Origin: a virus | Lineage: Duplodnaviria > Heunggongvirae > Uroviricota > Caudoviricetes | DNA: 64,000 bases | Reading direction: 5' to 3' (one strand) | IMG/VR virus record: IMGVR_UViG_2925891887_000001 | Part shown: positions 1 to 64,000 of the stretch, piece after piece | Layout: the number at the start of each line of letters is the position of its first letter | Position numbering within the stretch: position 1 is the stretch's first letter | The notes under the pieces: generated by a model | Databases searched by the model: none | What the model saw: only the letters and a program-made list of their open reading frames with translations | What the model was told of the DNA's origin: nothing | Position numbers and translations under genes: made by a program

Positions 1-983
1 GTAATTTTAAGACCAAAGCAGAAGAGGTTGGTACTAAAGTGGGATCACCATGCTCTACTTGTGGCAAAGCCTACTGCGAAGAAGATCTATCAACGGTGAA
101 GGAGAATTTCATTGAACAAGCACGTCAGGAAATTGGTCAGGCGAAGACACTTGCAGAGGCAATGGCTAAACACAAAACGAATCTTGAGAAAGCGTTAAGC
201 ATTGAGTCTGCCCTTGTTAAAACGACACCTGATGTAACGGCTATCATTGCCCGGATTGAAGAGCTTACGAAACAACTCTCATCTTTGCGTCATCGTGAGA
301 AGGAGGTTGTCGCTATTGAGTCTCTTGTGACTCGTGCTCGTACTGAGGTCGATCGTATATCAAAAGAGATAAATCCGTTTATTGCTCTTATCGCCAGACA
401 CGAAGATAACCTGGTATCCAGTAAGTCTACCTTCAAGTCCTTAAAAGATGAGTTGAAGGCTATTCAGGAACAAACGTTGCTATTGGAAAAAGCTCGTCAG
501 GTCTACTCTCCTGCCGGGGTGCGTTCTCATATTTTGACGTCTGTTACGCCTTTCCTGAATACACGCACTGCCGAGTATCTCAATACGTTGTCTGACGGGA
601 ATATTACTGCTGAGTGGTCGACGATGGATGTCACTAAAAAAGGTGAGTATCGCGACAAATTCAACATTAGTGTGCAGAAGAAAGGTTCAAGTAAGTCGTT
701 CCAGACCCTCTCTGGTGGTGAGAAGCGGAAGGTTCGCATTGCGTGTTCTTTGGCATTGCAGGATCTGGTTAGTAACCGGGCGAGTAAAAACATCGATTTG
801 TTTATCGGCGACGAAATTGACGATGCACTCGATACAGCCGGTCTTGAACGCCTCATGGGTATTCTGGAGTCCAAAGCTCGCGAGCGAGGTACTGTGCTGA
901 TTATCTCCCATAAAGAGATGAAGTCATGGTTCCGGGAAACTATTACGCTGGAAGTTAAAGAGGGGCGCAGCTATGTCGTTTAA
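1..983 (+). CDS. SbcC/Rad50-like recombination ATPase, C-terminal portion (5' end upstream of window)
   Basis: Frame open to position 1; zinc-hook CxxC (CSTCGKAYC), long coiled coil, ABC signature LSGGEKRKV, Walker B/D-loop LFIGDEIDDALD, H-loop ISH. Confidence 0.75.
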   Translation, partial: NFKTKAEEVGTKVGSPCSTCGKAYCEEDLSTVKENFIEQARQEIGQAKTLAEAMAKHKTNLEKALSIESALVKTTPDVTAIIARIEELTKQLSSLRHREKEVVAIESLVTRARTEVDRISKEINPFIALIARHEDNLVSSKSTFKSLKDELKAIQEQTLLLEKARQVYSPAGVRSHILTSVTPFLNTRTAEYLNTLSDGNITAEWSTMDVTKKGEYRDKFNISVQKKGSSKSFQTLSGGEKRKVRIACSLALQDLVSNRASKNIDLFIGDEIDDALDTAGLERLMGILESKARERGTVLIISHKEMKSWFRETITLEVKEGRSYVV

Positions 984-1731
984 ATTAAGCCGCTCGCAGT
1001 TTTTGCAGGTATTTGCAGTGATGCAGTCGATAAAACTGATCAATGGGCATACTTCCAATGGTGCGGCTCCACGTATTCTGTGGGGCAGCAACAATATTGA
1101 CGGAGTACAATTTGCCGCGTTGCTTGGTCTAATATCCGAGACGCCATTGATGCAAAGTTTGAAATCACTACCACCTGGATGTATTGCGCCGATCCTGATT
1201 AATCCTTTTGTTGAGGGGGGATATCTTCCCAACGTCGGGCCTGGGTTTATTGCATCCCATGAAACTGAAGATCTTAACATTAATAGCGAAGGGTTCTTTG
1301 GGGGAATGGGTGCGCATCACTGTATGGCTTTCACGAACCTTATTCGACTTGCCAATAAGCGGGTGGATAGTTTGGCATCGCCAGGTGATGCTTTTACTGG
1401 TTTCCTTATCCAAAGGAGAGATAAAAAGTACAGTGCGGACAAACTACAGTTTGTTGGTAAGTATGGAGAAATGGTAGAAATCGAACTTCAGCTCCCTCAT
1501 GTTTTAGCAAACGATAGTGCAGACAGTCGGAGGCTGTTGGGCATCATGCGTCATTTCATAGCAAGTGGTGTTAAACATGCCGCAGATAAACATGCCGCAG
1601 ATAAACGTGTCACGCAGGAAAATGAGTATTCAGACTTTGCAAACTCTCCCCAACCAACGTTGCAAACGGCAATAGTAACCAATTCGTTGGAGGCGAGATT
1701 ATTGGAAAACCCTATATGGGGAACATGGTAA
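973..1731 (+). CDS. hypothetical protein (252 aa)
   Basis: ORF start overlaps end of upstream gene; no motif recognised. Confidence 0.45.
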   Translation: MSFKLSRSQFLQVFAVMQSIKLINGHTSNGAAPRILWGSNNIDGVQFAALLGLISETPLMQSLKSLPPGCIAPILINPFVEGGYLPNVGPGFIASHETEDLNINSEGFFGGMGAHHCMAFTNLIRLANKRVDSLASPGDAFTGFLIQRRDKKYSADKLQFVGKYGEMVEIELQLPHVLANDSADSRRLLGIMRHFIASGVKHAADKHAADKRVTQENEYSDFANSPQPTLQTAIVTNSLEARLLENPIWGTW

Positions 1732-1740
1732 GGAGACTAT

Positions 1741-2310
1741 ATGAGTAAAAAAATCAGCGTAGTTGGTGTTGATCCCTCTATGAGCAACTTTGGGCTTGCT
1801 GTGGGCACTTTAGACCTTGAAACGGACGAACTTGAGATTCACGGCCTTACTCTTGTTGAGACTAAGGCGGGGAGTGACAAAAAGACCGTTCGTGTGAACA
1901 GTGACGATCTGCGTCGTGCCAGTGAAATATGGCGTGTTGCGAAGCCAATCATTGATAAGGCAAATATGGTTTTTTGTGAGCTACCGGTTGGGAGCCAAAG
2001 CTCTCGTTCGCAGACGTCTTACGGTATTTGTATCGGTGTACTTGCGTGTGTGGATAAGCCATTGATCCAGGTTACTCCAAACGAAATTAAGCATTTTGTC
2101 GGCAATAAACTTACTACATCGAAAGAAGAGATTATCCAGTGGGCTACGAAAAAACACCCTAAAGCACCGTGGCTGCGTCGTAAGCAATCTGGACAGGATG
2201 TTCTCGTGAACAAAAACGAACATTTGGCTGATGCGGTGGCTGCCATCCATACCGGTATGCAAACAGATCAGTTCCGCCAGGTGCGCGATGTTCTTAAGTC
2301 TCTCATTTGA
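1741..2310 (+). CDS. putative RuvC-like Holliday junction resolvase
   Basis: SD AAGGAG upstream; N-terminal VVGVDPS acidic motif, later CELPV and DAVAAIH, resembling RuvC/A22-type resolvases. Confidence 0.45.
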   Translation: MSKKISVVGVDPSMSNFGLAVGTLDLETDELEIHGLTLVETKAGSDKKTVRVNSDDLRRASEIWRVAKPIIDKANMVFCELPVGSQSSRSQTSYGICIGVLACVDKPLIQVTPNEIKHFVGNKLTTSKEEIIQWATKKHPKAPWLRRKQSGQDVLVNKNEHLADAVAAIHTGMQTDQFRQVRDVLKSLI

Positions 2311-2344
2311 TTTCATTGATAGGTAAGTACTTATCTATTAACAT

Positions 2345-2377
2345 GGGCCACTATATTTAGTGGCCCTCTTTATTTGG
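2345..2377 (+). terminator. intrinsic terminator-like hairpin
   Basis: gggccactatatttagtggccc stem-loop followed by tctttattt. Confidence 0.5.
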
Positions 2378-2383
2378 TGATAC

Positions 2384-4699
2384 ATGATAAGCATCGTAAA
2401 ACGTAACGGCCAAACAGAGCCGTTATCCGAAGAAAAATACAACCGCGTCGTAATGTATGGCGTAGAAGGCATTCGTGGTGTAAGCGCATCCGCTGTAGCA
2501 ATGGGAGCTGCGGCCAGCATTTTTGATGGGATGACCACCAGCCAGTTGCATGAGGCTTTGGTTAAATCTGCCGCTGATTTGATCTCACCAGAAGCACCAA
2601 ATTACTCACAGGTGGCTGCCCGCCTGAACATTTTTAAAATCCGCAAAGATGCCTTCGGTCGTTACGACTATCCGAACTTCTACCAACACATTGTCAAGAA
2701 CGTTAACAAGGGCGTTTATGACAAGGATTTGCTGACACATTATTCGTTTGAAGAGATCGAAGAACTCGGCAATTACATTAAGCCTAAACGTGACGATCTT
2801 TTTGGCTATGCAGCTACGGTGCAGTTGCAAAGCAAATACCTCGTTCAAAACCGTGTTACTGGTGAGATTCATGAGGGGCCGCAACATATCTATATGCTGG
2901 TAGGCATGTGTCTGTTCCAGAATTGGGAAGACGACTGCGCTGGCAAAACACGTATGGAGATGGTCAAAGGTTTCTATGACGTTACAAGTACGTTCAAACT
3001 GTCTCTGCCCACACCAATCATGGCCGGCGTCCGTACTCCAACCCGTCAGTTCTCCAGTTGTGTGCTGATTGAGTCTGGCGATAGTCTGAAAGGGATTAGT
3101 GCAGCTTCAGCCGCAATTATCGACTACGTTTCACGTCGTGCTGGAATTGGTATTGGTTTTGGCCGTATCCGTGCGCTGGGCAGCGAGATCCGCAATGGTG
3201 AAGCCACCCATACCGGAGTTATTCCATTCCTGAAGCATTTCCAGACGGCTGTTAAATCTTGTTCGCAAGGTGGTGTTCGTGGTGGCGCAGCAACAGCGTT
3301 TTACCCGATCTGGCATCTTGAAGTTGAAAGTCTGCTGGTGGTGAAAAATAACCGTGGTATTGATGAAAACCGCGTTCGCCATCTTGATTACGGCGTCATG
3401 AGTAACCGTCTAATGTACCGTCGACTCGTCAGAAGCGAGAACATCACTCTGTTCAGCCCGCATGATGTGCCTGATATGTACGAAGCCTTCTTCACAGACC
3501 AGGAGCTGTTTGAAAAGCTGTACCATAAATACGAAGCCGATGATTCAATTCGCAAGAAGTCAGTACCTGCCATTGAGCTGTTCTCATCTCTGATGCAGGA
3601 ACGAGCGTCCACGGGCCGAATTTATATTGCGAACGTCGATCATATTAATGAGCATGGCGCTTTCATTCCTGCTCTTGCACCTGTCCGCCAGTCAAACCTG
3701 TGTATGGAGATCACCCTACCCACCCGTCCACTGGCATTTACCGACGACCCGAACGGTGAGATCGCGCTATGCACTTTATCCGCTTTTAACCTCGGAGCCA
3801 TCCGTTCACTGGAGTCTCTTAAAGAGGTGGCGTTCTATGCCGTTGCTGCACTGGATTCGTTACTGGATTATCAAGACTATCCGATGGAGGCAGCCGAAGT
3901 GCCTGCCAAAGCTCGTCGTAGCTTGGGAATTGGTGTAACCAACTTTGCTTATTACCTGGCAAAGAATGGCGTTCGTTATTCTGATACCGCTGGCAATAAA
4001 CTGGTGCATGAAACATTCGAAGCTATCCAGTATTACCTTCTTGATGCCAGCTGCCGACTTGCTGAAGCAAAAGGTGAGTGTGACTGGTTTGAGCAGACCA
4101 AGTACGCAATTGGTCAGTTGCCGATCGACCATTACCGTTCTTCATTAGACGAAAGTGGCGAAACCAACTTTGAGTTAAAGATGCCGTGGGAAGAACTGCG
4201 TGAACGTATTGCAAAATACGGCCTTCGCAACTCCACACTGACGGCACAAATGCCATGCGAGACTTCCAGCCAGATCACTAATTCCACCAACGGCATCGAA
4301 CCGCCTCGTGGCCCGGTGTCGGTGAAATCTTCTAAGGACGGCATCGTTAAGATGGTCGTGCCTGAGTTTGAAAAACTGAAGGAACAGTATGAATACCTGT
4401 GGGATATGCCGGACAACCGCGGCTATCTGACAAAGGTGGCGATCATCCAGAAGTTCTTTGACCAGGCTATTTCAGCCAATACCAACTATGACCCTTCTCG
4501 CTTTGAAGGCGATAAAGTCCCAATGATGACGCTACTGTCAGATTTGCTTCTCGCCTACAAGATGGGAGTTAAAACGCTTTACTACCACAACACCAGAGAT
4601 GGGGCAGGAAAGCGTGATGACGACGAACCGCAAAATCCACTGACGCAAGCTGTAGCCGTCGAGCCAGAAGATGAGTGCGACGGAGCCTGCAAAATCTGA
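2384..4699 (+). CDS. nrdA: ribonucleoside-diphosphate reductase alpha subunit (class Ia, with ATP-cone)
   Basis: 771 aa; near-colinear with E. coli NrdA as I recall it (PTPIMAGVRTPTRQFSSCVLIE, NLCMEI, C-terminal CDGACKI). Confidence 0.93.
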   Translation: MISIVKRNGQTEPLSEEKYNRVVMYGVEGIRGVSASAVAMGAAASIFDGMTTSQLHEALVKSAADLISPEAPNYSQVAARLNIFKIRKDAFGRYDYPNFYQHIVKNVNKGVYDKDLLTHYSFEEIEELGNYIKPKRDDLFGYAATVQLQSKYLVQNRVTGEIHEGPQHIYMLVGMCLFQNWEDDCAGKTRMEMVKGFYDVTSTFKLSLPTPIMAGVRTPTRQFSSCVLIESGDSLKGISAASAAIIDYVSRRAGIGIGFGRIRALGSEIRNGEATHTGVIPFLKHFQTAVKSCSQGGVRGGAATAFYPIWHLEVESLLVVKNNRGIDENRVRHLDYGVMSNRLMYRRLVRSENITLFSPHDVPDMYEAFFTDQELFEKLYHKYEADDSIRKKSVPAIELFSSLMQERASTGRIYIANVDHINEHGAFIPALAPVRQSNLCMEITLPTRPLAFTDDPNGEIALCTLSAFNLGAIRSLESLKEVAFYAVAALDSLLDYQDYPMEAAEVPAKARRSLGIGVTNFAYYLAKNGVRYSDTAGNKLVHETFEAIQYYLLDASCRLAEAKGECDWFEQTKYAIGQLPIDHYRSSLDESGETNFELKMPWEELRERIAKYGLRNSTLTAQMPCETSSQITNSTNGIEPPRGPVSVKSSKDGIVKMVVPEFEKLKEQYEYLWDMPDNRGYLTKVAIIQKFFDQAISANTNYDPSRFEGDKVPMMTLLSDLLLAYKMGVKTLYYHNTRDGAGKRDDDEPQNPLTQAVAVEPEDECDGACKI

Positions 4700-4804
4700 C
4701 ATATGGTGGGGTGTATCCCCACCTTCTCTTTGATTTGTAAGCCTTGTTTAAACAAATAAGATAACAACTTGTTTAAACACATCAAAAAGCAAAAGGAAAA
4801 ACAC

Positions 4805-5947
4805 ATGTCATATTCAACGTTCCGTTTGGGTGCTAATGATGCAACCAAAGAGCCTATGTTCCTCGGACAATCTGTCAACGTGGCACGTTACGATCAGCAA
4901 AAATACCGTGATTTTGAAAAGTTGATTGAACGTCAATTGTCTTTCTTCTGGCGGCCGGAAGAAGTTGATATTTCGAGCGATCGTATCGACTTCAACACGA
5001 AGCTGCGGGACCACGAACGTCACATTTTTCTGAGCAATCTCCGTTATCAAACGTTACTCGATTCAGTTCAGGGACGTAGCCCAAATGCAACGCTGCTGCC
5101 GCTTATCTCTATTCCTGAACTGGAAACGTGGGTTGAAACATGGTCTTTCTCTGAGACTATCCATAGCCGCAGCTACACCCACATTATTCGTGGCATGGTG
5201 GACGATCCGAGCATTGTTTTTGACGGTATTGTTACGGATGAAGAAATCATCAACCGAGCGATCAGTATCTCTGCTGAATATGACAGGCTTTATGGGATGA
5301 CCTGCGAGCGCCAGTCGTTAGGTGAGAAAGAGTTTGAACGTCTGTACGTAAATGAATATGGCTGGGAGCCATACCCTTTGCATCGTCAGCTTTTCCGCAC
5401 GTTGGTGTCCATTAATGCGCTTGAGGCGATCCGTTTCTACGTAAGTTTTGCATGTACGTTTGCCTTTGGTGAACGGAAGTTGCTTGAGGGTAACACCAAA
5501 ATTATGCGCTTTATTGCCCGTGATGAAGCTCTGCATTGCGAAGGAACTGAACGCATGATCCGCTTCATGCGTACCGGTCGCGAAGGTTTATTGTGGAAAG
5601 AGATTGCTGCTGATGAAGAAAACGTCATTTACGACACCATGAAATCAGTCGCCGAACAAGAAATGAACTGGGCAGACTATCTCTTCAAAGACGGTTCGAT
5701 GATTGGTTTAAACGCGGATATTCTCAAAACCTATGTAAAATACCGCACCAATCTGGCTATGAATCGTCTTGGCCTGAAGGCTTTATTTCCAGAAGTTACC
5801 ACTGATCCGCTGGTCTGGATGAACAAGTGGTTGTTAACCGACACACTGCAAATTGCACCACAAGAGGCAGAGCAAAGCACATATCTGGTAGGTCAGATAG
5901 ATTCTACCGTGGATAAGGCTTCTCTAAGCCAGTTTGCAGACCTGTAA
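4805..5947 (+). CDS. nrdB: ribonucleoside-diphosphate reductase beta subunit
   Basis: Start moved to internal ATG (MSYSTF...) preceded by AAAAGGAAAAACAC leader; colinear with E. coli NrdB ([29 protein letters not shown], di-iron ligands). Confidence 0.93.
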
Positions 5948-6024
5948 ACCGATACAAAGCATTATGTGGCCTGGCAACGCTGGGCCACAATGGATCACAA
6001 GAATTAAGAAGGAACAAAACTAGC

Positions 6025-6894
6025 ATGAACTTTACCAAACTGACTGACCACCTGAAACTTGCCACCGATCGACTCATTGGATTTAAGCCAGAACCATATG
6101 AGTTGCATGAAGGCCATGGTGTAGCCACTGAAAGTATTTACAAGATGGTCGATCAGTTTCATGAACTCTTCCAGCATCCGAGACGCGTTATGCCGACACC
6201 AGCGCTGCTTCGTCTCCGTGCAAGCCTGATTCATGAAGAAGCTGTAGTGGAAGGTATTCCAGCCGCAATGAATGGGGATATTGAGCAACTGCTGGATGCA
6301 ATGGCCGACTTTTTATACGTTGGTGTTGGTACGATGGTCGCCATCAAAGGTGGTATTTCTACCGGCATGACCTATTACACGCAGGAACAGAGCATTGATC
6401 GCTTTATGCAGACAATTTTTGTGCCTGGTAACACTGTTTTCGATGATATGGCAATGCCATTTCAGGAAGCTCGTGAGGCGTCATGTATGCTCGAAGAGCT
6501 GGCAGATAAACTTGAGAACAAGACTGTTAAGGATTCTGAGCTGATTCAGGAACTGCGCCGTGTAATGAACAAAATCTATGTGGCGTGCATGATGACCTAT
6601 CGACTGGCTGATTTCCTCGGTATCAATGTTGTCGAGCTGGTTGGCGAAATTCATCGGTCCAACATGACAAAATTATGGCCTGCAGATGCCGAAGAGCGTC
6701 GCCATGCTGTGGCCAACTGCAAATACGACTCTTCTGACCTGGGATTTCGCCATGCTGATGGCACCGATAAGATGATCGGTTTTCGAATTTCCGATGGAAA
6801 GATTCTGAAGTCTCCAACCTATAGTGATGTCGATTTATCCTCCTTTGTTGAGCAAGCTAAAGCCTCAGCAATGTACGGAATGATCAAAAAATAA
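6025..6894 (+). CDS. putative MazG-like nucleoside triphosphate pyrophosphohydrolase (tandem domains)
   Basis: SD AAGGAAC; two acidic helical segments resembling MazG/HisE EExxE motifs; tentative. Confidence 0.35.
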   Translation: MNFTKLTDHLKLATDRLIGFKPEPYELHEGHGVATESIYKMVDQFHELFQHPRRVMPTPALLRLRASLIHEEAVVEGIPAAMNGDIEQLLDAMADFLYVGVGTMVAIKGGISTGMTYYTQEQSIDRFMQTIFVPGNTVFDDMAMPFQEAREASCMLEELADKLENKTVKDSELIQELRRVMNKIYVACMMTYRLADFLGINVVELVGEIHRSNMTKLWPADAEERRHAVANCKYDSSDLGFRHADGTDKMIGFRISDGKILKSPTYSDVDLSSFVEQAKASAMYGMIKK

Positions 6895-7065
6895 TTGTAG
6901 GTAGTTATCTATCTGTGTATATTGCATTTGCGCGTTAAATTTCTGAAACAACTATTCGTTTTTGGTGGCCTATGGCCACCATTTTTTTATCTATCTGGTC
7001 TTGTTCTCTCAATAAATGTAAACTCACACAATGAATAAGTGGTTACTTATCTTTGTGAGGTTTTT

Positions 7066-8169
7066 GTGTCACTCCTTTTGAATCGTGAGCATACGAACGG
7101 TCAGGTAACAAACGCATCGTATGCAAAAGTTATTGAGACGGTGCTTAAAAGCGGCGTGCAGGCTGATGATCGCACAGGCACTGGTACTTTAAGCACCTGC
7201 TACGTTCCCTCTTACTACATGCTTACTGGTGGGACTGTGCCGCTTATTTCTGGAAAGGCGGTAAATCTTAAGCCACTACTTGTCGAACTTGAGTGGTATC
7301 TGAAAGGCACGGGCAACATCCAATTTCTCAAGGATAACGGCGTTAAGATTTGGGATGCATGGGCCGATGAGAATGGCGATTTGGGGCCGGTTTACGGTAA
7401 GCAGTGGCGTCGATGGGAAGATACCCGCATCGTGAGCCATAGTGAATATCTGAGCAAGATCGATACTTTCCGTGAACGCGGGTACAAAGTCGAGGGATAC
7501 CTGGGTATCAGTGAAGATCGCGTAGTGCTGTCCCGTGAAATCGATCAGCTACAGCGTATTGTCGATACACTGCGCACGAATCCTACCGATCGTCGCATCA
7601 TGCTTAACGCATGGAACGTAGGCGAGCTTGAGGATATGAAACTGCCACCTTGCCACTTTGTCTTCTCTTTGTGGAGTCGTGAGCTTGATTTTGAAACCCG
7701 TTTAACGATGGCAACTGACATTGGTCTTCAACACAGTCGCCTCGGTTATGAGTCTATCTACACCAAGATGCTATACGATCTGGAGATGGACGGCAGTGTT
7801 ACTGAAACTGAACTGGATGAACTTGGAATCCCCAAACGCATCCTCAACTCCTGCCTCGTACAGCGTAGCGTAGACACTTTTGTTGGTATGCCATTCAATA
7901 TTGCTGGCTATGGCATTCTCACTCATTTTCTCGCGAAGATTACGGGTCACATGGCCGGTGCATTTGTGCATTTTGGCTTTGACGTGCATTTGTACAACAA
8001 CCACATGGAAGGTGTGTGTGAGCTAATGCAACGACAGGCTCCAGAGCATTCAGATCCGGTCGTTATATTCCCTAATGAATGGTCTGAGCTGGATGATTTC
8101 AAATGGGACGAGATTCTTATTCTTGGCTATGCCCCTCTACCGTGGATCAAGGTTCCAGTGGCGGTGTGA
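7066..8169 (+). CDS. thyA: thymidylate synthase (with lineage-specific insertion)
   Basis: DRTGTGT, GDLGPVYGKQWR, catalytic LPPCH, QRSVD, MPFNIAGYG; GTG start with GAGG 6 nt upstream chosen (ORF track opens at 7039). Confidence 0.85.
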   Translation: MSLLLNREHTNGQVTNASYAKVIETVLKSGVQADDRTGTGTLSTCYVPSYYMLTGGTVPLISGKAVNLKPLLVELEWYLKGTGNIQFLKDNGVKIWDAWADENGDLGPVYGKQWRRWEDTRIVSHSEYLSKIDTFRERGYKVEGYLGISEDRVVLSREIDQLQRIVDTLRTNPTDRRIMLNAWNVGELEDMKLPPCHFVFSLWSRELDFETRLTMATDIGLQHSRLGYESIYTKMLYDLEMDGSVTETELDELGIPKRILNSCLVQRSVDTFVGMPFNIAGYGILTHFLAKITGHMAGAFVHFGFDVHLYNNHMEGVCELMQRQAPEHSDPVVIFPNEWSELDDFKWDEILILGYAPLPWIKVPVAV

Positions 8170-8170
8170 T

Positions 8171-8584
8171 ATGGCAAGAGGTATGTATGTCTTATGCGAA
8201 ATTGAAGGTGTGCTGGCAAATACCAGCCATCGTAAATCTGTATCTGACTCGGATGCAGGCCAATTCATTGCCGGTGATGAACTCATTTTCCCCACCAGCC
8301 GTATGTTGCGTGGTTTTGCTCGCTCAGGGGCTGAAGTGGTGCTTATCAGTAGCCGCTCTGAAACTCTTGAAGCGCCCACTAAACGATGGCTGAAAGATTT
8401 TGGTGTTGATTACGACTGGCTTCACCTCGTACCGAATAGCACTAGTTATGAGAAGCATATTAAGCGCACATTAGCGGAGCATAAAGGCGATCTGCTTATC
8501 GCTGCGCTGGTGCACGATCCTCGACTCCGTGCCGCTTTAGCTGACTCTCATCATAGACCGGTCATCTATGAGGTGAGCAAATGA
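8171..8584 (+). CDS. hypothetical protein, possibly HAD-like hydrolase fold
   Basis: ATG overlapping thyA stop; hhhCEIEGVL (HAD motif I-like with Glu for Asp), VVLISS, GDLLIAALVHD; weak. Confidence 0.3.
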   Translation: MARGMYVLCEIEGVLANTSHRKSVSDSDAGQFIAGDELIFPTSRMLRGFARSGAEVVLISSRSETLEAPTKRWLKDFGVDYDWLHLVPNSTSYEKHIKRTLAEHKGDLLIAALVHDPRLRAALADSHHRPVIYEVSK

Positions 8585-9057
8585 AGATGATAGCTGCTGT
8601 TGGCCGTAACTATGAGATCGGCATAGCGAACGAACTGCCCTGGCGTTGTTCTACCGATCTGAAGCTATTTAAGAGACTCACCAAAAACGCCACTGTCGTT
8701 ATGGGGCGTAAAACGATGGAAAGTCTCAAACGCCCTCTTCCAGAGCGTCATAACCTCGTTTTGACGCGCTCTCATGGCTTTGTACCAAATGGATTCTACC
8801 CTGCTGGTGTGGATGATGTGTTGCGATTACCAGAGCCAGTGTGGGTGATTGGCGGGGAACAAATTTACTCGCTATTCATGCCGCATGTTGAAGAGATTTG
8901 GCTCTCCCACATCGGCGTTGATGTGCCAAACGCCGATGCATTCTTCCCGGCAAGCATGATGCGTAATTTAGGCTTTGTGCCTGTTGAAACAGCTTATACC
9001 CAACGAGCCAGCGAGGAAGAGCCTGGCTTTTCGCAGATCGTATACAGAAGGTCGTAA
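8581..9057 (+). CDS. folA: dihydrofolate reductase
   Basis: 158 aa; MIAAVGRNxxIG, LPW, VVMGRKTxESLxRPLPxR, VIGGxQIY motifs as in E. coli FolA. Confidence 0.85.
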   Translation: MKMIAAVGRNYEIGIANELPWRCSTDLKLFKRLTKNATVVMGRKTMESLKRPLPERHNLVLTRSHGFVPNGFYPAGVDDVLRLPEPVWVIGGEQIYSLFMPHVEEIWLSHIGVDVPNADAFFPASMMRNLGFVPVETAYTQRASEEEPGFSQIVYRRS

Positions 9058-9701
9058 TGGATTACCGGATTGGGATCACTGGTGCTCAGGGCAGTGGGAA
9101 AACAACCCTGGCTAAATATATCGACAAACATTACGGAATCCCTTACGTGGATGCTGGTGTCGGAAGTTTGATGAGCCGCCTCGGTGTTCGAGTAGGTGAT
9201 TCTATGCCTCTATATGAGCGGCTTCAGATTCAAATGGAAATAGCAAAGCATATAGAGCTACTTACACGTGGTGTTGAAGGCTTTGTTATCGATCGCACAC
9301 CTGCTGATGTTATGGCCTACACGTTGGATTTGGTCGGCCATACCAATGAAGATCGGTGTATTGAGTTAGCCCTCGATATCGAAAAGTTTTGCCACAAAAC
9401 TGCTATTTCAAACTTTAACGCCATTGCTGGCTTACGCCCGGGAGTCGCTCTCTCAGAGCGAGATTACTTGCGATCACAACGAGCATCATTAGACCGTCTG
9501 TATGTCGCTCGTATTGATGCGTTGATGTGCGGGGAACTGACAAAAATTCACCTGCATCCGCAAAGGGGAGATCTGCAAACCTTCGTCGTTTCCAACCGGT
9601 ATCGCACAGTTGAAGCAAGAGCCAGATCAGTGATGAGAATGCTAGATAACGCTGTAGAAAAGATAGAAAACCGGTTCTGTGGCCGAGTGACCGTTCATTA
9701 G
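9057..9701 (+). CDS. P-loop NTPase (putative nucleotide kinase)
   Basis: Walker A GAQGSGKTT near N-terminus; start overlaps folA stop (TAATG). Confidence 0.45.
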   Translation: MDYRIGITGAQGSGKTTLAKYIDKHYGIPYVDAGVGSLMSRLGVRVGDSMPLYERLQIQMEIAKHIELLTRGVEGFVIDRTPADVMAYTLDLVGHTNEDRCIELALDIEKFCHKTAISNFNAIAGLRPGVALSERDYLRSQRASLDRLYVARIDALMCGELTKIHLHPQRGDLQTFVVSNRYRTVEARARSVMRMLDNAVEKIENRFCGRVTVH

Positions 9702-9762
9702 AAATTGTTCGCCTCTTCGACATTGCGACAATAAAACTCTCAAAATGGGTTAAGGATAAAAA

Positions 9763-10182
9763 ATGTTTAGTGAAATGTTGCTTGAAGATGAACTGGATCG
9801 GAAAACAACAGAGGCTTTGATTCGTGTAGCGGACGAACATTCCCGGTCGCTTATGAGCGATCGAGAGGCTCGTCTGGCTATTCGTGCCATATTCGAAACT
9901 GCGCAGGGGCTTGTTGGTACACAAGTGGGTGAAGCCATTAACATCGCCATGTCTCAGTTCAGTGAAGGCAGTAAAAAGCCTCTGTTTCCTATGCATTTGA
10001 TGCTGGCTGGTGGCACGGTGCTTTATATCTCTGTTTGTCTGGATAGCAACCAAATCAATATTCTCAACACTGTGTCAGGTAAGTGGAAAGATCCGATTGT
10101 CTGTGAAACCAGTGAAGAAACTTTGAAAAAAGCGGCTCAATTTGTACGTAGCGCACTACTTAAGGGCGCTAAGAAGTTGTAA
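9763..10182 (+). CDS. hypothetical protein (139 aa)
   Basis: SD TAAGGA upstream of ATG. Confidence 0.45.
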   Translation: MFSEMLLEDELDRKTTEALIRVADEHSRSLMSDREARLAIRAIFETAQGLVGTQVGEAINIAMSQFSEGSKKPLFPMHLMLAGGTVLYISVCLDSNQINILNTVSGKWKDPIVCETSEETLKKAAQFVRSALLKGAKKL

Positions 10183-10191
10183 GGAGTTCTG

Positions 10192-10749
10192 ATGACAACG
10201 ATTGTTGCAGGCATCGATATCGAGTCTACGGGACTGGATTTCCTTGCTGGTCATAAAATTATTGAAATCGCAATTACCCGCTATGAACTGGAGACACAGA
10301 GACATATTGATAGTCTGGAGATGCGTTTTAACCCTCGCAGAAACATAGATCCGAAAGCTCAAGCCGTTCATGGCATTTCATTGGAACAGCTCGCAGCTGA
10401 ACCTTTGTTGTCAAATCATGCCAGCGAAATTGGCGCTTATATGGGGGCATGTAGTGTGTGGGTTGCTCATAACGGCGAAGCATTTGATATACCATTTATT
10501 CGACACGAGTTTTCAGGGTATGGAGTAAGACTGCCAGAAGTTCCTGTTATAGATACTATGTTATCGGGATTTTGGGCCACAGAAGACGGAAAACGTCCCC
10601 GCCTTGAAGAGTTGGCCTTCTCTCTTGGCTTTATATACGATCATGCCAAAGCACATAGTGCCTTATATGACACAAACTTAATGATGCAATGCTTCTTTAA
10701 GGCACGTAATAAGTACGGATTTTTTAAATTACCCTCTGAAATTGTGTAA
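10192..10749 (+). CDS. DnaQ-like (DEDDh) 3'-5' exonuclease
   Basis: Exo I GIDIESTGLD, Exo II HNGEAFDIPF, Exo III HSALYDT. Confidence 0.7.
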   Translation: MTTIVAGIDIESTGLDFLAGHKIIEIAITRYELETQRHIDSLEMRFNPRRNIDPKAQAVHGISLEQLAAEPLLSNHASEIGAYMGACSVWVAHNGEAFDIPFIRHEFSGYGVRLPEVPVIDTMLSGFWATEDGKRPRLEELAFSLGFIYDHAKAHSALYDTNLMMQCFFKARNKYGFFKLPSEIV

Positions 10750-10907
10750 AACAAAAGCCTACTTTAAAAAGTTTAAAGTAGGCTTTCTTTTAAAGAACAG
10801 TCGCCTTTCAATCATTTCCTGCCTGTATTTAATACTTTTCCGCCTGATAGGTTTAGTCAAAATGCAGCCATCGAAATGCAAATGTAACCAAACAGAAGGA
10901 GACTTAC

Positions 10908-11717
10908 ATGAGTTCGGTTGAAAATGTAATGACAAATGATGATCTGGACGAGCTGACAGCCATGTTGCAATCACTTGATGAACCGGTAAAAAAAGCTGCA
11001 CAGGTTGAAAATACTGATGATATTGACGATCTGTTGCTCGGCCTAGATGCTGGCGTAGCCATGAGTTCTGATGATGTTGCCGAAGAACTGTTCAATGAAG
11101 AAAAAGCAGGTGATTTCAGCTCTGCTTTAAATGAGTTGGAGTTAGCGCATGAGCCTATAAACGTAATTAACGCTGAAAGTGTTGAAGCTGCCGAAAACGA
11201 GCCAGAACAATTGGGATTTATTGAGGTTGAAGAGTGTGTTGAGGCTAATGATGAATTAAAAGTTCAACAGTCAAATGATAGCAATACAAATAAAAAAGCG
11301 CGTACTGCAAGAGGTCCTCGTTTTACTTTAAGTGATAAAGATGATTCGTTTTTCAATAAAGCGGGCTTAGAAAAAGATATTTTCTTAGACGCTTACGATA
11401 ACGCGCCTGTCAAAGCAAAGGATAAGATATTAAACCTTCTTAATTGGTTTAGCGGAGGTCCAGATATTAGTGTTTACACGGTAATTTCCATGAGACACCT
11501 TCTCACAGAAAAGAAGGCAACAAGTAATAGTATTAAGATTGCTTTAATGAGCAATCCAGAAAAACCGTATCCGCTTAATACTGCGTCAACTCAGGCTGGG
11601 CAAATGATGGCTGTATTTCCAGCGACAGGAATTGCCGTTAGAGACGGTGGAAATCTAACATTGAACGAAGAATCACCGATCGTTAAGAAGTTTGTCGCGG
11701 AGTACACTATTGGATGA
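10908..11717 (+). CDS. hypothetical acidic protein (269 aa)
   Basis: SD AAGGAG; strongly acidic N-terminal half. Confidence 0.45.
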   Translation: MSSVENVMTNDDLDELTAMLQSLDEPVKKAAQVENTDDIDDLLLGLDAGVAMSSDDVAEELFNEEKAGDFSSALNELELAHEPINVINAESVEAAENEPEQLGFIEVEECVEANDELKVQQSNDSNTNKKARTARGPRFTLSDKDDSFFNKAGLEKDIFLDAYDNAPVKAKDKILNLLNWFSGGPDISVYTVISMRHLLTEKKATSNSIKIALMSNPEKPYPLNTASTQAGQMMAVFPATGIAVRDGGNLTLNEESPIVKKFVAEYTIG

Positions 11718-11900
11718 CGTTCCCCTACTTAAAATAAAGCCCATAGAGAGCTTTATAGTACTGGGTAAGCCAATCACATACCCAGCACCACAAAAACGCG
11801 CCAGAGAGCTTCTCGTTTGCATTTCTGGCGTGTTTTATTTGATTGCCAGACATAAAATCAAATGCAAAAATAGGTATATACTTACCTATCGAGAAAGAAG

Positions 11901-12494
11901 ATGATTGCAGCCGAAAAAATCAAACAGCGAAAGCGCGACAACTCTCTTCGTGACCTCTGGAGAACACCTGACTGGCTGTTTTCTGCCATTCAACGTTATC
12001 TTGGAGTGACATTTGATGTTGACGTTGCCTGCAACAAGGACAATGCAAAGCTGCCTAATTTCATAGGCGTTGAGCGTGATGCTTTGAAATCTGAATGGGG
12101 ACAGCCAGGTACAATTGCCTTCCTCAATCCACCCTACTCCAAAATCTACCCCTGGATTGATGCGGCTATACGTGAGCAGGCTCGCGGAGTTACAACAGTG
12201 ATGCTAATTCCTCAATCCCTCGATACAAAGTGGTATGAGCGTGCAACAGAGTGTGCGAATGAGACGATTATTCTGTCTGGTGGCCGCGTAGCGTTTGTCG
12301 AGCCTGACGTAAATCTGGGTCAGGTAGAAGTAAACATCAACCCAGGTGGCAGTATGCTCGTTGTTTTTCGAGGATTCTGTCAGGACGCTGGGCACTCTAT
12401 AAGCAAGATCCCTTTGGACGTCATGAAAAGTCTGGGAGGGTATGATCCTGCGAATGTGATCAGGAAAAAAAGACCATCAAAGAAGGCTGCTTAG
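11901..12494 (+). CDS. dam: DNA N6-adenine methyltransferase (phage Dam-type)
   Basis: 197 aa with catalytic NPPYS motif and phage Dam-like layout. Confidence 0.7.
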   Translation: MIAAEKIKQRKRDNSLRDLWRTPDWLFSAIQRYLGVTFDVDVACNKDNAKLPNFIGVERDALKSEWGQPGTIAFLNPPYSKIYPWIDAAIREQARGVTTVMLIPQSLDTKWYERATECANETIILSGGRVAFVEPDVNLGQVEVNINPGGSMLVVFRGFCQDAGHSISKIPLDVMKSLGGYDPANVIRKKRPSKKAA

Positions 12495-12500
12495 TTTGTT

Positions 12501-12600
12501 CTGGTGTCTGTAATTAGCCTGCTTCTGTATATATAAATAACTACATATTAATTATTAATATACGGAAGAAGGCTGTTTTGTATCAGAGACTCCAGACCTG
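12501..12600. repeat. nested inverted-repeat element R1 (copy of R2 at 39057-39154)
   Basis: gcctgcttctgtatatat ... atatacggaagaaggc arms around an AT-rich loop, outer ctggtgtctg/ccagacctg; about 75% identical to R2. Confidence 0.6.
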
Positions 12601-12679
12601 AACATCACTACAGAATCCACTAGAACCCCTTCCCAGACGCTTTAAAATCGATTTTATGAACCACTTTAAGGAAACCAAC

Positions 12680-12910
12680 ATGTCATACCCGACTAATGTC
12701 GTTGCGCTCGTAGAGAGCGATTTTCTGGCCCAGGCTCGTGAAATGATGAAAGATCGTGAGCAGGCTTTCAACTTGTACGAATGGGCAATTAAGTGCTTGC
12801 ATCTTGGCGAGCATCGCGAACTTGTTGAACAGCTTTTAGGTGAGTTGATCAATGAGGTGTTTGCCTTGAATGTTCAACTACATGGTAGAGAAAATAATCA
12901 ACCACAATGA
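12680..12910 (+). CDS. hypothetical protein (76 aa)
   Basis: Internal ATG with SD AAGGAAACC. Confidence 0.4.
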   Translation: MSYPTNVVALVESDFLAQAREMMKDREQAFNLYEWAIKCLHLGEHRELVEQLLGELINEVFALNVQLHGRENNQPQ

Positions 12911-13492
12911 TAGATAAGTACAAACTATTCATAAAGTGAATTGTAAGTGCTAAGATCTGATAGTTTCCAGTCGTAGACTGGAGACTCGACCTGATGGGTG
13001 GGGGTAAGCGTCACTGGCGTCAGGTTTAAAAAAGCTCACTACCAGCGTAGAACTGGTGCCGTTTAGGTGTCGGGGAAGGGGGAACCAAAGTGAGCAGAGA
13101 CAAGGGTCACTTTATGATTGTCGAGTCTGGGGTGTTTCGAGAGGTTGAATCCAGTACTCCCCTTCATAAAGTGTGGGAAGATCTCGGTTCTGGGGTGCTG
13201 TCATCCATAACTTCCCAAGTCTAAGCTGGCAGTAGACTTAGACCATAACTTTTCAGGTTATGAAACGACCAGGTTGGTGAGAGATTTTTATACTCACCTC
13301 CCTGGGAGAGTATTACCTGAAAAGACAACCTCTCACTTCGTTCGAGGTGAACTTCACTCACTTCGTTCGTTCAGTTCAGGTTTATAAAAACCTGTTCTGG
13401 GAAGTAATTTGTTTATTTTAATAATTATTAACACGCACGCGTGTGCGCACGCGCGAAGAAAAATCGGCGCGGCGCTTGATTCAGGAGTTTAT

Positions 13493-14083
13493 ATGACGAC
13501 GAAGACACCAGCCCGATCGCAAGCAAAAACTCGCAAAAAAGCCAAAAACAAAAATTCCCCCCGCACCAATCCCACAACGCCTGTCGTAGAGTTCAATCCC
13601 CAGCTTAAAACCGTGAAAATCTTTAGTGATGGCTCTTGCCTTAAAAATCCGGGTGGCCCGGGCGGTTACGGTATCGTTCTCCAGTATCGTGGTGAGGAAC
13701 GCGAGTTCTCAGATGGTTTTCATAGCACCACCAATAACCGCATGGAGATGATGGGGGCACTTATCGGGCTGGAGCGTTTGAAATATCCATGCAACGTTAT
13801 TTTGCACTCTGATAGCCAGTATCTGAAAAACGGCATGACACAGTGGATGAAATGGTGGAAACGCAATGGATGGATGACTTCTGACAAAAAACCGGTAAAG
13901 AATGTTGATCTGTGGAAGCGTCTGGATGAGGCCGCAAGTCGACATAATGTTCGCTGGAAGTGGGTTAAAGGTCACGCCGGGCATCGTGAAAATGAAATAT
14001 GTGATCGACTCGCGAAGATCGCAGCTTTTTCAGCAGCAGATATGCCTCACAAGAAAGATATTGGTTTTGTTTATAATAAATAG
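13493..14083 (+). CDS. rnhA: ribonuclease HI with basic N-terminal extension
   Basis: [41 protein letters not shown], [12 protein letters not shown] colinear with E. coli RnhA; SD CAGGAG. Confidence 0.85.
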
Positions 14084-14231
14084 TAAGTAAGTGTTTACCT
14101 ATCATTTTAAATCATGTATCTTATCGGCGTCAGGATGACAATGTGTCGGTAAGACACAGTTCCAGGATGGAACGAGAAAGGCGGCTGGCAATCGCCAGCC
14201 GCAACTCTTTCTGACACTGGATGGAGTCCAC

Positions 14232-14726
14232 ATGGCACGTCAAACCTATTTCACTTCTGTAACTAAACGCCCTCGTTCTTTACGTCAAATTTTGGCCGAA
14301 TTATTTAGCGGTCGTGTTATGTCACGCCTTGAAGAACTAGAGACTACCGTTCGGTTGCTGAATGAACGTTTAGATAATCAAGCGTCAGTTGTTGCGAACG
14401 TGGGGGCGATTGTTGCCTCTGGCTCTTCACGCGAAGCGAAAAATGCACGGCCTTTAGTGAAGGAGAAAAACAACAAGGACAGTTCGAATGGAAAATTTTC
14501 AAAGAAAGAGGCTGAAACCAATGGCCTACGTTCTCATTATAGTTTCACTGGCGACGGTAGCCGTTCCAGCCGGTCAGAGCCTTTTGATGCCGGATTCATC
14601 CACCACCACACCTTCGTCGACGACAATTATCACCACTCCAGTGGAGCGTCCTGTCACTCTGGATGGGATGGCGGTGGATGCGATACCTCAAGTTCATCCA
14701 GTTACTCAGGATCATGCTGTGACTAA
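14232..14726 (+). CDS. hypothetical protein (N-terminal coiled coil; 3' half overlaps next ORF in another frame)
   Basis: ORF with GGAG upstream; C-terminal third is low-complexity and may be non-coding. Confidence 0.3.
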   Translation: MARQTYFTSVTKRPRSLRQILAELFSGRVMSRLEELETTVRLLNERLDNQASVVANVGAIVASGSSREAKNARPLVKEKNNKDSSNGKFSKKEAETNGLRSHYSFTGDGSRSSRSEPFDAGFIHHHTFVDDNYHHSSGASCHSGWDGGGCDTSSSSSYSGSCCD

Positions 14727-14739
14727 GGCGGTTGTATGA
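14521..14739 (+). CDS. small membrane-anchored Thr/Pro-rich protein (72 aa)
   Basis: SD AAGAGG 9 nt upstream; hydrophobic MAYVLIIVSLATVAVPA then TTTPSSTT; stop overlaps next start (ATGA). Confidence 0.4.
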   Translation: MAYVLIIVSLATVAVPAGQSLLMPDSSTTTPSSTTIITTPVERPVTLDGMAVDAIPQVHPVTQDHAVTKAVV

Positions 14740-14924
14740 ACTGGTTTTCAAATCACTTTGGAAAAATTTGGCTGGCAATTCTTGCCCTCATGGCCGCCGG
14801 TTGGGTATCGAACATTATAAAACTTGTTTGCTCTGGCGATCTCCAGTTTCAGGCTGGCATGACCTTGGCTCGTGTAGTTGGGATTTTTGTTTTTCCAGTT
14901 GGTTCGGTACTTGGTTATTTCTGA
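14736..14924 (+). CDS. small membrane protein (62 aa, two predicted TM helices)
   Basis: Translationally coupled ATGA overlap; hydrophobic segments. Confidence 0.4.
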   Translation: MNWFSNHFGKIWLAILALMAAGWVSNIIKLVCSGDLQFQAGMTLARVVGIFVFPVGSVLGYF

Positions 14925-14977
14925 CGGCTGTTAGTGCATATGCATTGACCATCTCTGCGTAAGCAATTTATGTAATT

Positions 14978-14994
14978 AGAAAACAACTTGTTTT
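14978..14994. promoter_or_regulatory. motif A palindrome AGAAAACAAcTTGTTTT (operator/promoter-like)
   Basis: Palindrome 24 nt upstream of ATG 15018, followed by conserved leader AAAGGAAAACACATG. Confidence 0.5.
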
Positions 14995-15017
14995 GACAAA
15001 TAATAAAAGGAAAACAC

Positions 15018-15443
15018 ATGTTAGGTTTCTTCAAAAAGAAAACTCGTAAAGCTGTTATCGAAGTCAAAAAAATGGAGAACCGTGATGCGGTTGAGGCCAC
15101 CGTGTGGGGCGCGTACATGATCTCCTATGCCGACGGCACATGTGACGCAAAAGAAATTGCCATTCTTGAGAAGACAATTGCAGCTCTGCCTGCGTTTTCT
15201 CCGTTTGCTGGTGAAATTGCCCAAATGAGCGCCAATATCCGTGCTCGTTACGAAGCGTCCCCTCGTTCTGCTAATGCACAGGCTATTCGTGAGCTGTCTG
15301 ATATTGCGGGTACTCCAGAGGCGGTCGATGTTCTGTGTCTGTGCCTTGATATTGCCGATCAGGACGGCATTGGTGAACAAGAAGAGCAGGCACTGAAAAA
15401 GATCGCCCAGGCGCTTCAGTTGTCACTGGATGCTTATCTCTAA
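15018..15443 (+). CDS. TerB-like domain protein
   Basis: Two helical ADG/ADQDG...E segments (YMISYADGTCDAKEIAILEK, LCLDIADQDGIGEQEEQAL) typical of TerB-family proteins. Confidence 0.45.
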   Translation: MLGFFKKKTRKAVIEVKKMENRDAVEATVWGAYMISYADGTCDAKEIAILEKTIAALPAFSPFAGEIAQMSANIRARYEASPRSANAQAIRELSDIAGTPEAVDVLCLCLDIADQDGIGEQEEQALKKIAQALQLSLDAYL

Positions 15444-15601
15444 TGCTTGAGAGATTCCGGCTTGTGATCGTCATTGCTCTTCTGGTGATGGCGGTGTTGG
15501 TGGATTTTACGGGAAAGATGATGTCTGTCATTTCTGATGGCGTCCTCATTGGTCTGGCGATCTACTTCGCTTATCCGCTAGTCCGTAAAGCAACGTGTTA
15601 A
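15443..15601 (+). CDS. small hydrophobic protein (about 52 aa)
   Basis: ATG overlapping TerB-like stop (TAATG); two hydrophobic stretches; below ORF-track size cutoff. Confidence 0.3.
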   Translation: MLERFRLVIVIALLVMAVLVDFTGKMMSVISDGVLIGLAIYFAYPLVRKATC

Positions 15602-15706
15602 TGACAAGGGCCAAATGGCCCTTGTGTTTCGTTGACCGAAATAGAGAGTTTGCACCTTTACGTTTAGCTTGCTCCCCTTTTATGCCACATCACAATAAAG
15701 CCAATA

Positions 15707-15722
15707 AGAAAACAACTTGTTT
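15707..15722. promoter_or_regulatory. motif A palindrome AGAAAACAAcTTGTTT
   Basis: 18 nt upstream of ATG 15741 with AGGAAAAACACATG leader. Confidence 0.5.
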
Positions 15723-15740
15723 AAGCATTAGGAAAAACAC

Positions 15741-16307
15741 ATGTGCAAGAAATGCAAAGCGATAGCTGATGAACAAAACGCCTTATTCGAAGAAATGGAT
15801 GCTAATGAACTGGTCAAAATGTTAGCCATTCTTCGAGGAATAGAAGACGTTTCCATATTTGAGAGAGTGGTTACAGCACTTAATTTTGAGTCCACCTTTG
15901 AAGAGCCAACTCAGGTTGTAGCTTTAGCACATCATTTCGGTGTTCATTATCTTGCTGAAAAAGAGAGAGCTGATAAGTTGCAAGCGACTTTGGATATGGT
16001 GAGCGAGACTCCAGGACCTCATGACGGTAACAAAAGTGAGACGATTATTGCCAGCAAAGATCGTGAAATTGCCGGGCTTAAATCCTCTCTAACGATGTTG
16101 ATGTCTGCAATTAACCTTATGTCTTCTAAAGCAGGTTATAAAATGCCATCACTAAACAGCGACGATCCGATGGCCGTTCGCCAGCTTTTAGGTGCAATGG
16201 CCGACCAGCTCGAAGACACAAAGAGTCGCCTTGAAGACATGATGCGGGAGCTCACGCATCGCCATGACTTGAATAAGCAGCCGCACAAAACGCAATACGC
16301 ACTCTAA
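15741..16307 (+). CDS. hypothetical protein (188 aa)
   Basis: Conserved leader and ATG. Confidence 0.45.
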   Translation: MCKKCKAIADEQNALFEEMDANELVKMLAILRGIEDVSIFERVVTALNFESTFEEPTQVVALAHHFGVHYLAEKERADKLQATLDMVSETPGPHDGNKSETIIASKDREIAGLKSSLTMLMSAINLMSSKAGYKMPSLNSDDPMAVRQLLGAMADQLEDTKSRLEDMMRELTHRHDLNKQPHKTQYAL

Positions 16308-16448
16308 TACAGCACCAGTCGACAGGGGGCGACAGCCCCCATTTTTACGCCTTAAATCTGCTGTAACGCCTATGAATGCAGCTTTTATGCCTTTTCAAGT
16401 TTGCGATAATTACACCAATCAGAAAACAAATTATTTAATGGTGTAATT

Positions 16449-18134
16449 ATGAATACAGCCCTTTCCATCATCGACGATGCCAGCTCAAACACGGCTATCG
16501 ACTATCGTCAGGAAATGAATGTCATCCACGAAATCGTGGCCGAGTGCGAGAAAGAGATCGCCTTCATGTATCAGGTACACGACTTCGTTTATGGCGACGA
16601 ACGCCACAACATGATTAATCGCCTGCTGAGACTAAACCATCGACCAGATGAAGATCGCTCGCGTTTAAATCGAGGTTGGTTGGATAAAGTCGATCTGGAA
16701 TGGGTGAAACAGAATATTTGGGCCGAGTACTGGAGGAAGGTCACGGACATGACTAACGTTTTGCTGATCATGCCAGCTTCCCGTCGAGATGAGTGGCGCG
16801 AGCAGTTTATAGAGGGCAAACAGGAAGTCATCAAAACTGACAGAACCGGCTACCAGATGAAGGTTAAAGAGTTCGTTGGTGTACCGGAGTTCAAAGCAGA
16901 AACGGTCATACCCACGATGCTTAATTTGCTGAATGACAGGCACAAATATCTCTCTGAGCGCGTGTATGGCTTGTTTAAGGCGCTGAGTCCTGCGCACAAG
17001 ACAAATAAGACAAACGGTTTCAGCGAGCGGCTGATAATCGCTGACTGCATTTCTGATTTCTGGCGGGACAGCGTTAGCGTGAACTATCGCAAAGAGGACT
17101 ACATCGACGATCTGCGTGTCTTGCTTCATTTCTTCGCGCACAAAGAATTTATTACCATCAATCGCACTGCTGAGGTGCTATCAGCTGCGTATCGGGCAAA
17201 CGACTGCCAGACCGGTGACTGGATGAACGTCGATGGAAATCTGATGCGCGTGAAGATGTTCAAGAACGGCAACGTTCACTTTGAAATACATCCTGACGTG
17301 GCCTGGAAGTTGAATGAGGTGCTGGCTTACAGTATGCCTGCTGCAATCCCCGCGCCATGTCGCACCGCGCCAAAAACACGGGCACCAAAGCAGTTCGGGT
17401 TAATCCAGAAGACGATCTCCGTGCCGGTTCGCACTGCGCTTCGTGACGGGCGATTGAGCAAAGACAAAGGCGTATGGTACTTCTCTGATTCAGCTCTCCA
17501 GAAGTCGCAGGTGGAAGAGCTTGAGCGCACACTGAGCTTCATTGGCGGCGTGCAGGAGAAAAAACACTGGCAGTTCCCGTATGAGATCGGCCATACGCTA
17601 AATACGATTGTGGCTACCGGATTAATACCGGATACAAAATCACACCAGTTCTACCCTACCCCACGCTTGATTGCTGAGTACGTTGCCAGAGCCACTGAAT
17701 TGAAGTCTGGTGAGAAGCTGCTGGAGCCTCAAGCCGGACGTGGGGATCTTCTGGCCTATATCAACGCCGATCTGGAAGATGTTACCTGCATAGAAATCGC
17801 ACCTCTCTTCGCTGATATCCTGCGCGGAAAAGGGTATACGAACACGATTTGCTGCGACTTCATAAAGTGGTCTGAGGACAACGTAGGTTATCAGTTCGAC
17901 AAAATCGTTATGAACCCGCCGTACTCGCTTGGTCGTCATAGAGAGCACACGCTGGCTGCGCTGGGGCATCTGAAAGTCGGCGGGCGTCTTGTAGCAGTAT
18001 TGCCGGGCACTGCGCCAATACTGGACTGGATGACGATGGATAATTACGTTTATGCCAGAGGGAAGTCGTTTACCAACGAGTTTGAAGACACAGGGATCAC
18101 AGTCAGCGTATACGTTTTCAAACGCGTTAAATGA
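16449..18134 (+). CDS. DNA N6-adenine methyltransferase with large N-terminal domain of unknown function
   Basis: C-terminal about 170 aa carry gamma-class motifs: QFYPTP (X), EPQAGRGDL (I, SAM-binding), NPPYS (IV); N-terminal about 390 aa unassigned. Confidence 0.7.
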   Translation: MNTALSIIDDASSNTAIDYRQEMNVIHEIVAECEKEIAFMYQVHDFVYGDERHNMINRLLRLNHRPDEDRSRLNRGWLDKVDLEWVKQNIWAEYWRKVTDMTNVLLIMPASRRDEWREQFIEGKQEVIKTDRTGYQMKVKEFVGVPEFKAETVIPTMLNLLNDRHKYLSERVYGLFKALSPAHKTNKTNGFSERLIIADCISDFWRDSVSVNYRKEDYIDDLRVLLHFFAHKEFITINRTAEVLSAAYRANDCQTGDWMNVDGNLMRVKMFKNGNVHFEIHPDVAWKLNEVLAYSMPAAIPAPCRTAPKTRAPKQFGLIQKTISVPVRTALRDGRLSKDKGVWYFSDSALQKSQVEELERTLSFIGGVQEKKHWQFPYEIGHTLNTIVATGLIPDTKSHQFYPTPRLIAEYVARATELKSGEKLLEPQAGRGDLLAYINADLEDVTCIEIAPLFADILRGKGYTNTICCDFIKWSEDNVGYQFDKIVMNPPYSLGRHREHTLAALGHLKVGGRLVAVLPGTAPILDWMTMDNYVYARGKSFTNEFEDTGITVSVYVFKRVK

Positions 18135-18150
18135 TAGGTAAATACTTACT
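18133..18150. promoter_or_regulatory. motif B palindrome GATAGGTAAATACTTACT
   Basis: Overlaps stop codon of methyltransferase gene. Confidence 0.45.
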
Positions 18151-18194
18151 TAGTTTATGTAAGAATGTAGTAACTAAACGATAAGAGAAAACAC

Positions 18195-18899
18195 ATGAGC
18201 AACCTCCAGTTAGAGCATTTTAACGTCACAGGCCATTCCGATTTTCCTTTCAAGTTTACATTGAAAGGTTATGCAGAGGATGCGGTAGGCCAGATCATTA
18301 TTGATAAAGACATCGTTAAGTTTGAGGGGAATTTTGATGAATCCGCGAAAACATTCATAGACTTCGTTGCCAAACGTTGGAGCGAGCAATGGAAAAACCT
18401 GGAAAAGCGCGCCAATGAGTTTGATCGGTTCATGGATGCAATGGATACAGCAAAAGAGGCTCTTGATGCCGGGACTCCGTTAGATCTGGAGTCACTTTTC
18501 AACGGCGAAGTGGCCTCTGCGATGTTCGCCACCATGTTCGCGGGTGAGTTCGTCCGCAGCGGTGCCAAAAACTACCTTGAGCTGGATTACAACGTCCCTG
18601 CAATTGGCGATTTCGTCGTTACCATCCAACGCAAAGAAGGTAAGACGCCAGGTGAACGCGTCGCAGAGCTTGAGGCCGTTGTGGATCAGCGTAACGGAGA
18701 GTGTGACCGTTTGATCAACGAGCTTCATGCACTTCGGGAAGAAAGAATATGTGCGGGTAGCAATACACGTAATGCAGCGGATATCTACTTCCAGTTAGTT
18801 GAGGAATGCCAGATTCCACCAGGTGGCTCTCTTGTCGATTACGTCAGACATTTAATGGCGGAAGTTAACTCCAGCCATAAAGATGGTGAGGTGCGCTGA
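18195..18899 (+). CDS. hypothetical protein (234 aa)
   Basis: Conserved leader AGAGAAAACACATG. Confidence 0.45.
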   Translation: MSNLQLEHFNVTGHSDFPFKFTLKGYAEDAVGQIIIDKDIVKFEGNFDESAKTFIDFVAKRWSEQWKNLEKRANEFDRFMDAMDTAKEALDAGTPLDLESLFNGEVASAMFATMFAGEFVRSGAKNYLELDYNVPAIGDFVVTIQRKEGKTPGERVAELEAVVDQRNGECDRLINELHALREERICAGSNTRNAADIYFQLVEECQIPPGGSLVDYVRHLMAEVNSSHKDGEVR

Positions 18900-19279
18900 T
18901 GTTTGGCATTGACGCACAGCGTATAGCCGCTTTTGCAAAAAGCCCTCTTGATAATCCCTTGTCTCGTAGTGAGCAAATGGAGCTGGCAAGGCTTTTTATT
19001 CACATTCAAAAACAGGCAGACGTTTTCAATAACATGCCTAATCAACCTATTCTGGATGGTCACATCCAGATGGTCATTAACAGTCATGAGAAAGGCTGGG
19101 CTGCAATCGTCCCCTGCACAATTACATACAGGTTGGCGAAAGAGGTTCAAGAGTTTCGAAAAGCCAGTGTCGAATCGGAGTCTACCAAAGCCGCAATAAA
19201 CACTCTTATTCGCATGGGGTTCACATGGACCGGTGGAGCCTACTGGCAAGCACCTCACCCCATTTTATCCGGCAATTAG
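18899..19279 (+). CDS. hypothetical protein (126 aa)
   Basis: ATG overlaps upstream stop. Confidence 0.4.
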   Translation: MFGIDAQRIAAFAKSPLDNPLSRSEQMELARLFIHIQKQADVFNNMPNQPILDGHIQMVINSHEKGWAAIVPCTITYRLAKEVQEFRKASVESESTKAAINTLIRMGFTWTGGAYWQAPHPILSGN

Positions 19280-19441
19280 ACGCTACAAATCCTTCGGCAT
19301 GAATAAATAAAGGCCATAAGTTGTGGCCTTAAATAAATTGTTTTCTACCTTTTCTTATTTGTGAAAATAACCACAACTAGAAAACAACGGAGTTAAGAAT
19401 GTCTAGTATTTCCGAAGCTCATATGTTCGCCGCTGGCGCTC

Positions 19442-19568
19442 GGTGATGCTGCCAACTTACTGATTTAGTGTATGATGGTGTTTTTGAGGTGCTCCAGTGG
19501 CTTCTGTTTCTATCAGCTGTCCCTCCTGTTCAGCTACTGACGGGGTGGTGCGTAACGGCAAAAGCACC
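19442..19568 (+). mobile_element. IS1 fragment (left terminal inverted repeat through insA codon 24 only)
   Basis: Identical to IS1 positions 1-127 and to the reverse complement of the complete IS1 at 54445-55212; identity stops abruptly inside insA. Confidence 0.9.
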
Positions 19569-19577
19569 ACCTTTTTA

Positions 19578-20678
19578 TCACACTGCGCGGAATGCGATTT
19601 CGCCAGGTATTACTTCACCTTGCCAATACATTTGGGCAGCAACGCGATCTGCGAGGTCACGATAAATAGCCGTAAATTCACTATCTGGACGACTAATAAC
19701 GGTTGGTGTTCCGTTATCCAGATCTTCACGAAGAGAGATATGAAGTGGCATTTGGCCTAACAACTGCGTGTTGTATTTCTCGGCCAGTTTCTGTGCGCCA
19801 CCGGTGCCAAAAATTGGCTCGTGATGACCGCAGTTACTGCAAATATGCACACTCATGTTTTCAACGATACCCAGTACCGGCACTTCGACTTTTTCGAACA
19901 TCACAATGCCTTTCTTCGCATCGATCAGCGCGATGTCTTGCGGCGTAGTTACCACAACCGCACCAGTTACAGGAATGTTCTGCGCCAGCGTCAATTGAAT
20001 ATCACCAGTGCCCGGTGGCATATCGAGAACGAGATAGTCCAGATCAGGCCACAGTGTTTCCTGCAACATCTGCATCAGCGCCTTGCTGGCCATCGGTCCA
20101 CGCCACACCATTGCATTGTCGTCGGTGACCAGATAACCAATAGAGTTGGTTGCCAGGCCATGAGACATGATAGGTGCCATGTGAGTACCGTCCGGTGAGG
20201 TTGGACGTTGGTTTTCCGCGCCCAGCATGGTTGGAATTGATGGACCATAGATATCGGCATCCAAAATACCAACTTTCGCACCTTCAGCAGCCAACGCCAG
20301 TGCCAGGTTTACCGCCGTGGAGGATTTACCCACGCCGCCCTTGCCCGAGCTGACGGCGATAATGTTCTTAACGCCATTAATGCCTGGTTGGTTTTTGACG
20401 CGCTTAAGCGTGGCAATGTTGTACGACAGCTTCCAGTCAATAGCCTTTGCGCCAGTGATACGGAGCAGATCACCACTACATTGCTCTTTCAGGTCTTCAA
20501 AAGGCTTATTCCACACGAAAGGCATGATTAGTTCGACATGCAGTGTGTCATCCATCAACGCAACATGGTGTAACGCTTTAAGCGTAGTCAGGTTGTGTTT
20601 CAGGGTTGGGTGCTGAAAATTAGCCAGCGTACCGGCTACCATTGCTCTCAGGGCATCCGGCGATTTGGACTCGCTCAT
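19578..20678 (-). CDS. apbC: Fe-S cluster carrier ATPase Mrp/ApbC (E. coli chromosomal gene)
   Basis: 366-aa ORF with deviant Walker [12 protein letters not shown], CxxC pair (ICSNCGHH) and near-identity to E. coli Mrp as I recall it. Confidence 0.9.
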
Positions 20679-20835
20679 CCCGTCTCCTTTATTTTAATTT
20701 GCGCAATTGTCGCCTTGTAGTGTACTCCAGCTACGACATTTAATCATTTATGAGAAATGCTGTTATCACATGGCAGACATAAGGCCATTTTGTTACTATC
20801 AAGCCCCTTTTCACTACAAAGAAGTAATGCCTACT

Positions 20836-22869
20836 ATGACCCAAGTCGCGAAGAAAATTCTGGTGACGTGCGCGCTGCCGTACGCTAACGGCTCAATCCA
20901 CCTCGGCCATATGCTGGAGCACATCCAGGCTGATGTCTGGGTTCGTTACCAGCGAATGCGCGGCCACGAGGTTAATTTCATCTGTGCCGACGATGCCCAC
21001 GGTACGCCGATCATGCTGAAAGCACAGCAGCTTGGTATCACACCGGAGCAGATGATTGGCGAAATGAGTCAGGAACACCAGACTGATTTCGCAGGCTTTA
21101 ACATCAGCTATGACAACTATCACTCGACGCACAGCGAAGAGAACCGTCAGTTGTCTGAGCTTATCTATACTCGCCTGAAAGAGAACGGTTTTATTAAAAA
21201 CCGTACTATCTCTCAGTTGTACGACCCGGAAAAAGGCATGTTCCTGCCGGATCGTTTTGTGAAAGGCACCTGCCCGAAATGTAAATCCCCGGATCAATAC
21301 GGCGATAACTGCGAAGTCTGCGGCGCGACCTACAGCCCGACTGAATTGATCGAGCCGAAATCGGTGGTTTCTGGTGCTACCCCGGTAATGCGTGATTCTG
21401 AACACTTCTTCTTTGATCTGCCCTCTTTCAGCGAAATGTTGCAGGCATGGACCCGCAGCGGTGCGTTGCAGGAGCAGGTGGCAAATAAAATGCAGGAGTG
21501 GTTTGAATCCGGCCTGCAACAGTGGGATATCTCCCGCGACGCGCCATACTTTGGTTTTGAAATTCCGAACGCGCCGGGCAAATATTTCTACGTCTGGCTG
21601 GACGCACCGATTGGCTACATGGGTTCTTTCAAGAATCTGTGCGACAAGCGCGGCGACAGCGTAAGCTTCGATGAATACTGGAAGAAAGACTCCACCGCCG
21701 AGCTGTACCACTTCATCGGTAAAGATATCGTTTACTTCCACAGCCTGTTCTGGCCTGCCATGCTGGAAGGCAGCAACTTCCGCAAGCCGACCAACCTGTT
21801 TGTTCATGGCTATGTGACGGTGAACGGCGCGAAGATGTCCAAGTCTCGCGGCACCTTTATTAAAGCCAGCACCTGGCTGAATCATTTTGACGCTGACAGC
21901 CTGCGTTACTACTACACTGCGAAACTCTCTTCGCGCATTGATGATATCGATCTCAACCTGGAGGATTTCGTTCAGCGCGTGAATGCCGATATCGTGAACA
22001 AAGTGGTTAACCTGGCGTCCCGTAACGCTGGCTTTATCAATAAGCGTTTTGACGGTGTGCTGGCAAGCGAGCTGGCTGACCCGCAGTTGTACAAAACCTT
22101 CACTGATGCCGCTGAAGTGATTGGTGAAGCGTGGGAAAGCCGCGAATTTGGTAAAGCTATCCGTGAAATCATGGCACTGGCTGACCTGGCTAACCGCTAT
22201 GTCGACGAGCAGGCTCCTTGGGTAGTCGCAAAACAGGAAGGTCGCGATGCTGACCTGCAGGCGATTTGCTCAATGGGCATCAACCTGTTCCGCGTGCTGA
22301 TGACTTACCTGAAACCGGTACTGCCGAAACTGACAGAACGTGCGGAAGCATTCCTGAATACGGAACTGACCTGGGATGGCATCCAGCAACCGCTGCTGGG
22401 CCATAAAGTGAATCCGTTCAAAGCACTGTATAACCGTATCGACATGAAACAGGTGGAAGCATTGGTGGAAGCGTCTAAAGAAGAAGTGAAAGCTACTGCC
22501 GCGCCAGTTACTGGCCCGCTGGCAGACGACCCGATTCAGGAAACCATCACCTTTGACGACTTTGCCAAAGTTGACCTGCGCGTGGCACTGATCGAAAACG
22601 CAGAGTTTGTTGAAGGTTCTGACAAACTGCTGCGCCTGACGCTGGATCTCGGCGGTGAAAAACGCAATGTCTTCTCAGGCATCCGTTCTGCTTATCCAGA
22701 CCCACAGGCACTGATTGGTCGTCACACCATTATGGTGGCTAACCTGGCTCCGCGTAAGATGCGCTTCGGCATCTCCGAAGGTATGGTGATGGCTGCTGGC
22801 CCCGGCGGGAAAGATATCTTCCTGTTAAGCCCGGATGCTGGTGCTAAACCTGGCCACCAGGTTAAGTAA
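20836..22869 (+). CDS. metG: methionyl-tRNA synthetase (E. coli chromosomal gene)
   Basis: 677 aa from [26 protein letters not shown]; HIGH-type motif, KMSKS, zinc knuckle CPKC...CEVCG; essentially identical to E. coli MetG. Confidence 0.95.
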
Positions 22870-22889
22870 TTAAGCAACCTCTGTTCGCA

Positions 22890-22918
22890 ATGCCCGGCAA
22901 CACGCTGGGCATTTTCAT
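22890..22918 (+). terminator. terminator-like hairpin downstream of metG
   Basis: atgcccggcaacacgctgggcat followed by tttcat. Confidence 0.4.
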
Positions 22919-22952
22919 ATAGACACAATCCCTCCTGATTTACACAAGCCTT

Positions 22953-22967
22953 AAAACAATTTGTTTT
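22953..22967. promoter_or_regulatory. motif A palindrome AAAACAATTTGTTTT (second copy at 23002-23017)
   Basis: First phage-type element to the right of the host segment. Confidence 0.5.
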
Positions 22968-23030
22968 CTACCTTTTGTTGATTGAGATAATAAGCCACAT
23001 AAGAAAACAAATTGTTTCGGAGTGGTTGAA

Positions 23031-23330
23031 ATGTTGAACATTACCCAAGCCTACCAGGTGGCATTGATCAGTTCATCTCATACATCAGAGGAAGATGCTC
23101 GCCGATTCATGATCGCAAGCAATGAGCTGGATTGGGTTTCACAAATTGATGGCGGTTGTATTGTCCACGCCGGGTTACAGGATGATGTCTGGAAAGACGA
23201 CTTGCGTCGATATGGTATATCCGAAGGCGCGATTGCTAACATTCAGAAAGTACTTGATGTAGGCTTTGACTCTGTACATTTTGATTGTGGTGCGCCGATC
23301 GTTGAAGGGCTTGAGTGCTGGTGTTGGTAG
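23031..23330 (+). CDS. hypothetical protein (99 aa)
   Basis: Internal ATG after SD GGAGTGG. Confidence 0.4.
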   Translation: MLNITQAYQVALISSSHTSEEDARRFMIASNELDWVSQIDGGCIVHAGLQDDVWKDDLRRYGISEGAIANIQKVLDVGFDSVHFDCGAPIVEGLECWCW

Positions 23331-23500
23331 AGTGTATAAGCGGATCAATGAGTTACGGAAACAGTTAATAATGAGGAGCTTGTAATAAGCTGTATACCCT
23401 AGAAAAGCTAGACTAGGGAATAAAATGACGTGAAACTGGGCGAGACAGTAAATAATTCCGAATGATAATTGAACAAATAACCCCTTGCTCGGAGCTTGGA

Positions 23501-24691
23501 ATGACTGATACCGCTTTTTCAAAATCGTTACAAAAAGAAGTCGATCCTGAGCAGTACTTGGCGCTAAAGAATTTAGATGACAGCTCGGTTCATGCTATTG
23601 CCCGTGACGATATCATCTGCCCCATTTGCAAAGTTGGAGGTGGTTCGTTCGTTAGAGCCACTAGGAATGGTGGCTATCACAAGAAGGCGCATTTCAGATT
23701 TACCGGTGAAGATGGTCAAGGCCATCATCCATCATGTGATTTCTATGGAGATAGACTAACATCTGAGGTGAAGCAGCACCTTGTCTCATTCACAAAAGAT
23801 CGAACAAAGTATTCGCAGGTAATACGAAAGCTGGTCTGTGCCGGCATACAGGAAGGGATATTTACTCAAGAAAAAATGTGGCAGATGAGGGAATGGTTCT
23901 TCAATAAGCGAAAGGATTCCACATTTGAAATATGGTTAGAAAGCGAGCATTTAGACTGGCTTTATTATATTAGTGGGTTACGTGATGCATATCTAGCATG
24001 GACAACTCCTGATATTCTACCTTTCGCGCCCATTCAGGTTACTGTGCCTGGTTTTTCTTGGAAGCGTGCGATTGACAAAGAGGTGCTAAGAGTTCACATC
24101 AAGACTCTCCAGCAATTGCGTGAAATTTCAGTCTCACATAGAGACATTGCTGTAATCTTAGAACACATAAACAATAATCGTGACCGCACAATTCTCGATC
24201 CATCGCATTTGGAGGACGAGATAAGTAAGACCTGTAAGCTTACTAGTTTTGTGATGGGCAATTACATTGAGTTTCAGACAAAAACGGTTAGCGACAGAGC
24301 ATACGGGGAAGCTAAGTTTCTGGCATTTGCAGCACTTTTGTTGTTCGTGTCAGATTGGGACCTCAACATTGCTATTGGTAAGTTTTCTAAGATTGCCAGA
24401 GTGAAGGAGGTTGATGACATGCTGGCTGGTAATTTCATTGGTCTTAATCCTTACTTCCGATACGACCTGGCTAATGCAGTGAAGAGATTGCAGGATAACT
24501 GGCCGATTGAATACCAAGAGTTGGAGCATTGGAATGTTGAGAAATCCATGCGTGACGCATATGAAAAGTGGCGTGCGACAGAGCCTGAATTCGCTCCACC
24601 CCTATTGCCAGACTTGTATATTGCCAAACATGAGAAAGAAGTCGCACAAGACGAGCAAGTCAGGCAGTGGATTAAGAACGGGGATGTTTGA
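23501..24691 (+). CDS. hypothetical protein with N-terminal zinc-ribbon-like motif (396 aa)
   Basis: SD GGAG; CPICKVGGGS ... HHPSCDFYG cysteine/histidine cluster; no family recognised. Confidence 0.45.
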   Translation: MTDTAFSKSLQKEVDPEQYLALKNLDDSSVHAIARDDIICPICKVGGGSFVRATRNGGYHKKAHFRFTGEDGQGHHPSCDFYGDRLTSEVKQHLVSFTKDRTKYSQVIRKLVCAGIQEGIFTQEKMWQMREWFFNKRKDSTFEIWLESEHLDWLYYISGLRDAYLAWTTPDILPFAPIQVTVPGFSWKRAIDKEVLRVHIKTLQQLREISVSHRDIAVILEHINNNRDRTILDPSHLEDEISKTCKLTSFVMGNYIEFQTKTVSDRAYGEAKFLAFAALLLFVSDWDLNIAIGKFSKIARVKEVDDMLAGNFIGLNPYFRYDLANAVKRLQDNWPIEYQELEHWNVEKSMRDAYEKWRATEPEFAPPLLPDLYIAKHEKEVAQDEQVRQWIKNGDV

Positions 24692-24829
24692 GTGTAATTA
24701 GCTTAATCAATCAGTTGATAATGGCGGTCACAATTTGATTCTTTTCTATAAGAATCCGTTGATCGCCACTACTCTTCTTCCATACCTGCAATCACACCTT
24801 TAAATATCAATAGGTTAACGTTGTTTATA

Positions 24830-25675
24830 CCAATAAGAAAACAACTAAATAACAGATCAACGAAACATCAACGCTTTCACCCGATTTGGTCTAAAAAATT
24901 GACGTTTTCACACATCACTTCTTATACCCGTAATTCTACGCAGCAGATAGCGCTACAGCGTCCAAATTTCACCACAGACGACTCAACACACTACCAACAA
25001 AAACACACGCTCAAAATCGCTCCCGTTGCGTTACACAACCATATAAACAACTTATTTTCAGGTATAACAAAACAACTAAATAACACACATGCCATTACCC
25101 AAAACAACCAACCTCTTTATGGCAGGCTACCGAAAAGACCCACCTCTTCTCCCCAGGCTACCGGACAACCAACCTAACTTTCACAGGCAATCCGAAAACA
25201 TTCATACGCGCGATACCCACGACACGCCATTACCCAAACAGCGAAGAAACACCAGAATCACTGAAAACCCAACGAAGCCTGTTACCGCAAGGATTCTCTC
25301 AATCCCAAAAGACACGAAACAGAACAATCACGGGAAACGCCATTACCCAATACACGAATAACTACAAAAGCCTTTCACACACTCCAGACAAACAACTCAA
25401 ACACAATAACGAAAGGAATCGCCCACCTGCCATTACTCCATACACGGAGAAGAACAATCACCAAAACGACGAGAACACCCCATAGAAGAACCACCGCAAA
25501 ACGAACGAAACCACATACACCGACAGAGAGAACAACACACCCAATTCACCAACAGAAATAGTCGCCGTATAGAACGTTCTGGAAGGAGTGAGCATTAACG
25601 CCTATAGAGAGGTTGAGACAGATAAAACACAACATGTATAGCGAAGAAGCCAGGTATGTATAAGTGGGGAGGGAA
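24830..25675 (+). ncRNA. candidate long G-depleted (A/C-rich) non-coding transcript
   Basis: About 12% G over about 730 bp; begins at a half motif-A promoter-like element; four spaced GCCATTACCC copies; ends at terminator 25676-25697; only low-complexity chance ORFs. Confidence 0.3.
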
Positions 25676-25697
25676 GGAGGGGTGTCGCCTCCTTTTT
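25676..25697 (+). terminator. intrinsic terminator
   Basis: ggagg...cctcc stem followed by TTTTT. Confidence 0.5.
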
Positions 25698-25744
25698 CGT
25701 ATTTATTCAACTCCTGATTTTATCCCCCGTAACACCCCTACGGT

Positions 25745-25900
25745 CAGCCTTCGGTCCATACAGGGAAAAGGTTGCATCCCGCTACAGAAACGGCTGGGTT
25801 GCCTTCGGGGAACGGCTGGAGGTTTTCAGGGAAACGGTCGAGTTGCCTGTGTGGATTTCGGGAAAAGGCTCGATGCCGGTTCAGGAACGGTGGCGTACCG
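25745..25900. repeat. array of at least 6 degenerate 22-24-bp repeats with core (C/T)AGGGAAAcGG
   Basis: cagggaaaaggttgc, cagaaacggctggg, cggggaacggctgg, cagggaaacggtcg, cgggaaaaggctcg, caggaacggtggcg. Confidence 0.6.
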
Positions 25901-26271
25901 GTATAGCGAGAGGGAGAGTTGCGGCTACCCACCTGTAATGTGCGGGAAGAAGAGAGGCGCTCACGTAGGCGGACTTGCTTACCGCTGGATTCCCTCTGAA
26001 TGCCCAGCTACAGCGTAATTGTGCCAGACAGCCAGCGGGTCACAATCGATTTCAGTAGGTTTTTGGGGAGAGGATTACTCTGCCACCAGCCACTTTCGGC
26101 CACTAAATCAGAATAATGTAAAAAGTGCACTCGGTACTGAACCTGAAAACTCACTGCCAAAACCACATTCACCGGAATAAAATCCTTTTTCGCCTGTGCG
26201 TTATTGCGATAATAACACCAACAAGTAAACAACATGTTTAGACGTTATATAAACGAAGTGAGGATGAAGAG

Positions 26272-26490
26272 ATGATTAAGATGCCTGTGACGGTTGAGGT
26301 GTGGGGCGTGGATTCCCTGGCTGAGTGTCTGGATGCAGTGGGGCCGGAGTTGTACCGCAAGTTGTGGTCGTTCGTCCCGGCAGAAGGGGAACCGCCCAAG
26401 GGGAAGGATATCTGGCACCTGCTGAGTGAAGATGAAAAGCGGGAGCTGGTGGACGCGGTACACAGCGAGTTCCCGGGCGACGAAGATTAA
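26272..26490 (+). CDS. hypothetical small acidic protein (72 aa)
   Basis: SD GAGGATGAAGAG then ATG; terminator immediately downstream. Confidence 0.45.
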   Translation: MIKMPVTVEVWGVDSLAECLDAVGPELYRKLWSFVPAEGEPPKGKDIWHLLSEDEKRELVDAVHSEFPGDED

Positions 26491-26497
26491 GAGTGAG

Positions 26498-26520
26498 GCC
26501 ACCAGCACGGTGGCTTTTGT
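26498..26520 (+). terminator. intrinsic terminator
   Basis: gccaccagcacggtggc followed by TTTTGT. Confidence 0.55.
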
Positions 26521-26628
26521 CGCTATTAACCTCCGGGCAGCGCAACACCGTAACGATATACTTTGTGGCCGTTTTCTTACTGGTATTGTTTACGCAATTT
26601 AGAAAACAACATGTTTAAGGATTGCTTT

Positions 26629-26958
26629 ATGTTTACAAATATCGACATCAACCAAATCAAGAAATTAACTCAAAAAGAGTTTGATCAGTTTTATGAGTTA
26701 GAAGGTTGGTCTTCCACTCTGATCAATTCAAGATGGGTGCTGGAGCTGATGACTCGTGATGACGCACCTGCTTTGATGATTTGCGACATGGGTGAAGATG
26801 CTGACTTTATGGATATGAGCGAATTTTGTGTGGACACATACAACCGCAGCCAGAAGTACTACTTCACATGCGATAGCGAAAATGACGTGATTTCTAAGGT
26901 CTATCTTCACCTCGTCCAGCATTGGGACGTTCAGGAGTTTCTTGAAGTATTCGAGTAA
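26629..26958 (+). CDS. hypothetical protein (about 109 aa)
   Basis: ATG with AAGGA 9 nt upstream; alternative start 26611. Confidence 0.45.
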   Translation: MFTNIDINQIKKLTQKEFDQFYELEGWSSTLINSRWVLELMTRDDAPALMICDMGEDADFMDMSEFCVDTYNRSQKYYFTCDSENDVISKVYLHLVQHWDVQEFLEVFE

Positions 26959-27111
26959 CCCCAACCAAAGCCAGCATTGCTGGCTTAATTTCTCTATAGA
27001 CGCAGGGAAGAACCTGCATATCGCTCATGCGCCTGATCAATATGCTTTGTAGCCGTTTTCTTACTGGTATTATTTACGCCATTGAGAAAACAAGTTGTTT
27101 ACGGAGTTGTA

Positions 27112-27423
27112 ATGAAAAAATCATTGGTTCTTGGTCTGGACAAAGACCAGAAGAGAAAAGAGAAGCCTGCGCTGGTTGCTCAATTAACTTTGCTGGACAT
27201 CGTTGCCAATGGGACCTCTATTCGTCTGTTCCGTGAAACAGCGGTGTCTTTCGATAAAAACACCTTTACTCGTTATGTAATGAATGTTCGTCGCCAGCGT
27301 GGAAAAGGCTGGGTGGCATTTCAAAGAATGTGGCCGGAACATCAGCTCGAACTGGCTTTGATGGAAGTTAACCGCGTGGCCCAGCAAGAGATTCAGAGAG
27401 CATCAGTGATGGCAATAGCCTGA
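27112..27423 (+). CDS. hypothetical protein (103 aa)
   Basis: SD ACGGAG; motif A at 27085-27100. Confidence 0.45.
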   Translation: MKKSLVLGLDKDQKRKEKPALVAQLTLLDIVANGTSIRLFRETAVSFDKNTFTRYVMNVRRQRGKGWVAFQRMWPEHQLELALMEVNRVAQQEIQRASVMAIA

Positions 27424-27458
27424 TAATGTGCAAGTGGCAATTAGTCGACAGTACGACA

Positions 27459-27486
27459 GCCCCGCCATCCTTACGGGGCTTTTTTG
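27459..27486 (+). terminator. intrinsic terminator
   Basis: gccccgccatccttacggggc followed by TTTTTTG. Confidence 0.6.
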
Positions 27487-27490
27487 TATT

Positions 27491-27506
27491 GTAAGTACAT
27501 ACTTAC
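27491..27506. promoter_or_regulatory. motif B palindrome GTAAGTACATACTTAC
   Basis: Perfect inverted repeat between terminator and gene 27550. Confidence 0.5.
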
Positions 27507-27549
27507 GATCATAGAATAGAAAAATAACCAATACACTACGGAGAGTGAA

Positions 27550-27945
27550 ATGACCGTTAAACGCGAAAAACTGACAGTTGATGTTTACTATGCCTCTGAA
27601 ACCGCCGAAGGTAAGAATGTGGCAAAAATCACCGTTGTTACGTACAACACCGAAACTGGTGCCGAAGTACAGGCCAGTACGATCGTGCGTAAAGGTGATG
27701 CCTCCGGCGGCGAGTACGCGACTCAATACCAGTCCATTCTCGATGCAACTGACCCGCTGCTGCTGAAAATCGAGAACTACTTCCGCCAGGTTGATGAAGA
27801 GGTGTTTGAAACCATGATGAATATGGTTAACACCGTATTCGCCTCCAGCCTGAATACCAACACTACCTGGATTGGTCAGTACGGCCTGCGCATTACCTCT
27901 GGCATTCCTGCCGACACCTTAATCCCTGAAAGCGTATTCGCTTAA
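27550..27945 (+). CDS. hypothetical protein (131 aa)
   Basis: SD CGGAGAG then ATG. Confidence 0.5.
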   Translation: MTVKREKLTVDVYYASETAEGKNVAKITVVTYNTETGAEVQASTIVRKGDASGGEYATQYQSILDATDPLLLKIENYFRQVDEEVFETMMNMVNTVFASSLNTNTTWIGQYGLRITSGIPADTLIPESVFA

Positions 27946-27953
27946 TCCTCTTT

Positions 27954-27982
27954 AAATGGCGCGTAAACCGCGCCATTTTATT
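27954..27982 (+). terminator. intrinsic terminator
   Basis: aatggcgcgtaaaccgcgccatt followed by TTATT. Confidence 0.55.
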
Positions 27983-28062
27983 AAGCCCGATAACAATTTG
28001 TTTTCTGCCTTATCTGATTTGTGAAAATGATTTCACTGAAGCAAGTTAATAAGGAAACCATC

Positions 28063-28437
28063 ATGGGACTTGATATCTATATCGAGACACAGCCTAAAAA
28101 CGATCTGAATAACGAGGCATCCAGAAAGCAGGTTGCTTACTTCCGTAAGTTCAATGCGCTCGTTGGGTGGATGGAGCGCAACGTAGGTGAAGTCGAAAAT
28201 TGTGAGCTTTTAGAATTAACGATGAATGACATTTGTTTTCTGAAGGCTCATTTGATGCACATAAACGAAAGTAATTGCGAAGAGTACTTGCCTACCCGGG
28301 AAGGTTTTTTCTTCGGCAGTCAGGAGTACGATGAAGGTTACTGGCATGATGTGGGGCAGTTGAAAGAGCTTGTGGAAGATCTGATTAAGAACCACGACTT
28401 TCACAATAACAGACTGACCTTCTGCGCCTGGTGGTAA
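28063..28437 (+). CDS. hypothetical protein (124 aa)
   Basis: ATG after SD AAGGAAACC; motif A at 27990-28004. Confidence 0.45.
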   Translation: MGLDIYIETQPKNDLNNEASRKQVAYFRKFNALVGWMERNVGEVENCELLELTMNDICFLKAHLMHINESNCEEYLPTREGFFFGSQEYDEGYWHDVGQLKELVEDLIKNHDFHNNRLTFCAWW

Positions 28438-28439
28438 AT

Positions 28440-28583
28440 ATGGGCGATTTCAAGAAACGCCTGAAGGAAAGAGCCGAGATGGTCAGAAAGCAAAACGCCT
28501 CTTCTGTCATCAGATACGCAAGGCAGTTTAGTCGCAACAACAAATCAGTTGAGGAAAAGATCCTTAGCGTAATCGTGCGATAA
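28440..28583 (+). CDS. small basic protein (about 47 aa)
   Basis: ATG 3 nt after upstream stop; below ORF-track cutoff. Confidence 0.25.
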   Translation: MGDFKKRLKERAEMVRKQNASSVIRYARQFSRNNKSVEEKILSVIVR

Positions 28584-28609
28584 TTATTAAGGCCATCAGC
28601 ATTGGTGGC

Positions 28610-28725
28610 CTTAAATGACCATCTTGTTTCCCGCAGGCTAAAAACACCAACCTCTTACCTCCAGGCAACCGACAAACCCACCTGTTCCCGTCCGGCTACC
28701 GCAACTTTCCACTTTGACGCCTTAT
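28610..28725. repeat. second A/C-rich G-poor segment (related to 24830-25560)
   Basis: caggctaaaaacaccaacctcttacctccaggcaaccgacaaacccacctgttcccgtccggctaccg parallels caggctaccgaaaagacccacctcttctccccaggctaccggacaacc near 25.12 kb. Confidence 0.5.
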
Positions 28726-28751
28726 TCGTACAACGATAATTAACACCAACA

Positions 28752-28766
28752 AGAAAACAATTTGTT
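28752..28766. promoter_or_regulatory. motif A palindrome AGAAAACAATTTGTT
   Basis: 21 nt upstream of ATG 28788. Confidence 0.5.
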
Positions 28767-28787
28767 ATTTACGATAAGGAATTAATC

Positions 28788-29270
28788 ATGAATTTTATCG
28801 CTACTGTAAACGCACCCGCACATGGCAATATCGCTGTAACGTTCTCTGACATTGAAAAACGAGTACTTGGTGCATGGCGCGACAATGAGACGGTAGAACT
28901 GTCAGCACAAGAAAAATGCATTATTGCACGCGACATCATTGGCAATCGTCGTTACTCGCGGGTATTTGAGAAAGCGTATGTGGTAAATTCTGGATTCGGA
29001 ACGTTCGTCTTTCCGGTGCGCTCCGGGCGATTCTGCCAGTCCAAGCTGATTGAGTTCGCTACGCAGATTTCTTTCTGGATTAAAACTCAATCGTCGTTCA
29101 AATTTTCCGACGATGAAGCAGTATCGCAGGGGATGCGGATCGCCAACAATGCAATTAAATGCAAAAACATTACGTATACCGCTGGCGTTGATACATGGAA
29201 ACTGTTTTGCGCTAACTTTATGCTGAATGTATACGCAAGCAACCGCATCCACATCCTTGATGGCGTGTAA
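28788..29270 (+). CDS. hypothetical protein (160 aa)
   Basis: SD TAAGGA upstream of ATG. Confidence 0.45.
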   Translation: MNFIATVNAPAHGNIAVTFSDIEKRVLGAWRDNETVELSAQEKCIIARDIIGNRRYSRVFEKAYVVNSGFGTFVFPVRSGRFCQSKLIEFATQISFWIKTQSSFKFSDDEAVSQGMRIANNAIKCKNITYTAGVDTWKLFCANFMLNVYASNRIHILDGV

Positions 29271-29318
29271 CTGAGAAGAGGGCCAGAAACGGCCCTTTCT
29301 CTATAGCCACCAGCTGCC

Positions 29319-29479
29319 GCAGGGAAATTTTCAGAAACGGCGAGGAACGTATTCATGAGCCGACGGGGAACGGCCAGGATTTTTTCGGGAAACGGCTGCA
29401 TTTGCCTTTGTGTAGAAAAAACATCGGGAAGCTGGTGGAATCCAACCAGCGGTTGTCGGACAGGTGAGCGGGGAAAATT
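29319..29479. repeat. second array of degenerate GGGAAAcGG-core repeats
   Basis: cagggaaattttcagaaacgg, cgacggggaacggccagg, tttcgggaaacggctgc, catcgggaagctggtgg, gcggggaaaatt. Confidence 0.55.
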
Positions 29480-29805
29480 ATGATGACTTTCGTCACCTGA
29501 GACATCCAGATTTCTTTCGTAGCATAATCACATACGTGATTAAGTGGTGTGATTATGTGAAAAATCACGCGCACATAATACGCGAGCGGATACGGAACAA
29601 AACAAAATGCCGATCCGCGCCGACAAATAAACGCGGATCATAAAGCAAGACTAAAAGCCAATGATTAACTATGCGCTATAACGCGTTTTAAGCGCGTTAA
29701 TGTGTTAAGTAATGGGTATGTACTGGCAAGGATATAAAAGCGCGTCTATGGCGTTATTTTGGCGCTTATTTTTATGTTGTTGGAGTGAGTTAAAGACAAT
29801 AAAAA

Positions 29806-29876
29806 ACGCGCCATCAATGGCGCGTTATTGTGGAAGTATTGGAAACGAAAAAAGCGCCCATAGTGGGCGCTCGATT
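29806..29876. terminator. pair of bidirectional terminator hairpins at convergence of rightward and leftward transcription
   Basis: aacgcgccatcaatggcgcgtt and agcgcccatagtgggcgct, each flanked by A/T runs on both strands. Confidence 0.55.
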
Positions 29877-30107
29877 TTATTTGTGTAAACTGATTTTAAA
29901 TCCCATTTCTACGAACGCTTTTAACATTAAAAATATATCAGCGTCGTTCACGTCTGCTTTTTTTCGCTCCTGGTCGCTCAATAAGTCAATTTTGCGCGTC
30001 GTTTCATCTATAAGCTCGACTACACGCCCAGCGTAACCAGCGATCCCAGCGATGCGATTAACATAATATTCATTATGGACGTTAACGCCAGCGATAAGAA
30101 CAAACAT
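29877..30107 (-). CDS. hypothetical protein (76 aa), AT-rich cassette
   Basis: Leftward ORF, last gene before convergent terminators. Confidence 0.4.
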   Translation of the reverse strand: MFVLIAGVNVHNEYYVNRIAGIAGYAGRVVELIDETTRKIDLLSDQERKKADVNDADIFLMLKAFVEMGFKISLHK

Positions 30108-30128
30108 GATTAAGCTCCTTAAAAAAAA

Positions 30129-30332
30129 TTAAATAGAATTTTGAAGTTTTCCGATTAATGCGCTTAAGCGTAAGTATTCACGTTTGCGCTTGCAATCTCG
30201 CTTGCTGTTAAGCAAATCAGAAAACGTAAAATTTAATTGGTCGCGTTGCGCGATCAAATCGTCGATTAATTCCAGTTTATAAGCGCGATAATTTGCGCGA
30301 TATTCTGCGCGGATCTTGTCATAGCTGACCAT
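30129..30332 (-). CDS. hypothetical small coiled-coil protein (67 aa), AT-rich cassette
   Basis: Start moved to internal Met with AAGGAG 8 nt upstream; hairpin agcgcccacaatgggcgct just upstream. Confidence 0.4.
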   Translation of the reverse strand: MVSYDKIRAEYRANYRAYKLELIDDLIAQRDQLNFTFSDLLNSKRDCKRKREYLRLSALIGKLQNSI

Positions 30333-30380
30333 CTTTAAAGCTCCTTTAAAGCGCCCATTGTGGGCGCTTGATTCCATTAA

Positions 30381-31031
30381 TTACGCTTTAAAAGCATCAG
30401 CTAAATAATTGTAGAAATCATTCTTGATAAAGCGATATTGCTGTGTACCAGCTTTGGCGCTCCCAGCTCCTTTGACTTTTTCAACAAGTCCGAGACGTTC
30501 GCAAAGATTGATCAACTGGTTGGCTTGAGTATAGCCAGCGTCCAATTTAATTTCACACGCTTTTTTAGCTTCATTCATTAAATCGAAAACAGCGCCATTG
30601 GTGAACGTGTCGATCTCGTCGTTAATCATATCGATTAAAGCGAATACACGAGATCCAGACATATCAGCGATGGAATAAACGCATTTACCAGATTTAATGG
30701 ATTTAACCAGATAAACCAGTTTTTCCAGTGAATAACTATTAGTCATTGCATCACGGAAAAATACTTCTGGCGCTTGTTTGCTTGCTTTAATCGCATAGTA
30801 GAAAACAGAGCATAATTTTTCGTCTTCTACTGCGTTTACGACGTTGTTGATGAAGTAAGCAAGTTTAGTGGTCGCAGCTTGCATATTTGCTTTGTCTGCT
30901 TTGGTGTGCGTACCATTTTTATAATGTTCGTTATATGTTTGAGTTGCCAGATCTGCTTTTTCGCGCAGCTCGTCGGATACAATAGATGCAGCTTCAATGA
31001 TGGACTTTTTAGAAATGATAATGTTAGCCAT
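30381..31031 (-). CDS. hypothetical protein (216 aa), AT-rich cassette
   Basis: Start at Met-4 of track ORF (SD AAGGA); C-terminal region resembles a winged-helix segment. Confidence 0.45.
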   Translation of the reverse strand: MANIIISKKSIIEAASIVSDELREKADLATQTYNEHYKNGTHTKADKANMQAATTKLAYFINNVVNAVEDEKLCSVFYYAIKASKQAPEVFFRDAMTNSYSLEKLVYLVKSIKSGKCVYSIADMSGSRVFALIDMINDEIDTFTNGAVFDLMNEAKKACEIKLDAGYTQANQLINLCERLGLVEKVKGAGSAKAGTQQYRFIKNDFYNYLADAFKA

Positions 31032-31283
31032 GATGGACATCCTTACGAAAAATTAAAATGAATTTATTTTTTACTGTCGTTAGCTAGCTCGCTTTCGACG
31101 AGTTCAATTATCGATACGTGAAAAAAGATTGCAAGTATTTTTTTTAAATTTTCTGCAGGGATGAAAGTCCTAGAAATAAAAGCGAGATCGTCGAAGGTGT
31201 TCCCTAAATAAATAATCAATTCGGGCCTTTAACCTTATATATTTATACGGAGTGGCATCGAAAGAGTTTTAAATGAATGGCAT

Positions 31284-31312
31284 GTAAAATAATAACCGGA
31301 CTTAGCCGGTTA
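31284..31312 (-). terminator. intrinsic terminator inside leftward cassette
   Basis: Minus-strand taaccggctaagtccggtta followed by TTATTTTAC. Confidence 0.5.
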
Positions 31313-31326
31313 TTACCCTTATAGAT

Positions 31327-31851
31327 TTAAAATGGAAGGATTCGTTCAACCCAATCGAAGAAAACAAGTATTTTTCTGCCGTCTTCTAACTTAAGAGTGA
31401 CCTGGCAAGCATCAACGCCTCTTGACACCCCTTCTATTTCACGACCGTCTGTCATGTAGACCCTTATAGATTGGTCGTTTTGATAAGCCTTGCGACATAT
31501 CGCAAAAAAGTCACGGCGTGATGGCTGATTGTCAACATAGTCTGGATGTATTGTTAGCCTACCTTTGAACTCGCGAGCAATGTCATCGATTACACCTGAT
31601 TCAATTGTGCTAATGCGCTCAAGTGGGAGTCTTATACGATTTTCTTTATCATATGGAATCGGGCATAAATCTAGCTTATTGCGTGAAGGCATTGTCCCCT
31701 GAACGTACATGCAAAACACCTGACCGTCTTCAAGCGTGACTCTTACAGGAATGTTGTTCTTCCGCCAGAACATAAGTATGTTCTCAGCATGTTCGTAGTC
31801 TCGCGGCCAGACTTCAGCCGGTATGCCGTAGGTGATGTCCAATGTTCTCAT
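31327..31851 (-). CDS. hypothetical protein (174 aa), AT-rich cassette
   Basis: 4-nt overlap with upstream gene (translational coupling). Confidence 0.45.
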   Translation of the reverse strand: MRTLDITYGIPAEVWPRDYEHAENILMFWRKNNIPVRVTLEDGQVFCMYVQGTMPSRNKLDLCPIPYDKENRIRLPLERISTIESGVIDDIAREFKGRLTIHPDYVDNQPSRRDFFAICRKAYQNDQSIRVYMTDGREIEGVSRGVDACQVTLKLEDGRKILVFFDWVERILPF

Positions 31852-32462
31852 TCTGATACTCTTAGAGGTGTTTTCAGCAATCCAAATTTAAATTCTTTAT
31901 TACCAACGACCAAGAAGGGGACTTCAACATAGATTTTTTTATCGACGGATTTAGAGTTCGCTGTTTTCTTGATGTCGCGAACGATACGTTTTGTTGTGTT
32001 TTCATCAATAAACAATACCTTCCCACTGGTATTCCCTTCAGTCTTAGCATAAGTGACAATAGGTTCTTCATTGCCAACTCTGATGTTCACTTGGCAACCC
32101 GTTGTAGCCATTTCATCACAATAGAGTGTACCGTCTTGAATTTCTAAAACAATTCCAGATGGCTTCATGGCCTCGTTAGAGCTTACATTAGCGTTTTCTG
32201 GTACTGCGGTCCCGTTAATTTGCAACCGTAATCTTTCTGTTCCTGCATGAAGTATTGTTTCTTCTGCGTTATCTGAGAATCTATACCAGACTGGTTGAAT
32301 CAGACCTCGTGATTTGTATTTTAGTACGTCTTCAGAAGTATACATGCTGTACGTTTTTTGCATGTCAGAGACGAAATCTGATAATGCGTTGGCGGAAAAC
32401 GCCGGGAGGCATATACAAGCAAGGAATAACGAAAGTTTCATTTTCATATCATGATAATCCAA
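31848..32462 (-). CDS. predicted exported protein with signal peptide (204 aa), AT-rich cassette
   Basis: N-terminal MKMKLSLFLACICLPAFSANA with AxA-type cleavage site. Confidence 0.45.
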   Translation of the reverse strand: MDYHDMKMKLSLFLACICLPAFSANALSDFVSDMQKTYSMYTSEDVLKYKSRGLIQPVWYRFSDNAEETILHAGTERLRLQINGTAVPENANVSSNEAMKPSGIVLEIQDGTLYCDEMATTGCQVNIRVGNEEPIVTYAKTEGNTSGKVLFIDENTTKRIVRDIKKTANSKSVDKKIYVEVPFLVVGNKEFKFGLLKTPLRVSE

Positions 32463-32951
32463 TTATTTAACATCACACTTTCTAATTTTTTCTATTTGTT
32501 CTAATTTTTCATGATCATCATTTAGATTTCCTTTGACTATCTCCGTTTCAAGTTTGCTGATTAGCATGTTAAGTGCGTTGTAGTTATTGCATTTTACTTT
32601 GTAGGCGTAGTATGACCTTGTCCCTGGTTTTTGTACACCCATATCATTAAAGTTAGAGCTTAAAGTATAACCTTCAAGTTCAACCCCTTTTATTGTTGGA
32701 AGAATTATATTTAATGGTTCTAATTTAAATGGGTAGATATAAATATGTGATATGAAGTACTCTTCTGAAGAGATTTTCTTCATGTCTTTTGTGATTGAAA
32801 CTGAATATTTACGGTCCCGAGCGATATAAAATTTTGTACATTTGTACGGCTCTAAGTTGAATAGATAATATCTGTCTTTAAAAAGAACATCTTTTCCATG
32901 TGATATTTTATGTCGTAAAGAGTTAATTATTTTGTTTATAGAAATACTCAT
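32463..32951 (-). CDS. hypothetical protein (162 aa), AT-rich cassette
   Basis: Directly abuts downstream gene; Lys/Tyr/Ile-rich. Confidence 0.45.
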   Translation of the reverse strand: MSISINKIINSLRHKISHGKDVLFKDRYYLFNLEPYKCTKFYIARDRKYSVSITKDMKKISSEEYFISHIYIYPFKLEPLNIILPTIKGVELEGYTLSSNFNDMGVQKPGTRSYYAYKVKCNNYNALNMLISKLETEIVKGNLNDDHEKLEQIEKIRKCDVK

Positions 32952-33096
32952 CTACAGTATCCGACCTTAGTTATCAATTGAAAAGCCTACAAATATCGTT
33001 CAGCCAATCAAGAAATTTTTTCAGCCGGAGGTATGTACTTCAAAAAATGTGATGAATGTCACATGCAGGTGCTCTCATACACCTGCATGTAGACTA

Positions 33097-33663
33097 TTAA
33101 TCATTCAATAATCTATATTTTCTTTTGATTAAATCTTCACCTTTTTTGGTGAACACAAAACCAAATTGCGATTTTTTGTTCAGCCTAAGGACTCTGTTAT
33201 CCAACGCATCGGTTGATGGAATCAATGTTTGATCATCTATCCAATTAAGTAGCGTAAGAAAGTTCAGCAGCCTCAACGTTGTTGTGCGAAGCTCTTTCGA
33301 TATATTTTCAATGCTGGCAATTCGTCTTTCTTTTTTCTCAGGTGGTACAGATAATTGTTCTTGAGGTTTCGTGGGTAGATAATCAATTTCGTTTGCTGAA
33401 TCGAATGATATGTGTGGCGTAATTTTGCTAAAAAAGCCTTTCGCTGACTCACTTGATAATAAACCAGACCTATTCATATCGTTTGTTATTCTGTACAGGA
33501 GTGGACTGTGTTTCATTTCAGGATAACGTTGATAAAAGTTAAGCAATTCAAAAGCAGCATTAGCACCAACAAGAAAATCAGAAGGATCGCTGACTTTCCA
33601 GAAAGAATGATTTTTCTTAGCGCCAGTGGTGTCAACAAATGATAATTCTTTTAACCAACTCAT
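33097..33663 (-). CDS. hypothetical protein (188 aa), AT-rich cassette
   Basis: Start at internal Met (MSWLKEL) with AAGGAG 7 nt upstream. Confidence 0.45.
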   Translation of the reverse strand: MSWLKELSFVDTTGAKKNHSFWKVSDPSDFLVGANAAFELLNFYQRYPEMKHSPLLYRITNDMNRSGLLSSESAKGFFSKITPHISFDSANEIDYLPTKPQEQLSVPPEKKERRIASIENISKELRTTTLRLLNFLTLLNWIDDQTLIPSTDALDNRVLRLNKKSQFGFVFTKKGEDLIKRKYRLLND

Positions 33664-33728
33664 GATGTGCTCCTTTCTAACAAGTGAGCACATCATAGAA
33701 TTAGTAGATAGGGGGTAAATATGAAATG

Positions 33729-34007
33729 TTACGGCAACCTGCTCAGTATTTCCTCTAGATCTTTTTTTGTCATATTGGAGTTCTCATAGATGCGCATGAT
33801 TTTCTCACGCGTCTTAGCGGAAACCCCAACGGCAGATGTGACTTTGTCAAATTCAGCCATAGTCATCGTCTCCAGAATGGCATTGATAACTTCAGCCTTA
33901 GACATCTTGATTTTTTTCTCTTTGAGTTTTATTTGAAATTTTCCAAGTTTTTCATTGGCCTTATCAGACAATGCCACTTGGCAATAAGTTGTTTTCTTTT
34001 CGCTCAT
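33729..34007 (-). CDS. hypothetical small protein (92 aa), possible DNA-binding
   Basis: Lys-rich helical protein immediately downstream of helicase gene. Confidence 0.4.
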   Translation of the reverse strand: MSEKKTTYCQVALSDKANEKLGKFQIKLKEKKIKMSKAEVINAILETMTMAEFDKVTSAVGVSAKTREKIMRIYENSNMTKKDLEEILSRLP

Positions 34008-34009
34008 AA

Positions 34010-35569
34010 CTAATCTCGTTTCAGAACTCCAAAATCGAATGCGCCATCAACAGGCAATACACCTTCTGCAAAGCCAGGTGTGGTGTCGATGATGTGTTTT
34101 CGCTCATAAGAGTGAGACAACAGGTATTTGTTGCTAATGTCAATGAAATCAGTGATAAAACACACGTTTGCCTGATTCTTCTTGGCTCGTAAGCCACGAC
34201 CGACACGTTGTCTCATTTCAACTTCTGCTTTCCCACCACCAGCAAGAATGACCGCACCAACGCTTGGCACATCAACACCGACATCCAGAATAGTCGAGCC
34301 TATTAAAACATCTATGTCGCCAGACGCTAAACTGTTCAGCTTTGCTTGCCTTGTCGACTGGTTCGATTCCCCATAAATGAAGTCAACTCTAAGGCCGGAC
34401 TCTTTCATCATTTCCATCAGGATTTGCCCGTGGCGTTTAAGACGAACCAGAGTCATACAATTGAGAGAATGTTGCTTATAGAGCAATGCTTCGCGAACAA
34501 TGGCCTCATTACGTCCCAAATTATACACGATCCCCAACTGATAAGCCTTTTGGTAGGCAGTGCTCATACCTACTCTAAAATTGAGGTGTTTGTTGGCAAG
34601 TTCTGCCTTGATTCTGGCCTCGTCCGGCTTGTAGGCAACTTTATGATAAAGGAAGTATGGCTTTGCCAGAATGCCTCTATCAATCAGGTACTTTTCCGTG
34701 ACTTTTATTTCAATTCGCCCGGCCACTGCCATCAGACGCATGTTGGCTTCCGTAGAATCCTTCATGAACGGCGTTGCCGTAAGCGCCAGGCGATAGTCTG
34801 CGTTCGCACATAATCTGGCAATGTCATAGAAATTAGAGCCTGAAGACTCATGCGCCTCTTCCAGAATAAGAAGAGAGACACTTGAAAGGAAGCGTTTCAC
34901 CAAGTCCCGACGTTTGAGGTGGTAGCTCTTCTTATCTGGAGTTGCATCGCGTGGTGGTTCTTCAAGGAAACTTGCCAGAGTTTGAACTGTAGCGACGTTG
35001 ATATGTCGTGATACCTGGAACTCACCCGAGCCAATGACTCCAACCTTTTGGTCTTTTAACCACGGTTCGCCATTTTCGGCGCGGTAGTCGATGGATCTCT
35101 GGAAGTTTTCGGCCATCTGAAACATCAGAACAGAGCGGGTTGTTAAAAATAATGTCATTCGACCGATACGTGCAGCTGCTTTGCAGGCAACATTAGATTT
35201 CCCGCCACCAGTAGCGATCTGCGCAATCATCATTCCCTCTCGAACCAGTGTTTCCACAGTCTGATCCTGATATGCATAATCAGGATTGTATGGGAATGGG
35301 TTGACCGCCGGATTTGGCTTTCCAAGCGCCGGAGCTTTGTCTTTGCGGATATGAACACATTTGATGCCCGCCTTGTTCAAGTTCGCCGCTACAGGCTTGG
35401 CAAAGCCAGCAGGGAACGAGTTTTTACTCCAGTTGAACATCGTGCTTGTGCCCTTCCAGTCGCCAGTCTCGACTTCGTAGCTCAACATCTGTTGCACCAG
35501 TTGCTTTACCTTGTCATCTGCGCCAGAAATAAGTGCATTTACTGCGTTAGATACAATCCGAACAGTCAT
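34010..35569 (-). CDS. SF2 (DExH-type) helicase
   Basis: Walker A TGGGKS, motif II LEEAH, motif III LTATP, motif VI RQRVGRGLR; SD AAGAGG. Confidence 0.8.
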   Translation of the reverse strand: MTVRIVSNAVNALISGADDKVKQLVQQMLSYEVETGDWKGTSTMFNWSKNSFPAGFAKPVAANLNKAGIKCVHIRKDKAPALGKPNPAVNPFPYNPDYAYQDQTVETLVREGMMIAQIATGGGKSNVACKAAARIGRMTLFLTTRSVLMFQMAENFQRSIDYRAENGEPWLKDQKVGVIGSGEFQVSRHINVATVQTLASFLEEPPRDATPDKKSYHLKRRDLVKRFLSSVSLLILEEAHESSGSNFYDIARLCANADYRLALTATPFMKDSTEANMRLMAVAGRIEIKVTEKYLIDRGILAKPYFLYHKVAYKPDEARIKAELANKHLNFRVGMSTAYQKAYQLGIVYNLGRNEAIVREALLYKQHSLNCMTLVRLKRHGQILMEMMKESGLRVDFIYGESNQSTRQAKLNSLASGDIDVLIGSTILDVGVDVPSVGAVILAGGGKAEVEMRQRVGRGLRAKKNQANVCFITDFIDISNKYLLSHSYERKHIIDTTPGFAEGVLPVDGAFDFGVLKRD

Positions 35570-35633
35570 AAACCTCTTTCCTTAGTGCCTTTTGTATGTT
35601 ATTTGGCTATTATAATAAGTAAGTGATTACTTA

Positions 35634-36332
35634 ATGGATTGTAGCAATAAAATGGATGTAAAAATCACGATTTTGCAGGTTGATGTTGCCAACCTTCGCC
35701 CGAATACCTGGAACACCAATTCGGTTGGTGCGCAGAATTTCGAAAAACTGAAAGGTTCTATCGAAAAATTGGGCTTTTTTAAGCCAATTTTGGCTCGTGA
35801 ACTTGAAGATGGATTTTTTGAAATCCTCGGCGGCGAACATCGCTGGCGTGCCGCTATTGAGCAAGGAATTTCAACGGTTCCGGTGCTTTCTGTGGGCAAA
35901 ATTAGCGATGTCGTAGCTAAACAGATGTCACTGGTGGACAACGAGCGATACGGTGAAGACGACCAAATCGCATTGCAACGCTTCATTGAAGAAATTCAGT
36001 CAGAGCTTGACTATCAACTGTCTGAAATCGCCCCGTATGACGACGAAATCTCGATGGTTTTAGCAAAAGAGGCGGCAATCGACCTTGAAGCACTGGAGGC
36101 GTTGTCTCGTGGTAGTGATGAGCCTGTCGATACCGACAAACGAGAGAAAACCGAACGTGTGGGTGCGGAACATCAGACCATGCGCTTCAAAGTAACTTTC
36201 GATGCGTCAGATCGTGTTGCAGAAACCATAAAAAACATCATTAAAGAGCAGGCTATTAACACCGGTAATGAAATGGAGAACGCTGGTGAGGCTCTGGTGT
36301 GGCTGGTCGACTACTACAAGGAGCGTATGTAA
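35634..36332 (+). CDS. ParB/Srx-like nuclease-domain protein
   Basis: N-terminal ParB-type domain with box II-like GGEHRWRAA; acidic C-terminal half. Confidence 0.55.
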   Translation: MDCSNKMDVKITILQVDVANLRPNTWNTNSVGAQNFEKLKGSIEKLGFFKPILARELEDGFFEILGGEHRWRAAIEQGISTVPVLSVGKISDVVAKQMSLVDNERYGEDDQIALQRFIEEIQSELDYQLSEIAPYDDEISMVLAKEAAIDLEALEALSRGSDEPVDTDKREKTERVGAEHQTMRFKVTFDASDRVAETIKNIIKEQAINTGNEMENAGEALVWLVDYYKERM

Positions 36333-37000
36333 TGACCAAAAAGTTTGAAATCGTATATCGCGACCCGGCAGATCTTATTCCCTATGAGATGAATGCCAAA
36401 AAGCATGATGAACAGCAGATCCGAGATCTGGCCGCAGCCATTAAAAAGCGCGGATTTGACCAGCCAATTACGGTCGATAAGAACGACGTAATTATTACTG
36501 GCCACGGCCGCCGTGAGGCTGCAATTTTTGCTGGACTTGAGCGCGTACCGGTTATTGTTCGCGATGATCTCAGTGATGACGAGGTTCGTGCGAAGCGCCT
36601 TGAAGATAACCGACTTGCCAGCATTGATTACGATGCAATTAAGCTACAGAAAGAGCTTGAGTCGCTTGTTCTGGACGATATCGAGGTTTTCGGCTTTGAA
36701 GAGCGTGAGTTGAATGTTCTCGTTGGCAGTATGACAGAAGAAATGGACACCGACTCGCTAGTTATCGATCTTGGCGAAGAAACTAAACGACAGAAGGATG
36801 AACACACCGTGATCAGTCGTGAAGTTGCAGCGGAAGAAGTACGTGTTGTCGACGTATTGGGCTTTAAAACGCTCCCTGCTGGCTCTGCCATTGTTGTTGG
36901 TGATTTGCTTGCCCACATGGAAGAAATGACGGGAGAAAGCGGGGTAGACGCATTTGTGGCATATGCGGAGAAGATCTCTTCCGGGGAGATGGCTGCATGA
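36332..37000 (+). CDS. ParB/Srx-like domain protein (second copy)
   Basis: ITGHGRREAA motif; start overlaps upstream stop. Confidence 0.5.
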   Translation: MTKKFEIVYRDPADLIPYEMNAKKHDEQQIRDLAAAIKKRGFDQPITVDKNDVIITGHGRREAAIFAGLERVPVIVRDDLSDDEVRAKRLEDNRLASIDYDAIKLQKELESLVLDDIEVFGFEERELNVLVGSMTEEMDTDSLVIDLGEETKRQKDEHTVISREVAAEEVRVVDVLGFKTLPAGSAIVVGDLLAHMEEMTGESGVDAFVAYAEKISSGEMAA

Positions 37001-37635
37001 GCAAATACATCATCAACGTATCGTTTCAGACACGCGTAAATAAAACCACGCGCACGTTGGAAATCGCTGAGTCGTTCGGGCTTGGCCTGGACGAAAAAGA
37101 GTGGACGCTTTACGACAATCTGGAGCTGGAAGTGAAGCAGGGCGATGTGGTGTACATTACCGGCCAATCCGGTTCCGGCAAATCCGTTGTGCTGCGCGAG
37201 CTGCAACACCAGATGAAGGATGAAGGGCTATCTGTGGCCTCCATCGATGATTTTACCTTCGATAATGAGGTTAACGTCATTGACCAACTGGGCAAAACTA
37301 CCAGTGATGCGCTTGGGTTGTTATCTATGGCTGGTCTGAACGATGCATATCTGTTTGTTCGCAAGCCTTCTGAAATGTCAGACGGTCAGAAATATCGTCT
37401 CAAGATTGCCAAACTGATTGAGTCAGGCGCTAAAGTGTGGGCTGCTGACGAGTTCGGCGCTGTTCTCGACCGTGTAACCGCTCAGGTTGTGGCATCTAAC
37501 CTCCAGCGTGCCGCTCGAAAGGTTGGTGCGACGGTAATGGTGGCGACGACTCACGAAGACCTGAAGAACGCGCTGCGCCCGGATATGCAGATCACCAAGC
37601 ACTACAAAGAACGCGTGAAGGTGGAATATGCCTGA
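36997..37635 (+). CDS. ABC-type ATPase (single nucleotide-binding domain)
   Basis: Walker A GQSGSGKS, signature-like SDGQKYRL, Walker B/D-loop VWAADEFGAVLD, H-loop TTHED. Confidence 0.6.
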   Translation: MSKYIINVSFQTRVNKTTRTLEIAESFGLGLDEKEWTLYDNLELEVKQGDVVYITGQSGSGKSVVLRELQHQMKDEGLSVASIDDFTFDNEVNVIDQLGKTTSDALGLLSMAGLNDAYLFVRKPSEMSDGQKYRLKIAKLIESGAKVWAADEFGAVLDRVTAQVVASNLQRAARKVGATVMVATTHEDLKNALRPDMQITKHYKERVKVEYA

Positions 37636-37882
37636 TTTGAAGATCGTAGAGCTGAAGCCATCGAAAGAGACTGATAACAACAACGTGGAAGTCATCCGCC
37701 TGCTGGAAGAAGCACTTCAGCACGCCAGAGAAGGAAAAAGCCAGAGCCTGGCGCTGTTGATGATCAACAACGACGGCAGTGTTCTTGATTGCTGGCATAA
37801 CGGCGGGCGCCCGTATGTCATGGTAGGGGCGATGGAGTCTCTTCGCCTGGATTTCATCAATGCCAATATCGAGCGCAGGTGA
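37628..37882 (+). CDS. hypothetical protein (84 aa)
   Basis: Overlapping start/stop with neighbours. Confidence 0.4.
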   Translation: MPDLKIVELKPSKETDNNNVEVIRLLEEALQHAREGKSQSLALLMINNDGSVLDCWHNGGRPYVMVGAMESLRLDFINANIERR

Positions 37883-37887
37883 TCGAG

Positions 37888-38778
37888 ATGGCAGATATCA
37901 TCATCAAACGCTACCGCCCTGAAGAGTTTCCGCGTCATCTGGACTTTCTGGAGCGAATGACTGTCACAAAGGGAACTGTAGAGGACTGGCACGCTCTTAA
38001 GTCGCTTCACTACAAAACAGACGGCAAACCTTTCGCGCCAACTTACTATCGCTGCGAACTTGATGACCGTCTGGTGGGCGTCGTGGTTATGGCTTACCCG
38101 AAACTACTGCTGGCACCTCGCCACCGCATGTTTCCTAAGTTGAAACCAACCACTAATACCACCGTGGCTAACCAGTACTGGGGTCGGTACGTGAATAACA
38201 ACTTTGCGGTGATCAGTCGCTCAGTTGTGGATACTCAGTATCGTGGCGTAGGCGTCTCTTATCGAATGATTAACCTGGTTAGCAGGATGCATGACCGGCC
38301 AATCATTGAGATCCAGTCCTCGATGAGCAAATACAATCCCTTCGCCATGAAAGCAGGGTTTAAGTTCATCCGCCCTGAGCGACCGAAGAGCTATGAAAGT
38401 GCACTGCGTGTATTCCAGCGCCATTTCCGTTCCGACCCGGGTGATAACGAGGCGATCGTCAAAGAGTTGTTCGCAATGAGCGAGTCTCGTCGTCGCCGTG
38501 CACTGCGTGATCTGGTGGCGGACTACCACAAGAACAGTTCCCTGGCAAAAGCTGGGCGGAATCGTGGCACGACGATTCAGGACATTGCCGACAGTCTGGT
38601 GGACGAGGCCAGCATTGTGAAGCTGCTCAAGGACATTCACAACCTGAGCTTTACGTCTCCGTTGTATGGTGTGTACCGAAACCCTGACTTTGGCCGTCGA
38701 CTGCCTGACACGCTGCCACTGCTGGCATTCGACAAACAACCTTTGGATAAACCGTTAGAAATTGCTTTACCGGCATAA
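37888..38778 (+). CDS. hypothetical protein with GNAT-like acetyltransferase motif
   Basis: Motif A-like QYRGVGVS after a beta-strand segment; weak. Confidence 0.35.
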   Translation: MADIIIKRYRPEEFPRHLDFLERMTVTKGTVEDWHALKSLHYKTDGKPFAPTYYRCELDDRLVGVVVMAYPKLLLAPRHRMFPKLKPTTNTTVANQYWGRYVNNNFAVISRSVVDTQYRGVGVSYRMINLVSRMHDRPIIEIQSSMSKYNPFAMKAGFKFIRPERPKSYESALRVFQRHFRSDPGDNEAIVKELFAMSESRRRRALRDLVADYHKNSSLAKAGRNRGTTIQDIADSLVDEASIVKLLKDIHNLSFTSPLYGVYRNPDFGRRLPDTLPLLAFDKQPLDKPLEIALPA

Positions 38779-38787
38779 GGATTTGCC

Positions 38788-39054
38788 ATGACGTTAACCG
38801 ATAAACAAAAGGACATCATCAAAACGCTCAATCTCGGTTATGAGCGAGGTCATCTACTTGACCTGGACGAATTGCTTGAAGTTTTGCCGTACAAGACAAC
38901 CAAGCAAAGTATCCAGTTCTCAATTCGCGCTCTGATAAAAAAGGGGCTGGTGGAGAAAGGGCATACGCGCCAACGCAGTGACAATCGCTATCACCGCCGA
39001 ACTCTTGGGTTAACTACTTTAGGTCGAGCCAAAGCGAAGTTACTGGTGATGTAA
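38788..39054 (+). CDS. small putative winged-helix DNA-binding protein (88 aa)
   Basis: Basic helical protein; pattern only. Confidence 0.35.
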   Translation: MTLTDKQKDIIKTLNLGYERGHLLDLDELLEVLPYKTTKQSIQFSIRALIKKGLVEKGHTRQRSDNRYHRRTLGLTTLGRAKAKLLVM

Positions 39055-39056
39055 TC

Positions 39057-39154
39057 GGTCTGGGAGCTTATTTAAAGACCTGCTTCTGTATATATAAATA
39101 ATAAGTAACTTATTAAATATATACGGAAGCAGGCTTCGTAAGACATGCCAGACC
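39057..39154. repeat. nested inverted-repeat element R2, 95 bp upstream of terS
   Basis: gacctgcttctgtatatat ... atatatacggaagcaggc inside ggtctggg ... ccagacc. Confidence 0.6.
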
Positions 39155-39249
39155 TAATTAAACACCCCAGAAAACAAGTTGGTTAGCAGATGCAGTAAAC
39201 AAGTTGTTTTAGAGCGCATGGACGCGCTCTGTGTGTTTTAGAGGGATCT

Positions 39250-39882
39250 ATGACGGTCGAAAAAGACGAGGTAAAAACTCGCCTGACACCAGCGGAGTGG
39301 GCCGAAGCTGAAGCCAAATGGACGTCAGGCGAATATACACTCTCAAAGCTGGAGGAAGAGTACGGCATTCGTCGTGAAACACTCTCCAGACATTTCAAAA
39401 AGCGAGGATTAGAGAAAGGCGCGGACTCTGTTGGGAAGATGGTTCGTGAGTCTCTTAAATCTGACGCAGAGCTTCGCGCTAAAGCCCGTGCGGAAAAGAT
39501 AGAAGAACGTCGTACACGTTATGACGGCTGGGCGTATGCGTTGGGGCAGATGGTGATGGTCGAAGTCACTACGGCCAAACGTGAGGGTAAGCCTTTAGGG
39601 GCGATTGAGGATTCTCTCAAGAGCTTACAGAGAGCCAGTAATACCCTTGCAAAATGCTTTGAAGTTTCGTCCAAAGCATTGGGCATGGATCATGCGGAAA
39701 ATGACGAGGAAGAAATTCCGAACCTGGTATTTGGTGAGCTTACGCCTTCCCAGGTGGCGAAATTACGTCAGGAAGACGACGAGCCTGAAATCATCGATGA
39801 CGAATTGCTTGAGACGTTGGAAGAAGAAGCTCTAAGCGAATTTGATGCGACAGATGATGGAAGTGAAGGGGAGGACGAATAA
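39250..39882 (+). CDS. terminase small subunit (putative)
   Basis: Position immediately upstream of terL; N-terminal HTH-like region, very acidic C-terminus. Confidence 0.55.
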   Translation: MTVEKDEVKTRLTPAEWAEAEAKWTSGEYTLSKLEEEYGIRRETLSRHFKKRGLEKGADSVGKMVRESLKSDAELRAKARAEKIEERRTRYDGWAYALGQMVMVEVTTAKREGKPLGAIEDSLKSLQRASNTLAKCFEVSSKALGMDHAENDEEEIPNLVFGELTPSQVAKLRQEDDEPEIIDDELLETLEEEALSEFDATDDGSEGEDE

Positions 39883-41138
39883 TGGCAATCCCGTCCTCGC
39901 TCAGTCTTGTGCAACTGCATTCTGGACAGATGAAAGTCTTCCAGTCTCCGCATCGATTTAAAGTTGTTTGTGCTGGTCGACGCTGGGGAAAATCCCGGTT
40001 GTCGATCTCCACTATTATTCGTGCGGCGGCAAAGGAAAAAAAGCAAAGGGTCTGGTATGTCGCTCCTACTTACCAGATGGCTCGCCAGATTTTGTGGGAC
40101 GATCTACAGGAAGTTCTGCCTCGTAAGTGGGTTAGGAAAAAGAACGACACCACGATGACAATCGTGTTGAAGAACGGTTCGGAGATCGCCCTCAAAGGTG
40201 CTGATAAGCCTGACACTCTGCGCGGCGTAGCGTTGCATTTTGTAGTGCTTGATGAATTTCAGGATATGAAGGCTGACACCTGGTACAAGGTGTTACGACC
40301 TACTCTTTCATCGACACGCGGCGGTGCACTGATCATTGGTACGCCAAAAGGCTTCTCGGAATTTCACAAACTGTGGACTATAGGCCAGAACGTAGAGCTG
40401 CAAAGAAAGGGACAGTGGAAGAGCTGGCAGTTTGTAACTGCCGATTCTCCGTTTGTGCCTACGGCGGAAATTGAAGCTGCTAAGAACGATATGGACCCCA
40501 AATCGTTCGCTCAGGAGTACCTGGCCAGCTTTGAGAACATGTCCGGGCGCGTTTACTACCCGTTCGATCGTAACGTGCATGTAAAACCGCTTCAGTTCAA
40601 CCCTCGGTTGCCTATATGGGTAGGGCAGGACTTCAACATTGACCCGATGTCTTCAGTAATTTTGCAACCTCAGCCAAATGGTGAGCTATGGGCAATTGAT
40701 GAATTGGTGCTCTTTTCCTCTAACACGGCAGAAGTTTGTGATGAGCTTGAGAGACGCTTCTGGCGCTGGAAATCACAGGTAACGGTATTTCCAGATCCGG
40801 CAGGTGCTTATCGCCAACATGCTCGTGGGGAGTCTGACGTAGACATATTCAAAGAGAAGGGATTCTTACGTGTCGATTATTCGAAAAAGCACCCGCCAAT
40901 TGCGGATCGTGTTAATGCTGTTAACCGAATGCTGATGTCCGCATCTGGAGATATCCGGCTGTATATCGATCCGAAGTGCAAGCATTTGATTGATTCACTG
41001 GAAAAAGTCATCTACAAGCCTGGAACACGAGATATGGATAAGACAGGTGGCATTGAGCATAGTGCAGACGCATTGGGCTATCCAGTACATCGTAGGTATC
41101 CAGTCAAAAACCGTGTTATTCTTGGTGGTTCTCGATAG
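39882..41138 (+). CDS. terminase large subunit
   Basis: Walker A CAGRRWGKS, Walker B VVLDEF, C-terminal nuclease-type acidic residues (VGQDFN). Confidence 0.85.
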   Translation: MAIPSSLSLVQLHSGQMKVFQSPHRFKVVCAGRRWGKSRLSISTIIRAAAKEKKQRVWYVAPTYQMARQILWDDLQEVLPRKWVRKKNDTTMTIVLKNGSEIALKGADKPDTLRGVALHFVVLDEFQDMKADTWYKVLRPTLSSTRGGALIIGTPKGFSEFHKLWTIGQNVELQRKGQWKSWQFVTADSPFVPTAEIEAAKNDMDPKSFAQEYLASFENMSGRVYYPFDRNVHVKPLQFNPRLPIWVGQDFNIDPMSSVILQPQPNGELWAIDELVLFSSNTAEVCDELERRFWRWKSQVTVFPDPAGAYRQHARGESDVDIFKEKGFLRVDYSKKHPPIADRVNAVNRMLMSASGDIRLYIDPKCKHLIDSLEKVIYKPGTRDMDKTGGIEHSADALGYPVHRRYPVKNRVILGGSR

Positions 41139-41153
41139 GTAAGTAATTATCTA
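41134..41153. promoter_or_regulatory. motif B palindrome GATAGGTAAGTAATTATCTA
   Basis: Overlaps terL stop codon, 11 nt upstream of portal ATG. Confidence 0.5.
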
Positions 41154-41164
41154 AGGTTATTCAA

Positions 41165-42739
41165 ATGGAATTGAACGACAAACAAATTAAGGATCTGGTG
41201 GCGCGACGCCACCCGGAATACGAAAAGAAAAAAGAACATTGGGACTTCCTCGCCAGCACTTACGCTGGCGGGCGTGGTTGGTTTACAGACAATATCTTTC
41301 GTTACTTTAAAGAGGGAGATCAGGAGTTTAAGGAGCGAGTTGAACGTGCTTATCGCTTCAACCACACTCGTGAGGTGGTAAACCTCATCAACAAATATCT
41401 CTTTAAAGAAGACATTCATAGAAATATCGAAGAGGCACCAGAGCAGATCCGCAATTTCTGGAAACGTGCGACTCGCCAGAATGCCTCTATTGACTCATTT
41501 ATGGCCGCTATTGATTTGCAGTCGTCTATTTACGGTCGCATATGGGTTGTTGTCGATAGCACGATGAGTGGTGATGTTGAGTCAGTAGCTGACGAGAAAA
41601 AGAAAGATGCTCGCGCCTACGCCTACTGGATTTCACCTCAGCAAATGCTGGATGTGGCATGGGACGACGACGGGAATATGTTGTGGGCGTTAATTGTGGA
41701 AGTCGCTCGTGATGACGCAGATCCTTTTACTTCTACAGGTCAGGAATACCAACGTTATCGTCTGTGGACACAAAACGAGTGGTATCTGTTCCGTGAGGAA
41801 GTGAAGAAGGGCGCTGGTGGAGCAGGTCGCCGTCAGGCAAAAGTTATTTTAGAGGATAGCGGTGAGCATAATCTCGGCGTAGTTCCTGTGTTTCCTGTTG
41901 ATTGTATTGGAGAAAGTGAATCACCGTATTTCAGCCCATCGTTGATCGATGATATCGCTTATCTTGATCGTGCGGTTGCAAACTATCTGTCAAACCTTGA
42001 TGCCATTATTCAGGATCAGACATTTAGCCAGTTGGCTATACCGGTACAGTCGCTTTTACCTGGTGATGAAAACCACACTAAAGTGCTTGAAATGGGCACA
42101 AAGCGAGTCTTCACCTACGATTCTGAAGGTGGAAACCAGCCGTTTTATCTGTCACCAGACCCGAAACAAGCTCAGATGATCATCACTACGATTAAGACGG
42201 TGATTAACGAAATCTACCATTCAGTTGGTGTAGCTGGTGAGCGAACGAAGCAGGACAACGCACAGGGAATCGATAATTCATCTGGTGCCGCAAAAATGTA
42301 TGACTTCCAGCGTGTAAATAGCTTGCTTGTCACAAAAGCAGAGCGTCTGGAAAGGGCTGAACGCCAAATCATGCTACTGGTTGCGAAATGGATGGGGGCA
42401 GATCTGGACGAAGACCACTCTTTAATTGCGTATCCAGAAAGTTTCGATATTCGTGGCCTTACTGATGAATTTTCTGTTGCCGAGAAACTGTCATTACTTC
42501 AGGCACCGGACTCTGTACGTCGTCACCAGATGGAAATGCTTATTGAGAAGATTTTCCCGAACATTACTGAGGCGATGAAAAAGGAATTTGATAAAGATCT
42601 CTTGAATTTTCCTCCAAAAAATGATCTAAATACCCTTGAAAATAAGTCAGTACTTACTTATGATCGTGGTGCAGCCCAAGAAAGCGGGCAAGATCAACCC
42701 CGAGGGAATGGGGACTCATCTACTCAAGAGAACGAGTGA
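41165..42739 (+). CDS. portal protein
   Basis: 524-aa ORF directly after terL; size and position. Confidence 0.7.
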   Translation: MELNDKQIKDLVARRHPEYEKKKEHWDFLASTYAGGRGWFTDNIFRYFKEGDQEFKERVERAYRFNHTREVVNLINKYLFKEDIHRNIEEAPEQIRNFWKRATRQNASIDSFMAAIDLQSSIYGRIWVVVDSTMSGDVESVADEKKKDARAYAYWISPQQMLDVAWDDDGNMLWALIVEVARDDADPFTSTGQEYQRYRLWTQNEWYLFREEVKKGAGGAGRRQAKVILEDSGEHNLGVVPVFPVDCIGESESPYFSPSLIDDIAYLDRAVANYLSNLDAIIQDQTFSQLAIPVQSLLPGDENHTKVLEMGTKRVFTYDSEGGNQPFYLSPDPKQAQMIITTIKTVINEIYHSVGVAGERTKQDNAQGIDNSSGAAKMYDFQRVNSLLVTKAERLERAERQIMLLVAKWMGADLDEDHSLIAYPESFDIRGLTDEFSVAEKLSLLQAPDSVRRHQMEMLIEKIFPNITEAMKKEFDKDLLNFPPKNDLNTLENKSVLTYDRGAAQESGQDQPRGNGDSSTQENE

Positions 42740-42760
42740 TAAGTAACAAAAGGAATTTTT

Positions 42761-43648
42761 ATGAATCTGTGGCAAATGCTTTTGGCCCGTCGTGGTCTGA
42801 TGGATGTCGCTGAAGCGCATGAGCGTGGAGGCGCTGGCGGTGTAGCTGCTGATAATGAGCAGAGCACACAAGATCCTGACAAACAGGGTGAACAAAAAGA
42901 GCAGCCGAAGGGCGATGACGAATACGCTGGCATGACTCAGGAAGAGTTACTGGCCGAACTTCGTAAAACCAAGAAAGCTGGTGCTGAACTGCTGAAGGAG
43001 AACATGAAGCGCAAAGAGAAAGAGCGCACATTGGCCGATCAGCTTGCTCAGTACGGTGATATCGACCCGGCGCGTGCTCGCCAGCTTTTAGAAGCTGAAC
43101 AGGCCGCAGAAAATGCACGTCGTGAGGCGGAGCAAGCTGAACTGGAGCGTCGTGGTGAGTTCGATGCTGTTAAAAAACAGATGATCGAAGCACACCAGGC
43201 AGAGCTGGCACAGCGTGACGAACGTTATACAGCACTGGAAAGTGAAAACGCATCACTGAAATCTCAATTAGTCGAGATGACCGTGGGCGCTTCCTTCAGT
43301 AACTCTCTCTTCCTACGTGACAAAGTTCTGATGACCCCGGCAAAAGCCCGCGTGATCTACGGTTCTCATTTTGAAGTGGGTGAAGACGGTAGCGTAGTGG
43401 GTTATGACAAACCGGCAGGTCATAAAGAACGAGCTGTTCTGGTTGACGGTGAAGGTAAGCCGTTGCCGTTTGAATCCGCGATTGAACGCATTGTGCGGGC
43501 AGATCCGGAAGCTGACGCATTGATGCGTAGCGAAGCCAAGCAGGGTGTAGGCTCACATTCCAAATCGACCTACACAATATCCCAACCGAAGAACAAGTCG
43601 ACTATGGATAAGTTGGCCTCCGGTCTGGGGAAAATTGGACTTAAGTAA
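42761..43648 (+). CDS. scaffolding protein (putative)
   Basis: Charged coiled-coil-rich protein between portal and capsid genes. Confidence 0.5.
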   Translation: MNLWQMLLARRGLMDVAEAHERGGAGGVAADNEQSTQDPDKQGEQKEQPKGDDEYAGMTQEELLAELRKTKKAGAELLKENMKRKEKERTLADQLAQYGDIDPARARQLLEAEQAAENARREAEQAELERRGEFDAVKKQMIEAHQAELAQRDERYTALESENASLKSQLVEMTVGASFSNSLFLRDKVLMTPAKARVIYGSHFEVGEDGSVVGYDKPAGHKERAVLVDGEGKPLPFESAIERIVRADPEADALMRSEAKQGVGSHSKSTYTISQPKNKSTMDKLASGLGKIGLK

Positions 43649-43673
43649 CATCTAAATCAAAGGGAATTGATAG

Positions 43674-44549
43674 ATGCCATTACTGCGTGAAGAAGCTGAA
43701 AAGCTGTCTAACAACGAACTTGAACAGGGTGTGATCGAAACTATCATCGATCGCGATGACCTGTTTGCCATCCTGCCTTTTATGAAAATTAATTCAAAGG
43801 CATATCTGTACAACCGTGAAAAAACGCTGAGCGAAGCTACTTTCATTGATGTGAACGACACCATCACCGAAGGTGCAGCAACCTTCGAAGAGAAAGTTGC
43901 GAAGCTGCGCATTCTGGCTGGCGACGTTGACGTCGACAAATTCCTGGCTACCACTATGGCTGATACCAACAACCAGCTGGCTATCCAGGTTCGTCAGAAA
44001 GTCAAAGGTCTGGCTCGTGCCTTCCGTCGCAATCTGATTGTTGGCGACTCCACCACTAACAACAAGGCGTTTGACGGCATTCCACGCCTGATGCACGCAG
44101 ATCAGAAGATCGATATCGCCGGTGCATCTATGACTTTCTCCATGTTCGACGAACTGGTCGATGCGGTGAAAGATCTTGGTGCTGACTGCATCATGATGCG
44201 TTCAGAGCACCTGCGTGCTTACCGTGCGCTGCTGCGTACAGTAAACGTAGGTCCGTCTGAAATCATGATGGAGAACTTCGGTCGTCCGATGCTGTGCCAT
44301 AACGACGTTCCGTTTATCGTAAACGACTTCATTCCGACCGATGCTGGCAAAGCAAGCATCTACTGCCTGCATCTGTCAGAAGAGAACGGCGTTACTGGTC
44401 TGTATGGCGGCGACAACGCAGGTATCGTTGTTGAAAACATTGGTACTGTACAGAACAAAGACGCAGTACGTACCCGTGTGAAGTGGTACTGCTCTCTGGC
44501 GAATAAGCACGATAAGGCTATCGCTGCACTGACCAATGTAAAAATTTAA
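43674..44549 (+). CDS. major capsid protein (putative)
   Basis: Position after scaffold, followed by strong terminator. Confidence 0.55.
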   Translation: MPLLREEAEKLSNNELEQGVIETIIDRDDLFAILPFMKINSKAYLYNREKTLSEATFIDVNDTITEGAATFEEKVAKLRILAGDVDVDKFLATTMADTNNQLAIQVRQKVKGLARAFRRNLIVGDSTTNNKAFDGIPRLMHADQKIDIAGASMTFSMFDELVDAVKDLGADCIMMRSEHLRAYRALLRTVNVGPSEIMMENFGRPMLCHNDVPFIVNDFIPTDAGKASIYCLHLSEENGVTGLYGGDNAGIVVENIGTVQNKDAVRTRVKWYCSLANKHDKAIAALTNVKI

Positions 44550-44558
44550 TCAGTGTTG

Positions 44559-44576
44559 TAGATAAGTAATTATCTA
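44559..44576. promoter_or_regulatory. motif B palindrome TAGATAAGTAATTATCTA
   Basis: Perfect inverted repeat 10 nt after capsid stop. Confidence 0.5.
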
Positions 44577-44583
44577 TGTTTAA

Positions 44584-44610
44584 GGGTGGGCTATACGCCC
44601 ACCCTTTTTG
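44584..44610 (+). terminator. intrinsic terminator
   Basis: gggtgggctatacgcccaccc followed by TTTTTG. Confidence 0.65.
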
Positions 44611-44622
44611 TAGGAGCAAGAA

Positions 44623-45543
44623 ATGCCAGAACAAAAGATGAAGATTACGGAAGAGGCATTTTCGGATTTTACGGGGCATATGTGCCGCGCCGGATTTACC
44701 AATTCTATCTCCGATGAACCTTTAACCGAGCGGCAACAAAGTCAGCTATCTGCTTGTTTGCAGGCGGTTCCCTTCTCCCAATCCGTAAACATAACTCCGG
44801 CTTCACCATCAGTTTTGGTTGGGAAAACTGTTCAACTTAGTGCAGGTATTAGTATGGGTAAGAGTGCCAGTTCATTTACCTGGAAGTCAGCCAATGATCA
44901 AATTGCAACCGTTAACGGCACTGGATTAGTAACTGGCGTAGCCCCAGGCAAAGTGAAAATTACCGCAACTGATCAGGAAACCCAGCTTTCCGCGTCAGTG
45001 GAAGTCACCGTAAATCCGGTAGCCGTTAAATCCGTAACGGTAACGCCAGACTCAACCTCTGTTGAGAAAGGGAAATCAGTCAGTCTGAAAGCGAATGTTC
45101 AGCCGTCAAATGCGACGAATAAGGCAGTTACCTGGTCTTCCAAAAATGAAGACAAGGCAACGGTAGACCAGAGCGGGAACGTTACTGGTGTAGAAGTTGG
45201 CACTGCGACGATTGAGATCGTTTCCCAAGATGGCAGCAAAAAGGCAACTGCAACGGTGGAAGTAACTGCGCCTGTTGTGGCTGTTACCGGCGTCGAAATC
45301 GACCCAAATAGCACAACCGTTGAGGCAAACAAAACTGTTCAGCTGACCGCAAATGTCGAGCCGGCAGGAGCCACAAATAAAACCGTTACTTGGGAATCCA
45401 AAAATACCGAGTTTGCAACGGTGGACAGCGAAACCGGTGTTGTAACTGGTGTTGCGGCTGGTACTGCCACAATCGAGGTTACTACCCAAGATGGTAGCCA
45501 CAAAGCGACAGCGACCGTAGAGGTCACTGCCGCACAGGAATAA
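44623..45543 (+). CDS. Ig-like (Big_2-type) domain protein, probable virion decoration protein
   Basis: Three tandem about 80-aa repeats of the form VTP.S..V..G..V.L.A.V.P..ATNK.VTW.S....ATVD..G.VTGV..G.A. Confidence 0.55.
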   Translation: MPEQKMKITEEAFSDFTGHMCRAGFTNSISDEPLTERQQSQLSACLQAVPFSQSVNITPASPSVLVGKTVQLSAGISMGKSASSFTWKSANDQIATVNGTGLVTGVAPGKVKITATDQETQLSASVEVTVNPVAVKSVTVTPDSTSVEKGKSVSLKANVQPSNATNKAVTWSSKNEDKATVDQSGNVTGVEVGTATIEIVSQDGSKKATATVEVTAPVVAVTGVEIDPNSTTVEANKTVQLTANVEPAGATNKTVTWESKNTEFATVDSETGVVTGVAAGTATIEVTTQDGSHKATATVEVTAAQE

Positions 45544-45587
45544 CCGATATTGGGCGGCGAAAGCCGCCCAAGAGGAGAGAAAGCGTT

Positions 45588-46022
45588 ATGAAACCAGCAA
45601 AAATTGTTTTATTAGAACCGCAATTTTCCGGTTATTCGGGAATGCTGTGTGGCGTTCAGTTCGAGAACGGGGTATCCGTAGCGGAGTTGCCTTTTATCGA
45701 TCAGCAAAGGATTTGTGCCTCAATGCGAGCATCAACAGTCGAGGGCAAAAATGTTTCTCCGTCTGCCGCATACAGTGATCGTGGCGAGTTGACCGCAGAC
45801 CTGATTACCGAGCCAGCAGCACCTGGCATTGTGCCAATGAAACGTGGGACACCAGATGAACCGGCCAAACAGATCCAGACTTTCACACGAGAAGAGTTGG
45901 AGTCAATTGCAGACAATGAAGGCATTGCCGGTCTACGTGTGATTGGTAATCAGGTTGGTGTCAAAGCGAAAGGAATTGTCGAGATGATTGAAGGCATCCT
46001 GAAAGCACAAGGCGGTGAGTAA
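45588..46022 (+). CDS. hypothetical structural protein (144 aa)
   Basis: Position in head-tail joining region. Confidence 0.4.
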   Translation: MKPAKIVLLEPQFSGYSGMLCGVQFENGVSVAELPFIDQQRICASMRASTVEGKNVSPSAAYSDRGELTADLITEPAAPGIVPMKRGTPDEPAKQIQTFTREELESIADNEGIAGLRVIGNQVGVKAKGIVEMIEGILKAQGGE

Positions 46023-46855
46023 TGGCGCAGATCGACTCGTATCGTAGCGGTGAAGCTGTTTCCCTTTCATTTGCCTTCAACGTGCTGGATATCGAATCTG
46101 CTACCTACACAGTAAAGGACAGCACCGGGGCTATTCTCGTTGATGGCGAGCCGCTAGAAATTACCAGCGGTCAAATGTCGATTCCGGTTGTCGTGTCGGC
46201 TGAATATAACCAGCTCTCTGAGAAAGAGCGAGATCTGCGGTACGTCATTGTGAAGGCTGTTGCATCGGGTCTGACGCATGAAGAGCGGCAAATGTATGTT
46301 CTGCTGAATAGTTTTGAACTGTCGATACCAGAACAGTCGTTTGCAACTGTCGCTGATGCTCAAATGCAGGCGATCGATATGCTGAATGGGGACACTTTGC
46401 TGTCGGATGGTGAAGGCTTAATGCGCAAGCGTCTCATTGAGGCTACCAGACGAATTAAAACTTTACCGTTCTCAATCCGCAAAATTCTACGTATCGACTT
46501 TGACCGATACGATCGCCCTCAAAATATGCTGAATGTGTATGACATTCCGTGGGGAGCAGATGGAGCGTACCGGCATGATTTAGTCGATTGGGAAAAGATG
46601 ACGCAGGAGAAGTTTGAAGAGTTCCCTGACTACTTCAAAGAAGCGTTGATGCTTGCCGTTGTCAACGAAGCGTGTGAGATCGCAAATGGCAATGATGTAG
46701 CCGCAGCACGAGAGGATGGCATTTTGTCAGAGTCCATCGGTGAAACAACCAACATGTACCGTACCGGTAAAGCTGCAAACGTGCATGTGGCTCGTAGTAC
46801 CTGGCGCTTGCTGGTCAGTTACATCAACAACCGTATGATTGTTCGCCGTGCGTAA
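46022..46855 (+). CDS. hypothetical structural protein (277 aa)
   Basis: Start overlaps upstream stop. Confidence 0.4.
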   Translation: MAQIDSYRSGEAVSLSFAFNVLDIESATYTVKDSTGAILVDGEPLEITSGQMSIPVVVSAEYNQLSEKERDLRYVIVKAVASGLTHEERQMYVLLNSFELSIPEQSFATVADAQMQAIDMLNGDTLLSDGEGLMRKRLIEATRRIKTLPFSIRKILRIDFDRYDRPQNMLNVYDIPWGADGAYRHDLVDWEKMTQEKFEEFPDYFKEALMLAVVNEACEIANGNDVAAAREDGILSESIGETTNMYRTGKAANVHVARSTWRLLVSYINNRMIVRRA

Positions 46856-46934
46856 CGCCAGTCGCATTATTTACTTTTGGTCGAAAGGGTTTTTGGCCAG
46901 TAATGAGAGCGACCGACAACAACAGGGAGAGAGC

Positions 46935-47279
46935 ATGAATATTTCATGGCAAACAGAAATTGCGATCTACCGCTTTGGCGCAAAGAACGTTTACGGTGAG
47001 GCGCAATTACAATTCGTCAGGAAGACGAATGTCGGCGTGGTTAAGTTCGAACAGAGTAATGAGAAATCGTCAGTTCGTGCTGATAGCTCTGGTAGTCGTG
47101 GTAAGGCGAGTCTGGAGCTGTTTGATGCTGTGTTAGTAGTCCCTTTAGAAGCGGCTGTACAACTTGATGATGTACTGATCCTTGAAGGTCAAAAATTAAA
47201 GGTGTCCAGTGTTCATCGCCGCTGGGGGCTACGAGGAAGACCTGGGCATCTTGAAGTAGGGGCGAATATATGGGTCTGA
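46935..47279 (+). CDS. hypothetical head-tail connector-region protein (114 aa)
   Basis: ATG after SD CAGGGAGAGAG. Confidence 0.4.
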   Translation: MNISWQTEIAIYRFGAKNVYGEAQLQFVRKTNVGVVKFEQSNEKSSVRADSSGSRGKASLELFDAVLVVPLEAAVQLDDVLILEGQKLKVSSVHRRWGLRGRPGHLEVGANIWV

Positions 47280-47743
47280 AATACGATGCGCATCAGTTCA
47301 AACGTGCGGGGAATAGACTCAACAACAGCCAGAAAGCATTTAAGCGATATCTTATTCGGGACATGGAAAAGCTGGCGCGTTTGGTTGAGCGCCTCAGCCG
47401 TGCAATGGCCCCGCTGGAAACCGGATCTCTGGAGACAGCCATCTTTGCCAGGGTGATTAAAGAAGGTTATTCAGGGCTGCGCATTGAGCTTTCTGTGTCT
47501 GGAGCAAAACCACGTCAGGGGCATCCGGGCGTAGAAGTCGGTGACTATGCTAAGTACATGGAGCTGGGTAAATACCGACTCGGTTATCTTTCTCGAATGA
47601 AGAACGTGACAAACCCACCAATTGCCGGTGTTAAACCCCGTGTTGGGCCACACTTTCTGGAAAGAGCGGTGGAAATTAGCGAGAAGCAGTTCTCAGAAGC
47701 GATTCTTGAGGCTGCCAGAAAAGCCGGATTTACGAGAGGTTAA
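47270..47743 (+). CDS. hypothetical head-tail joining protein (157 aa)
   Basis: Overlapping start/stop with neighbours. Confidence 0.4.
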   Translation: MGLKYDAHQFKRAGNRLNNSQKAFKRYLIRDMEKLARLVERLSRAMAPLETGSLETAIFARVIKEGYSGLRIELSVSGAKPRQGHPGVEVGDYAKYMELGKYRLGYLSRMKNVTNPPIAGVKPRVGPHFLERAVEISEKQFSEAILEAARKAGFTRG

Positions 47744-47744
47744 T

Positions 47745-48128
47745 GTGTTTATTGAAGCGTTTGCAAGTTTGATGCAGAAGGCAAAGATTGGCACGGTCGG
47801 GACTGACATTTTCTGTCACTACTTGCCTGCCAATGTGAAATCTGGCGTCCTGCTTATTAACCCAAATACCGGTATCAGCATCGATCATGAGCTACAGGGC
47901 TTTTACCACGAATCATTCACAATAATTGTGCGTGGTTCGTCAATTACTACGACGGTTGAGAAAGCCAATAAAATCATTGAGATGTTTCCAGTAGAGGAAA
48001 CGGAATCTGGTGGTGTTTATTTTCGACTGGTACGACCGATGGCGATGCCAATCATTTATCCCAAAAATGATGGGGCATTAATAGAAGCAGGCATTCCTAT
48101 TGAATTTGCTGGCTATTTATTGAATTAA
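47745..48128 (+). CDS. putative tail completion protein (127 aa)
   Basis: GTG after SD GAGAGG; position just before major tail gene. Confidence 0.35.
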   Translation: MFIEAFASLMQKAKIGTVGTDIFCHYLPANVKSGVLLINPNTGISIDHELQGFYHESFTIIVRGSSITTTVEKANKIIEMFPVEETESGGVYFRLVRPMAMPIIYPKNDGALIEAGIPIEFAGYLLN

Positions 48129-48135
48129 CTCAATT

Positions 48136-48153
48136 GGTAAGTATATACTTACT
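48136..48153. promoter_or_regulatory. motif B palindrome GGTAAGTATATACTTACT
   Basis: 7 nt after upstream stop, 50 nt before major tail ATG. Confidence 0.5.
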
Positions 48154-48202
48154 ATTAGCGCAATGAATGCGTAGAATTAACGGAAAAAGGAGTTTTCCAT
48201 CA

Positions 48203-48949
48203 ATGTCTAATACCCATGTAAAAAACATCAAACTTGGTGCCTGTAAGGTGTCGTTTGGTGGTGTGGATTTGGGTTACACCAAAGGTGGTGTTCAGGTTGA
48301 AATCGCAACCGAAACGCTGAAAGTGACCGTAGACCAGCTGGGCCAGACCACGATCTCCGAGCTGATCCAGGGCCGCAACATCACCATTACTGCGCCGCTG
48401 GCTGAATCCGTGTTGAAAAACATGGTCGATCTGATGCCAGGTTCCACGCTGAGTTCTGGCGAAGATACCGTAACCATCACGTCTGCGCAGGGAGTGAACC
48501 TGATCGACGTTGCGAAAGAGTTGGTGCTGACCCCGCAGGATGCGACGGATTATGTTCTGACCATCCCTAAAGCAGCAACCGCGGGTAACTTCACCATGAC
48601 CTACCAGTCTGACGACGTTCGCGTGTTCTCAGTTGAGTTTTCCGCTTACCCGGACGACGCTGGCGTGTTGGGGAAAATGAGCCTCCCAAAGCCGGTTGAG
48701 AGCGTCACGCTGACCCCGTCTTCACCGACCGTAAAAGTGGGCACTAAAGTTCAATTGAGCGCAACCTTCACCCCGGCCGATGCAACCAATAAGACTGGCG
48801 TGTGGAGCTCTGATGCGACTGATAAAGCGACCGTAGATCAGAACGGACTGGTAACTGGTAAAGCTGTCGGTTCAGCCAATATCACCTTCACAACTAATGA
48901 CGGTGCCAAGAAGGCGACCAAAGCCGTCTCTGTAACTGCCGCAAGCTAA
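48203..48949 (+). CDS. major tail protein with C-terminal Ig-like domain
   Basis: SD AAAAAGGAG; C-terminal Big_2-like repeat as in lambda gpV-type tail tube proteins; position before G/T and tape measure. Confidence 0.75.
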   Translation: MSNTHVKNIKLGACKVSFGGVDLGYTKGGVQVEIATETLKVTVDQLGQTTISELIQGRNITITAPLAESVLKNMVDLMPGSTLSSGEDTVTITSAQGVNLIDVAKELVLTPQDATDYVLTIPKAATAGNFTMTYQSDDVRVFSVEFSAYPDDAGVLGKMSLPKPVESVTLTPSSPTVKVGTKVQLSATFTPADATNKTGVWSSDATDKATVDQNGLVTGKAVGSANITFTTNDGAKKATKAVSVTAAS

Positions 48950-49011
48950 ATTGTGATAACCCAAGAGGCCCATGGATGGGCCTCTGTATGAGTTTAAAAG
49001 GATTTTAACCA

Positions 49012-49329
49012 ATGACCAAATTACTCGATCTCGATTCCATTCTGCCTCCGAAGAAAAGCATCAAATTTGGCGGTCAGGAATATCCCATCGTTGAAATGAC
49101 GGTAGGTCTGTTCGTTTCCATCAAGCAGATGGAAGGCAAAGATCTCATGAACATGTCTCCTGTTGAGCAAGTGACAGCTTATGCAGATCTGGTTCGTAAG
49201 GTTATCCCTTCAGTACCTGACGAAGTTCTTGAAAAACTGACTGTTCCGCAACTCCAGCAGATCTTCACCTTCGCTATGGAAGTGATTGATGAAGAAAACG
49301 AAAAAGCGGCTGGCGAAGGGGCAAAGTAA
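49012..49329 (+). CDS. tail assembly chaperone (gpG-like)
   Basis: Small acidic ORF between tail tube and tape-measure genes. Confidence 0.55.
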   Translation: MTKLLDLDSILPPKKSIKFGGQEYPIVEMTVGLFVSIKQMEGKDLMNMSPVEQVTAYADLVRKVIPSVPDEVLEKLTVPQLQQIFTFAMEVIDEENEKAAGEGAK

Positions 49330-49409
49330 TTTCCCGCGATGAATCCGGGACAAGGACCGTCTCAATAGATCTCGGATTCTATTTCAGTCGTGTAGTTGCT
49401 CACTACGCC

Positions 49410-49679
49410 GTGTCGCCATTAGAGCTACTGAACGTTCCTCTCACGATGTTCTGGATGCTCAGTCGCAATATAGACCGTCTGCGTGCGGAAGAGGATGTCC
49501 GCAACTTACAAGTCGCTCGTGCGTCCCAGGCGGATGGCGAGGCTGTGAAGGCGTTCATGGAGGGTTTGCAACTCAGGATTGGAAGACCAGTCGTAACAGA
49601 TAAAGTCTACGATCCAAGCCAGGATAAGGCAGACCCTGACGCCAAAGAGCAACTGATGCAAATATTTGGCAGAGGATGA
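49410..49679 (+). CDS. gpT-like segment, probably the -1 frameshift extension of the G-like chaperone
   Basis: ORF in -1 frame relative to G; both frames open over 49293-49329, which contains an A-run (cgaaaaag). Confidence 0.4.
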   Translation: MSPLELLNVPLTMFWMLSRNIDRLRAEEDVRNLQVARASQADGEAVKAFMEGLQLRIGRPVVTDKVYDPSQDKADPDAKEQLMQIFGRG

Positions 49680-49686
49680 CAAGGGA

Positions 49687-52600
49687 ATGTCACAAAACGT
49701 AGAGTTTATCCTGTCGCTGGAAGACAAACAGTTTACAGCGTCAATCGATCGTGCGGGGAAACTGCTTACTCGATTTGGTGAGCAGGTAACAAAGCCTGCT
49801 CAAAAAATCCAAACCTTTGAACGCTCTTTGGGTTCGGTCGCCCGTATCATTGGCGTTCTGGAAAGCAAGCTCGATTCTACGGCAGATAAACTACAGGATG
49901 TAGCTGCCGGTTTTGAGCTTGCTTCAGATGCTACGCGTAAAATGCGTGGCAACATCACCAGCCTCAATTCTGGTCTTAAAGCCCTGATTGAGCGCGTCGA
50001 TACGACAACTTCTTCAGTAGATAAACTCACCGCGTCATTACGTAAAGTGCAATCAGAGCTAAATGATTTCTCTGATTGGGCGACCTATGCAAGCAAAAGC
50101 GCAAGCCGCTTTGGTACGGAGGTCAAAGAAGCCTCTGCGTCCGTGAGTGGCATGAATACGCGCCTTAATACCACGACGAAGCGACTCAGTAATTGGGGTG
50201 TCTCAACGAGTCAGGCTGCCGAGGGACTGAAAAAGGTTCGTGAGCAGATGGACGAAGTTATCGGACGTCAGCAACTGATTAGCAAGCCGGTACGCGTTCG
50301 TACATCTGGAGGTAGCGATGGTGGCAGCGGGCGGCGTAGCGGCTCTGGCCATAGCGGTAAAAGTAACGAAGGAGGTATGTTCTCTGGCCTTCGTGGCAAC
50401 ATTTTCCTGCTTGGCGAGATCGGAGATGCAGCCAGAACGGTTACTGACATCATGTTTGGGTGGCAGAAGCCTATTGTTGAAGCTGCGGCCGAAATGGAAC
50501 GTATGCGGGTGATGCTTCGAGGGTTGAATAAGGAGAAGTCCAACCCGGGCCAGGCTGCCGCTGATGATATGAAGTACATCGTAGACATGGCTCAAAATGC
50601 GCCGTTCGCGATGCAGGCGTTAACAGACTCCTTCGTGAAGTTTCGTTCTGCTGGCTTAGATCCAACCGATGGTTCTCTGAAGGCGCTGGTGGACTCCGTT
50701 GCTCGTTTTGGTGGTGATAGTGAGCTGTTGAAACGTGCGGCTGTGGCCGTTCAGCAGATGTCCGGTAAGGGCGTTGTGTCAATGGAAGAGCTACGTCAGC
50801 AATTAGGTGAAGCCGTTCCTAACGCGATGCAGGCAATGGCAGACGCCGCAGGCATCACTATGGGGGAACTGACTAAAGCCGTTGCCAGCGGTACGGTTGA
50901 GGCAAAACAGGCGTTGTCTCTGATGTTTGTTGGTCTGCGTGCGGAGAATGAGAACGCAGCGAAAGACATGATGCAAACCTACACAGGTGCGCTGGCGCAA
51001 CTTCAGACGTCATTCACGTTATTTGCTGATCGGGTTGGTCAGGCCGGATATCTGGATTCTCTATCGAAGGGGATGAAAGAACTGGCTTCAATCATGAATA
51101 GCGCCGAAGGGATTTCGTTTGCCAATTCTTTAGGTTCGGGGTTAACAACGGCAATCGATGGGTTGCGTCAGCTTGCTCAATGGTTAGCAAAGAACCAAGA
51201 GCTGGTAATTAATCTCGGTAAGGTCGTGGCCGCGATGGTTGCGTTCAAACTGATGCGAGCAGGGATCATGGGGGTAGTTGGCGCTGGGAGCCAGATGGTT
51301 AGCACCTTTGCCACGATGGCGACCGCCATACAGACTCCATTTAACCTCGGCGCTACAGCAGTAACTCGATTCAATCGTGCGGCACGTATGGGGCTGGCTC
51401 CGATCCCCTCTCTTATTTTCGCCATCCGTGGGGCGATTACGGGGCTTAAAGGCGCTTTTGCTGGATTAACGGCGTTCATTGCAGCAAACCCTATAGGGGC
51501 AGCATTTACAGTTGCCACAGTAGCTGTTGCTGGCCTAATCACGTACATGACCATGCTCCGCAGCGAAACTTCAAAGGTCGTTGACGAGATTAGGAAAATA
51601 CCAGAGGCGATGACGGCGGCCAAACGTGCACAGATGGCGGAGTATAAAGCGCGTCTTGAGCAACAAATCACGCAAAAGGAACAAGAGTTAAAATCTGGCG
51701 AAAAGGTGGTTTATGGGCCGGGTATGGCCGGAACTACAGTAAAGATTAATCAGGATGAACGTAAGCGTATAGAAAATGAGCTAAATGACCTTCGTGAGAA
51801 ACGCGATAAAACTACTGGGGCAATTGAACGCGGAGACACTGCTGTAGCCAAACGTCTTGCAAAAGATGCGGCAGAATCACAGATAGAGAAAATACGGGAA
51901 GAGAATAGAGACTTTGCGGCAACATTCGCTAAAGCTCGTCAAGAGGCTCTGGATAAGATCCAGAAAATCAATGATGACGGTTCACTTTCAGATGACGAAA
52001 AGAACAAGCTATTGGCACCGTTACGTGAAACGGTAAACAAAAGCTATCTGGAGCCTGCGCAAAAACTGGTTGATTCACTTTCTTCTCGTAAGAATGCGAC
52101 CGAGAAGCAAATTGCGACTCTTAATGATCAGCTTGAAAAAGCCAAAAAGGATGGAAATACCGAGCAGATCCAGAAACTGCAAGGCAGTATTCGTGGTTAT
52201 CAGGAGCATTTGGAAGCCGTTGCTCAGGAGCTGACTCAGGCAGAGTTCGAGAGAGATAACGCGGCCAAAACTGGTAAGGGCGTAATGTCAAACCAGGGGA
52301 CTGTTCTTGGGTTAGGTACAACTGATAAAGCTGCTCAGAAGGCGCTGGCGCAATATATGCGAAACCAGATGGATTCTGCGACTTATCAGCGTACTTTGCC
52401 TGACGGCACTCCGATGATGGACTTCGAAGGTAAGCCGATTATTGGGCCTAAACAACTCAAGACGCAGCTTAATTTGCAGAAAGCATCCAGCGCCAGCTCT
52501 CTGGAGAAAATGAGCGATGAAGAGCGTGCCGCAGCCATTGCTGCACTGACTAAAGCTCGTGAACAGGATGCCGCAGCCGCCGAGAAAGCAGCCCAACGAT

Positions 52601-54261
52601 CAGCTAACGCCTCGCAGCGTGCGGCCAAGAAGGAACAGGCAGCGCAACAGAAACTGGCAGCCGGATACCAGAAGGCTCTGGACAAAGCCGATCAGCTTAT
52701 GGGGCAAATGGGTGAAAGCTCTAAGGCTACGGTATCGTTTGATCAGTCTCTTCGCGATACAACGAAATCGCTGACAGATTTGGCTAATGCGGTTCCTAAC
52801 GAGTTCATCACTCAAGAGATGATCGACAAGGCGAAAAAACGTCTTGAAGACCTCAAAAATGCGACACCTGAATATCGCGAGATGTTTAATCGCCGCAATG
52901 TTGAGCAGATGATCTCCACCTGGGCACCGGAGGCGGATTCCATTATTAGTGCTGGCTATACGCCGTCTCGCGAAGAGAAAGTTGCTGATTTCGAAGACAC
53001 CTACAACCGCAATCTCAAAGCGTTGATAGAACTTCGTGATAAGGCGTCTGATCCTAAAGTTGTGGCGCTTTATACAAAGAAAATCAATCAACTGATTGCT
53101 GCTGGCAATACCGCGCTTATTAAAGAGACGGGGACTGCGACGCAGAAGTTGGCACTGGAATACGAAAACCTGGCAGAGCAGATCGAAAGCACCTGGACTG
53201 ATTTGTTTAGTGGCTTAACTGATGTCCTGACTGATTTCGTTATTAACGGGAAGATGAGCTTCTCCAGCCTATCTCAGTCCATTTTGAAAGATATCACCAA
53301 TATGGTCGTGAAGTCGCAAATCACGCTGCCTCTAATGAACATGTTGGGGATGGGAACCACCGCAGCTGGTAGTTCACAGAGTGGCAATTTGCTCACTGGA
53401 GTTGCTTCTGCCGTTGCCAATCAAGGTGTACGAATGGGCAACACTGTTAATGGCGACAAGTCGGTAGGAGAAGCCACGAAGGAGACGTCCAGTTCGGTAA
53501 CTGGATTGGGGCAAACAACACAGCAGACCACCAGCGCAATTGGCACAGCAACAAATGCGATTGGTAGCTGGGTATCGGGGCTATTTGATAGCACCGAAGC
53601 CAAAGATGCTGAGACAAAAGCAGTGAAGGACTCCATCTTCTCGATGCAGAACCTCAGCTCTGTTACCGGCGCTCTGTCTGCCGCGTTTGCAATGCTTGGA
53701 GCTAATGCTTCCGGCTCTGGTAATAAGTGGTTGAATTTCGGCGCGACAGTTGCATCTGGTTTGGTTTCAGTATGGGCTGGTGGTGGATTCGATGGATTGA
53801 TGTCCGGTTCTTCTGGCTCAACTTCCGGGTTCAACAATCTGACCAGTTCTGCTGCCGATGGCACGAATGGTATTCCTGCAATTCCGAAGTTTGCAAATGG
53901 TGGCATATTCGGAAAAGACGGCGTGATCCCGCTCCGGGCATACCAGAAAGGCGGTATCGCCAACTCACCTCAATTGGCGTTGTTTGGGGAAGGCGATATG
54001 AATGAGGCGTATGTTCCATTGCCTGATGGCCGAACAATCCCTGTAACGCTCAGTACCGATGGTATGAGTGGAGGCGGAAATGTTCTTTCTCCTGTATCAA
54101 TTGAGATCAACGTCCATAGTGACGGTAGCACGACAGAATCCGGCGATACAGAAAGCATATGGAACAATGCCGCTCAACGGATGAAAGCAATCGCGCTTGA
54201 GACTATCGCTCAAGAGAAACGCCCTGGCGGATCACTCAACCCAAACACTCAACGTAACTAA
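49687..54261 (+). CDS. tail tape measure protein
   Basis: About 1525 aa, coiled-coil rich with hydrophobic segments; canonical position. Confidence 0.9.
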   Translation: MSQNVEFILSLEDKQFTASIDRAGKLLTRFGEQVTKPAQKIQTFERSLGSVARIIGVLESKLDSTADKLQDVAAGFELASDATRKMRGNITSLNSGLKALIERVDTTTSSVDKLTASLRKVQSELNDFSDWATYASKSASRFGTEVKEASASVSGMNTRLNTTTKRLSNWGVSTSQAAEGLKKVREQMDEVIGRQQLISKPVRVRTSGGSDGGSGRRSGSGHSGKSNEGGMFSGLRGNIFLLGEIGDAARTVTDIMFGWQKPIVEAAAEMERMRVMLRGLNKEKSNPGQAAADDMKYIVDMAQNAPFAMQALTDSFVKFRSAGLDPTDGSLKALVDSVARFGGDSELLKRAAVAVQQMSGKGVVSMEELRQQLGEAVPNAMQAMADAAGITMGELTKAVASGTVEAKQALSLMFVGLRAENENAAKDMMQTYTGALAQLQTSFTLFADRVGQAGYLDSLSKGMKELASIMNSAEGISFANSLGSGLTTAIDGLRQLAQWLAKNQELVINLGKVVAAMVAFKLMRAGIMGVVGAGSQMVSTFATMATAIQTPFNLGATAVTRFNRAARMGLAPIPSLIFAIRGAITGLKGAFAGLTAFIAANPIGAAFTVATVAVAGLITYMTMLRSETSKVVDEIRKIPEAMTAAKRAQMAEYKARLEQQITQKEQELKSGEKVVYGPGMAGTTVKINQDERKRIENELNDLREKRDKTTGAIERGDTAVAKRLAKDAAESQIEKIREENRDFAATFAKARQEALDKIQKINDDGSLSDDEKNKLLAPLRETVNKSYLEPAQKLVDSLSSRKNATEKQIATLNDQLEKAKKDGNTEQIQKLQGSIRGYQEHLEAVAQELTQAEFERDNAAKTGKGVMSNQGTVLGLGTTDKAAQKALAQYMRNQMDSATYQRTLPDGTPMMDFEGKPIIGPKQLKTQLNLQKASSASSLEKMSDEERAAAIAALTKAREQDAAAAEKAAQRSANASQRAAKKEQAAQQKLAAGYQKALDKADQLMGQMGESSKATVSFDQSLRDTTKSLTDLANAVPNEFITQEMIDKAKKRLEDLKNATPEYREMFNRRNVEQMISTWAPEADSIISAGYTPSREEKVADFEDTYNRNLKALIELRDKASDPKVVALYTKKINQLIAAGNTALIKETGTATQKLALEYENLAEQIESTWTDLFSGLTDVLTDFVINGKMSFSSLSQSILKDITNMVVKSQITLPLMNMLGMGTTAAGSSQSGNLLTGVASAVANQGVRMGNTVNGDKSVGEATKETSSSVTGLGQTTQQTTSAIGTATNAIGSWVSGLFDSTEAKDAETKAVKDSIFSMQNLSSVTGALSAAFAMLGANASGSGNKWLNFGATVASGLVSVWAGGGFDGLMSGSSGSTSGFNNLTSSAADGTNGIPAIPKFANGGIFGKDGVIPLRAYQKGGIANSPQLALFGEGDMNEAYVPLPDGRTIPVTLSTDGMSGGGNVLSPVSIEINVHSDGSTTESGDTESIWNNAAQRMKAIALETIAQEKRPGGSLNPNTQRN

Positions 54262-54459
54262 CTATCGACTGCCCCGACCGGGGCAGTCTCACAAGGATGT
54301 GAGATGGAAAGACAAACGTTTAATTGGTATCCAGATTACGAATCTGAAAAGAGCGTAAAACCGAATGTAACGGTACTTAATTTTGGTGATGACTACGAGC
54401 AGCGACAGGCTCAAGGTCTTAATCGTATTAAAGAAGAATGGTCGGGTAATGACTCCAAC

Positions 54460-54963
54460 TTATTGATAGTGTTTTATGTTCAGATAATGCCCGATGACTT
54501 TGTCATGCAGCTCCACCGATTTTGAGAACGACAGCGACTTCCGTCCCAGCCGTGCCAGGTGCTGCCTCAGATTCAGGTTATGCCGCTCAATTCGCTGCGT
54601 ATATCGCTTGCTGATTACGTGCAGCTTTCCCTTCAGGCGGGATTCATACAGCGGCCAGCCATCCGTCATCCATATCACCACGTCAAAGGGTGACAGCAGG
54701 CTCATAAGACGCCCCAGCGTCGCCATAGTGCGTTCACCGAATACGTGCGCAACAACCGTCTTCCGGAGCCTGTCATACGCGTAAAACAGCCAGCGCTGGC
54801 GCGATTTAGCCCCGACATAGCCCCACTGTTCGTCCATTTCCGCGCAGACGATGACGTCACTGCCCGGCTGTATGCGCGAGGTTACCGACTGCGGCCTGAG
54901 TTTTTTAAGTGACGTAAAATCGTGTTGAGGCCAACGCCCATAATGCGGGCAGTTGCCCGGCAT
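54460..54963 (-). CDS. insB: IS1 InsB reading frame (transposase made as InsAB' by frameshift)
   Basis: ORF in -1 frame overlapping insA 3' end; matches IS1 insB. Confidence 0.85.
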
Positions 54964-55157
54964 CCAACGCCATTCATGGCCATATCAATGATTTTCTGGT
55001 GCGTACCGGGTTGAGAAGCGGTGTAAGTGAACTGCAGTTGCCATGTTTTACGGCAGTGAGAGCAGAGATAGCGCTGATGTCCGGCGGTGCTTTTGCCGTT
55101 ACGCACCACCCCGTCAGTAGCTGAACAGGAGGGACAGCTGATAGAAACAGAAGCCAC
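54882..55157 (-). CDS. insA: IS1 InsA
   Basis: [43 protein letters not shown]... matches IS1 InsA. Confidence 0.9.
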
Positions 55158-55498
55158 TGGAGCACCTCAAAAACACCATCATACACTAAATCAGTAAGTT
55201 GGCAGCATCACCGAATGGTCGTTAACCTTTACCAGATCATACAACGAAATTAATGCAATCGATGACTTCCTGACTGAGCGAGCAGGCGTTGAGTCGTTCT
55301 ATTGGGTTAATCCAAGAGGAAAACGGATTGTAGTTGTATGTGACAGTCATACGGTCAAGCGATATCAGGGGTACTGTGTCTTAACTGCTACATTCAGACA
55401 AGTATTTGAGGCTTAAGTATCTGGATAAGTAAGTACTAATTTACTATCATTGTGGCGCTGACAGGATGTTAGCGCCTACTTATTTCAAGGATGAAACA

Positions 55499-56197
55499 AT
55501 GGGAATTAAAGCTGATATTCAGAGCTTATCTCCCTCTGCACTCATTGAGTTGTTCGTACTGGATATGTCGAACACAACTTCAGGGGGGAAGTTATTCTTC
55601 CACGCCGGAACAAACGAACTGATGCAACCTGTCGTCTGGCAAGGAGTGACATACGAGCCGTGGCCAATCAAAGCATCAGGCTTTGACAAAACTGGCCAGG
55701 GAACGTTGCCACGTCCAAAAATTCAGGTATCGAACTTTGCCGGAACCGTCTCTGCGGAAGTTCAGGCGAACGACGATCTTGTTGGCTGCCGCATTATTCG
55801 CAAGATGACGCTGGCTCGCTTCCTCGATGCCGTTAATTTTAAAGACGGCAACCCAACAGCAGATCCAAACCAACATTTCCCGGATGAAATGTGGTTTATC
55901 GAACAGAAAACGCTCGAAACTCATCAGGTTGTCGAGTTTGAGTTGTCCAGTGTGTTCGATTTGATGGGGGTGCAACTGCCGTATCGTCAGATCATTAAAA
56001 ACACCTGCCCGTGGAAATACCGAGGGCCAGAATGCGGCTATACCGGTCCATATTTCGACAAAAATAACCAGCAGACGTCTATGTCTGGTGCTGATTACTG
56101 CACAAAACGTTATGACGCCTGTAATGCGCGTCGGAATTATTTTGCCAACGGAGTGATCCATTTTGGCGGGTTTATTGGAGCTACGCGATATGGGTAA
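55499..56197 (+). CDS. minor tail protein gpL-like
   Basis: WQGVTYEPWPIKASGFD, ARFLDAVNF, C-terminal cysteine cluster (CPWKYRGPECGY, CTKRYDAC) as in lambda L; SD AAGGA. Confidence 0.8.
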   Translation: MGIKADIQSLSPSALIELFVLDMSNTTSGGKLFFHAGTNELMQPVVWQGVTYEPWPIKASGFDKTGQGTLPRPKIQVSNFAGTVSAEVQANDDLVGCRIIRKMTLARFLDAVNFKDGNPTADPNQHFPDEMWFIEQKTLETHQVVEFELSSVFDLMGVQLPYRQIIKNTCPWKYRGPECGYTGPYFDKNNQQTSMSGADYCTKRYDACNARRNYFANGVIHFGGFIGATRYG

Positions 56198-56987
56198 TAA
56201 AGCAATCCCTGAGCTTGGCTCTGATGTTATGCAGCAAATCTATCTCTGCGCCATAAATCGCTACCCTAATGAAGCGTGTGGCTTTCTGGTGAGAACTAAT
56301 GGCGACAAATATCGCTTTATGGAAGCGCGAAATGTTTCGGAGAACCCGCAGAACACTTTTGTAATGCACGTTGACGACATTATAGCGGCAGAGGATGCAG
56401 GTGACGTAATCGCAATCTGGCATTCACATACTGATGAATCAGCAGAAGCATCTGATGCCGATCGTGCAGGCTGTGAAGCGACGGAAGTTCCGTGGATGAT
56501 TCTGGCTATTCGCAAGAATGTTGAGGGAGATGCCCCTTTCCATTTTAGCGAGATGAATGTGATCACACCTGATGGTTTCGAAATGCCATACCTGGGTAGA
56601 CCGTATGTATTTGGCGTATTCGATTGCTGGATGTTGTGTCGGGACTATTTGAAGCGTGAGTTTAACGTCGAGCTTAACCCGAACGCACACCTGCATATTC
56701 CATCGTGGTACACCGGCGATAACGACATTCTCGACCAGAACTACCGAAACGAAGGGTTGGTACGGCTTGCGCCTGGAACAGAGCCTCAACGTGGGGACGT
56801 CTTCTTTATTCAATACGGGAAAATGCCAGATCACTGCGCGGTTTATATCGGCGATGGAATGATTCTTCATCACCAGATCGACCGTCTTAGTTGTCGTGCT
56901 TATTACGGCGGAATGTATCAGAAACATACGACGCATCACTTGCGTCACAGAGACTTGCTCAAGGGAGATGAGACGTGTCTGAGTTAG
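56190..56987 (+). CDS. tail tip protein gpK-like (MPN/JAMM plus NlpC/P60 domains)
   Basis: JAMM-like IWHSHTD...D motif and NlpC/P60-like Cys/His (FDCWMLCRDY ... HH). Confidence 0.7.
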   Translation: MGNKAIPELGSDVMQQIYLCAINRYPNEACGFLVRTNGDKYRFMEARNVSENPQNTFVMHVDDIIAAEDAGDVIAIWHSHTDESAEASDADRAGCEATEVPWMILAIRKNVEGDAPFHFSEMNVITPDGFEMPYLGRPYVFGVFDCWMLCRDYLKREFNVELNPNAHLHIPSWYTGDNDILDQNYRNEGLVRLAPGTEPQRGDVFFIQYGKMPDHCAVYIGDGMILHHQIDRLSCRAYYGGMYQKHTTHHLRHRDLLKGDETCLS

Positions 56988-57568
56988 TTCATGTGCAGCT
57001 TGGCGGACCTATGGCTAAACATTTTGGTCGCCACTGGCATCTAAAGGTGCGCAATACAAAACAGGCTCTGGATTTAATTGAAGCCAACAAGCCTGGGTTT
57101 AAAGCATGGATGAAGCGCAATATCAAAACCTATGACAGTTACCACATCCAGATCACCAATAAACAGGGCCACAAGTGGTCTGTTGACGAAAGTGAATATC
57201 AGATGATGGGGCAGTCTGACAACATTGCCAAAATCCGCATTACACCTGTTCCGCGAGGAAGCGGTGGATCTGCTTTTGGGTGGTTTCAGACGGTAGTAGG
57301 GGCCGCTTTGTTGGTTGTATCGGCGGTAGTGATGCCTGCTTTAGCACCTCTCGGTTTGTCACTGATGATGGGCGGCATATCACAAATCATATCGCCGCAA
57401 GCCACTAACGAAAGTGTGAGACAGGCAGATAACTCGAACTCTTATTATTTCGACGGCCCTCAAAATACAGAAAACCAGGGCAACCCAGTACAACTTATCT
57501 ATGGCGAGGAAATTCTGGTTGGCTCACAGGTTGTGAGTTCTTCAATCACGATTGACCAGCTAATGTAA
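56975..57568 (+). CDS. tail assembly protein gpI-like
   Basis: GTG start; hydrophobic central segment and C-terminal LIYGEEILVGSQVV typical of lambda I-type proteins. Confidence 0.65.
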   Translation: MSELVHVQLGGPMAKHFGRHWHLKVRNTKQALDLIEANKPGFKAWMKRNIKTYDSYHIQITNKQGHKWSVDESEYQMMGQSDNIAKIRITPVPRGSGGSAFGWFQTVVGAALLVVSAVVMPALAPLGLSLMMGGISQIISPQATNESVRQADNSNSYYFDGPQNTENQGNPVQLIYGEEILVGSQVVSSSITIDQLM

Positions 57569-57585
57569 ACAAGGATTTTTTGAAC

Positions 57586-60500
57586 ATGGAACAGTTCAAG
57601 AAGAAAAAGCTACCGCTGTTTATTGCCGGTGCGGGTGGTAAAAAAAGCAGCAAAAGCTCTAGTCGTACACCGGTTGAAGCCGACGATACCGTAAATTCTC
57701 GTGCAATGGCCGCTATCCTCGATCTTCTTGGGGAAGGGGTAATTGGCGGCTTAGTAAATGGCGCAAGATCTATTTTTATCGACGATCTGCCGATTGTAAA
57801 TGAAGACGGTTCCTCCAACTTCAGCGGAATCACATGGGATTTTCGCGACGGTTCACAAGACCAGACTCCAATGTCTGGCTTTGATTTCGTTGAAACGCCT
57901 AAATCCGTCAATATCCAGTTAAAAAAAACACATTATGTAACGGTTTCAATCGATAACGATGAAGCTGATCGGGTTCGTGTCATCATGAAGTTTCCTTCTT
58001 TGCGAAGCATAGATAAAAAAACTGGTGACACGAACGGTACGACTGTTGAGTACAAGTTCCAGATAGCAAATGGCGACTCAACATTTGTAGATGTGGTCGC
58101 GGAAGGTGAAAAAAGCGTTGGCATTAAGCTAACAGCAAAGAAGACCGGCGTTTATTACCGTAGCTACGAGCTGAAGCTGCCTAAGCCTGGACGCGCATAC
58201 AAGGTTCGTGTAGTCCGTATTACCGATGATAACAGTAGCCAGTATCTCTATAACGATACATGGGTGGATTCAATCGGGGAAATTGTCGATACACCGATGA
58301 ACTATCCAAACTCTGTTTTGGTTGGATTGAAGGTAAACTCTGAGCAATTCGGCAGCACCATGCCATCTCGCTCTTATCTGGTGCGTGGCCTAAAAATTCG
58401 AGTACCTTCAAACTATAACGAGTCCAGTAACACTTACGCTGGGGTATGGGATGGCACTTTTAAGCTGTTGTCTTCTTCGAACCCCGCGTGGATTCTCTTT
58501 GATTTGCTGACCAATGCTCGATATGGCCTTGGTCAGTATGTGTCGGAATCTATGATTGACCTTGGCCAGTTGTACCAGATTGGTCGATATTGTGACGAAG
58601 AGGTCGATGATGGCTTTGGTGGCAAAGAGAAACGCTTTGCAATCAATACGCAGATCACCAGTCGACAGGACGCATACCGGCTAATTCAGGATATTGCCGG
58701 AGCATTCCGCGGCATGGTGTTTTGGGCTGGTGGGATGGTTAACATCATGCAGGATAGCCCATCAGATCCGGTAATGATGTTTACCAACTCTAACGTCAAA
58801 GATGGATTGTTTACCTATAAAGGTTCTGCGCGTAAAGATCGCCCATCCGTTGCGCTCGTAACCTACAACAACAAGGAGGACGGTTATAAGCAAAACATCG
58901 AGTACGTCGAAGATCAGGACGCAATGCGCCGTTATGGTGAGCGTAAAACAGAAGTCGTAGCATTTGGCTGTACAAGCCGAGGGCAGGCTCACCGAGTTGG
59001 TTTGTGGCTTTTATATACCGCCAGAATGGAGTCGGATGTAATTACATTTACTGCCGGCTTAGACGCGTCATTTCTGATGCCTGGTGAAACCGTTCTGATT
59101 CAGAACAAATATCGCGCAGGCAAACGTAACTCAGGTCGAATTGTGGCGTTTACCAAAAACAGCGTCACACTCGATGCGCCTGTGTCGTTAGCCAAAGGCG
59201 GCTGCTTTATTCGAATACTGAATCAGGAAGGCAAAATCGTTGAACGCGATGTTCTTGAAACTGGCGAAAATATAACAAAAGTTACGTTTTCAAAAGCCCT
59301 GTCTTCGGCTGAAACGCCTGTTTTGAACGGCGTCTGGACTATTACAGAACCAGACCTCGAACCTATGCGCGTTCGCATCGTTAACATCGCGCAGGGGGAA
59401 ACGCCGGGTAGCTTTGACATCACCGCTGTTGAGAACAATCCGTCTAAATATGAGGCAATCGACAATGGTGCAACGCTGATCCCACAGAATACGACGGTAT
59501 TGGACCCAACTTACTCCAAGCCATCTAATCTGCAAATCACTGAAGGGACTTATCTCTCAAGCCCGGGCAACCTGTCAGTAAAACTGACTGCAACATGGGA
59601 AGGGAAATCTCCAGAGTATTGGATCAGTTGGCGACGTTCTGATGAAAACAATGTATCGAACTGGCAATCGGCGCGTGTAACCGAAGAGCAATACGAAATC
59701 GTTAATGTCGCGGAGAATGGACGCTACGACTTCCAGCTGTATGCGGTTTCATTCAACGGTAAAAAAACAGAGATTATCAGTACCGTTTATCAGGTGTTGG
59801 GCACAATGACACCGCCGGATGCCCCAACGTCATTAACGGCCGTTGGAGACTATCGTAATGTGATACTGAATTGGGTTAATCCAGATTCGGTAGACCTTGA
59901 TCACATTAATGTTTACGCATCCCAGACCAACAATCTGGATACGGCGAAACTGATCGCAGAGTCTGCAAGCACCACCTTTACACATGCTGGTCTTGGGGAT
60001 AGCGAAACGTGGTATTACTGGGTTCGAGCATCGAACAAGCGAGGTATGTTAAGTCCTCCGAACTCAAACTTGGGTACAGAGGCGACAACTCGCGATGTAC
60101 TGTCGTTCCTGACTGGCAAAATTACATCTTCCGAGCTTGGTCAGGCTCTGCTTGAGGACATCAACAGCAAAGCCTCTCAAGAAGCAGTTGACGAGTTAAA
60201 TGAGCATATCAACCAGAGCGTCGAATCTTTGGAGGGGGCGGTAAACGACGTTAAGGAAGATATAGCTGAATTAGATAAGCAGTTCAGCGATAACCTCGCG
60301 GATTTTGAAATAAAATTCAACGAGCGTAGCGATGCTTTGGAGAACGCACAAACCGAGCTTAAAGGTGAGGTTTCGGCAACGATCGACAAGGTCAATGAAG
60401 CGTTTGAAAAAATTGATGCTACTGATGCTGCAATTGTTGAAATCGAAAACACCGTATCTGAACACGATAAAGCTCTCGCTAATACAGTCGAGGCAATAAA

Positions 60501-62313
60501 GGCTGCAAGAGATGAAGCGGCGGCTCTTATTGCTAAGGAAAGCGAGGCTCGTGTTGAAGGCGATGCTGCAAACGCTAAACAACTGGAAGTGTTGCAGTCA
60601 ACGGTAGAGGAAAGCTCCGCTGCCGTTGAAGAAATGAAAAAGACGGTTGCAGAGGTCGATCGTGCCAGTGCAGAACTGACTACGAACATTGAAGCGTTAG
60701 CTAAAACAAATATTGACCTGGCTCTTCGTCAAGATGAAGACCAGCACAAGCAGATGGTCAATAACGCGAAGATCGCAACAACACAGAAAACCTTTGCTGA
60801 TGATATGTCCGCAATGGCCACGAAGGTTGAGGAAATTCGCGTAGAAATTGGCGAAGACATTAAGGCCAGTATTCTGGAAGAGTCCACCGCTCGTGCCGAT
60901 GGCGATGAAGCGTTGGCAAAGCGTGTCACTCAGCTGCAATCTAAGTTTGAAGGAGATATCAGCGCGGCGATTAGTACAGAGCAGGAGGCTCGTACATCTG
61001 CCGATGAAGCTCTGACGACACAAATCACTCAGCTTGAGTCGAAAGTAAGCAACGATATCGTCGCAGCTATTAAGGAAGAGCAAGAAGCCCGAGCAACGGA
61101 AGATTCGGCTCTGGCAAGCCAGATCACCCAACTTCAGGCAAAAGTTGATGATGATATTTCTGCTGCAATACGCAGTGAGCAGGAGGCCCGAGCAAGCGGG
61201 GACTCTGCGTTAGCCAAACAAATAAACCAGCTTCAGTCAAAGGTTGACGGTGATATATCCGCTGCCATCACTCAGGAGCAGGAGGCCAGAGCAAGTGCTG
61301 ACCAGGCGCTCTCACGAGAAATTAACAGCCTGCGAGCACAAACCGGAACTGATATTGCCGCAGCGGTTGCTGTAGAGACAAAAGCAAGGACTGATGCCGA
61401 TAGTGCATTGTCTACCCAGATTACGTCTCTTACAGCAAAAGCTAATGATCTCAAGGCGTCTCTTGCCAGAGAAACAACGGCTCGTGCAGATGGTGATACC
61501 GCTTTAACAAAAGAGGTTTCAAGTTTAAAAGCACAGACAGCGAAAGATATTAGTGCGGCCGTTGCAGTTGAAACGCAGGCTCGAACTGATGCTGACTCGG
61601 CGTTGTCGTCTCAGATCACCAAGCTGACCTCTCAATACAAAGAGGATATTAAAGCGGCTGTAGCAACCGAAACGAAAACGCGTACAGAGCAAGATGCTGC
61701 ATTGGCGACTCAAATCACAAACTTAGAGTCTCAAACGGCAGCCAACATTTCCGCGGCGGTCACAACTGAAACGAAAGCGAGAACGCAGGCAGATAATGCT
61801 CTGAGTGGGCGAATCGATACTCTGAAAGCAGAGGTGAATGGAAATACCGCGACAATTCAACAGCAGGCAACAGCTATTGCTGATACCAACAAAAAAGTGT
61901 CAACCGCGTGGACGTTGAAAATGGAGACTTCAACGAGCGGAGGGCAGAAGTATGTTGCCGGTATTGCGCTTGGTATTGACACCACTGGGCTATCTCAGTT
62001 TTTGGTTCAGGCGGACAGGTTTGGTTTGGTCAACTCTGTTAACGGGAAGATCACAACGCCATTTGTTATCGAAAACAGTATCGCCTATATGAATGGAGCG
62101 TATATCAAGGATGGCACAATCACCAATGCAAAAGTAGGCGATCTGCAATCTACCAATTTTGTTAGCGGTAGATCTGGATGGCGGTTCGGCAAAAATGGAA
62201 CGCTTGAGATCAACGGTAATAGCGGCGGCAATGGGCGATTGGTTATAAATGGTCAGCGGATTGACGTTTATGACGATAACAACGTCCTACGAGTAAGAAT
62301 TGGCCGTCTGTGA
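57586..62313 (+). CDS. central tail fibre / host specificity protein gpJ-like
   Basis: About 1575 aa; colinear with lambda J over the N-terminal about 700 aa (NYPNSVLVGLKVNSEQFGS, GVWDGTFK, DAFGCTSRGQAHRVGLWLL); long internal repeat region. Confidence 0.85.
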   Translation: MEQFKKKKLPLFIAGAGGKKSSKSSSRTPVEADDTVNSRAMAAILDLLGEGVIGGLVNGARSIFIDDLPIVNEDGSSNFSGITWDFRDGSQDQTPMSGFDFVETPKSVNIQLKKTHYVTVSIDNDEADRVRVIMKFPSLRSIDKKTGDTNGTTVEYKFQIANGDSTFVDVVAEGEKSVGIKLTAKKTGVYYRSYELKLPKPGRAYKVRVVRITDDNSSQYLYNDTWVDSIGEIVDTPMNYPNSVLVGLKVNSEQFGSTMPSRSYLVRGLKIRVPSNYNESSNTYAGVWDGTFKLLSSSNPAWILFDLLTNARYGLGQYVSESMIDLGQLYQIGRYCDEEVDDGFGGKEKRFAINTQITSRQDAYRLIQDIAGAFRGMVFWAGGMVNIMQDSPSDPVMMFTNSNVKDGLFTYKGSARKDRPSVALVTYNNKEDGYKQNIEYVEDQDAMRRYGERKTEVVAFGCTSRGQAHRVGLWLLYTARMESDVITFTAGLDASFLMPGETVLIQNKYRAGKRNSGRIVAFTKNSVTLDAPVSLAKGGCFIRILNQEGKIVERDVLETGENITKVTFSKALSSAETPVLNGVWTITEPDLEPMRVRIVNIAQGETPGSFDITAVENNPSKYEAIDNGATLIPQNTTVLDPTYSKPSNLQITEGTYLSSPGNLSVKLTATWEGKSPEYWISWRRSDENNVSNWQSARVTEEQYEIVNVAENGRYDFQLYAVSFNGKKTEIISTVYQVLGTMTPPDAPTSLTAVGDYRNVILNWVNPDSVDLDHINVYASQTNNLDTAKLIAESASTTFTHAGLGDSETWYYWVRASNKRGMLSPPNSNLGTEATTRDVLSFLTGKITSSELGQALLEDINSKASQEAVDELNEHINQSVESLEGAVNDVKEDIAELDKQFSDNLADFEIKFNERSDALENAQTELKGEVSATIDKVNEAFEKIDATDAAIVEIENTVSEHDKALANTVEAIKAARDEAAALIAKESEARVEGDAANAKQLEVLQSTVEESSAAVEEMKKTVAEVDRASAELTTNIEALAKTNIDLALRQDEDQHKQMVNNAKIATTQKTFADDMSAMATKVEEIRVEIGEDIKASILEESTARADGDEALAKRVTQLQSKFEGDISAAISTEQEARTSADEALTTQITQLESKVSNDIVAAIKEEQEARATEDSALASQITQLQAKVDDDISAAIRSEQEARASGDSALAKQINQLQSKVDGDISAAITQEQEARASADQALSREINSLRAQTGTDIAAAVAVETKARTDADSALSTQITSLTAKANDLKASLARETTARADGDTALTKEVSSLKAQTAKDISAAVAVETQARTDADSALSSQITKLTSQYKEDIKAAVATETKTRTEQDAALATQITNLESQTAANISAAVTTETKARTQADNALSGRIDTLKAEVNGNTATIQQQATAIADTNKKVSTAWTLKMETSTSGGQKYVAGIALGIDTTGLSQFLVQADRFGLVNSVNGKITTPFVIENSIAYMNGAYIKDGTITNAKVGDLQSTNFVSGRSGWRFGKNGTLEINGNSGGNGRLVINGQRIDVYDDNNVLRVRIGRL
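60880..61840 (+). repeat. about 10 tandem about 99-bp (33-aa) repeats within J-like gene
   Basis: Units of form E(Q/T)(E/K)AR(A/T)xADxALxxQITxLxxKVxxDISAAIxx. Confidence 0.65.
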
Positions 62314-62343
62314 TGGTGGAAAAAAAATTTTATATCGGTAAAA

Positions 62344-62366
62344 ATAGGTAGGTATATACTTAATGG
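62344..62366. promoter_or_regulatory. motif B element ATAGGTAGGTATATACTTAATGG
   Basis: Between J stop and side-fibre start. Confidence 0.4.
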
Positions 62367-62406
62367 CGGGCAAGGATAGCCCGCCAAATCAAGGAGCATA
62401 TTCAAC

Positions 62407-64000
62407 ATGTGGTACAGGGAAGGTACTATCACATTTACACAGGGCAGCAATACTCTGGTTGGGGCAGGGACAGCCTGGAACGTAACAGCTAATGGTGTGT
62501 TGCCGGGGATGATCGTCATTGGCCCCGACAATAAGCTGTATGAGATCAAGCGCGTAACCAGTGATACGAACATTGTTCTCTCAGAACCTTATACCGGCGA
62601 AACTCAGTCTGAAGTTCCGTGCCGAATCATTACGACCTATGAAGGCGACTTAACACAGTTTAGCGCGCGCTTTACTGCGCTAATGTCGCGTATGTCGGCT
62701 GATTCCAAGTCCATACGCAGTTGGTTGACTGCGCTGGATGAGGTGACAATCGAGCGTGAAGACGGTACAGAAGTGACCGTTAAGCCGCTAATGCAGATCG
62801 TCAACGAGCACAACGAAAACGTTGAGTGGTATAAAAATAACACTGACGCGATTGATGCTGCTGGCGACAAAGCTCGTGAGGCGGCGGCCAGTGCTGCCGC
62901 AGCAGCAAAAAGCGCCAATGCCGCTGGAGAAAAAGCCTCTCAAGCGTCTCAAAGTGCATCCGCTGCGGCATCCTCACAAAGTGCCGCAAGTGCGAGTGCA
63001 ACTGCTGCGAAAAAATCTGAAACGAATGCTGCAGCGTCACAAAAATCTGCAGCCACTTCTGCATCCACCGCGACCACGAAGGCGTCAGAAGCTGCCACCT
63101 CAGCCCGGGATGCGGCGGCCTCAAAAGAGGCAGCGAAATCATCAGAAACGAGCGCAGCCTCGAGCGCCAGTAATGCCGCTTCCTCGGCAACGGCGGCAGG
63201 AAATTCCGCGAAGGCGGCAAAAACGTCCGAGACGAACGCCAGGTCTTCTGAAACGGCAGCGGGACAGAGCGCCTCGGCTGCGGCAGGCTCAAAAACAGCG
63301 GCTGCGTCGTCTGCCAGTGCCGCGTCAACAAGTGCCGGGCAGGCCTCAGCCAGTGCCACCGCCGCCGGAAAATCGGCAGAAAGTGCCGCATCGTCTGCTT
63401 CAACTGCCACAACGAAGGCTGGCCAAGCCACTGAACAGGCCAGCGCAGCAGCGAGGTCTGCTTCCGCAGCGAAGACATCCGAAACGAACGCGAAAGCGTC
63501 GGAAACCCGTGCAGAATCCTCAAAAACGGCAGCCGCATCGTCCGCCAGTTCGGCGGCGTCATCGGCATCATCGGCGTCTGCTTCAAAAGATGAGGCGACC
63601 AGACAGGCGTCAGCAGCGAAGGGCAGCGCCACGACGGCATCCACGAAAGCAACAGAGGCGGCAGGCAGTGCGACGGCAGCATCTCAGAGCAAAACTGCTG
63701 CTGAATCCGCTGCGACCCGTGCGGAAGCTGCTGCTGATCGTGCTGAAGAGATTGCCGGTGCAGTTGCGATGGAAGACGCAAGCCTTACAACTAAAGGTGT
63801 TGTGAAACTTAGCAGTGCTGTCGACAGCACCAGTGAATCGCTGGCCGCAACGCCAAAAGCAGTTAAAGCAGCCAATGACAATGCGAATAGCAGGGTGCCA
63901 TCTAACCGAAAAGTTAACGGTAAAGCACTGACTGCGGATATCAAATTAACGCCGAAAGATATTGGTACTTTAAATTCAGTAACGATGTCTTTCTCTGGCG
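62407..64000 (+). CDS. side tail fibre protein, lambda Stf-like (3' end beyond window)
   Basis: SD AGGAG; long Ala/Ser/Thr-rich collagen-like segment nearly colinear with lambda Stf as I recall it (KTSETNARSSETAA..., ATPKAVK); frame open to window end. Confidence 0.85.
   Translation, partial: MWYREGTITFTQGSNTLVGAGTAWNVTANGVLPGMIVIGPDNKLYEIKRVTSDTNIVLSEPYTGETQSEVPCRIITTYEGDLTQFSARFTALMSRMSADSKSIRSWLTALDEVTIEREDGTEVTVKPLMQIVNEHNENVEWYKNNTDAIDAAGDKAREAAASAAAAAKSANAAGEKASQASQSASAAASSQSAASASATAAKKSETNAAASQKSAATSASTATTKASEAATSARDAAASKEAAKSSETSAASSASNAASSATAAGNSAKAAKTSETNARSSETAAGQSASAAAGSKTAAASSASAASTSAGQASASATAAGKSAESAASSASTATTKAGQATEQASAAARSASAAKTSETNAKASETRAESSKTAAASSASSAASSASSASASKDEATRQASAAKGSATTASTKATEAAGSATAASQSKTAAESAATRAEAAADRAEEIAGAVAMEDASLTTKGVVKLSSAVDSTSESLAATPKAVKAANDNANSRVPSNRKVNGKALTADIKLTPKDIGTLNSVTMSFSG

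Follow-up and report, generated by a model that had tools for sequence, protein, structure and literature searches.

The window, a 64,000-nucleotide stretch of DNA analysed at its full length, is an E. coli SSU5/pHCM2-type phage-plasmid. Eight consecutive ORFs (A-H) lie on its minus strand between 29877 and 34007, and together with the adjoining SF2 helicase gene they form the only multi-gene minus-strand block of the window. Both the row of eight leftward genes and its orientation opposite to the early block had been recognized in the initial annotation of this DNA. The locus comprises the following features:

25764-25890, plus strand: sister RGRAAMGG array, six copies with 22-bp spacing (motif scan)
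29285-29396, plus strand: RGRAAMGG array, four same-strand copies (29285, 29333, 29366, 29388), in a conserved ~600-bp non-coding spacer
29796-29872: tandem terminator hairpins at the end of the leftward C-B-A unit (terminator scan)
29877-30107, minus strand: ORF A, 76 aa (phrog_1585; dN/dS 0.08-0.30)
30129-30332, minus strand: ORF B, 67 aa, small charged protein (phrog_6145; dN/dS 0.06-0.24)
30381-31031, minus strand: ORF C, 216 aa, conserved backbone protein (fold, synteny)
31286-31319, minus strand: terminator-like hairpin directly 3' of D, followed by UUUU (14 bp, -15.3 kcal/mol, z -3.6)
31327-31851, minus strand: ORF D, 174 aa, FljA-family protein, candidate RNA-binding translational repressor (PF03614, dN/dS, gene contexts)
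31848-32447, minus strand: ORF E, 199 aa, slot gene, predicted Sec-exported periplasmic beta-sandwich protein (signal peptide, fold)
32463-32951, minus strand: ORF F, 162 aa, 29% GC, lineage-restricted orphan between G and E (dN/dS 0.34)
33058-33094, minus strand: strong hairpin directly 3' of the G stop (-24.7 kcal/mol, z -5.4)
33097-33663, minus strand: ORF G, 188 aa, cytoplasmic two-domain slot protein (dN/dS 0.12-0.20)
33729-34007, minus strand: ORF H, 92 aa, conserved small protein (alignment, hhalign)
34010-35569, minus strand: SF2 DEAD/ResIII helicase, head of the leftward arm, with backbone composition

All eight ORFs are matched by PHROG families, and because their dN/dS values against relatives range from 0.04 to 0.34, below 1 in every case, we regard them as real genes. 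The helicase gene is divergent from two ParB-like genes and is 91-93% identical in distant relatives; H starts 2 nt past its stop. The stop of E overlaps the start of D (ATGA), and the two genes also overlap or abut in relatives.

The terminators expected at 29.8 kb were found as tandem hairpins (29796-29872; -32.3 kcal/mol, z -5.5) that are invariant in relatives, one of which (29852-29872) is bidirectional, facing the convergent plus-strand genes as well. An internal terminator had also been described; a 14-bp hairpin is indeed present, at the corrected position of 31286-31319, and it marks an operon boundary between D and C. Likewise, the inverted repeat placed near 33.02 kb exists, with 11-nt perfect arms (33061-33071 and 33080-33090), and its true location is 33058-33094. 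This third structure is not a canonical intrinsic terminator, because its U-run begins ~15 nt downstream, and it probably separates a helicase-H-G unit from an F-E-D unit. The two internal hairpins split the arm in three: helicase-H-G, F-E-D and C-B-A.

Beyond the terminators, 10 of the 14 plus-strand RGRAAMGG copies in the window fall within the two arrays, and a density of six copies per 200 bp was reached in 0 of 2000 random placements. Within the array at 29285-29396, the third and fourth copies do not vary among seven relatives. Among the relatives examined, only the pMT1 locus, which is disrupted by an IS, and the most distant one (L014) lack the arrays after the C block; another distant relative (L013) has them in expanded form. 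These conserved repeats are likely protein-binding sites.

The block is visibly AT-richer than its surroundings, with GC contents of 0.345-0.396 in 1-kb windows between 30 and 34 kb vs ~0.47 elsewhere. The individual values are.398 (A),.406 (B),.388 (C),.442 (D),.390 (E),.292 (F),.360 (G) and.387 (H), compared with a mean of.479 +/-.036 for the remaining 61 ORFs (Mann-Whitney p = 1.4e-7) and 0.472 for the helicase. The range of 30-38% first estimated for the block as a whole is true of F and G only, D being at 44%. C has a GC content of 39-41% in all relatives, even where the helicase reaches 57% GC, as it does in one of them. As C is AT-rich in all relatives, its low GC is ancestral, and low GC here is no evidence for recent acquisition.

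The same gene order after the SF2 helicase, H, D, C and then B and/or A, is found in the Salmonella phage SSU5, S. Typhi pHCM2, Y. pestis pMT1, and plasmids from Klebsiella, Shigella, E. coli, Enterobacter, Buttiauxella and Kluyvera; one metagenome bin also has the order helicase-H-slot-D-C-B/A. A Klebsiella plasmid lineage of a different replicon type preserves this order with D at 36% identity, and more distant relatives keep the frame from helicase to C at 33% identity. In the reference members of the SSU5 type, orthologues of H, D, C, and B or A occupy the same position and orientation, with A, B or both present, and no orthologues of G, F or E were found at the matching position. Homologues at the same locus therefore exist for five of the eight genes, a finding that the initial annotation itself had named as counting against its interpretation, and the variable part is the H-D interval that holds G, F and E. 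The eight genes do not make up a single acquired cassette; of the initial interpretation, the notion of a variable accessory place holds good, in the form of this slot.

Most of the proteins yielded little by homology: structure and family searches with G, F, H, A and B gave no assignment beyond PHROG. H aligns with the 103-aa post-helicase protein of the distant L013 at 98.3% probability in hhalign. C combines a helical bundle at its N-terminus with a winged-helix-like domain at its C-terminus, and probably binds DNA. The phrog_6145 match spans residues 16-82 of an 82-aa version of ORF B; for a protein of only 67 aa, the PHROG label of this family, 'MIT family metal ion transporter', has most likely been carried over in error.

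The initial annotation assigned no ORF to a known family, which is incorrect for D. This protein matches Pfam PF03614 (Flag1_repress, FljA) with an E-value of 3e-80 and 268 bits (cut-off 24), residues 5-171 covering positions 1-170 of the 170-position model, and an allele at 36% identity (L017) also exceeds the threshold, at 93 bits. FljA is the phase-1 flagellin repressor of Salmonella, and reportedly prevents translation of the fliC mRNA, to whose leader it binds. D is 35-38% identical to flagellin-linked FljA proteins, and one alignment at 35% shares the invariant residues. In the C-terminal half of D, residues 123-165 hint at an Sm/Hfq-like RNA-binding fold through weak, sub-threshold matches, one to LSM (E 0.018) and one to Hfq (E 5.7e-4, 19.9 bits, cut-off 27); a profile search with the C-terminal half of D retrieved no Hfq chain, and its N- and C-terminal halves align with each other with an hhalign probability of 15%.

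PF03614 members at 35-41% identity to D (L016, L024-L027) lie directly after a flagellin gene, the position of fljA in an fljB-fljA type operon. D does not share this position: no flagellin gene was found near it in any helicase-linked locus, and the phage-plasmid D always lies between the helicase and C. Nor is D confined to hosts with a phase-1 flagellin. It occurs in 830 plasmid records (full-length in 821 plasmids), of which 341 are from Klebsiella and 62 from Yersinia (pMT1), and Klebsiella and Y. pestis are regarded as non-flagellate; Escherichia, the host genus of the window, is motile. Among Klebsiella alleles the dN/dS of D is 0.09-0.10, and a comparison of pMT1 with pHCM2 gives 0.16; these values indicate that D is under purifying selection in Klebsiella and Y. 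pestis plasmids. In our literature search, neither experimental work on an FljA homologue from a phage-plasmid nor an RNA target of D came to light.

The slot is present in many forms. Any of G, F or E was found in 192 plasmid records, vs 830 with D, and all three together in 22. Backbones with 91-99% identical helicases carry G+F+E, G+E, E only, G plus a lipoprotein, or a lipoprotein only; G stands alone in many plasmids, E stands alone in Shigella plasmids, and G+E occur without F elsewhere. Because they assort independently, G, F and E need not be one system. G has no match in Pfam or PDB, and its alleles in Klebsiella phage-plasmids are at 40% identity. Homologues of F form only two clusters among 5.8e9 proteins; an allele at 81% identity occupies the same slot, F is intact in a 99% twin plasmid, and it was never without G and E among the matches listed. 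At the N-terminus of E is a signal peptide whose cleavage motif, FSANA|LSD, is conserved, in agreement with the signal-peptide protein noted originally. The slot variants of SSU5, pMT1, Klebsiella, Cyrano and PhiR41_1 have a lipobox or signal peptide, and that of L018 has a signal peptide, so that nearly every variant is predicted to encode an exported protein or lipoprotein.

Expression of the locus can be followed in Cyrano, a 94-99% identical relative, through published RNA-seq (S1 Table of PMC9928086; log2 values with a floor of 2.32). The Cyrano slot differs from that of the window in having an opposite-strand lipoprotein gene and neither E nor F. In the lysogen the helicase (5.0-8.4), H (6.3-9.9), the slot lipoprotein CYRAN_115 (4.7-9.4) and D (4.2-8.1) are transcribed, G (CYRAN_116) is weakly transcribed, and C (2.3-5.7) and A (2.3-4.9) are nearly silent, A being at the floor in LB (PMC9928086). 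H (CYRAN_117) is the top-expressed gene of the block and is classed there as a moron, with expression at 12x background (PMC9928086). D increases ~8-16-fold in cell-culture medium and macrophages; in medium and in macrophages at 1 h it stands at 7-8 vs 2.8-3.9 for C, which reaches ~5.6 in macrophages at 6 h (PMC9928086).

Considering these results together, we propose, with a probability of about 0.7, that the block is the leftward arm of an SSU5/pHCM2/pMT1-type backbone, with the layout helicase, H, variable slot, D, C and B/A, and that it contains no self-contained acquired system. Instead of a new kind of defence, it would amount to a regulatory arm of a fairly common sort that includes a hot spot for cargo. 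The helicase-H-G and F-E-D units would be expressed in lysogeny, and C and H would probably be the element's own regulators. By analogy with FljA, D may bind the 5' leader of one or more target mRNAs and block their translation. Since intact D is kept in Klebsiella and Y. pestis plasmids, its primary target is probably not host fliC alone; D would more likely act on transcripts of the element itself or on other transcripts of the host, and in motile hosts it might repress flagellin as a secondary role. Slot cargo would act at the cell envelope, E reaching it through Sec here and a lipoprotein taking its place in relatives, which by analogy fits surface conversion or superinfection exclusion.

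A more literal reading of the FljA match is that D is a bona fide flagellin repressor for lysogenic conversion, which binds host fliC mRNA and lowers motility, its neighbours being unrelated cargo; flagellum-dependent phages would then be blocked, or immune recognition reduced. The full-length PF03614 match, the identity to flagellin-linked proteins, the predominance of motile genera among carriers (Escherichia, Salmonella, Enterobacter, Citrobacter, Cronobacter) and the transcription and induction of D in the Cyrano lysogen would all suit this role. We nevertheless consider it doubtful, as D is intact and selectively maintained in the Klebsiella and Y. pestis plasmids, has no partner flagellin gene, and holds a core position, also in a separate lineage of phage-plasmids where it is 36% identical. 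Furthermore, LF82, S. Typhi CT18 and O104:H4 carry such elements, yet are described as motile and H-typeable. The argument from aflagellate hosts is weaker if phage-plasmids move between motile and non-motile hosts.

An equally tentative possibility is that the FljA family is at root a phage-plasmid post-transcriptional regulator, with D acting on the translation of non-flagellin mRNAs of the element or host, the fljB-fljA flagellin switch of Salmonella and other Enterobacteriaceae co-opted from such a gene later, and the arrays, which flank the adjacent gene block, serving as operator or centromere sites for C or H. Control by D could then bear on the lysis-lysogeny or maintenance decision. 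Under the same idea, D would often be translationally coupled to the exported slot protein.

A single, hitherto undescribed cassette made up of G, F and E, perhaps joined by D, and serving defence, anti-defence or superinfection exclusion, the role first suspected for this region, is improbable. The variability of the slot among near-identical backbones, the AT-richness of the three genes and their confinement to these elements, the lysogenic expression of the slot in a relative, the predicted export of E, as with many exclusion proteins, and the co-occurrence of F with G and E among the matches listed would fit such a cassette. However, the occurrence of G alone, E alone and G+E without F argues against an obligate unit, a strong hairpin lies between G and F-E-D, and no enzymatic or sensor domain is recognisable. 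When all eight proteins were compared with PADLOC-DB v2 nothing was significant, the sole listed match (G with SspC; E 0.032, 9.9 bits) being at chance level, and no significant Pfam or PDB matches support the cassette; a defence or anti-defence role would stand by analogy only.

Recent horizontal acquisition of all eight genes, to which opposite orientation and low GC might point, is very improbable, given that five of the eight keep their synteny in every relative, at protein identities as low as 33-58%, that the AT-richness of C is the same in all lineages regardless of backbone GC, and that the block is contiguous and co-oriented with the backbone helicase, H starting 2 nt past its stop.

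Reading the block as a backbone arm removes a false lead, in that it is no new defence island. Phage-plasmids of the SSU5/pHCM2/pMT1 type occur commonly in clinical E. coli, Shigella, S. Typhi, Klebsiella and Y. pestis; the majority of their genes are labelled hypothetical. The lysogeny-expressed FljA-family gene may encode a post-transcriptional regulator that has gone unrecognised, or else modify motility and immune visibility in motile pathogens, and it is accompanied by a defined cargo slot that almost always holds an exported protein. Current concepts are unchanged unless the target of D proves non-flagellar.

Compared with Salmonella FljA, D matches the PF03614 model from end to end and has the same size and domain layout. 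It differs in having neither an upstream flagellin gene nor an invertible promoter, in its site in the phage-plasmid core between the helicase and a winged-helix-like protein, and in its retention in Klebsiella and Y. pestis plasmids. The best structural neighbour of the confident core of E is IalB (invasion-associated locus B, PDB 3dtd), likewise an exported, periplasmic beta-sandwich protein. The slot resembles moron and superinfection-exclusion loci, of which Cor (phi80/HK022), Llp (T5) and Bor (lambda) are examples that encode exported proteins or lipoproteins: it is short, AT-rich, variable among near-identical elements, lysogeny-expressed in the relative Cyrano, and nearly always has an envelope-targeted product. 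The closest counterparts of the arm as a whole are SSU5 (SSU5_119-124), pHCM2, pMT1 and the Escherichia phages Cyrano, PhiR41_1 and CMS-2020a. Their slots are unlike that of the window, which has G+F+E in common with 21 other plasmid records, with one lipoprotein-type gene of 117-140 aa in SSU5, pMT1 and pHCM2, and G plus a 266-aa lipoprotein on the opposite strand in Cyrano. The loci are otherwise identical to it in gene order and orientation, with orthologous H, D, C and B/A, and they have in common with it the helicase flank, the ParB-like genes, and the terminators and motif array of the conserved spacer.

All eight minus-strand ORFs called in the initial annotation were found. They are lettered A to H from the leftmost to the one adjoining the SF2 helicase gene, and are listed with their identity to distant relatives where this was obtained.

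Features of the leftward block
29877-30107, minus strand, ORF A, 76 aa; 46-51% identity
30129-30332, minus strand, ORF B, 67 aa; 87-90% identity
30381-31031, minus strand, ORF C, 216 aa; 84-88% identity
31327-31851, minus strand, ORF D, 174 aa; 67-78% identity
31848-32447, minus strand, ORF E, 199 aa; 52-58% identity
32463-32951, minus strand, ORF F, 162 aa
33097-33663, minus strand, ORF G, 188 aa; 40% identity
33729-34007, minus strand, ORF H, 92 aa; 52-58% identity
34010-35569, minus strand, SF2 helicase gene; 91-93% identity

Each of the eight ORFs matches a PHROG family end to end. Their dN/dS against relatives ranges from 0.04 to 0.34, and A-H are therefore real genes. Together with the helicase gene, whose stop is 2 nt from the start of H, they form the sole multi-gene leftward block of the window. 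Tandem terminators lie at 29796-29872, and hairpins stand after G and after D. Both hairpins called initially exist (33058-33094, -24.7 kcal/mol; 31286-31319, -15.3 kcal/mol), although one had been placed wrongly. An Rfam scan of 28.5-36.5 kb returned no score close to any gathering threshold. Sigma-70 promoter matches were not enriched (17 versus 16.9 in shuffled sequences), and we therefore do not claim promoters.

By nucleotide comparison, the block region (29280-34007) and its flanks match an SSU5-type phage-plasmid. Escherichia phage CMS-2020a spans the entire region with a 94.8% match, Cyrano (pLF82) and PhiR41_1 match at 93-96% across 71-76% of it, and Salmonella phage SSU5 matches at 78% across 38%. 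The helicase/ParB side is 98% identical to E. coli relatives and ~80-83% identical to SSU5 and Klebsiella elements. A plasmid collection contained 769 matching records, chiefly non-mobilizable, of ~100-115 kb and from Klebsiella, Escherichia, Enterobacter, Yersinia and Salmonella; coverage of the region reaches 80% or more in just 21 of them. In the annotated plasmid NZ_CP070135, a 99.2% twin, the block is flanked by a rightward small-gene block and a ParB-like/terminase/portal/capsid module. Colinearity with this twin (97% identity) also places two host-type housekeeping genes on the phage-plasmid, where GC is ~0.51: apbC (iron-sulfur cluster carrier; 19578-20678, minus strand) and metG (methionyl-tRNA synthetase; ~20.8-22.9 kb, plus strand). 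The two sequences diverge at 27980-28602 (18218-19323 in the twin's locus, L011), where the window has a 138-aa ORF (28021-28437) and the twin an IS200C transposase. On this alignment, the stretch is a second small variable spot, within the rightward block.

The block had been proposed to be a single horizontally acquired cassette. Judged by comparison with the loci of 20 relatives, it is not one: conserved backbone accounts for five of its eight genes. The order helicase, H, a variable slot, D, C, and then B and/or A, which we refer to as the arm, is invariant in SSU5, Y. pestis pMT1 and S. Typhi pHCM2, and is likewise unchanged in several Klebsiella, E. coli and Shigella plasmids, in Buttiauxella and Kluyvera, and in one metagenome bin. 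A Klebsiella plasmid of another replicon type carries a minimal arm, helicase-H-like-D-C, in which D has 36% identity and scores above the Pfam threshold. Two more distant contigs retain the frame from helicase to C; an H homologue is present in one (hhalign 98.3%), and in the other the helicase-C interval is empty.

The block is AT-rich, as initially described, with a GC content of 0.345-0.396 in 1-kb windows from 30 to 34 kb versus ~0.47 elsewhere. Individual ORFs range from 0.292 (F) to 0.442 (D), compared with 0.479 ± 0.036 for the other ORFs (p = 1.4e-7). C has a GC content of 0.39-0.41 in each SSU5-type relative, even beside a helicase gene of 0.57, and the D gene of pMT1 and of Klebsiella has a backbone-like value (0.47-0.52). 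Because of this, we attribute the dip to intrinsically AT-rich conserved genes (C, A/B and H) combined with the AT-rich slot genes G, F and E. Read across relatives, the low GC of the block is no sign of recent acquisition.

The remaining three genes, by their distribution, occupy a true cargo slot yet assort independently. The slot holds G, F and E in the window and in relative L012, G and E in other relatives, E alone in Shigella, G with an opposite-strand lipoprotein gene in Cyrano, and a single lipoprotein-type gene in SSU5, pMT1 and pHCM2. Searches with tblastn found any of the three in 192 plasmid records and all three in 22; D was found in 830. In a collection of 5.8 billion proteins, F formed two clusters, G ten and E twenty-nine, and those located on long contigs were on plasmid-sized, enterobacterial ones. 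Lipoboxes were identified in the slot variants of SSU5, pMT1, a Klebsiella locus (L005) and Cyrano/PhiR41_1, and a Sec signal peptide in those of PhiR41_1 and Klebsiella L018. Judged from such signals, nearly every other slot variant would encode an exported protein. The suggested role in exclusion stands solely as an analogy for these proteins. PhiR41_1 (L002, 6975-7550 and 6593-6946) and Klebsiella L018 (3438-4052 and 4077-4433) share a common alternative two-gene cargo, a ~190-204-aa cytoplasmic protein followed by a ~117-aa secreted protein. The N-terminal sequences are alike between the pairs, a likeness that suggests exchange of slot modules across genera. In the window the TGA of E overlaps the ATG of D, and E abuts or overlaps the start of D wherever it is present (by annotation in L007-L010 and L012; by adjacent tblastn matches in L023). 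The D75 allele was seen in loci that have E and in loci that lack it, and strict co-variation of E and D alleles was therefore rejected.

Published RNA-seq of strain LF82 carrying Cyrano is informative for the window because the H, G and D proteins of Cyrano are 100%, 98% and 99% identical to those studied here.

Expression of arm and neighboring genes in Cyrano (PMC9928086, S1 Table; log2 values, floor 2.32; LB overnight, then medium/macrophages)
Helicase: 5.0-5.9; 7.2-8.4
H: 6.3-7.2; 8.6-9.9
G: 2.3-3.7; 4.0-5.9
Slot lipoprotein: 4.7-5.0; 7.9-9.4
D: 4.2; 6.9-8.1
C: 2.3-2.8; 2.8-5.7
A: 2.3; 3.0-4.9
First ParB-like gene: 2.3; 3.1-5.2

By these values, the plasmid-prophage state has the upstream part of the arm switched on and the stretch beyond the D hairpin largely off. 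The authors of that study listed H (CYRAN_117) as a moron, at 12x background (PMC9928086).

Scans of all eight proteins with PADLOC, NCBIfam and Pfam yielded a family assignment for D alone, and neither Pfam, PADLOC nor PDB gave a match for H, G, F, A or B. Searches of PDB by sequence and by profile with H, E, C, G and the C-terminal half of D gave no credible match; matches of H to designed helical repeats were dismissed as compositional. A ribbon-helix-helix reading of H was dropped because neither H nor its distant homologues had Pfam or PDB support for it. In the confidently predicted model of C (pLDDT 90.7), a helical bundle forms the N-terminal part and a winged-helix-like domain the C-terminal part; its fold matches were partial only (cullin/APC2 WHB, Cdc6 WH and ArsR/MarR-type HTH). 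The fold search with E matched only generic beta-sandwiches. No evidence that we found links the block to defence or anti-defence, as had been proposed.

A ~600-bp spacer at the start of the block region is conserved across genera. It contains four same-strand copies of RGRAAMGG (29285-29396, plus strand; spacing 48, 33 and 22 bp), and a second array of six copies lies at 25764-25890 (plus strand; spacing 22, 22, 22, 31 and 22 bp). The two arrays hold 10 of the 14 plus-strand copies of the window, and a density of six copies per 200 bp was reached in 0 of 2000 random placements. In most of the relatives inspected, arrays of this kind also follow the C block, and the distant relative L013 has enlarged versions with 8 and 9 copies. 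In pMT1 (L004, 7408-7866), the conserved spacer that follows the C-A block is interrupted by an IS1541 element (IS200/IS605 family), with loss of most of the array present in other relatives. The arrays look like iteron, centromere or operator sites, and are putatively protein-binding. A partition ATPase was looked for next to the 25.8-kb array, and no Pfam ParA match was found in the adjacent ORFs. The surrounding ~1.2 kb (25000-26200) has no credible gene, and none is annotated in the twin; it is A/C-skewed (AT skew 0.31, GC skew -0.14) with many degenerate direct repeats, e.g. GCCATTACCC... and AACAAC-rich units. A mechanical ORF at 25656-26018, overlapping the 22-bp array, is probably spurious. 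The spacer also holds, within 29696-29735, a 15-mer, GTAATGGGTATGTAC, that hardly varies between the relatives from E. coli, Salmonella and Klebsiella, with one substitution in SSU5, although the spacer sequence on either side diverges. The 15-mer may be a regulatory or recognition site.

While the initial annotation could assign no ORF to a family, D belongs to Pfam family PF03614 (FljA, "repressor of phase-1 flagellin"), which it matches over its full length at E 3e-80. It also aligns from end to end with the flagellin-linked FljA of a Salmonella linear plasmid (35% identity). Comparison with the 171-aa protein that occupies this position in L013 gave a BLASTP E of 0.49 and an hhalign probability of 17%, which does not establish homology. 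The C-terminal half of D had weak, sub-threshold Hfq/LSM matches that profile searches did not confirm. A tandem Sm-like architecture is a weak lead only, the two halves matching at 15% hhalign probability.

A scan using one genome per species revealed two contexts for FljA. Members with 35-41% identity (Franconibacter, Atlantibacter, Citrobacter and the Salmonella linear plasmid) directly follow a flagellin gene; phage-plasmid members all lie between helicase/H and C, where a flagellin gene is absent. Among plasmid records, 341 from Klebsiella and 62 from Yersinia carry D at full length. Its dN/dS is 0.09-0.10 within the Klebsiella alleles and 0.16 for pMT1 against pHCM2. We take Klebsiella and Y. 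pestis to be non-flagellate, and read the retention of D at these values in such hosts as selection for a flagellin-independent function. FljA-family proteins bind an mRNA leader and block translation. Our best guess is that D would retain this mode but have transcripts other than flagellin as its targets; in motile hosts it may additionally repress flagellin.

Our literature search found no paper on the function of the block locus or of any phage-plasmid FljA homologue. The parts are of known kinds, namely a temperate-element regulatory arm, a moron slot and an FljA-family protein, and we consider the novelty low. The one item that a specialist might find worth an experiment is D, the lone, core, lysogeny-expressed FljA homologue.

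Follow-up and report, generated by a model that had tools for sequence, protein, structure and literature searches.

What do two ParB-like proteins, an ABC ATPase and a GNAT-fold acyltransferase do together, encoded side by side immediately upstream of the terminase genes of a tailed phage? The question arises from a 64,000-nucleotide stretch of viral DNA (the window), which belongs to an SSU5-like phage-plasmid of E. coli. Six genes, g1–g6, form an operon on the plus strand at 35634..39054, just 5' of the terminase genes, and among 5,426 E. coli genomes that are complete, 247 contain the operon sequence, plasmid-borne in every case. The operon had been delineated in an earlier note prepared from the sequence alone, and it has proved to be real: it lies upstream of the terminase genes, it diverges from a helicase gene across a 64-bp region common to that gene and g1, and it ends, as proposed, at an inverted repeat (R2) before terS, a palindrome at 39079..39133 that follows g6. 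The six genes and their two conserved downstream neighbors are:

35634..36332, plus strand: g1, an orphan ParB_N-only protein with the motif GGEHRWRAA (Pfam ParB_N 3.3e-13; phrog_723 2e-79).
36332..37000, plus strand: g2, a second orphan ParB_N-only protein, with the motif GHGRREAA (Pfam ParB_N 1.4e-8; phrog_930 7e-112).
36997..37635, plus strand: g3, a soluble minimal ABC ATPase (Pfam ABC_tran 5.9e-13; phrog_293 7e-58).
37628..37882, plus strand: g4, an 84-aa accessory ORF in a variable insertion slot between the ABC and GNAT genes (phrog_796 5e-47).
37879..38778, plus strand: g5, a GNAT-fold acyltransferase, with a probable start at ATG 37888.
38788..39054, plus strand: g6, an 88-aa MarR-like winged-helix DNA-binding protein, according to an AF2 model and Foldseek.
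39250-39882, plus strand: a TerS-like DNA-binding protein (phrog_867 match, 2e-100).
39882-41138, plus strand: the large terminase, TerL; the TerS–TerL span is 39250..41138.

With Pfam ParB_N scores of 49.9 bits (g1) and 35.1 bits (g2) against a cut-off of 26.3, the first two proteins possess the N-terminal NTP-binding domain of ParB proteins. g1 aligns with this domain of Spo0J/ParB/Noc, and the canonical CTP-contacting box II (GERRxRA) would correspond to GGEHRWRAA in g1, where those proteins have GERRxRAA, and to GHGRREAA in g2; the box I QPR is absent from both. A further match of g2 is to ParB-methyltransferase fusions, over their N-terminal ParB part (phrog_498 3e-32; PADLOC MTase_II 3e-17). 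An alternative start of g1 is possible at 35651, and the g2 ORF opens at GTG 36299, with relatives annotated from ATG 36332. Beyond the N-terminal domain, a Pfam search found no HTH or ParB C-terminal match in either protein, alignments to solved ParBs stop at or fade after this domain, and scores against TIGR00180, the full partition ParB, are 43.3 and 42.9 bits, below the cut-off of 58.45. As read from the sequence, the first 30 residues of both proteins also lack an LG[KR]G-type ParA-interaction motif. Neither the operon nor its flanks contain a ParA gene; in SSU5, a ParA-like gene accompanied by small partner ORFs stands apart, approximately 30 kb from the module, and a plasmid with a 100% identical module sequence carries a same-sized AAA ATPase gene at the syntenic place.

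The g3 protein scores 50 bits against ABC_tran (cut-off 25) and displays a complete set of motifs, comprising Walker A (GQSGSGKS), signature (SDGQKYR), Walker B (AADEF) and H-loop (TTHED). Because no membrane or solute-binding gene is found in the operon or its conserved neighborhood in any lineage examined, the 'ABC transporter' label that g3 carries in databases is a misnomer for a protein with no cognate permease or substrate-binding gene. g4, which the earlier note had counted within the unit, is instead a dispensable insert with no place in it: this ORF has no Pfam family match, is missing from PhiR41_1 and Cyrano, is carried by just 38 of the 80 close relatives in IMG/VR, and is replaced in its slot by unrelated small ORFs in other lineages.

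g5 has a GNAT fold (residues ~30-165) followed by a conserved C-terminal domain (~170-299). Its predicted CoA site is the acyl-CoA pyrophosphate motif R122-G-V-G125-V-S127, in which R122 and G125 do not vary among 36 homologues, and the family conserves both R-G-x-G-x-[GAS] and a candidate catalytic Glu. The best structural match in BFVD is a Mom protein, the DNA-modifying enzyme known from phage Mu (E 6.5e-5), and hhalign lines up the family's invariant H-Y and R with the functionally important Mom residues H58, Y59 and R111 and places Mom S124, which is also essential, on a variable G/A/S position, in alignments too weak to be trusted, with probabilities of at most 10% (0.4% for alignment A1, 10% for A2). 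PF25680, the Mom family present in all Mom homologues, is not among the Pfam matches of g5 at E up to 0.1, and the resemblance to Mom is weak. The retained CoA motif, considered with the CoA-transferase and PanD genes of relatives described below, suggests acyl-CoA rather than a charged tRNA as the donor.

The AF2 model of g6 (pLDDT 81) has the topology helix-helix-helix-beta hairpin-helix, and Foldseek matches it to MepR, MarR, ZitR and APE_0880a (TM 0.73-0.77, E 2e-4), which identifies a winged-HTH core spanning only about half of these targets (TMt 0.45-0.5). The N- and C-terminal dimerization helices of MarR regulators, proteins of ~140 aa, are missing, and Pfam gave no MarR match, with LexA_DNA_bind (E 0.072) as the sole match. 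g6 is limited to one lineage, and its position 3' of the GNAT gene is conserved in Ectothiorhodospira (8.6e-10), nickie (8.8e-7) and a Rhizobium phage (0.05). The analyses of the individual proteins bear out the descriptions given beforehand of two ParB-like proteins outside an ordinary partition system, a stand-alone ABC ATPase, a GNAT-like protein (QYRGVGVS) and a small DNA-binding protein.

Repeats flank the operon on both sides:

35612..35633, no strand: a putative operator-like palindrome, ATAATAAGTAAGTGATTACTTA, that abuts the 5' end of g1 within the 64-bp divergent region.
39079..39133, no strand: R2, a long palindrome, rich in AT, that lies 3' of g6 and 5' of the TerS-like gene.
39168..39231, plus strand: two 17-nt direct repeats, CAGAAAACAAGTTGGTT and CAGTAAACAAGTTGTTT, and a GC hairpin with a T-run, the hairpin lying just 5' of the TerS-like start.

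The upstream palindrome and the center of R2 have the 11-mer ATAATAAGTAA in common, which has no further exact copy in the 64 kb; with one mismatch allowed there are 4 matches against 0.89 expected. R2 has outer 17-nt arms that are 94% complementary and inner 16-nt arms that are 88% complementary, it is conserved in SSU5 and PhiR41_1, and its center is the point at which the linear SSU5 record is cut; R2 is a candidate cos/pac element or operator. The direct repeats, spaced 25 nt start to start, and the GC hairpin are conserved in the same two elements, and they may represent terminase-binding sites and a terminator, respectively.

Homologues in other viruses show how these genes belong together. 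A g5 profile search recovered proteins of 440-560 aa, and all 10 of the long distant ones tested carry an N-terminal ABC_tran domain. g3 is homologous to the N-terminal half of these fused ABC-GNAT proteins, matching the ABC half of LE4 gp15 and BiggityBass gp2 at ~1e-13. The fused proteins have every motif of g3 and g5, with YRGIGLG at the CoA motif of g5 and ABC catalytic motifs that are invariant or nearly so throughout the family. By sequence, then, g3 and g5 are the split form of a fused, COG2401-like ABC-GNAT protein common to many viruses; they are separate genes, with g4 between them, in the window, and the split recurs in nickie, the Rhizobium phage and Ectothiorhodospira. Four Bathyarchaeia proteins (637-661 aa) go further and combine ParB_N, ABC and GNAT in one chain, the ParB domain being of the GEHR type found in g1. 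A ParB-like gene lies directly 5' of the fused ABC-GNAT gene in 44 of 67 bacterial viral contigs, and directly 5' of an ABC-GNAT or ABC gene in Leptospira LE4, Gordonia BiggityBass and Jace, Lactococcus P335 and an Oenococcus phage, the last two having a g2-type ParB (phmmer 4e-23 for P335). In P335, the module comes after the late activator Alt.

The module is also linked to the terminase. It lies three or fewer genes 5' of a TerL in ~39 of 72 bacterial viral loci, the TerLs belonging to four Pfam families, and the order module, TerS-like gene, TerL is found again in SSU5, nickie, the Rhizobium phage and Ectothiorhodospira, whose TerL is homologous to that of the window and carries Terminase_6N. 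In archaeal proviruses the fused gene is positioned directly 3' of TerL (41 of 72 genome loci); 47 of 50 upstream neighbors are Terminase_6N, and the gaps are mostly -4 to +7 nt. Some copies adjoin DNA polymerase, primase or helicase genes. One sub-clade carries PanD and a CoA-transferase-like gene (a truncated CoA-transferase III) after ABC-GNAT, another sub-clade, with BiggityBass, has a formyltransferase gene in that place, and an intein splits the ABC domain of one homologue. The idea that the genes form one functional unit is strengthened by the double and triple fusions, and co-occurrence across viral genomes places the module repeatedly beside terminase genes in unrelated viruses. Far from being an oddity of this phage, the combination is a widespread, ancient module of bacterial and archaeal viruses. 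It still cannot be assigned to any characterized phage pathway, as the earlier note had remarked, and a literature search found no paper describing a ParB-ABC-GNAT module.

The domain identities, the three-component fusions, the placement beside terminases and the intact ATPase and CoA-type motifs lead us to favor, tentatively and with less than even confidence, an NTP-driven, ParB-targeted acyl-CoA transferase that acts on replicated viral DNA before packaging. From these observations we infer a DNA acceptor, an order of events, a role for the palindromes and a biological pay-off. g1, g2, g3 and g5 would constitute one nucleotide-driven acyl-transfer machine, with g6 as a lineage-specific DNA-binding partner, working on replicated viral DNA shortly before or during packaging. 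The two ParB_N-only proteins would first bind NTP and phage DNA, possibly with the help of g6, and loading might take place at the palindromes on either side of the operon, beside the terminase genes. They would then recruit the soluble ABC ATPase, whose ATP-dependent dimerization would engage the DNA. Finally, the ATPase would position or activate the GNAT protein, which would move an acyl group from acyl-CoA to an amine acceptor, most likely the exocyclic amine of a DNA base. Only capsid-bound virus DNA would be marked in this way, for example against host nucleases. Acyl-CoA chemistry is favored because of the CoA motif, the candidate Glu and the PanD/CoA-transferase and formyltransferase neighbors, and DNA is favored as the target because of the fusion or adjacency to ParB and the placement among replication and packaging genes. 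The weak resemblance of g5 to Mom is in keeping with this reading. There are precedents for the individual elements: the GNAT protein Mom of phage Mu modifies dsDNA at a late stage of infection (PMC13219725), a phage thymine dioxygenase needs a ParB-like protein without a DNA-binding domain (PMC13229309), ParB-CTPase folds occur fused to DNA methyltransferases and acetyltransferases (PMC12704722), and in Dnd and Dpd DNA modification, ParB-like proteins work alongside either an ABC ATPase or some other modifying enzyme (PMC10853773, PMC12839542).

The main rival, which we consider rather unlikely, is accessory packaging machinery that leaves the bases unmodified. The ParB-like proteins (of nuclease/NTPase fold) and the ABC ATPase would help the terminase to find, bend or cut the packaging site, and the GNAT would acylate a packaging protein or serve as a CoA-sensing regulator. 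This accords with the proximity of the module to terminases of four TerL families, its translational coupling to TerL in archaeal proviruses, the position of its end, in the window, at a palindrome and direct repeats directly before the TerS-like gene, the cut of the linear SSU5 record within R2, the detection by mass spectrometry of the LE4 ParB-like protein in CsCl-purified virions (PMC6078989), and the intein in one ABC domain, as seen in essential DNA enzymes. However, the PanD, CoA-transferase and formyltransferase neighbors point to biosynthesis of a small group rather than DNA cutting, a number of copies are located within replication modules, well away from any terminase, the majority of tailed phages need no such genes for packaging, and nuclease activity of this ParB subfamily is not established. 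DNA modification or anti-restriction and accessory packaging, the two functions entertained at the outset, are still the best-supported readings.

It is unlikely that the module serves host take-over or anti-defense by acylating a target other than DNA (a host protein, a nucleotide or signaling molecule, a polyamine or an aminoacyl-tRNA) onto which the ABC ATPase would clamp. The links to ParB and to replication and packaging genes point instead to DNA, a host-specific counter-defense would not be expected to be conserved in lytic, temperate, plasmid-prophage and archaeal viruses alike, and no PADLOC system was matched as a whole. Less likely again is a regulatory module, in which KorB-like ParB proteins and g6 would bind the flanking palindromes to control the late switch to terminase and structural gene transcription, modulated by the ATPase and GNAT. 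The 11-mer palindrome core at both the operon promoter region and the g6/TerS-like junction, the terminator-like hairpin 5' of the TerS-like gene, the MarR-type winged helix of g6 and the position of Alt ahead of the P335 module would suit such a switch, but it leaves unexplained the intact ATPase and GNAT catalytic motifs in bacteria and archaea, the triple fusion and the acyl-donor genes, and g6 is confined to one lineage. Finally, the module is not plasmid partition, and centromere-binding ParB proteins that segregate the phage-plasmid are highly improbable: although g1 and g2 have ParB_N domains, RefSeq calls g1 a 'ParB/RepB/Spo0J family partition protein', Pfeifer et al. place duplicated ParB genes of related Acinetobacter phage-plasmids under partition (PMC7969092) and the element is a plasmid in 247 of 247 carrier E. 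coli genomes, there is no adjacent ParA gene (the ParA-like gene of SSU5 being ~30 kb away), both proteins lack the ParB HTH and the LG[KR]G motif and fall under the TIGR00180 cut-off, and the module also occurs in Nickievirus phages, described as without temperate behavior (PMC8537276), in LE4, described as lytic, in integrated proviruses and in archaea.

If acyl transfer onto viral DNA is indeed the function, it is enticing to speculate, as a possibility that we hold more loosely than the reading for this phage, that the module defines an ancient and hitherto unrecognized class of virus DNA marking, in which a ParB NTP switch and an ABC ATPase let a GNAT acylate DNA bases in a packaging-coupled manner with lineage-specific acyl-CoA donors. 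The donor could be acetyl in some viruses and possibly beta-alanyl where PanD and CoA-transferase occur. The class would be common to tailed viruses that infect Bacteria and to those that infect Thermoproteota archaea (Nitrososphaeria, Caldarchaeales, Bathyarchaeia), would supply the first CoA-dependent DNA acyltransferase, and would place a new family of phage DNA hypermodification in ~5% of complete E. coli genomes.

Among known systems, Dnd (ParB-like DndB and ABC ATPase DndD with DndA/C/E) likewise combines a ParB, an ABC ATPase and DNA modification. Membership in this phosphorothioation system was rejected: PADLOC found no DndB or DndD match for g1-g3 and only a weak DndF match for g3 (0.0021), and no cysteine desulfurase or PAPS-reductase gene lies near the module. 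In addition, g3 lacks the DndD coiled-coil insert, the chemistry differs, and the module is viral whereas Dnd is cellular. HNH proteins assist HK97-type terminases, and accessory nuclease-fold genes stand beside terminase genes in many phages; the likeness is one of a nuclease-fold gene next to the terminase, whereas there is no relation between the folds, and neither an ATPase nor an acyltransferase accompanies the HNH proteins.

A relative by homology is COG2401, the 'ABC-type ATPase fused to a predicted acetyltransferase domain' (MK0520-like), a name that Cyrano and JGI annotators already give to g5 homologues. g3 and g5 are homologous to its halves, and the motifs in common are Walker A, signature, Walker B, H-loop, FHY[KR], GRN/PRH, ISRxV..YRGxGxG and E-x-x-[SA]-x-M..NPF..AG. 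The window differs in having two genes and a variable insertion slot, and the assignment denotes relatedness rather than function. Mom (PF25680), a tRNA-dependent DNA adenine aminoacyltransferase that is expressed late, acts on dsDNA, as no other GNAT is known to do; like g5, it has a GNAT fold and is encoded by a gene that closes the non-structural region. Yet g5 keeps the glycine-rich CoA-pyrophosphate motif absent from Mom, does not match PF25680, has an extra C-terminal domain and is linked with ParB proteins as well as an ABC ATPase, whereas Mom acts alone. The 5mYOX thymine dioxygenase with its ParB activator, the ParB-methyltransferase fusions and DpdB-DpdA all set an orphan ParB fold without a canonical DNA-binding domain beside, or in fusion with, a DNA-modifying enzyme, as in the window, where the partner is a GNAT with an ABC ATPase instead of a dioxygenase, methyltransferase or transglycosylase, and where there are two ParB paralogues. 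Finally, TmcA/NAT10 is an ATPase-coupled GNAT that acetylates cytidine in RNA. Its ATPase is helicase-like and that of the module is ABC-type, g3 and g5 have no Pfam match to NAT10/TmcA domains, and a nucleobase substrate is only proposed for the module; the logic is nonetheless alike, with a P-loop ATPase, a GNAT and a further C-terminal domain joined for the acylation of a nucleobase.

The six-gene operon (35634-39054, + strand) belongs to an SSU5-like phage-plasmid. Its 3.4-kb region shows 99% identity to Escherichia phages CMS-2020a and Cyrano, 86% to Salmonella phage SSU5 and 100% to a 109-kb E. coli plasmid, and it is present in 247 of 5,426 complete E. coli genomes, plasmid-borne in every case; it is these identities and the plasmid-only occurrence that place the window among the SSU5-like phage-plasmids, elements often reported to carry antibiotic-resistance genes. 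The earlier note had described six packed, overlapping genes, and the ORF listing indeed shows six co-directional ORFs (g1 to g6) that overlap or abut. Both boundaries proposed for the operon also stand: it diverges from a DEAD/ResIII helicase gene and ends at an inverted repeat, a long palindrome, beyond which lie a TerS-like gene, TerL and the portal gene. All six ORFs match PHROG families with E-values of 5e-47 to 2e-165, and this family membership excludes chance ORFs. A consensus sigma-70 scan returned no + strand promoter for the operon.

The ParB-like identity first read from short motifs in g1 and g2 is borne out by Pfam (3e-13 and 1e-8, respectively). Both proteins consist of the ParB N-terminal NTP-binding fold alone, score under the threshold for the partition-ParB model TIGR00180, are missing the box I QPR motif and show variant forms of box II (GGEHRWRAA in g1, GHGRREAA in g2). 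The g2 protein additionally matches the ParB part of ParB-methyltransferase fusions, which accounts for the 'DNA methylase' labels scattered among relatives; the identity 'DNA methyltransferase' was rejected because the label is inherited from those fusions and the protein has no methyltransferase domain. As proposed, g3 is a stand-alone ABC ATPase, minimal yet complete, and since it has no permease partner the annotation 'ABC transporter' was likewise rejected. The 84-aa g4 is a variable insert, missing from PhiR41_1, Cyrano and 42 of 80 close IMG/VR relatives. The ABC/GNAT gene junction that it occupies (37628-37882 in the window; the same slot in loci L003, L005 and L006) is an insertion hot-spot for unrelated small ORFs, among them Phage_gp49_66, an unannotated 96-aa ORF and RyR-domain ORFs in Ectothiorhodospira, and DUF2829 and others in a Rhizobium phage. 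Searches of solved structures by sequence with the GNAT-fold protein g5 and with its family profile gave no match, and NCBIfam and PADLOC supplied neither an informative family for g4 or g5 nor a defence-system assignment. Finally, g6 is a MarR-like winged-helix protein (model pLDDT 81; structural match TM 0.73-0.77), homologous to the small gene at the same place in the nickie, RHph_N1_15 and Ectothiorhodospira lineages.

An initial scan of IMG/VR with the g5 family recovered near-identical SSU5-like loci only, with no diversity. Among cultured phages, tblastn with g5 found only 31 records, all elements of 84-122 kb and mostly siphoviruses of 105-122 kb: SSU5-like phages, Pseudomonas Nickievirus, Rhizobium RHEph10/RHph/B1VFA, Stenotrophomonas phages and one Xanthomonas phage. 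At 41-45% identity, nickie, RHph_N1_15 and an Ectothiorhodospira contig keep the same gene order, namely the divergent helicase gene, ParB1, ParB2, ABC, the variable slot, GNAT, the small winged-helix gene, the TerS-like gene, TerL and portal. Nickievirus phages are reported to lack temperate behaviour (PMC8537276), and the module is thus not tied to plasmid life. Near the module, the Ectothiorhodospira contig (L003 1-3600) encodes an anaerobic ribonucleotide reductase (NrdD and its radical-SAM activase) together with a dCMP deaminase; the corresponding place in SSU5 is taken by aerobic NrdAB, thymidylate synthase and DHFR. This lineage invests heavily in nucleotide metabolism.

An exhaustive search with the g5-family profile widened this picture to 967 matches. 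Many of the distant ones are 440-560 aa long, with the g5-like part beginning near residue 200-235, and an N-terminal ABC_tran domain was present in all 10 of the 10 long homologues scanned. As every motif of g3 and g5 is also common to this fused family, g3 and g5 together represent the split form of an uncharacterised 'ABC-type ATPase fused to a predicted acetyltransferase' (COG2401-like). Two fused homologues are in turn joined to a family B DNA polymerase. In another distant one (P0163, 847 aa), an intein with a LAGLIDADG endonuclease sits inside the ABC ATPase domain, and some archaeal TerL genes adjoining the fused gene also appear to bear inteins. Four Bathyarchaeia proteins of 637-661 aa combine ParB_N, ABC and GNAT in a single chain. 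Their ParB_N domain is of the GEHR type, as in g1, and scores about 1e-17 against a custom ParB HMM; against Pfam ParB_N, three of the four reach 17-24 bits, under the Pfam cut-off. These triple fusions make the best case that the three activities operate as a single machine. In Lactococcus P335 (Orf24/Orf25, L257 4330-4600) and Oenococcus unk162 (gp49/gp50, L256 4450-4730), the GNAT frame extends upstream of its annotated start, encodes there a conserved W..F..YHYL motif and, close to T-rich runs, overlaps the last part of the ABC ORF in the -1 frame. This overlap suggests a programmed -1 frameshift that would yield both ABC alone and an ABC-GNAT fusion.

Gene neighbourhoods tie the fused and split forms to the terminase. 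In archaeal IMG/VR viral contigs, the gene immediately preceding the fused one in the same orientation encodes >=440 aa in 54 of 76 loci, usually separated from it by -4 to +7 nt, and Terminase_6N accounts for 47 of 50 such neighbours; in genomes of Nitrososphaeria, Caldarchaeales and Bathyarchaeia, 41 of 72 loci have TerL at -1. No ParB_N match was found among 148 proteins encoded by the three genes upstream of TerL at the archaeal genome loci. Four of the 50 archaeal TerL neighbours give a further Pfam match, to the NAT10/TmcA helicase domain (best E 2.4e-7), which probably reflects shared P-loop similarity; TmcA is an ATPase-coupled GNAT that acetylates cytidine. A survey of bacterial viral contigs that used fused ABC-GNAT proteins of actinophages and leptophages as seeds placed a ParB-like gene at -1 of the fused gene in 44 of 67 loci. 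Among the next three genes are TerLs from four Pfam families (Terminase_6N 21, Terminase_3 8, TerL_ATPase 7, GpA 3), along with TerS and portal genes. The order ParB, ABC-GNAT, terminase can be read directly in Leptospira LE4, Gordonia BiggityBass (genes 1, 2 and 4) and Gordonia Jace; in P335 Orf23-25 follow the order ParB, ABC-GNAT and precede TerS and TerL, and in unk162 the same ParB, ABC, GNAT order lies at the end of the circular record, where the read covers these three genes only. Exceptions are Nonlabens P12024S, in which the fused gene adjoins primase and helicase genes, Enterococcus 9184, in which it lies inside a DNA polymerase locus, and a further case beside DNA pol III alpha. Viral DNA replication and packaging are the common denominator of these contexts. 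Of the earlier note's alternative, that these are ordinary TerS-associated or partition proteins with known roles, the survey upholds the terminase adjacency; the partition role did not hold up, and full-text searches found no description of the module in the published literature.

The DNA flanking the operon contains three structured features:

35612-35622: copy of the 11-mer ATAATAAGTAA within a small palindrome that abuts the g1 start
39079-39133: AT-rich palindrome separating g6 from the TerS-like gene, with the second 11-mer copy at its centre
39168-39231: two 17-nt direct repeats, 25 nt apart, then a GC-rich hairpin with a T-run, directly before the TerS-like ribosome-binding site

The 11-mer occurs exactly twice in the 64 kb (35612-35622 and 39098-39108), and one-mismatch matches number 4 against 0.89 expected. 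It may be an operator bound by the MarR-like g6. In GenBank/RefSeq, the linear SSU5 record starts and stops mid-palindrome (L001 9407-9483; L007 1-150), perhaps because the genome really ends there, at a cos-like site, or because the assembly broke at the hairpin. The direct repeats and hairpin are kept in SSU5 and PhiR41_1, and may be terminase-binding repeats and a late-operon terminator or antitermination point. Taken together, the palindromes, repeats and hairpin may serve as g6 operators or as cos/pac elements.

The explanation we tentatively place first, at somewhat less than even odds, is that the module would be a ParB-targeted, ATP-driven DNA acyltransferase acting ahead of packaging. 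Next in rank, and clearly less probable, is a packaging accessory. Part of its support is that published proteomics of LE4 found the 179-aa ParB-like protein (L254 4324-4863) in CsCl-purified particles, and its authors were undecided between contamination and encapsidation (PMC6078989). Were this so, the module would be a new and widespread component of the terminase machine, much as HNH proteins are in HK97-like phages. Acylation of a target other than DNA ranks third and seems improbable, and a role in late-gene regulation is more doubtful still. Plasmid partition comes last and is very unlikely, since a distinct ParA-like gene, accompanied by small partner ORFs, lies about 30 kb away in SSU5, and the syntenic position in plasmid NZ_CP195468.1, whose copy of the module is 100% identical in sequence, holds an AAA ATPase gene of the same size.

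Hints about the reaction catalysed come from the genes that accompany ABC-GNAT in other phages. In a Jace-like sub-clade it is followed by PanD (aspartate decarboxylase, 2e-33), a truncated CoA-transferase family III protein, TerS and TerL; in BiggityBass a formyltransferase follows instead. Viral contig L263 (878-4138) has two ABC-GNAT genes (366 and 367 aa) with PanD and a CoA-transferase-like gene between them, all upstream of TerS (Terminase_4) and TerL. PanD paired with a CoA-transferase suggests that a special acyl-CoA donor is made, which may be beta-alanyl-CoA. These neighbours, with a conserved CoA motif and a conserved Glu that we place on strand beta5 of the model, argue that the GNAT would be an active acyl-CoA-dependent transferase.

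If DNA is acylated, the ParB fold and soluble ABC ATPases would gain a new job, and there would be an explanation for the conserved block that hundreds of records of phages, plasmids and archaeal proviruses mis-annotate as 'partition protein', 'ABC transporter' or 'hypothetical'. The module would also constitute a second, far more widespread GNAT-based DNA modification beside the single known case, Mu Mom, the sole GNAT shown to act on dsDNA, with Gly-tRNA as donor (PMC13219725). Membership of g5 in the Mom family was rejected, as it has no PF25680 match and profile comparisons gave a probability of 0.4% directly and 10% in another hhalign comparison. A Mom protein is the top BFVD structural match to g5 (E 6.5e-5), and in a weak hhalign alignment Mom's H58, Y59 and R111 pair with the family's invariant H-Y and Arg; the resemblance is a lead only. 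For the ParB components, a phage thymine dioxygenase is activated by a ParB-like protein without a DNA-binding domain (PMC13229309), and methyltransferases and acetyltransferases occur fused to ParB folds (PMC12704722). In the Dnd and Dpd systems, too, ParB-like proteins have an ABC ATPase or a different modifying enzyme as partner.

Follow-up and report, generated by a model that had tools for sequence, protein, structure and literature searches.

Three copies of a ~100-nt palindrome in an SSU5-like phage-plasmid: candidate terminators or insulators at operon boundaries

Long palindromes between genes recall several well-described systems. Intrinsic (Rho-independent) and tandem terminators close co-directional blocks with a hairpin that has a GC-rich base and is followed by a U-run; ordinary terminators conserve structure; their sequence and loop are not kept from one host genus to another, and one copy's halves do not change together with those of the next. 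The RNase III hairpins of the phage T7 early mRNA and lambda sib are long intergenic hairpins with internal loops, on the transcribed strand of co-directional operons. The cos sites of lambda-like phages have a classical position shortly upstream of the small terminase gene, and in lambda itself a cosN of partial two-fold symmetry is combined with cosB repeats that lie between it and Nu1. Palindromic origins, such as oriS and oriL of herpes simplex, place inverted initiator sites around an AT-rich centre; phage SPP1 has two origins. Finally, the ERIC/IRU and Correia elements are imperfect intergenic palindromes of ~100-130 bp with terminal inverted repeats, and they can affect termination or RNA processing.

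We analysed a 64,000-nt stretch of DNA (hereafter the window) in which a palindrome with features of all these systems lies just upstream of the small terminase gene, terS. The original prediction had described it as a nested inverted repeat, duplicated after dam, and had proposed either a packaging site or a bidirectional terminator or insulator. The feature is real and is larger than first noted: there are three copies, of ~100 nt each. In the literature searched we found no description of this palindrome family and nothing on the termini of SSU5-family genomes. We favour, with a probability of roughly 45%, the reading that the palindromes are a co-evolving, three-copy family of long-hairpin terminators or insulators that act on the + strand at operon boundaries.

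The window region matches Escherichia phage CMS-2020a (CP053388, CP054387) at 99.5-99.6% identity and Cyrano at 99.5%, the latter in the part of the query that the start of the Cyrano record leaves in one piece; Cyrano is the pLF82 phage-plasmid of E. coli LF82. Identity to Salmonella phage SSU5 is ~80%. On these identities, the source of the window is an SSU5-like phage-plasmid. Such elements occur in ~5% of complete E. coli genomes, and Klebsiella, Salmonella and Yersinia commonly carry them too.

Anatomy of the palindromes and their neighbourhoods

The copy upstream of terS (39058-39154, + strand) lies between two operons. The last gene of the upstream operon (38788-39054, +; phrog_900) encodes an 88-aa protein, labelled "DNA-binding" in the Cyrano record, and its stop codon is 3 nt ahead of the outer arm of the palindrome. 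On the 3' side, terS (39250-39882, +; phrog_867) heads the packaging and structural operon and is followed by terL and then by the portal gene. The outer end of the palindrome is 95 nt before the terS ATG at 39250, the distance originally given.

The predicted inverted repeat with an AT-rich loop is present: its inner arms, CCTGCTTCTGTATATAT (39079-39095) and ATATATACGGAAGCAGG (39117-39133), are 17 nt long and 94% complementary, with a single T/C mismatch, and they enclose a loop of 21 nt (39096-39116). The nesting also holds, because a second, 7-bp repeat, GGTCTGG (39058-39064) and CCAGACC (39148-39154), surrounds the first. Being self-complementary around 39107, the loop makes the entire 55-bp core a near-perfect palindrome. 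In the minimum-free-energy fold the two outer arms pair and form the base of the hairpin; as + strand RNA, the copy folds into one nearly continuous hairpin of ~100 nt (-48.4 kcal/mol, z -9.2), whose inner stem has CCUGC/GCAGG at its base. The right inner arm is the best-conserved part, and in the lineage of the window no T-run follows it. The number of TA units in the arms (39089-39095 and 39117-39123 in the window) differs between close relatives (sequences L010, L028, L031, L038 and L063 of our set); units are gained on one arm and lost on the other, a pattern consistent with (TA)n slippage.

Between this hairpin and terS lie two further kinds of element. Two dispersed palindromes, AGAAAACAAnTTGTTTT, probably the sites previously called motif A, occupy 39169-39210; they are of operator or promoter type and stand outside the hairpin family. 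They are followed by a small GC hairpin, AGAGCGC/GCGCTCT (39210-39231), and then by TGTGTGTTTT. This unit (39210-39241), predicted earlier as a GC hairpin near terS, resembles an intrinsic terminator, lies directly before the terS ribosome-binding site, and is the sole terminator-like match that a consensus scan returned near terS. It is conserved, with a compensatory change to GAGCAC/GTGCTC in relatives (compared in sequences L249 and L250, ~835-870). An Acinetobacter relative (L251) likewise has a GC hairpin followed by T8 directly before terS.

Motif A itself is a 15-17-bp palindrome found at ~13 intergenic sites in the window (4761, 14980, 15709, 16423, 19334 on the - strand, 22953, 23004, 26603, 27087, 27990, 28754, 39171 and 39196). 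Between 4.7 and 29 kb many start codons have it ~25 nt ahead of them, and a conserved TTAAACA/TTACGC-like element precedes it; its sites therefore look like operators or phage-specific promoters for many small early-type genes and for terS. Two of them (22954-22969 and 23002-23017), separated by 32 nt, make up a perfect inverted repeat of 16 nt ahead of the ORF at 23022. The earlier statement that motif A sites follow each palindrome holds, as far as it can be checked, for the terS copy, which has two AAAACAAGTTG-type palindromes at 39171 and 39196; after the dam copy a different palindrome, TAAAATCGATTTTA, is found (12643-12656).

The second copy stands, as reported, after dam (12516-12574), and its mean identity to the terS copy is 76% over ~200 aligned columns. 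The dam gene (11901-12494, +; PF05869) is the final gene of a long operon for nucleotide metabolism and replication, which ends at this copy; on the other side is a small ORF that precedes RNase H. The inner arms (12516-12532 and 12558-12574) are 17 nt long and 88% complementary around a 25-nt AT-rich loop. Immediately 3' of the right arm comes a T-run, GTTTTGTAT (12575-12583), which most lineages keep. Outer arms are seen in the fold as well: TCTGG.GTCT (12500-12509) pairs with AGAC.CCAGA (12587-12596), through 12500-12504/12592-12596 and 12506-12509/12587-12590. The + strand RNA of this copy has a folding energy of -32.9 kcal/mol (z -4.5). The two copies have in common an exact 23-mer, CCTGCTTCTGTATATATAAATAA, which starts at 12518 and 39079, on the + strand in both cases, and includes the left inner arm of the terS copy; a shuffle control produced such a match in 0 of 100 shuffles. 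Elsewhere in this part of the window, at 10749-10791, is a hairpin, AAACAAAAGCCTACTTTAAA/TTTAAAGTAGGCTTTCTTTT, with flanking A and T runs, which resembles a conventional two-way terminator; its presence suggests that the phage also uses ordinary terminators.

A scan of the CP053388 genome beyond the window revealed a third copy, at CP053388.1 28806-28860, which is also present in Cyrano and SSU5 (OV696614.1 ~31,160; NC_018843.1 ~33,460). It had escaped notice because the window does not reach it: it stands ~33.5 kb downstream of the terS copy and ~8.6 kb past the window's right end, at position 72,588 of a genome reconstructed from the window and CP053388. Over the 55-bp core, the third copy of CP053388 is 100% identical to the terS copy. 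It stands ~110 nt upstream of an operon with phrog_2500, a DnaB-like helicase and primase. Each genome thus carries three copies in one orientation, spaced by ~27, 33 and 45 kb, each 105-117 nt before the start of a + strand operon, and they follow the stop codons of the 88-aa gene, dam and CYRAN_30/SSU5_037, all on the same strand. The exception is found in CP053388-type genomes, where the third copy has a divergent gene as its upstream neighbour and the palindrome is intact. That divergent gene (CP053388.1 28972-29739; L264) is of the GIY-YIG (LEM-3-like) type and possibly encodes a homing endonuclease; Cyrano and SSU5 have a co-directional DUF2971 gene in its place.

Conservation and concerted change

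We compared the distinct sequences of the family at each position, upstream of terS (n=43), downstream of dam (n=63) and upstream of the helicase operon (n=62). The three positions are kept across E. coli, Salmonella and Klebsiella relatives. The 55-bp core, loop included, is far better conserved than the surrounding intergenic DNA, and its right half, that of the loop as well, better than its left. The element was found in 259 of 5426 E. coli genomes, at 1038 places on plasmids and 2 on a chromosome. In Y. pestis, pMT1 has a single copy, since the two places returned by BLAST are one palindrome. The divergent K. pneumoniae lineage (NZ_CP068974.1; L348, ~9640-9700) has a fourth module that resembles the right arm, CTATAGGAGCAAGGCT followed by TTTTAAAC, in the opposite orientation and just after an opposite-strand gene.

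At the third copy the two flanks behave differently. The left flank is hypervariable, with at least 12 upstream contexts that are joined right at the left arm, whereas the hairpin and the right flank stay constant across them. The third copy thus marks a hot spot of gene replacement.

Conservation of the pairing is less simple. Changes in the arms are often uncompensated (T.G, C.A, TxC and GxA mispairs are all common), and double-sided changes are few and mostly confined to the outer stem of one lineage; across the family the conserved form of the outer arms is GTCTGGGAG/CTCCCAGAC. Among the mispairs, T.G, which in + strand RNA is a G.U wobble, outnumbers C.A by 49 cells to 16; the third copy accounts for most of this bias, and the opposite holds in the dam copies, for which the - strand fold is more often the stabler one.

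The copies within one genome, in addition, evolve in concert. In a divergent lineage, with TerS 59% and Dam 72% identical, both the terS and the dam copies have ATATAGGAGCCAGGCT instead of ATATACGGAAGCAGGC; in SSU5, AAATACTAAGT is common to the terS and third copies. That divergent lineage has a left arm that is weak or relocated, or none at all, and classic terminators stand after its dam and third copies. Several lineages have TATAAATA or TTAAATA adjoining the right arm. Gene conversion among the three palindromes, together with the double constraint that pairing imposes, may explain the conservation of sequence and the concerted change; one could equally well invoke a factor that recognises the right half, for which the candidates are a protein on the DNA or the RNA, a promoter within the AT-rich interior or a protein that binds origins. 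A search of Rfam gave no match at the gathering score, only microRNA hairpin models below threshold, and the matches of an exact search with the arm of a distant relative were almost all due to chance.

Termination, packaging and control at the DNA level

We propose that RNA polymerase moving along the + strand transcribes each copy into RNA that would fold into a hairpin of 55-100 nt, clamped at its base by CCUGC/GCAGG, and that the U-run, where one follows, would release the transcript. The hairpins would keep read-through from upstream out of the replication block, the genes after dam and the packaging and structural block, and each downstream operon would start from a promoter of its own within the 105-117 nt that separate the hairpin from its first gene. 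The RNA folds of the terS and dam copies, with their GC-rich stem base, are much stabler than chance would give and are hairpins of the form expected of an intrinsic terminator; the promoter and terminator consensus scan misses the big hairpins because their loops exceed 8 nt.

The T-runs support this proposal unevenly. In the 9 nt after the 3' arm, the means are 5.4 T for the third copy (TCTTTT...), 4.6 for the dam copy and 2.9 for the terS copy in the lineage of the window, and the T-runs of the third and dam copies persist across lineages whose flanks are otherwise different. The tail of the terS copy, CTTCGTAAG, has about the T content that base composition alone would give, which counts against termination at the palindrome first reported. 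Members of the divergent lineage from K. oxytoca and K. pneumoniae are arranged the other way round: the big hairpin before terS has GTTTTTTTT or TCTCTTTTT after it, and no T-run accompanies the small GC one. Exactly one of the two hairpins before terS therefore has a T-run in each lineage. In the lineage of the window, the terS copy would accordingly be a variant without a U-run that is backed by a small GC terminator: having lost its U-run, it is probably a weak stop, or a hairpin for 3' stabilisation or processing, and the small hairpin with its U-run (39210-39241) would supply the stop before terS.

Published gene-level RNA-seq of the LF82 lysogen is consistent with termination at the third copy. 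In LB, CYRAN_28, CYRAN_29 and CYRAN_30 have values of 50, 89 and 55, and CYRAN_31 has 6; in other conditions the log2 values are 8.6-10.4 for CYRAN_28-30 and 2.6-4.2 for CYRAN_31 (PMC9928086 S1 Table). The third copy lies in the 193-nt gap between CYRAN_30 and CYRAN_31, across which expression thus drops ~9-fold in LB and more than 50-fold in the other conditions. Across the terS copy the same data give a modest fall, ~3-5-fold at counts near background, and across the dam copy none, both neighbouring genes lying close to background levels in the lysogen; these two comparisons say little. A 44-aa ORF that separates the dam copy from RNase H, CYRAN_81 (~13,090-13,225 in the window), is expressed ~12-fold over the lysogen background while its neighbours are silent (PMC9928086 S1 Table). 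We infer termination as the cause of the third-copy drop, and a like mode of action for the dam and terS copies.

These observations bear out in part the general role that the original prediction had suggested, in that hairpins stand at operon boundaries, T-runs follow the dam and third copies, and RNA levels fall at the third. They do not bear out its bidirectional part, as T-runs are confined to the + strand side and every copy has the same orientation. The excess of mispairs that become G.U wobbles in + strand RNA, and the few double-sided changes, also favour the terminator reading. A terminator that shields the downstream operon from inserted accessory genes would also be expected to stay constant beside a hypervariable upstream gene, as the third-copy hairpin does. 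Several findings count against termination: core and loop are conserved in sequence and arm changes go uncompensated, unlike in ordinary terminators; the right half co-evolves between copies in the divergent lineage, whose left arm is missing, displaced or weak; CP053388-type genomes keep the third palindrome intact next to a divergent upstream gene; the - strand fold is more often the stabler one in dam copies; and the gene-level RNA values fall only modestly at the terS copy and not at the dam copy. If the palindromes do insulate, they would help to explain how silent lytic replication and packaging genes lie beside expressed plasmid and accessory genes, and they may also explain the gene-replacement hot spot upstream of the helicase operon.

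The reading suggested by the position of the palindrome is that the terS copy is a cos or pac site, cut by terminase in or near the loop, with the AACAAGTTG repeats as TerS-binding sites and the other copies as uncut paralogues. We consider this unlikely, although the copy lies 95-143 nt upstream of terS, where packaging sites classically lie, its core has two-fold symmetry, and the linear record of SSU5, a phage isolate, starts at the equivalent of 39116 and ends one base before it, so that its ends join with no base lost or duplicated. A cos site would have a unique cleavage sequence and TerS-binding repeats of its own; here the core occurs three times, identical over 55 bp between the terS and third copies of CP053388, so that cutting at all of them would fragment the genome, and the AACAAGTTG repeats belong to the genome-wide family of ~13 intergenic palindromes rather than to terS. 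The record start is itself weakened as a hint of a DNA end, because two unrelated metagenome or isolate contigs, L280 and L284, start inside the third copy. These AT-rich palindromes tend to cause assembly breaks, of which these two starts, and the opening of NC_018843.1 and OV696614.1 in the loop of the terS copy, may be examples; among the IMG/VR contig ends, none falls in the terS or dam palindrome and these two in the third. The SSU5 record moreover has no terminal repeat and no missing overhang. TerL is 25-28% identical to its distant relatives (P74-26 TerL; Jersey-like phages), which is too weak to decide the mode of packaging; these relatives include headful packagers. The start of the Cyrano record, one base after that of SSU5 (39116/39117), adds no independent evidence, since it may have been set to match SSU5, and the description of Cyrano reports no mapping of termini (PMC9928086). 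A long terminal repeat bounded by two copies is likewise unlikely, as it would need ~135 kb of DNA in a head of 76 nm (head size: PMC9928086), and the start of the p4727 record near the dam copy is simply a start codon. The packaging-site proposal is thus not supported, and terminase might at most use the terS copy together with neighbouring determinants. A conspicuous palindrome beside terS, even where a reference record opens, is not in itself evidence of a packaging site.

It is possible, as a more tentative alternative, that the palindromes are sites at which a phage or host protein acts on the DNA, with the hairpin potential secondary: a promoter or activator site, a lytic origin, or a roadblock or operator. 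In the promoter variant, a phage-specific promoter would lie in the AT-rich interior and right arm, and transcripts begun in the loop would lack the left arm and so escape the hairpin; in the origin variant, inverted binding sites would surround an easily melted AT-rich centre. Conservation of sequence and not just of structure, stronger in the right half (TTATTAAATATATAC-GGAAGCAGGC) than in the left, is what such a site predicts, and the uncompensated arm changes, the concerted right module, the motif that adjoins the right arm in several lineages and the similar distance of all three copies from the downstream start codon point the same way. Concerted evolution can, however, also arise by gene conversion without a shared binding factor, and termination offers a simpler account of the conserved T-runs and of the drop in RNA at the third copy. 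The consensus scan gave no sigma-70-type promoter around terS, nor any at the dam copy that reads into the gene downstream, and the annotation of the parts of the Cyrano record examined lists neither a late sigma factor nor an initiator protein. What keeps an origin-type reading alive is the third copy directly upstream of the helicase-primase genes, together with the T4-like replication and recombination genes of the genome (UvsW, UvsY, a gp32-like SSB, RNase H and SbcCD-like). An AT-rich centre between inverted arms is compatible with an origin; GC skew is monotonic, dominated by gene orientation, and carries no information on origins. A narrower version, in which the palindromes are lytic control points in the DNA itself, either terminators with embedded promoters or cruciform-prone origins or programmed break sites, strikes us as doubtful. 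In its origin or break-site form, SbcCD-like and RuvC-like phage enzymes may process the palindromes and so start recombination-dependent replication from the circular plasmid prophage; in either form, the co-evolving right half would be the recognition sequence. Far less probable is a MITE-like element, a selfish palindromic repeat bounded by terminal inverted repeats, which would have spread to three intergenic sites and would serve no phage function. The 100-125-bp unit of outer repeats and inner palindrome in several copies, the variable TA-unit number and the recombination-prone boundary at the third copy would suit such a repeat, but relatives from E. coli, Salmonella and Klebsiella hold the same three positions, the terS and dam copies show no target-site duplication, the places in E. 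coli are almost only on phage-plasmids, and the core is more constrained than adjacent intergenic DNA. A centromere-like (parS-like) role was also considered and dropped: pMT1 keeps one copy only, and relies for partition on a separate system of the P1/P7 type.

Comparison with known systems

Like intrinsic and tandem terminators, the palindromes have a hairpin with a GC-rich base, a U-run in two of three copies, a place at the end of co-directional blocks and, in one case, a drop in expression. They differ in a much longer stem, with a 27-bp AT-rich upper part and ~100 nt when the outer stem is included, in their three near-identical copies whose sequence is conserved across host genera, and in the lack of a U-run at the terS copy. 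The T7 RNase III hairpins and lambda sib are similar in length, in their internal loops and in their place on the transcribed strand between co-directional genes; by comparison with these, the U-run after two of the palindromes would point to termination rather than to processing alone.

Lambda cos is matched by a symmetric site just upstream of the small terminase gene with repeats between the two, but the palindrome is not unique, the intervening repeats are dispersed, and the sequence carries no overhang signature. The palindromic origins of herpes simplex virus and SPP1 are alike in their GC-rich inverted arms, in an AT-rich centre (here 21-25 bp, or 35 with the TA runs), in the presence of several copies per genome and in the position of one beside helicase-primase genes; a T-run on one side and a common orientation to genes would be unexpected in such origins. 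ERIC/IRU and Correia elements, finally, share the size, the terminal inverted repeats and the imperfect intergenic palindrome, whereas the family described here keeps to only three fixed positions, in one phage-plasmid family, and has no target-site duplication.

Follow-up and report, generated by a model that had tools for sequence, protein, structure and literature searches.

The stretch of DNA analysed here, a 64,000-nucleotide window, carries a complete copy of the insertion sequence IS1 within a gene for a gpM-type minor tail protein, M (Table 1). The window is the reverse complement, at 100% identity, of positions 41974-105973 of NZ_CP195468.1, the 109,442-bp circular plasmid p22AR0322A of Escherichia coli 22AR0322, a human groin screen isolate from New Zealand (assembly GCF_051611295.1). 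IS1 lies on the minus strand, is exactly 768 bp long and is inserted 141 nt (47 codons) past the start of M. That M is disrupted is already known from the annotation of the public RefSeq record, in which PGAP shows an IS1A-family transposase between two pseudogene fragments called 'phage tail protein'.

Table 1 Features of the interrupted M gene and of the second IS1 segment, in window coordinates
Feature	Position	Strand	Description
gpM-type gene, 5' part	54304..54444	+	Codons 1-47; PGAP pseudogene 'phage tail protein, missing C-terminus'
Left target-site duplication copy	54436..54444		GAATGGTCG; codons 45-47 of M
Complete IS1, IS1A type	54445..55212	-	IRR at left end (54445...), IRL at right end (...55212)
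insB frame	54460..54963	-	167-aa ORF; PF03400 DDE_Tnp_IS1 2.3e-78, far above gathering score
insA	54882..55157	-	91 aa; transposition repressor and DNA-binding module; PF03811 1.3e-21, PF12759 4.7e-31
Right target-site duplication copy	55213..55221		GAATGGTCG; single copy at CP056788.1 empty site
gpM-type gene, 3' part	55222..55416	+	Codons 48-111 and stop; PGAP pseudogene 'phage tail protein, missing N-terminus'
IS1 remnant (IRL end and start of insA)	19442..19568	+	127 bp, 100% identical to the IRL end of the full copy

The IS1 element and its insertion site

The element in M has the ends of an IS1 and the coding capacity to match. Its left end opens with GGTAATGACTCCAACTTATTGAT (IRR) and its right end closes with the reverse complement of GGTGATGCTGCCAACTTACTGAT (IRL), and the terminal inverted repeats that begin in this way are imperfect, as expected of the IS1 family. 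The layout of the family is also present, with insA, encoding a zinc ribbon and an HTH, followed by an overlapping insB frame that contains the DDE domain. The frameshift motif TTAAAAAAC (A6C) is located in the insA/insB overlap at IS1 position 305, and the conceptual 232-aa InsAB' is open. The insB frame would be expressed only as the InsAB' fusion, through a -1 frameshift at this motif. Both an A6C frameshift and a target duplication of 8 or 9 bp are characteristic of IS1 (PMC12428005).

IS1A of E. coli K-12 is nearly identical to the M-inserted copy. The two have in common the length of 768 bp, the imperfect inverted repeats, insA, insB, the A6C site and the 9-bp target duplication, and their differences are limited to 2 nt (766/768 identical), at IS1 positions 262 and 444. 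The InsA protein is the same as that of K-12, and S130R is the sole difference in InsAB'. PGAP labels the element 'IS1-like element IS1A family transposase, programmed frameshift' and assigns it no pseudogene flag. In K-12, IS1A and IS1E are reported to be behind nearly all IS1 transposition (PMC12428005). From the intact ORFs and the near-identity to the active K-12 IS1A type, we infer that the copy in M is transposition-competent. An earlier note on this DNA had described a complete 768-bp IS1 in minus orientation with insA and insB intact, and this description holds, as do all the coordinates that it gave.

The insertion site retains the record of how the element arrived. IS1 is flanked exactly by a 9-bp direct repeat, GAATGGTCG, which has just two occurrences in the 64-kb window on both strands, and the identity of the flanks stops at 9 bp; the probability that a 9-mer would match by chance at one given position is approximately 4e-6. 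The relative plasmid pRHBSTW-00180_3 (CP056788.1) preserves the empty site, with one GAATGGTCG and no IS at exactly the same position. Once the IS and one repeat copy are removed, the restored M is identical to that of CP056788.1 at 336 of 336 nt. Furthermore, for window positions 52500-57500 the top matches among plasmids and phages cover 4,224 of 5,001 bp and so fall 777 bp (768 + 9) short. The exact ends, the 9-bp target duplication and the empty site in relatives together identify the IS1 in M as a genuine transposition product, and the insertion is marked as very recent by the lack of any substitution in the two halves of M. The position and exact length of the direct repeat in the earlier note are borne out, as is its placement of the insertion after codon 47 of a gpM-like gene. 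It had also considered that the IS1 ends or the repeat might be miscalled, and on this point the junctions prove base-perfect against the CP056788.1 empty site. The 59-nt target region has a GC content of 35.6%, compared with 46.9% for the window. IS1 is reported to favour AT-rich targets.

A second IS1 segment, the 127-bp remnant, is present elsewhere in the window (Table 1). It is real, and its orientation is the reverse of that of the full copy, as had been noted earlier. The remnant directly abuts chromosomal-type apbC (mrp; approximately 19578-20678), with metG at approximately 20836-22869, in a region spanning 19442-22870, and its junction with apbC-metG is common to many relatives, including pECOH89-type plasmids. 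The presence of apbC in such elements has also been remarked on previously (PMC12429562). The arrangement is probably an old scar of the IS1-associated capture of host housekeeping genes, and it is unrelated to the insertion event in M. The remnant is ruled out as the donor of the M insertion, because it is shared by many relatives and cannot transpose, and an inversion between the two IS1 pieces is ruled out by a gene order and orientation that match those of relatives.

The M gene and the predicted effect of the insertion

The restored M, in which the two parts of the gene are joined without the element and the second repeat copy, encodes a 111-aa protein that can be assigned by both profile and position. 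It matches PF05939 Phage_min_tail over profile positions 1-108 of 108 (5e-35, 120.6 bits against a cut-off of 39) and the 'Tail tip protein M' of phage lambda (PDB 8iyk_M, E = 9.7e-10) over residues 4-107. M lies between a tape measure ORF of 1531 aa on its upstream side and, on its downstream side, PF05100 (L), Prok-JAB and NlpC/P60 domains (K), a 197-aa I-like ORF and J, and this gene order is that of lambda. Lambda gpM resembles the protein in length (109 aa compared with 111 aa here), in its full-length alignment to the Pfam model and the lambda chain, and in the position of its gene. On the other hand, the sequence relationship to lambda gpM is distant, as the E value above indicates, and the gene on the plasmid is split by IS1.

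The reading frame of M does not survive the insertion as a functional unit. The 5' part reads on into IS1 and reaches a stop at 54523-54525 after 26 IS1-encoded residues, giving a 73-aa product. It had been stated earlier that the M frame resumes after the element. This is formally correct, since 777 nt is a multiple of 3, but IS1 adds nine in-frame stops to the frame and there is no start downstream. Specifically, the last in-frame stop (55195) is followed by 72 codons that include no ATG, GTG or TTG from which the 3' part could restart, and the C-terminal 64 residues of M should therefore not be made separately. Translation is likely to yield a 73-aa fragment missing over half of a small single-domain protein, and the interrupted gene, M::IS1, is likely to be a null allele.

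Genetic and structural work on lambda indicates what the loss of such a protein would entail. In the lambda tail, gpM is the distal tail protein, and a ring of six copies fastens the gpL-gpJ tip to the gpV tube (PMC10721106), and amber-mutant genetics established lambda M as essential (PMC10695390, Table 1). Across p22AR0322A, Salmonella phage SSU5 and Klebsiella pJN2-26 the protein is 111 aa long alike, and among the three pN is 0.09-0.13, compared with a saturated pS of 0.87-0.92. These values indicate that M is under strong purifying selection in the SSU5-type family. The earlier note had left open an escape in which M is dispensable here, and the strength of purifying selection on the gene argues against it. 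Because of this selection within the family and the essentiality of lambda M, the protein is probably needed for the tail in SSU5-type elements. The prediction of a tail defect for a genome carrying M::IS1, drawn from lambda and from sequence conservation, is a reasonable one.

Effects beyond M may be expected as well. IS1 insertions are classically polar in both orientations. An insertion in the late operon would be expected to reduce transcription of the downstream L, K, I, J and tail fibre genes, and M::IS1 is probably polar on these tail genes. A consensus scan for promoters and terminators at the junctions of IS1 and M gave no significant signal, with two promoter-like sites against 1.9 expected. 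The M-L intergenic region (55417-55498) contains a hairpin with a 10-bp stem and a T-rich tail at 55454-55476, in counts no higher than in shuffled sequence. A weak promoter-like match precedes this hairpin at 55422-55450; it is a match to consensus only, and its counts are also no higher than shuffled.

The phage-plasmid p22AR0322A

The genome that carries the insertion is a phage-plasmid kept as a plasmid rather than a free phage. The annotation of p22AR0322A includes a RepB initiator and two ParB-family partition genes together with a complete siphovirus module of terminase, portal, capsid, tape measure, M, L, K, I, J and tail fibre genes. Among the accessory genes are metG-apbC and dfrA51. 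In the tail region, identity is 95.9-99.5% to many E. coli plasmids and to the 'phages' CMS-2020a, Cyrano and PhiR41_1, and 80.1% to Salmonella phage SSU5. In its size of approximately 109 kb, its RepB and its ParB-family genes, p22AR0322A resembles the SSU5/pECOH89/Cyrano (pLF82)-type phage-plasmids of Enterobacteriaceae, and it has both metG-apbC and the 127-bp IS1 remnant in common with its pECOH89-type relatives. It differs from the SSU5-type phage-plasmids in being the only member seen here with an IS1 in M.

Cyrano illustrates the capacity of the family when M is uninterrupted. It is 98.4% identical to p22AR0322A over the M region and its M is intact. After ciprofloxacin treatment, Cyrano yields siphovirus particles with a tail of approximately 259 nm (PMC9928086). 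Because Cyrano forms long-tailed, infectious virions, the SSU5-type family with intact M can be regarded as a working phage.

Several further features of the plasmid lie outside the tail module. PGAP annotates dfrA51 at window positions 8581-9057 (record 96917-97393) as a trimethoprim-resistant dihydrofolate reductase gene; it is located beside thymidylate synthase in a nucleotide-metabolism module, and DfrA51 has been described as the product of a phage-plasmid-borne gene (PMC12217456). Outside the window, dnaE (DNA polymerase III alpha; NZ_CP195468.1 9729-14041) is annotated in two pieces with an HNH endonuclease gene between them, and a gene for a LAGLIDADG homing endonuclease is found near the split dnaE (NZ_CP195468.1 4412-6751). 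The split dnaE and its neighbouring HNH and LAGLIDADG genes suggest that the replication module harbours mobile elements of the intron or intein type.

Taken as a whole, the evidence makes it highly probable that an IS1A-type transposition into M of this SSU5/pECOH89-type phage-plasmid has produced a tail-less, plasmid-only element. The donor would most likely have been among the host cell's own IS1 copies; E. coli genomes with any IS1 have a median of 11 matching places. Transposition would have been driven by the InsAB' DDE transposase, made through the -1 frameshift at the A6C motif, and a staggered cleavage of the target in an AT-rich stretch of M would have given rise to the 9-bp duplication. 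With M cut off after residue 47 and extended by the 26 IS1-encoded residues, the distal-tail ring protein would be lost. The replication and partition genes are intact, and p22AR0322A would still be inherited as a plasmid. Upon induction, the cell would be expected to assemble heads with packaged DNA and no functional tails, and transfer by infection would be lost. The sequence directly shows the element with its ends and duplication, the empty site in relatives, the broken frame and the rarity of the insertion, whereas the loss of tails, the polarity, the identity of the donor and the lack of selection are inferred. The insertion itself has the appearance of an accident, neutral or slightly harmful, and not of an adaptation.

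The maintenance of the element as a plasmid also bears on how such a lesion could persist. Since plasmid inheritance is independent of the tail, a tail-dead copy needs no subpopulation in which to be carried. The earlier note had raised such a subpopulation as one possibility, the plasmid context being invisible in the sequence alone, but it is unneeded for a phage-plasmid maintained as a plasmid in a clinical E. coli. The copy number of elements of this kind ranges from approximately one per cell (PMC12429562) to 5.5 per cell (PMC9928086), and cells may be mixed for intact and disrupted copies of M.

In the remainder of the structural module, no other genuine pseudogene was found in the annotation of p22AR0322A. 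A candidate second lesion in the tail module was considered and rejected. The gene in question encodes the tail fibre and is located downstream of J (window 62872-64000 and beyond; NZ_CP195468.1 39269-43102). PGAP gives it a pseudogene flag, 'missing N-terminus', and its frame begins just after J and stays open for 1,441 codons. The corresponding frame in pERB3f3 has 1,394 codons, with 98.3-99.8% identity where the two align, and over the first 2.4 kb the identity to relatives is 99.8%. The pseudogene flag on the tail fibre appears to be an effect of annotation and not a lesion.

Rarity of the insertion and competing explanations

A survey of public collections places the occupied site in a single complete genome. 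A 574-bp query of the restored site was searched against 5,426 complete E. coli genomes and matched 219 of them, once each; these include one 33-nt CRISPR spacer, leaving 218 elements with the M region. NZ_CP195468.1 alone among the 5,426 genomes contains the occupied site at 80% or more of its length, and it alone has a split M match among the 60 matches listed, the other 59 listed each being a single unbroken match. PLSDB yielded no occupied site, with 392 records covering at least 80% of the 5-kb region and a maximum of approximately 85%, and none was found in the phage collection. The 73-aa read-through ORF from M into IS1 is absent from a collection of 15 billion proteins, in which at least 1,000 contigs encode the intact 111-aa M protein. 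Nor does the 30-nt left junction occur in the GTDB representative genomes, and the strain name 22AR0322 was not found in the literature.

This distribution is what might also be seen if the insertion were present in just part of the population, or had arisen during laboratory passage, with most natural copies retaining an intact M and a functional phage. The restored M is unchanged relative to its intact relative, and the event may be as recent as the sequenced culture; the occupied site is known from one complete genome, its read-through ORF and left junction being absent from the other collections; and related elements can be multicopy, at the higher of the copy numbers cited above. However, IS1 is present in the consensus of the closed 109,442-bp circle, so that most, if not all, of the sequenced copies carried it. 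Low-copy plasmids, moreover, segregate fast into pure lines, and such sorting also counts against a lasting mixture. We regard a partial-population or laboratory origin as unlikely.

A different possibility is that the insertion was adaptive, with inactivation of the tail selected as a first step towards a pure plasmid and M possibly a recurrent target of IS elements. P1-like phage-plasmids are known to become plasmids through the loss of phage genes (PMC10879196), and the target in M is AT-rich, with the GC content given above. Public E. coli and Shigella sonnei assemblies also contain partial M proteins of 39, 45, 47, 80 and 87 aa, encoded where contigs of approximately 95-107 kb end, a pattern that a repeat in M would give. 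Two S. sonnei contigs of 107,443 bp (GCA_044600675.1 and GCA_041213585.1), on the other hand, begin inside M (positions 1-146) without an IS at that end, and the arbitrary linearisation of a circle fits them equally well; the partial proteins at contig ends could reflect either IS-induced breaks or arbitrary linearisation of circular contigs. A large survey of SSU5-group elements furthermore found that insertions of ISEc9-blaCTX-M-15 avoid the structural gene region (bioRxiv 10.1101/2025.09.12.675607), which runs counter to M as a favoured target of IS elements. Among the complete genomes matching the M query, the occupied site is present in 1 of 219. A benefit to the host is not obvious either, as induction and lysis would be unaffected by a tail defect. 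Selection for tail inactivation is thus very unlikely to explain the insertion.

A broader form of this idea views M::IS1 as a snapshot of the first step that locks an SSU5-type phage-plasmid into a plasmid-only life, the AT-rich M being hit by IS elements repeatedly in clinical lineages of E. coli and Shigella, as the partial M proteins at the ends of roughly 107-kb contigs might hint. We give this proposal a slim chance. If it is true, phage-plasmids would often be domesticated through inactivation of the tail, perhaps under selection.

The explanation of IS1 as an assembly artefact, in which a repeat was misplaced inside M, draws on the high copy number of IS1 in E. coli (the median of 11 noted above) and on repeats as a common cause of misassembly, but is practically negligible, since an assembler creates no perfect 9-bp duplication at exact full-length ends and the junctions are base-perfect when compared with the empty site.

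The preferred reading, an accidental IS1 transposition into M of an otherwise intact phage-plasmid, can be set beside the defective phage-plasmids and P1-derived plasmids described by Pfeifer and Rocha (2024, PMC10879196). The likeness lies in the loss of virion function with plasmid maintenance kept, and the decay of prophages and phage-plasmids through transposable elements has been documented (PMC10879196). The cases described there, however, have lost many phage genes and gained conjugation-related elements, whereas p22AR0322A has suffered one IS insertion, which is very recent and could in principle be reversed, and its remaining structural genes are all intact.

Gene-inactivating IS1 insertions are textbook events, and M::IS1 is an ordinary one with little import beyond isolate 22AR0322. 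The production of infectious virions by p22AR0322A is predicted to be lost. Tools that type elements by gene content would still score p22AR0322A as a complete phage, though it is probably non-infectious. The allele may also be of use in the laboratory. It is a natural, otherwise isogenic M-null allele (0 of 336 differences in M) and a possible control for tests of tail assembly and transfer in SSU5-type elements.

The CRISPR match recovered with the restored-site query deserves mention as a separate observation. A 33-nt segment of M (window 55348-55380) matches at 100% a 'CRISPR' feature on the chromosome of the bovine E. coli EC42405 (NZ_CP043414.1, 1175319-1175351). The feature is a chromosomal spacer directed at the SSU5-type phage-plasmid family.
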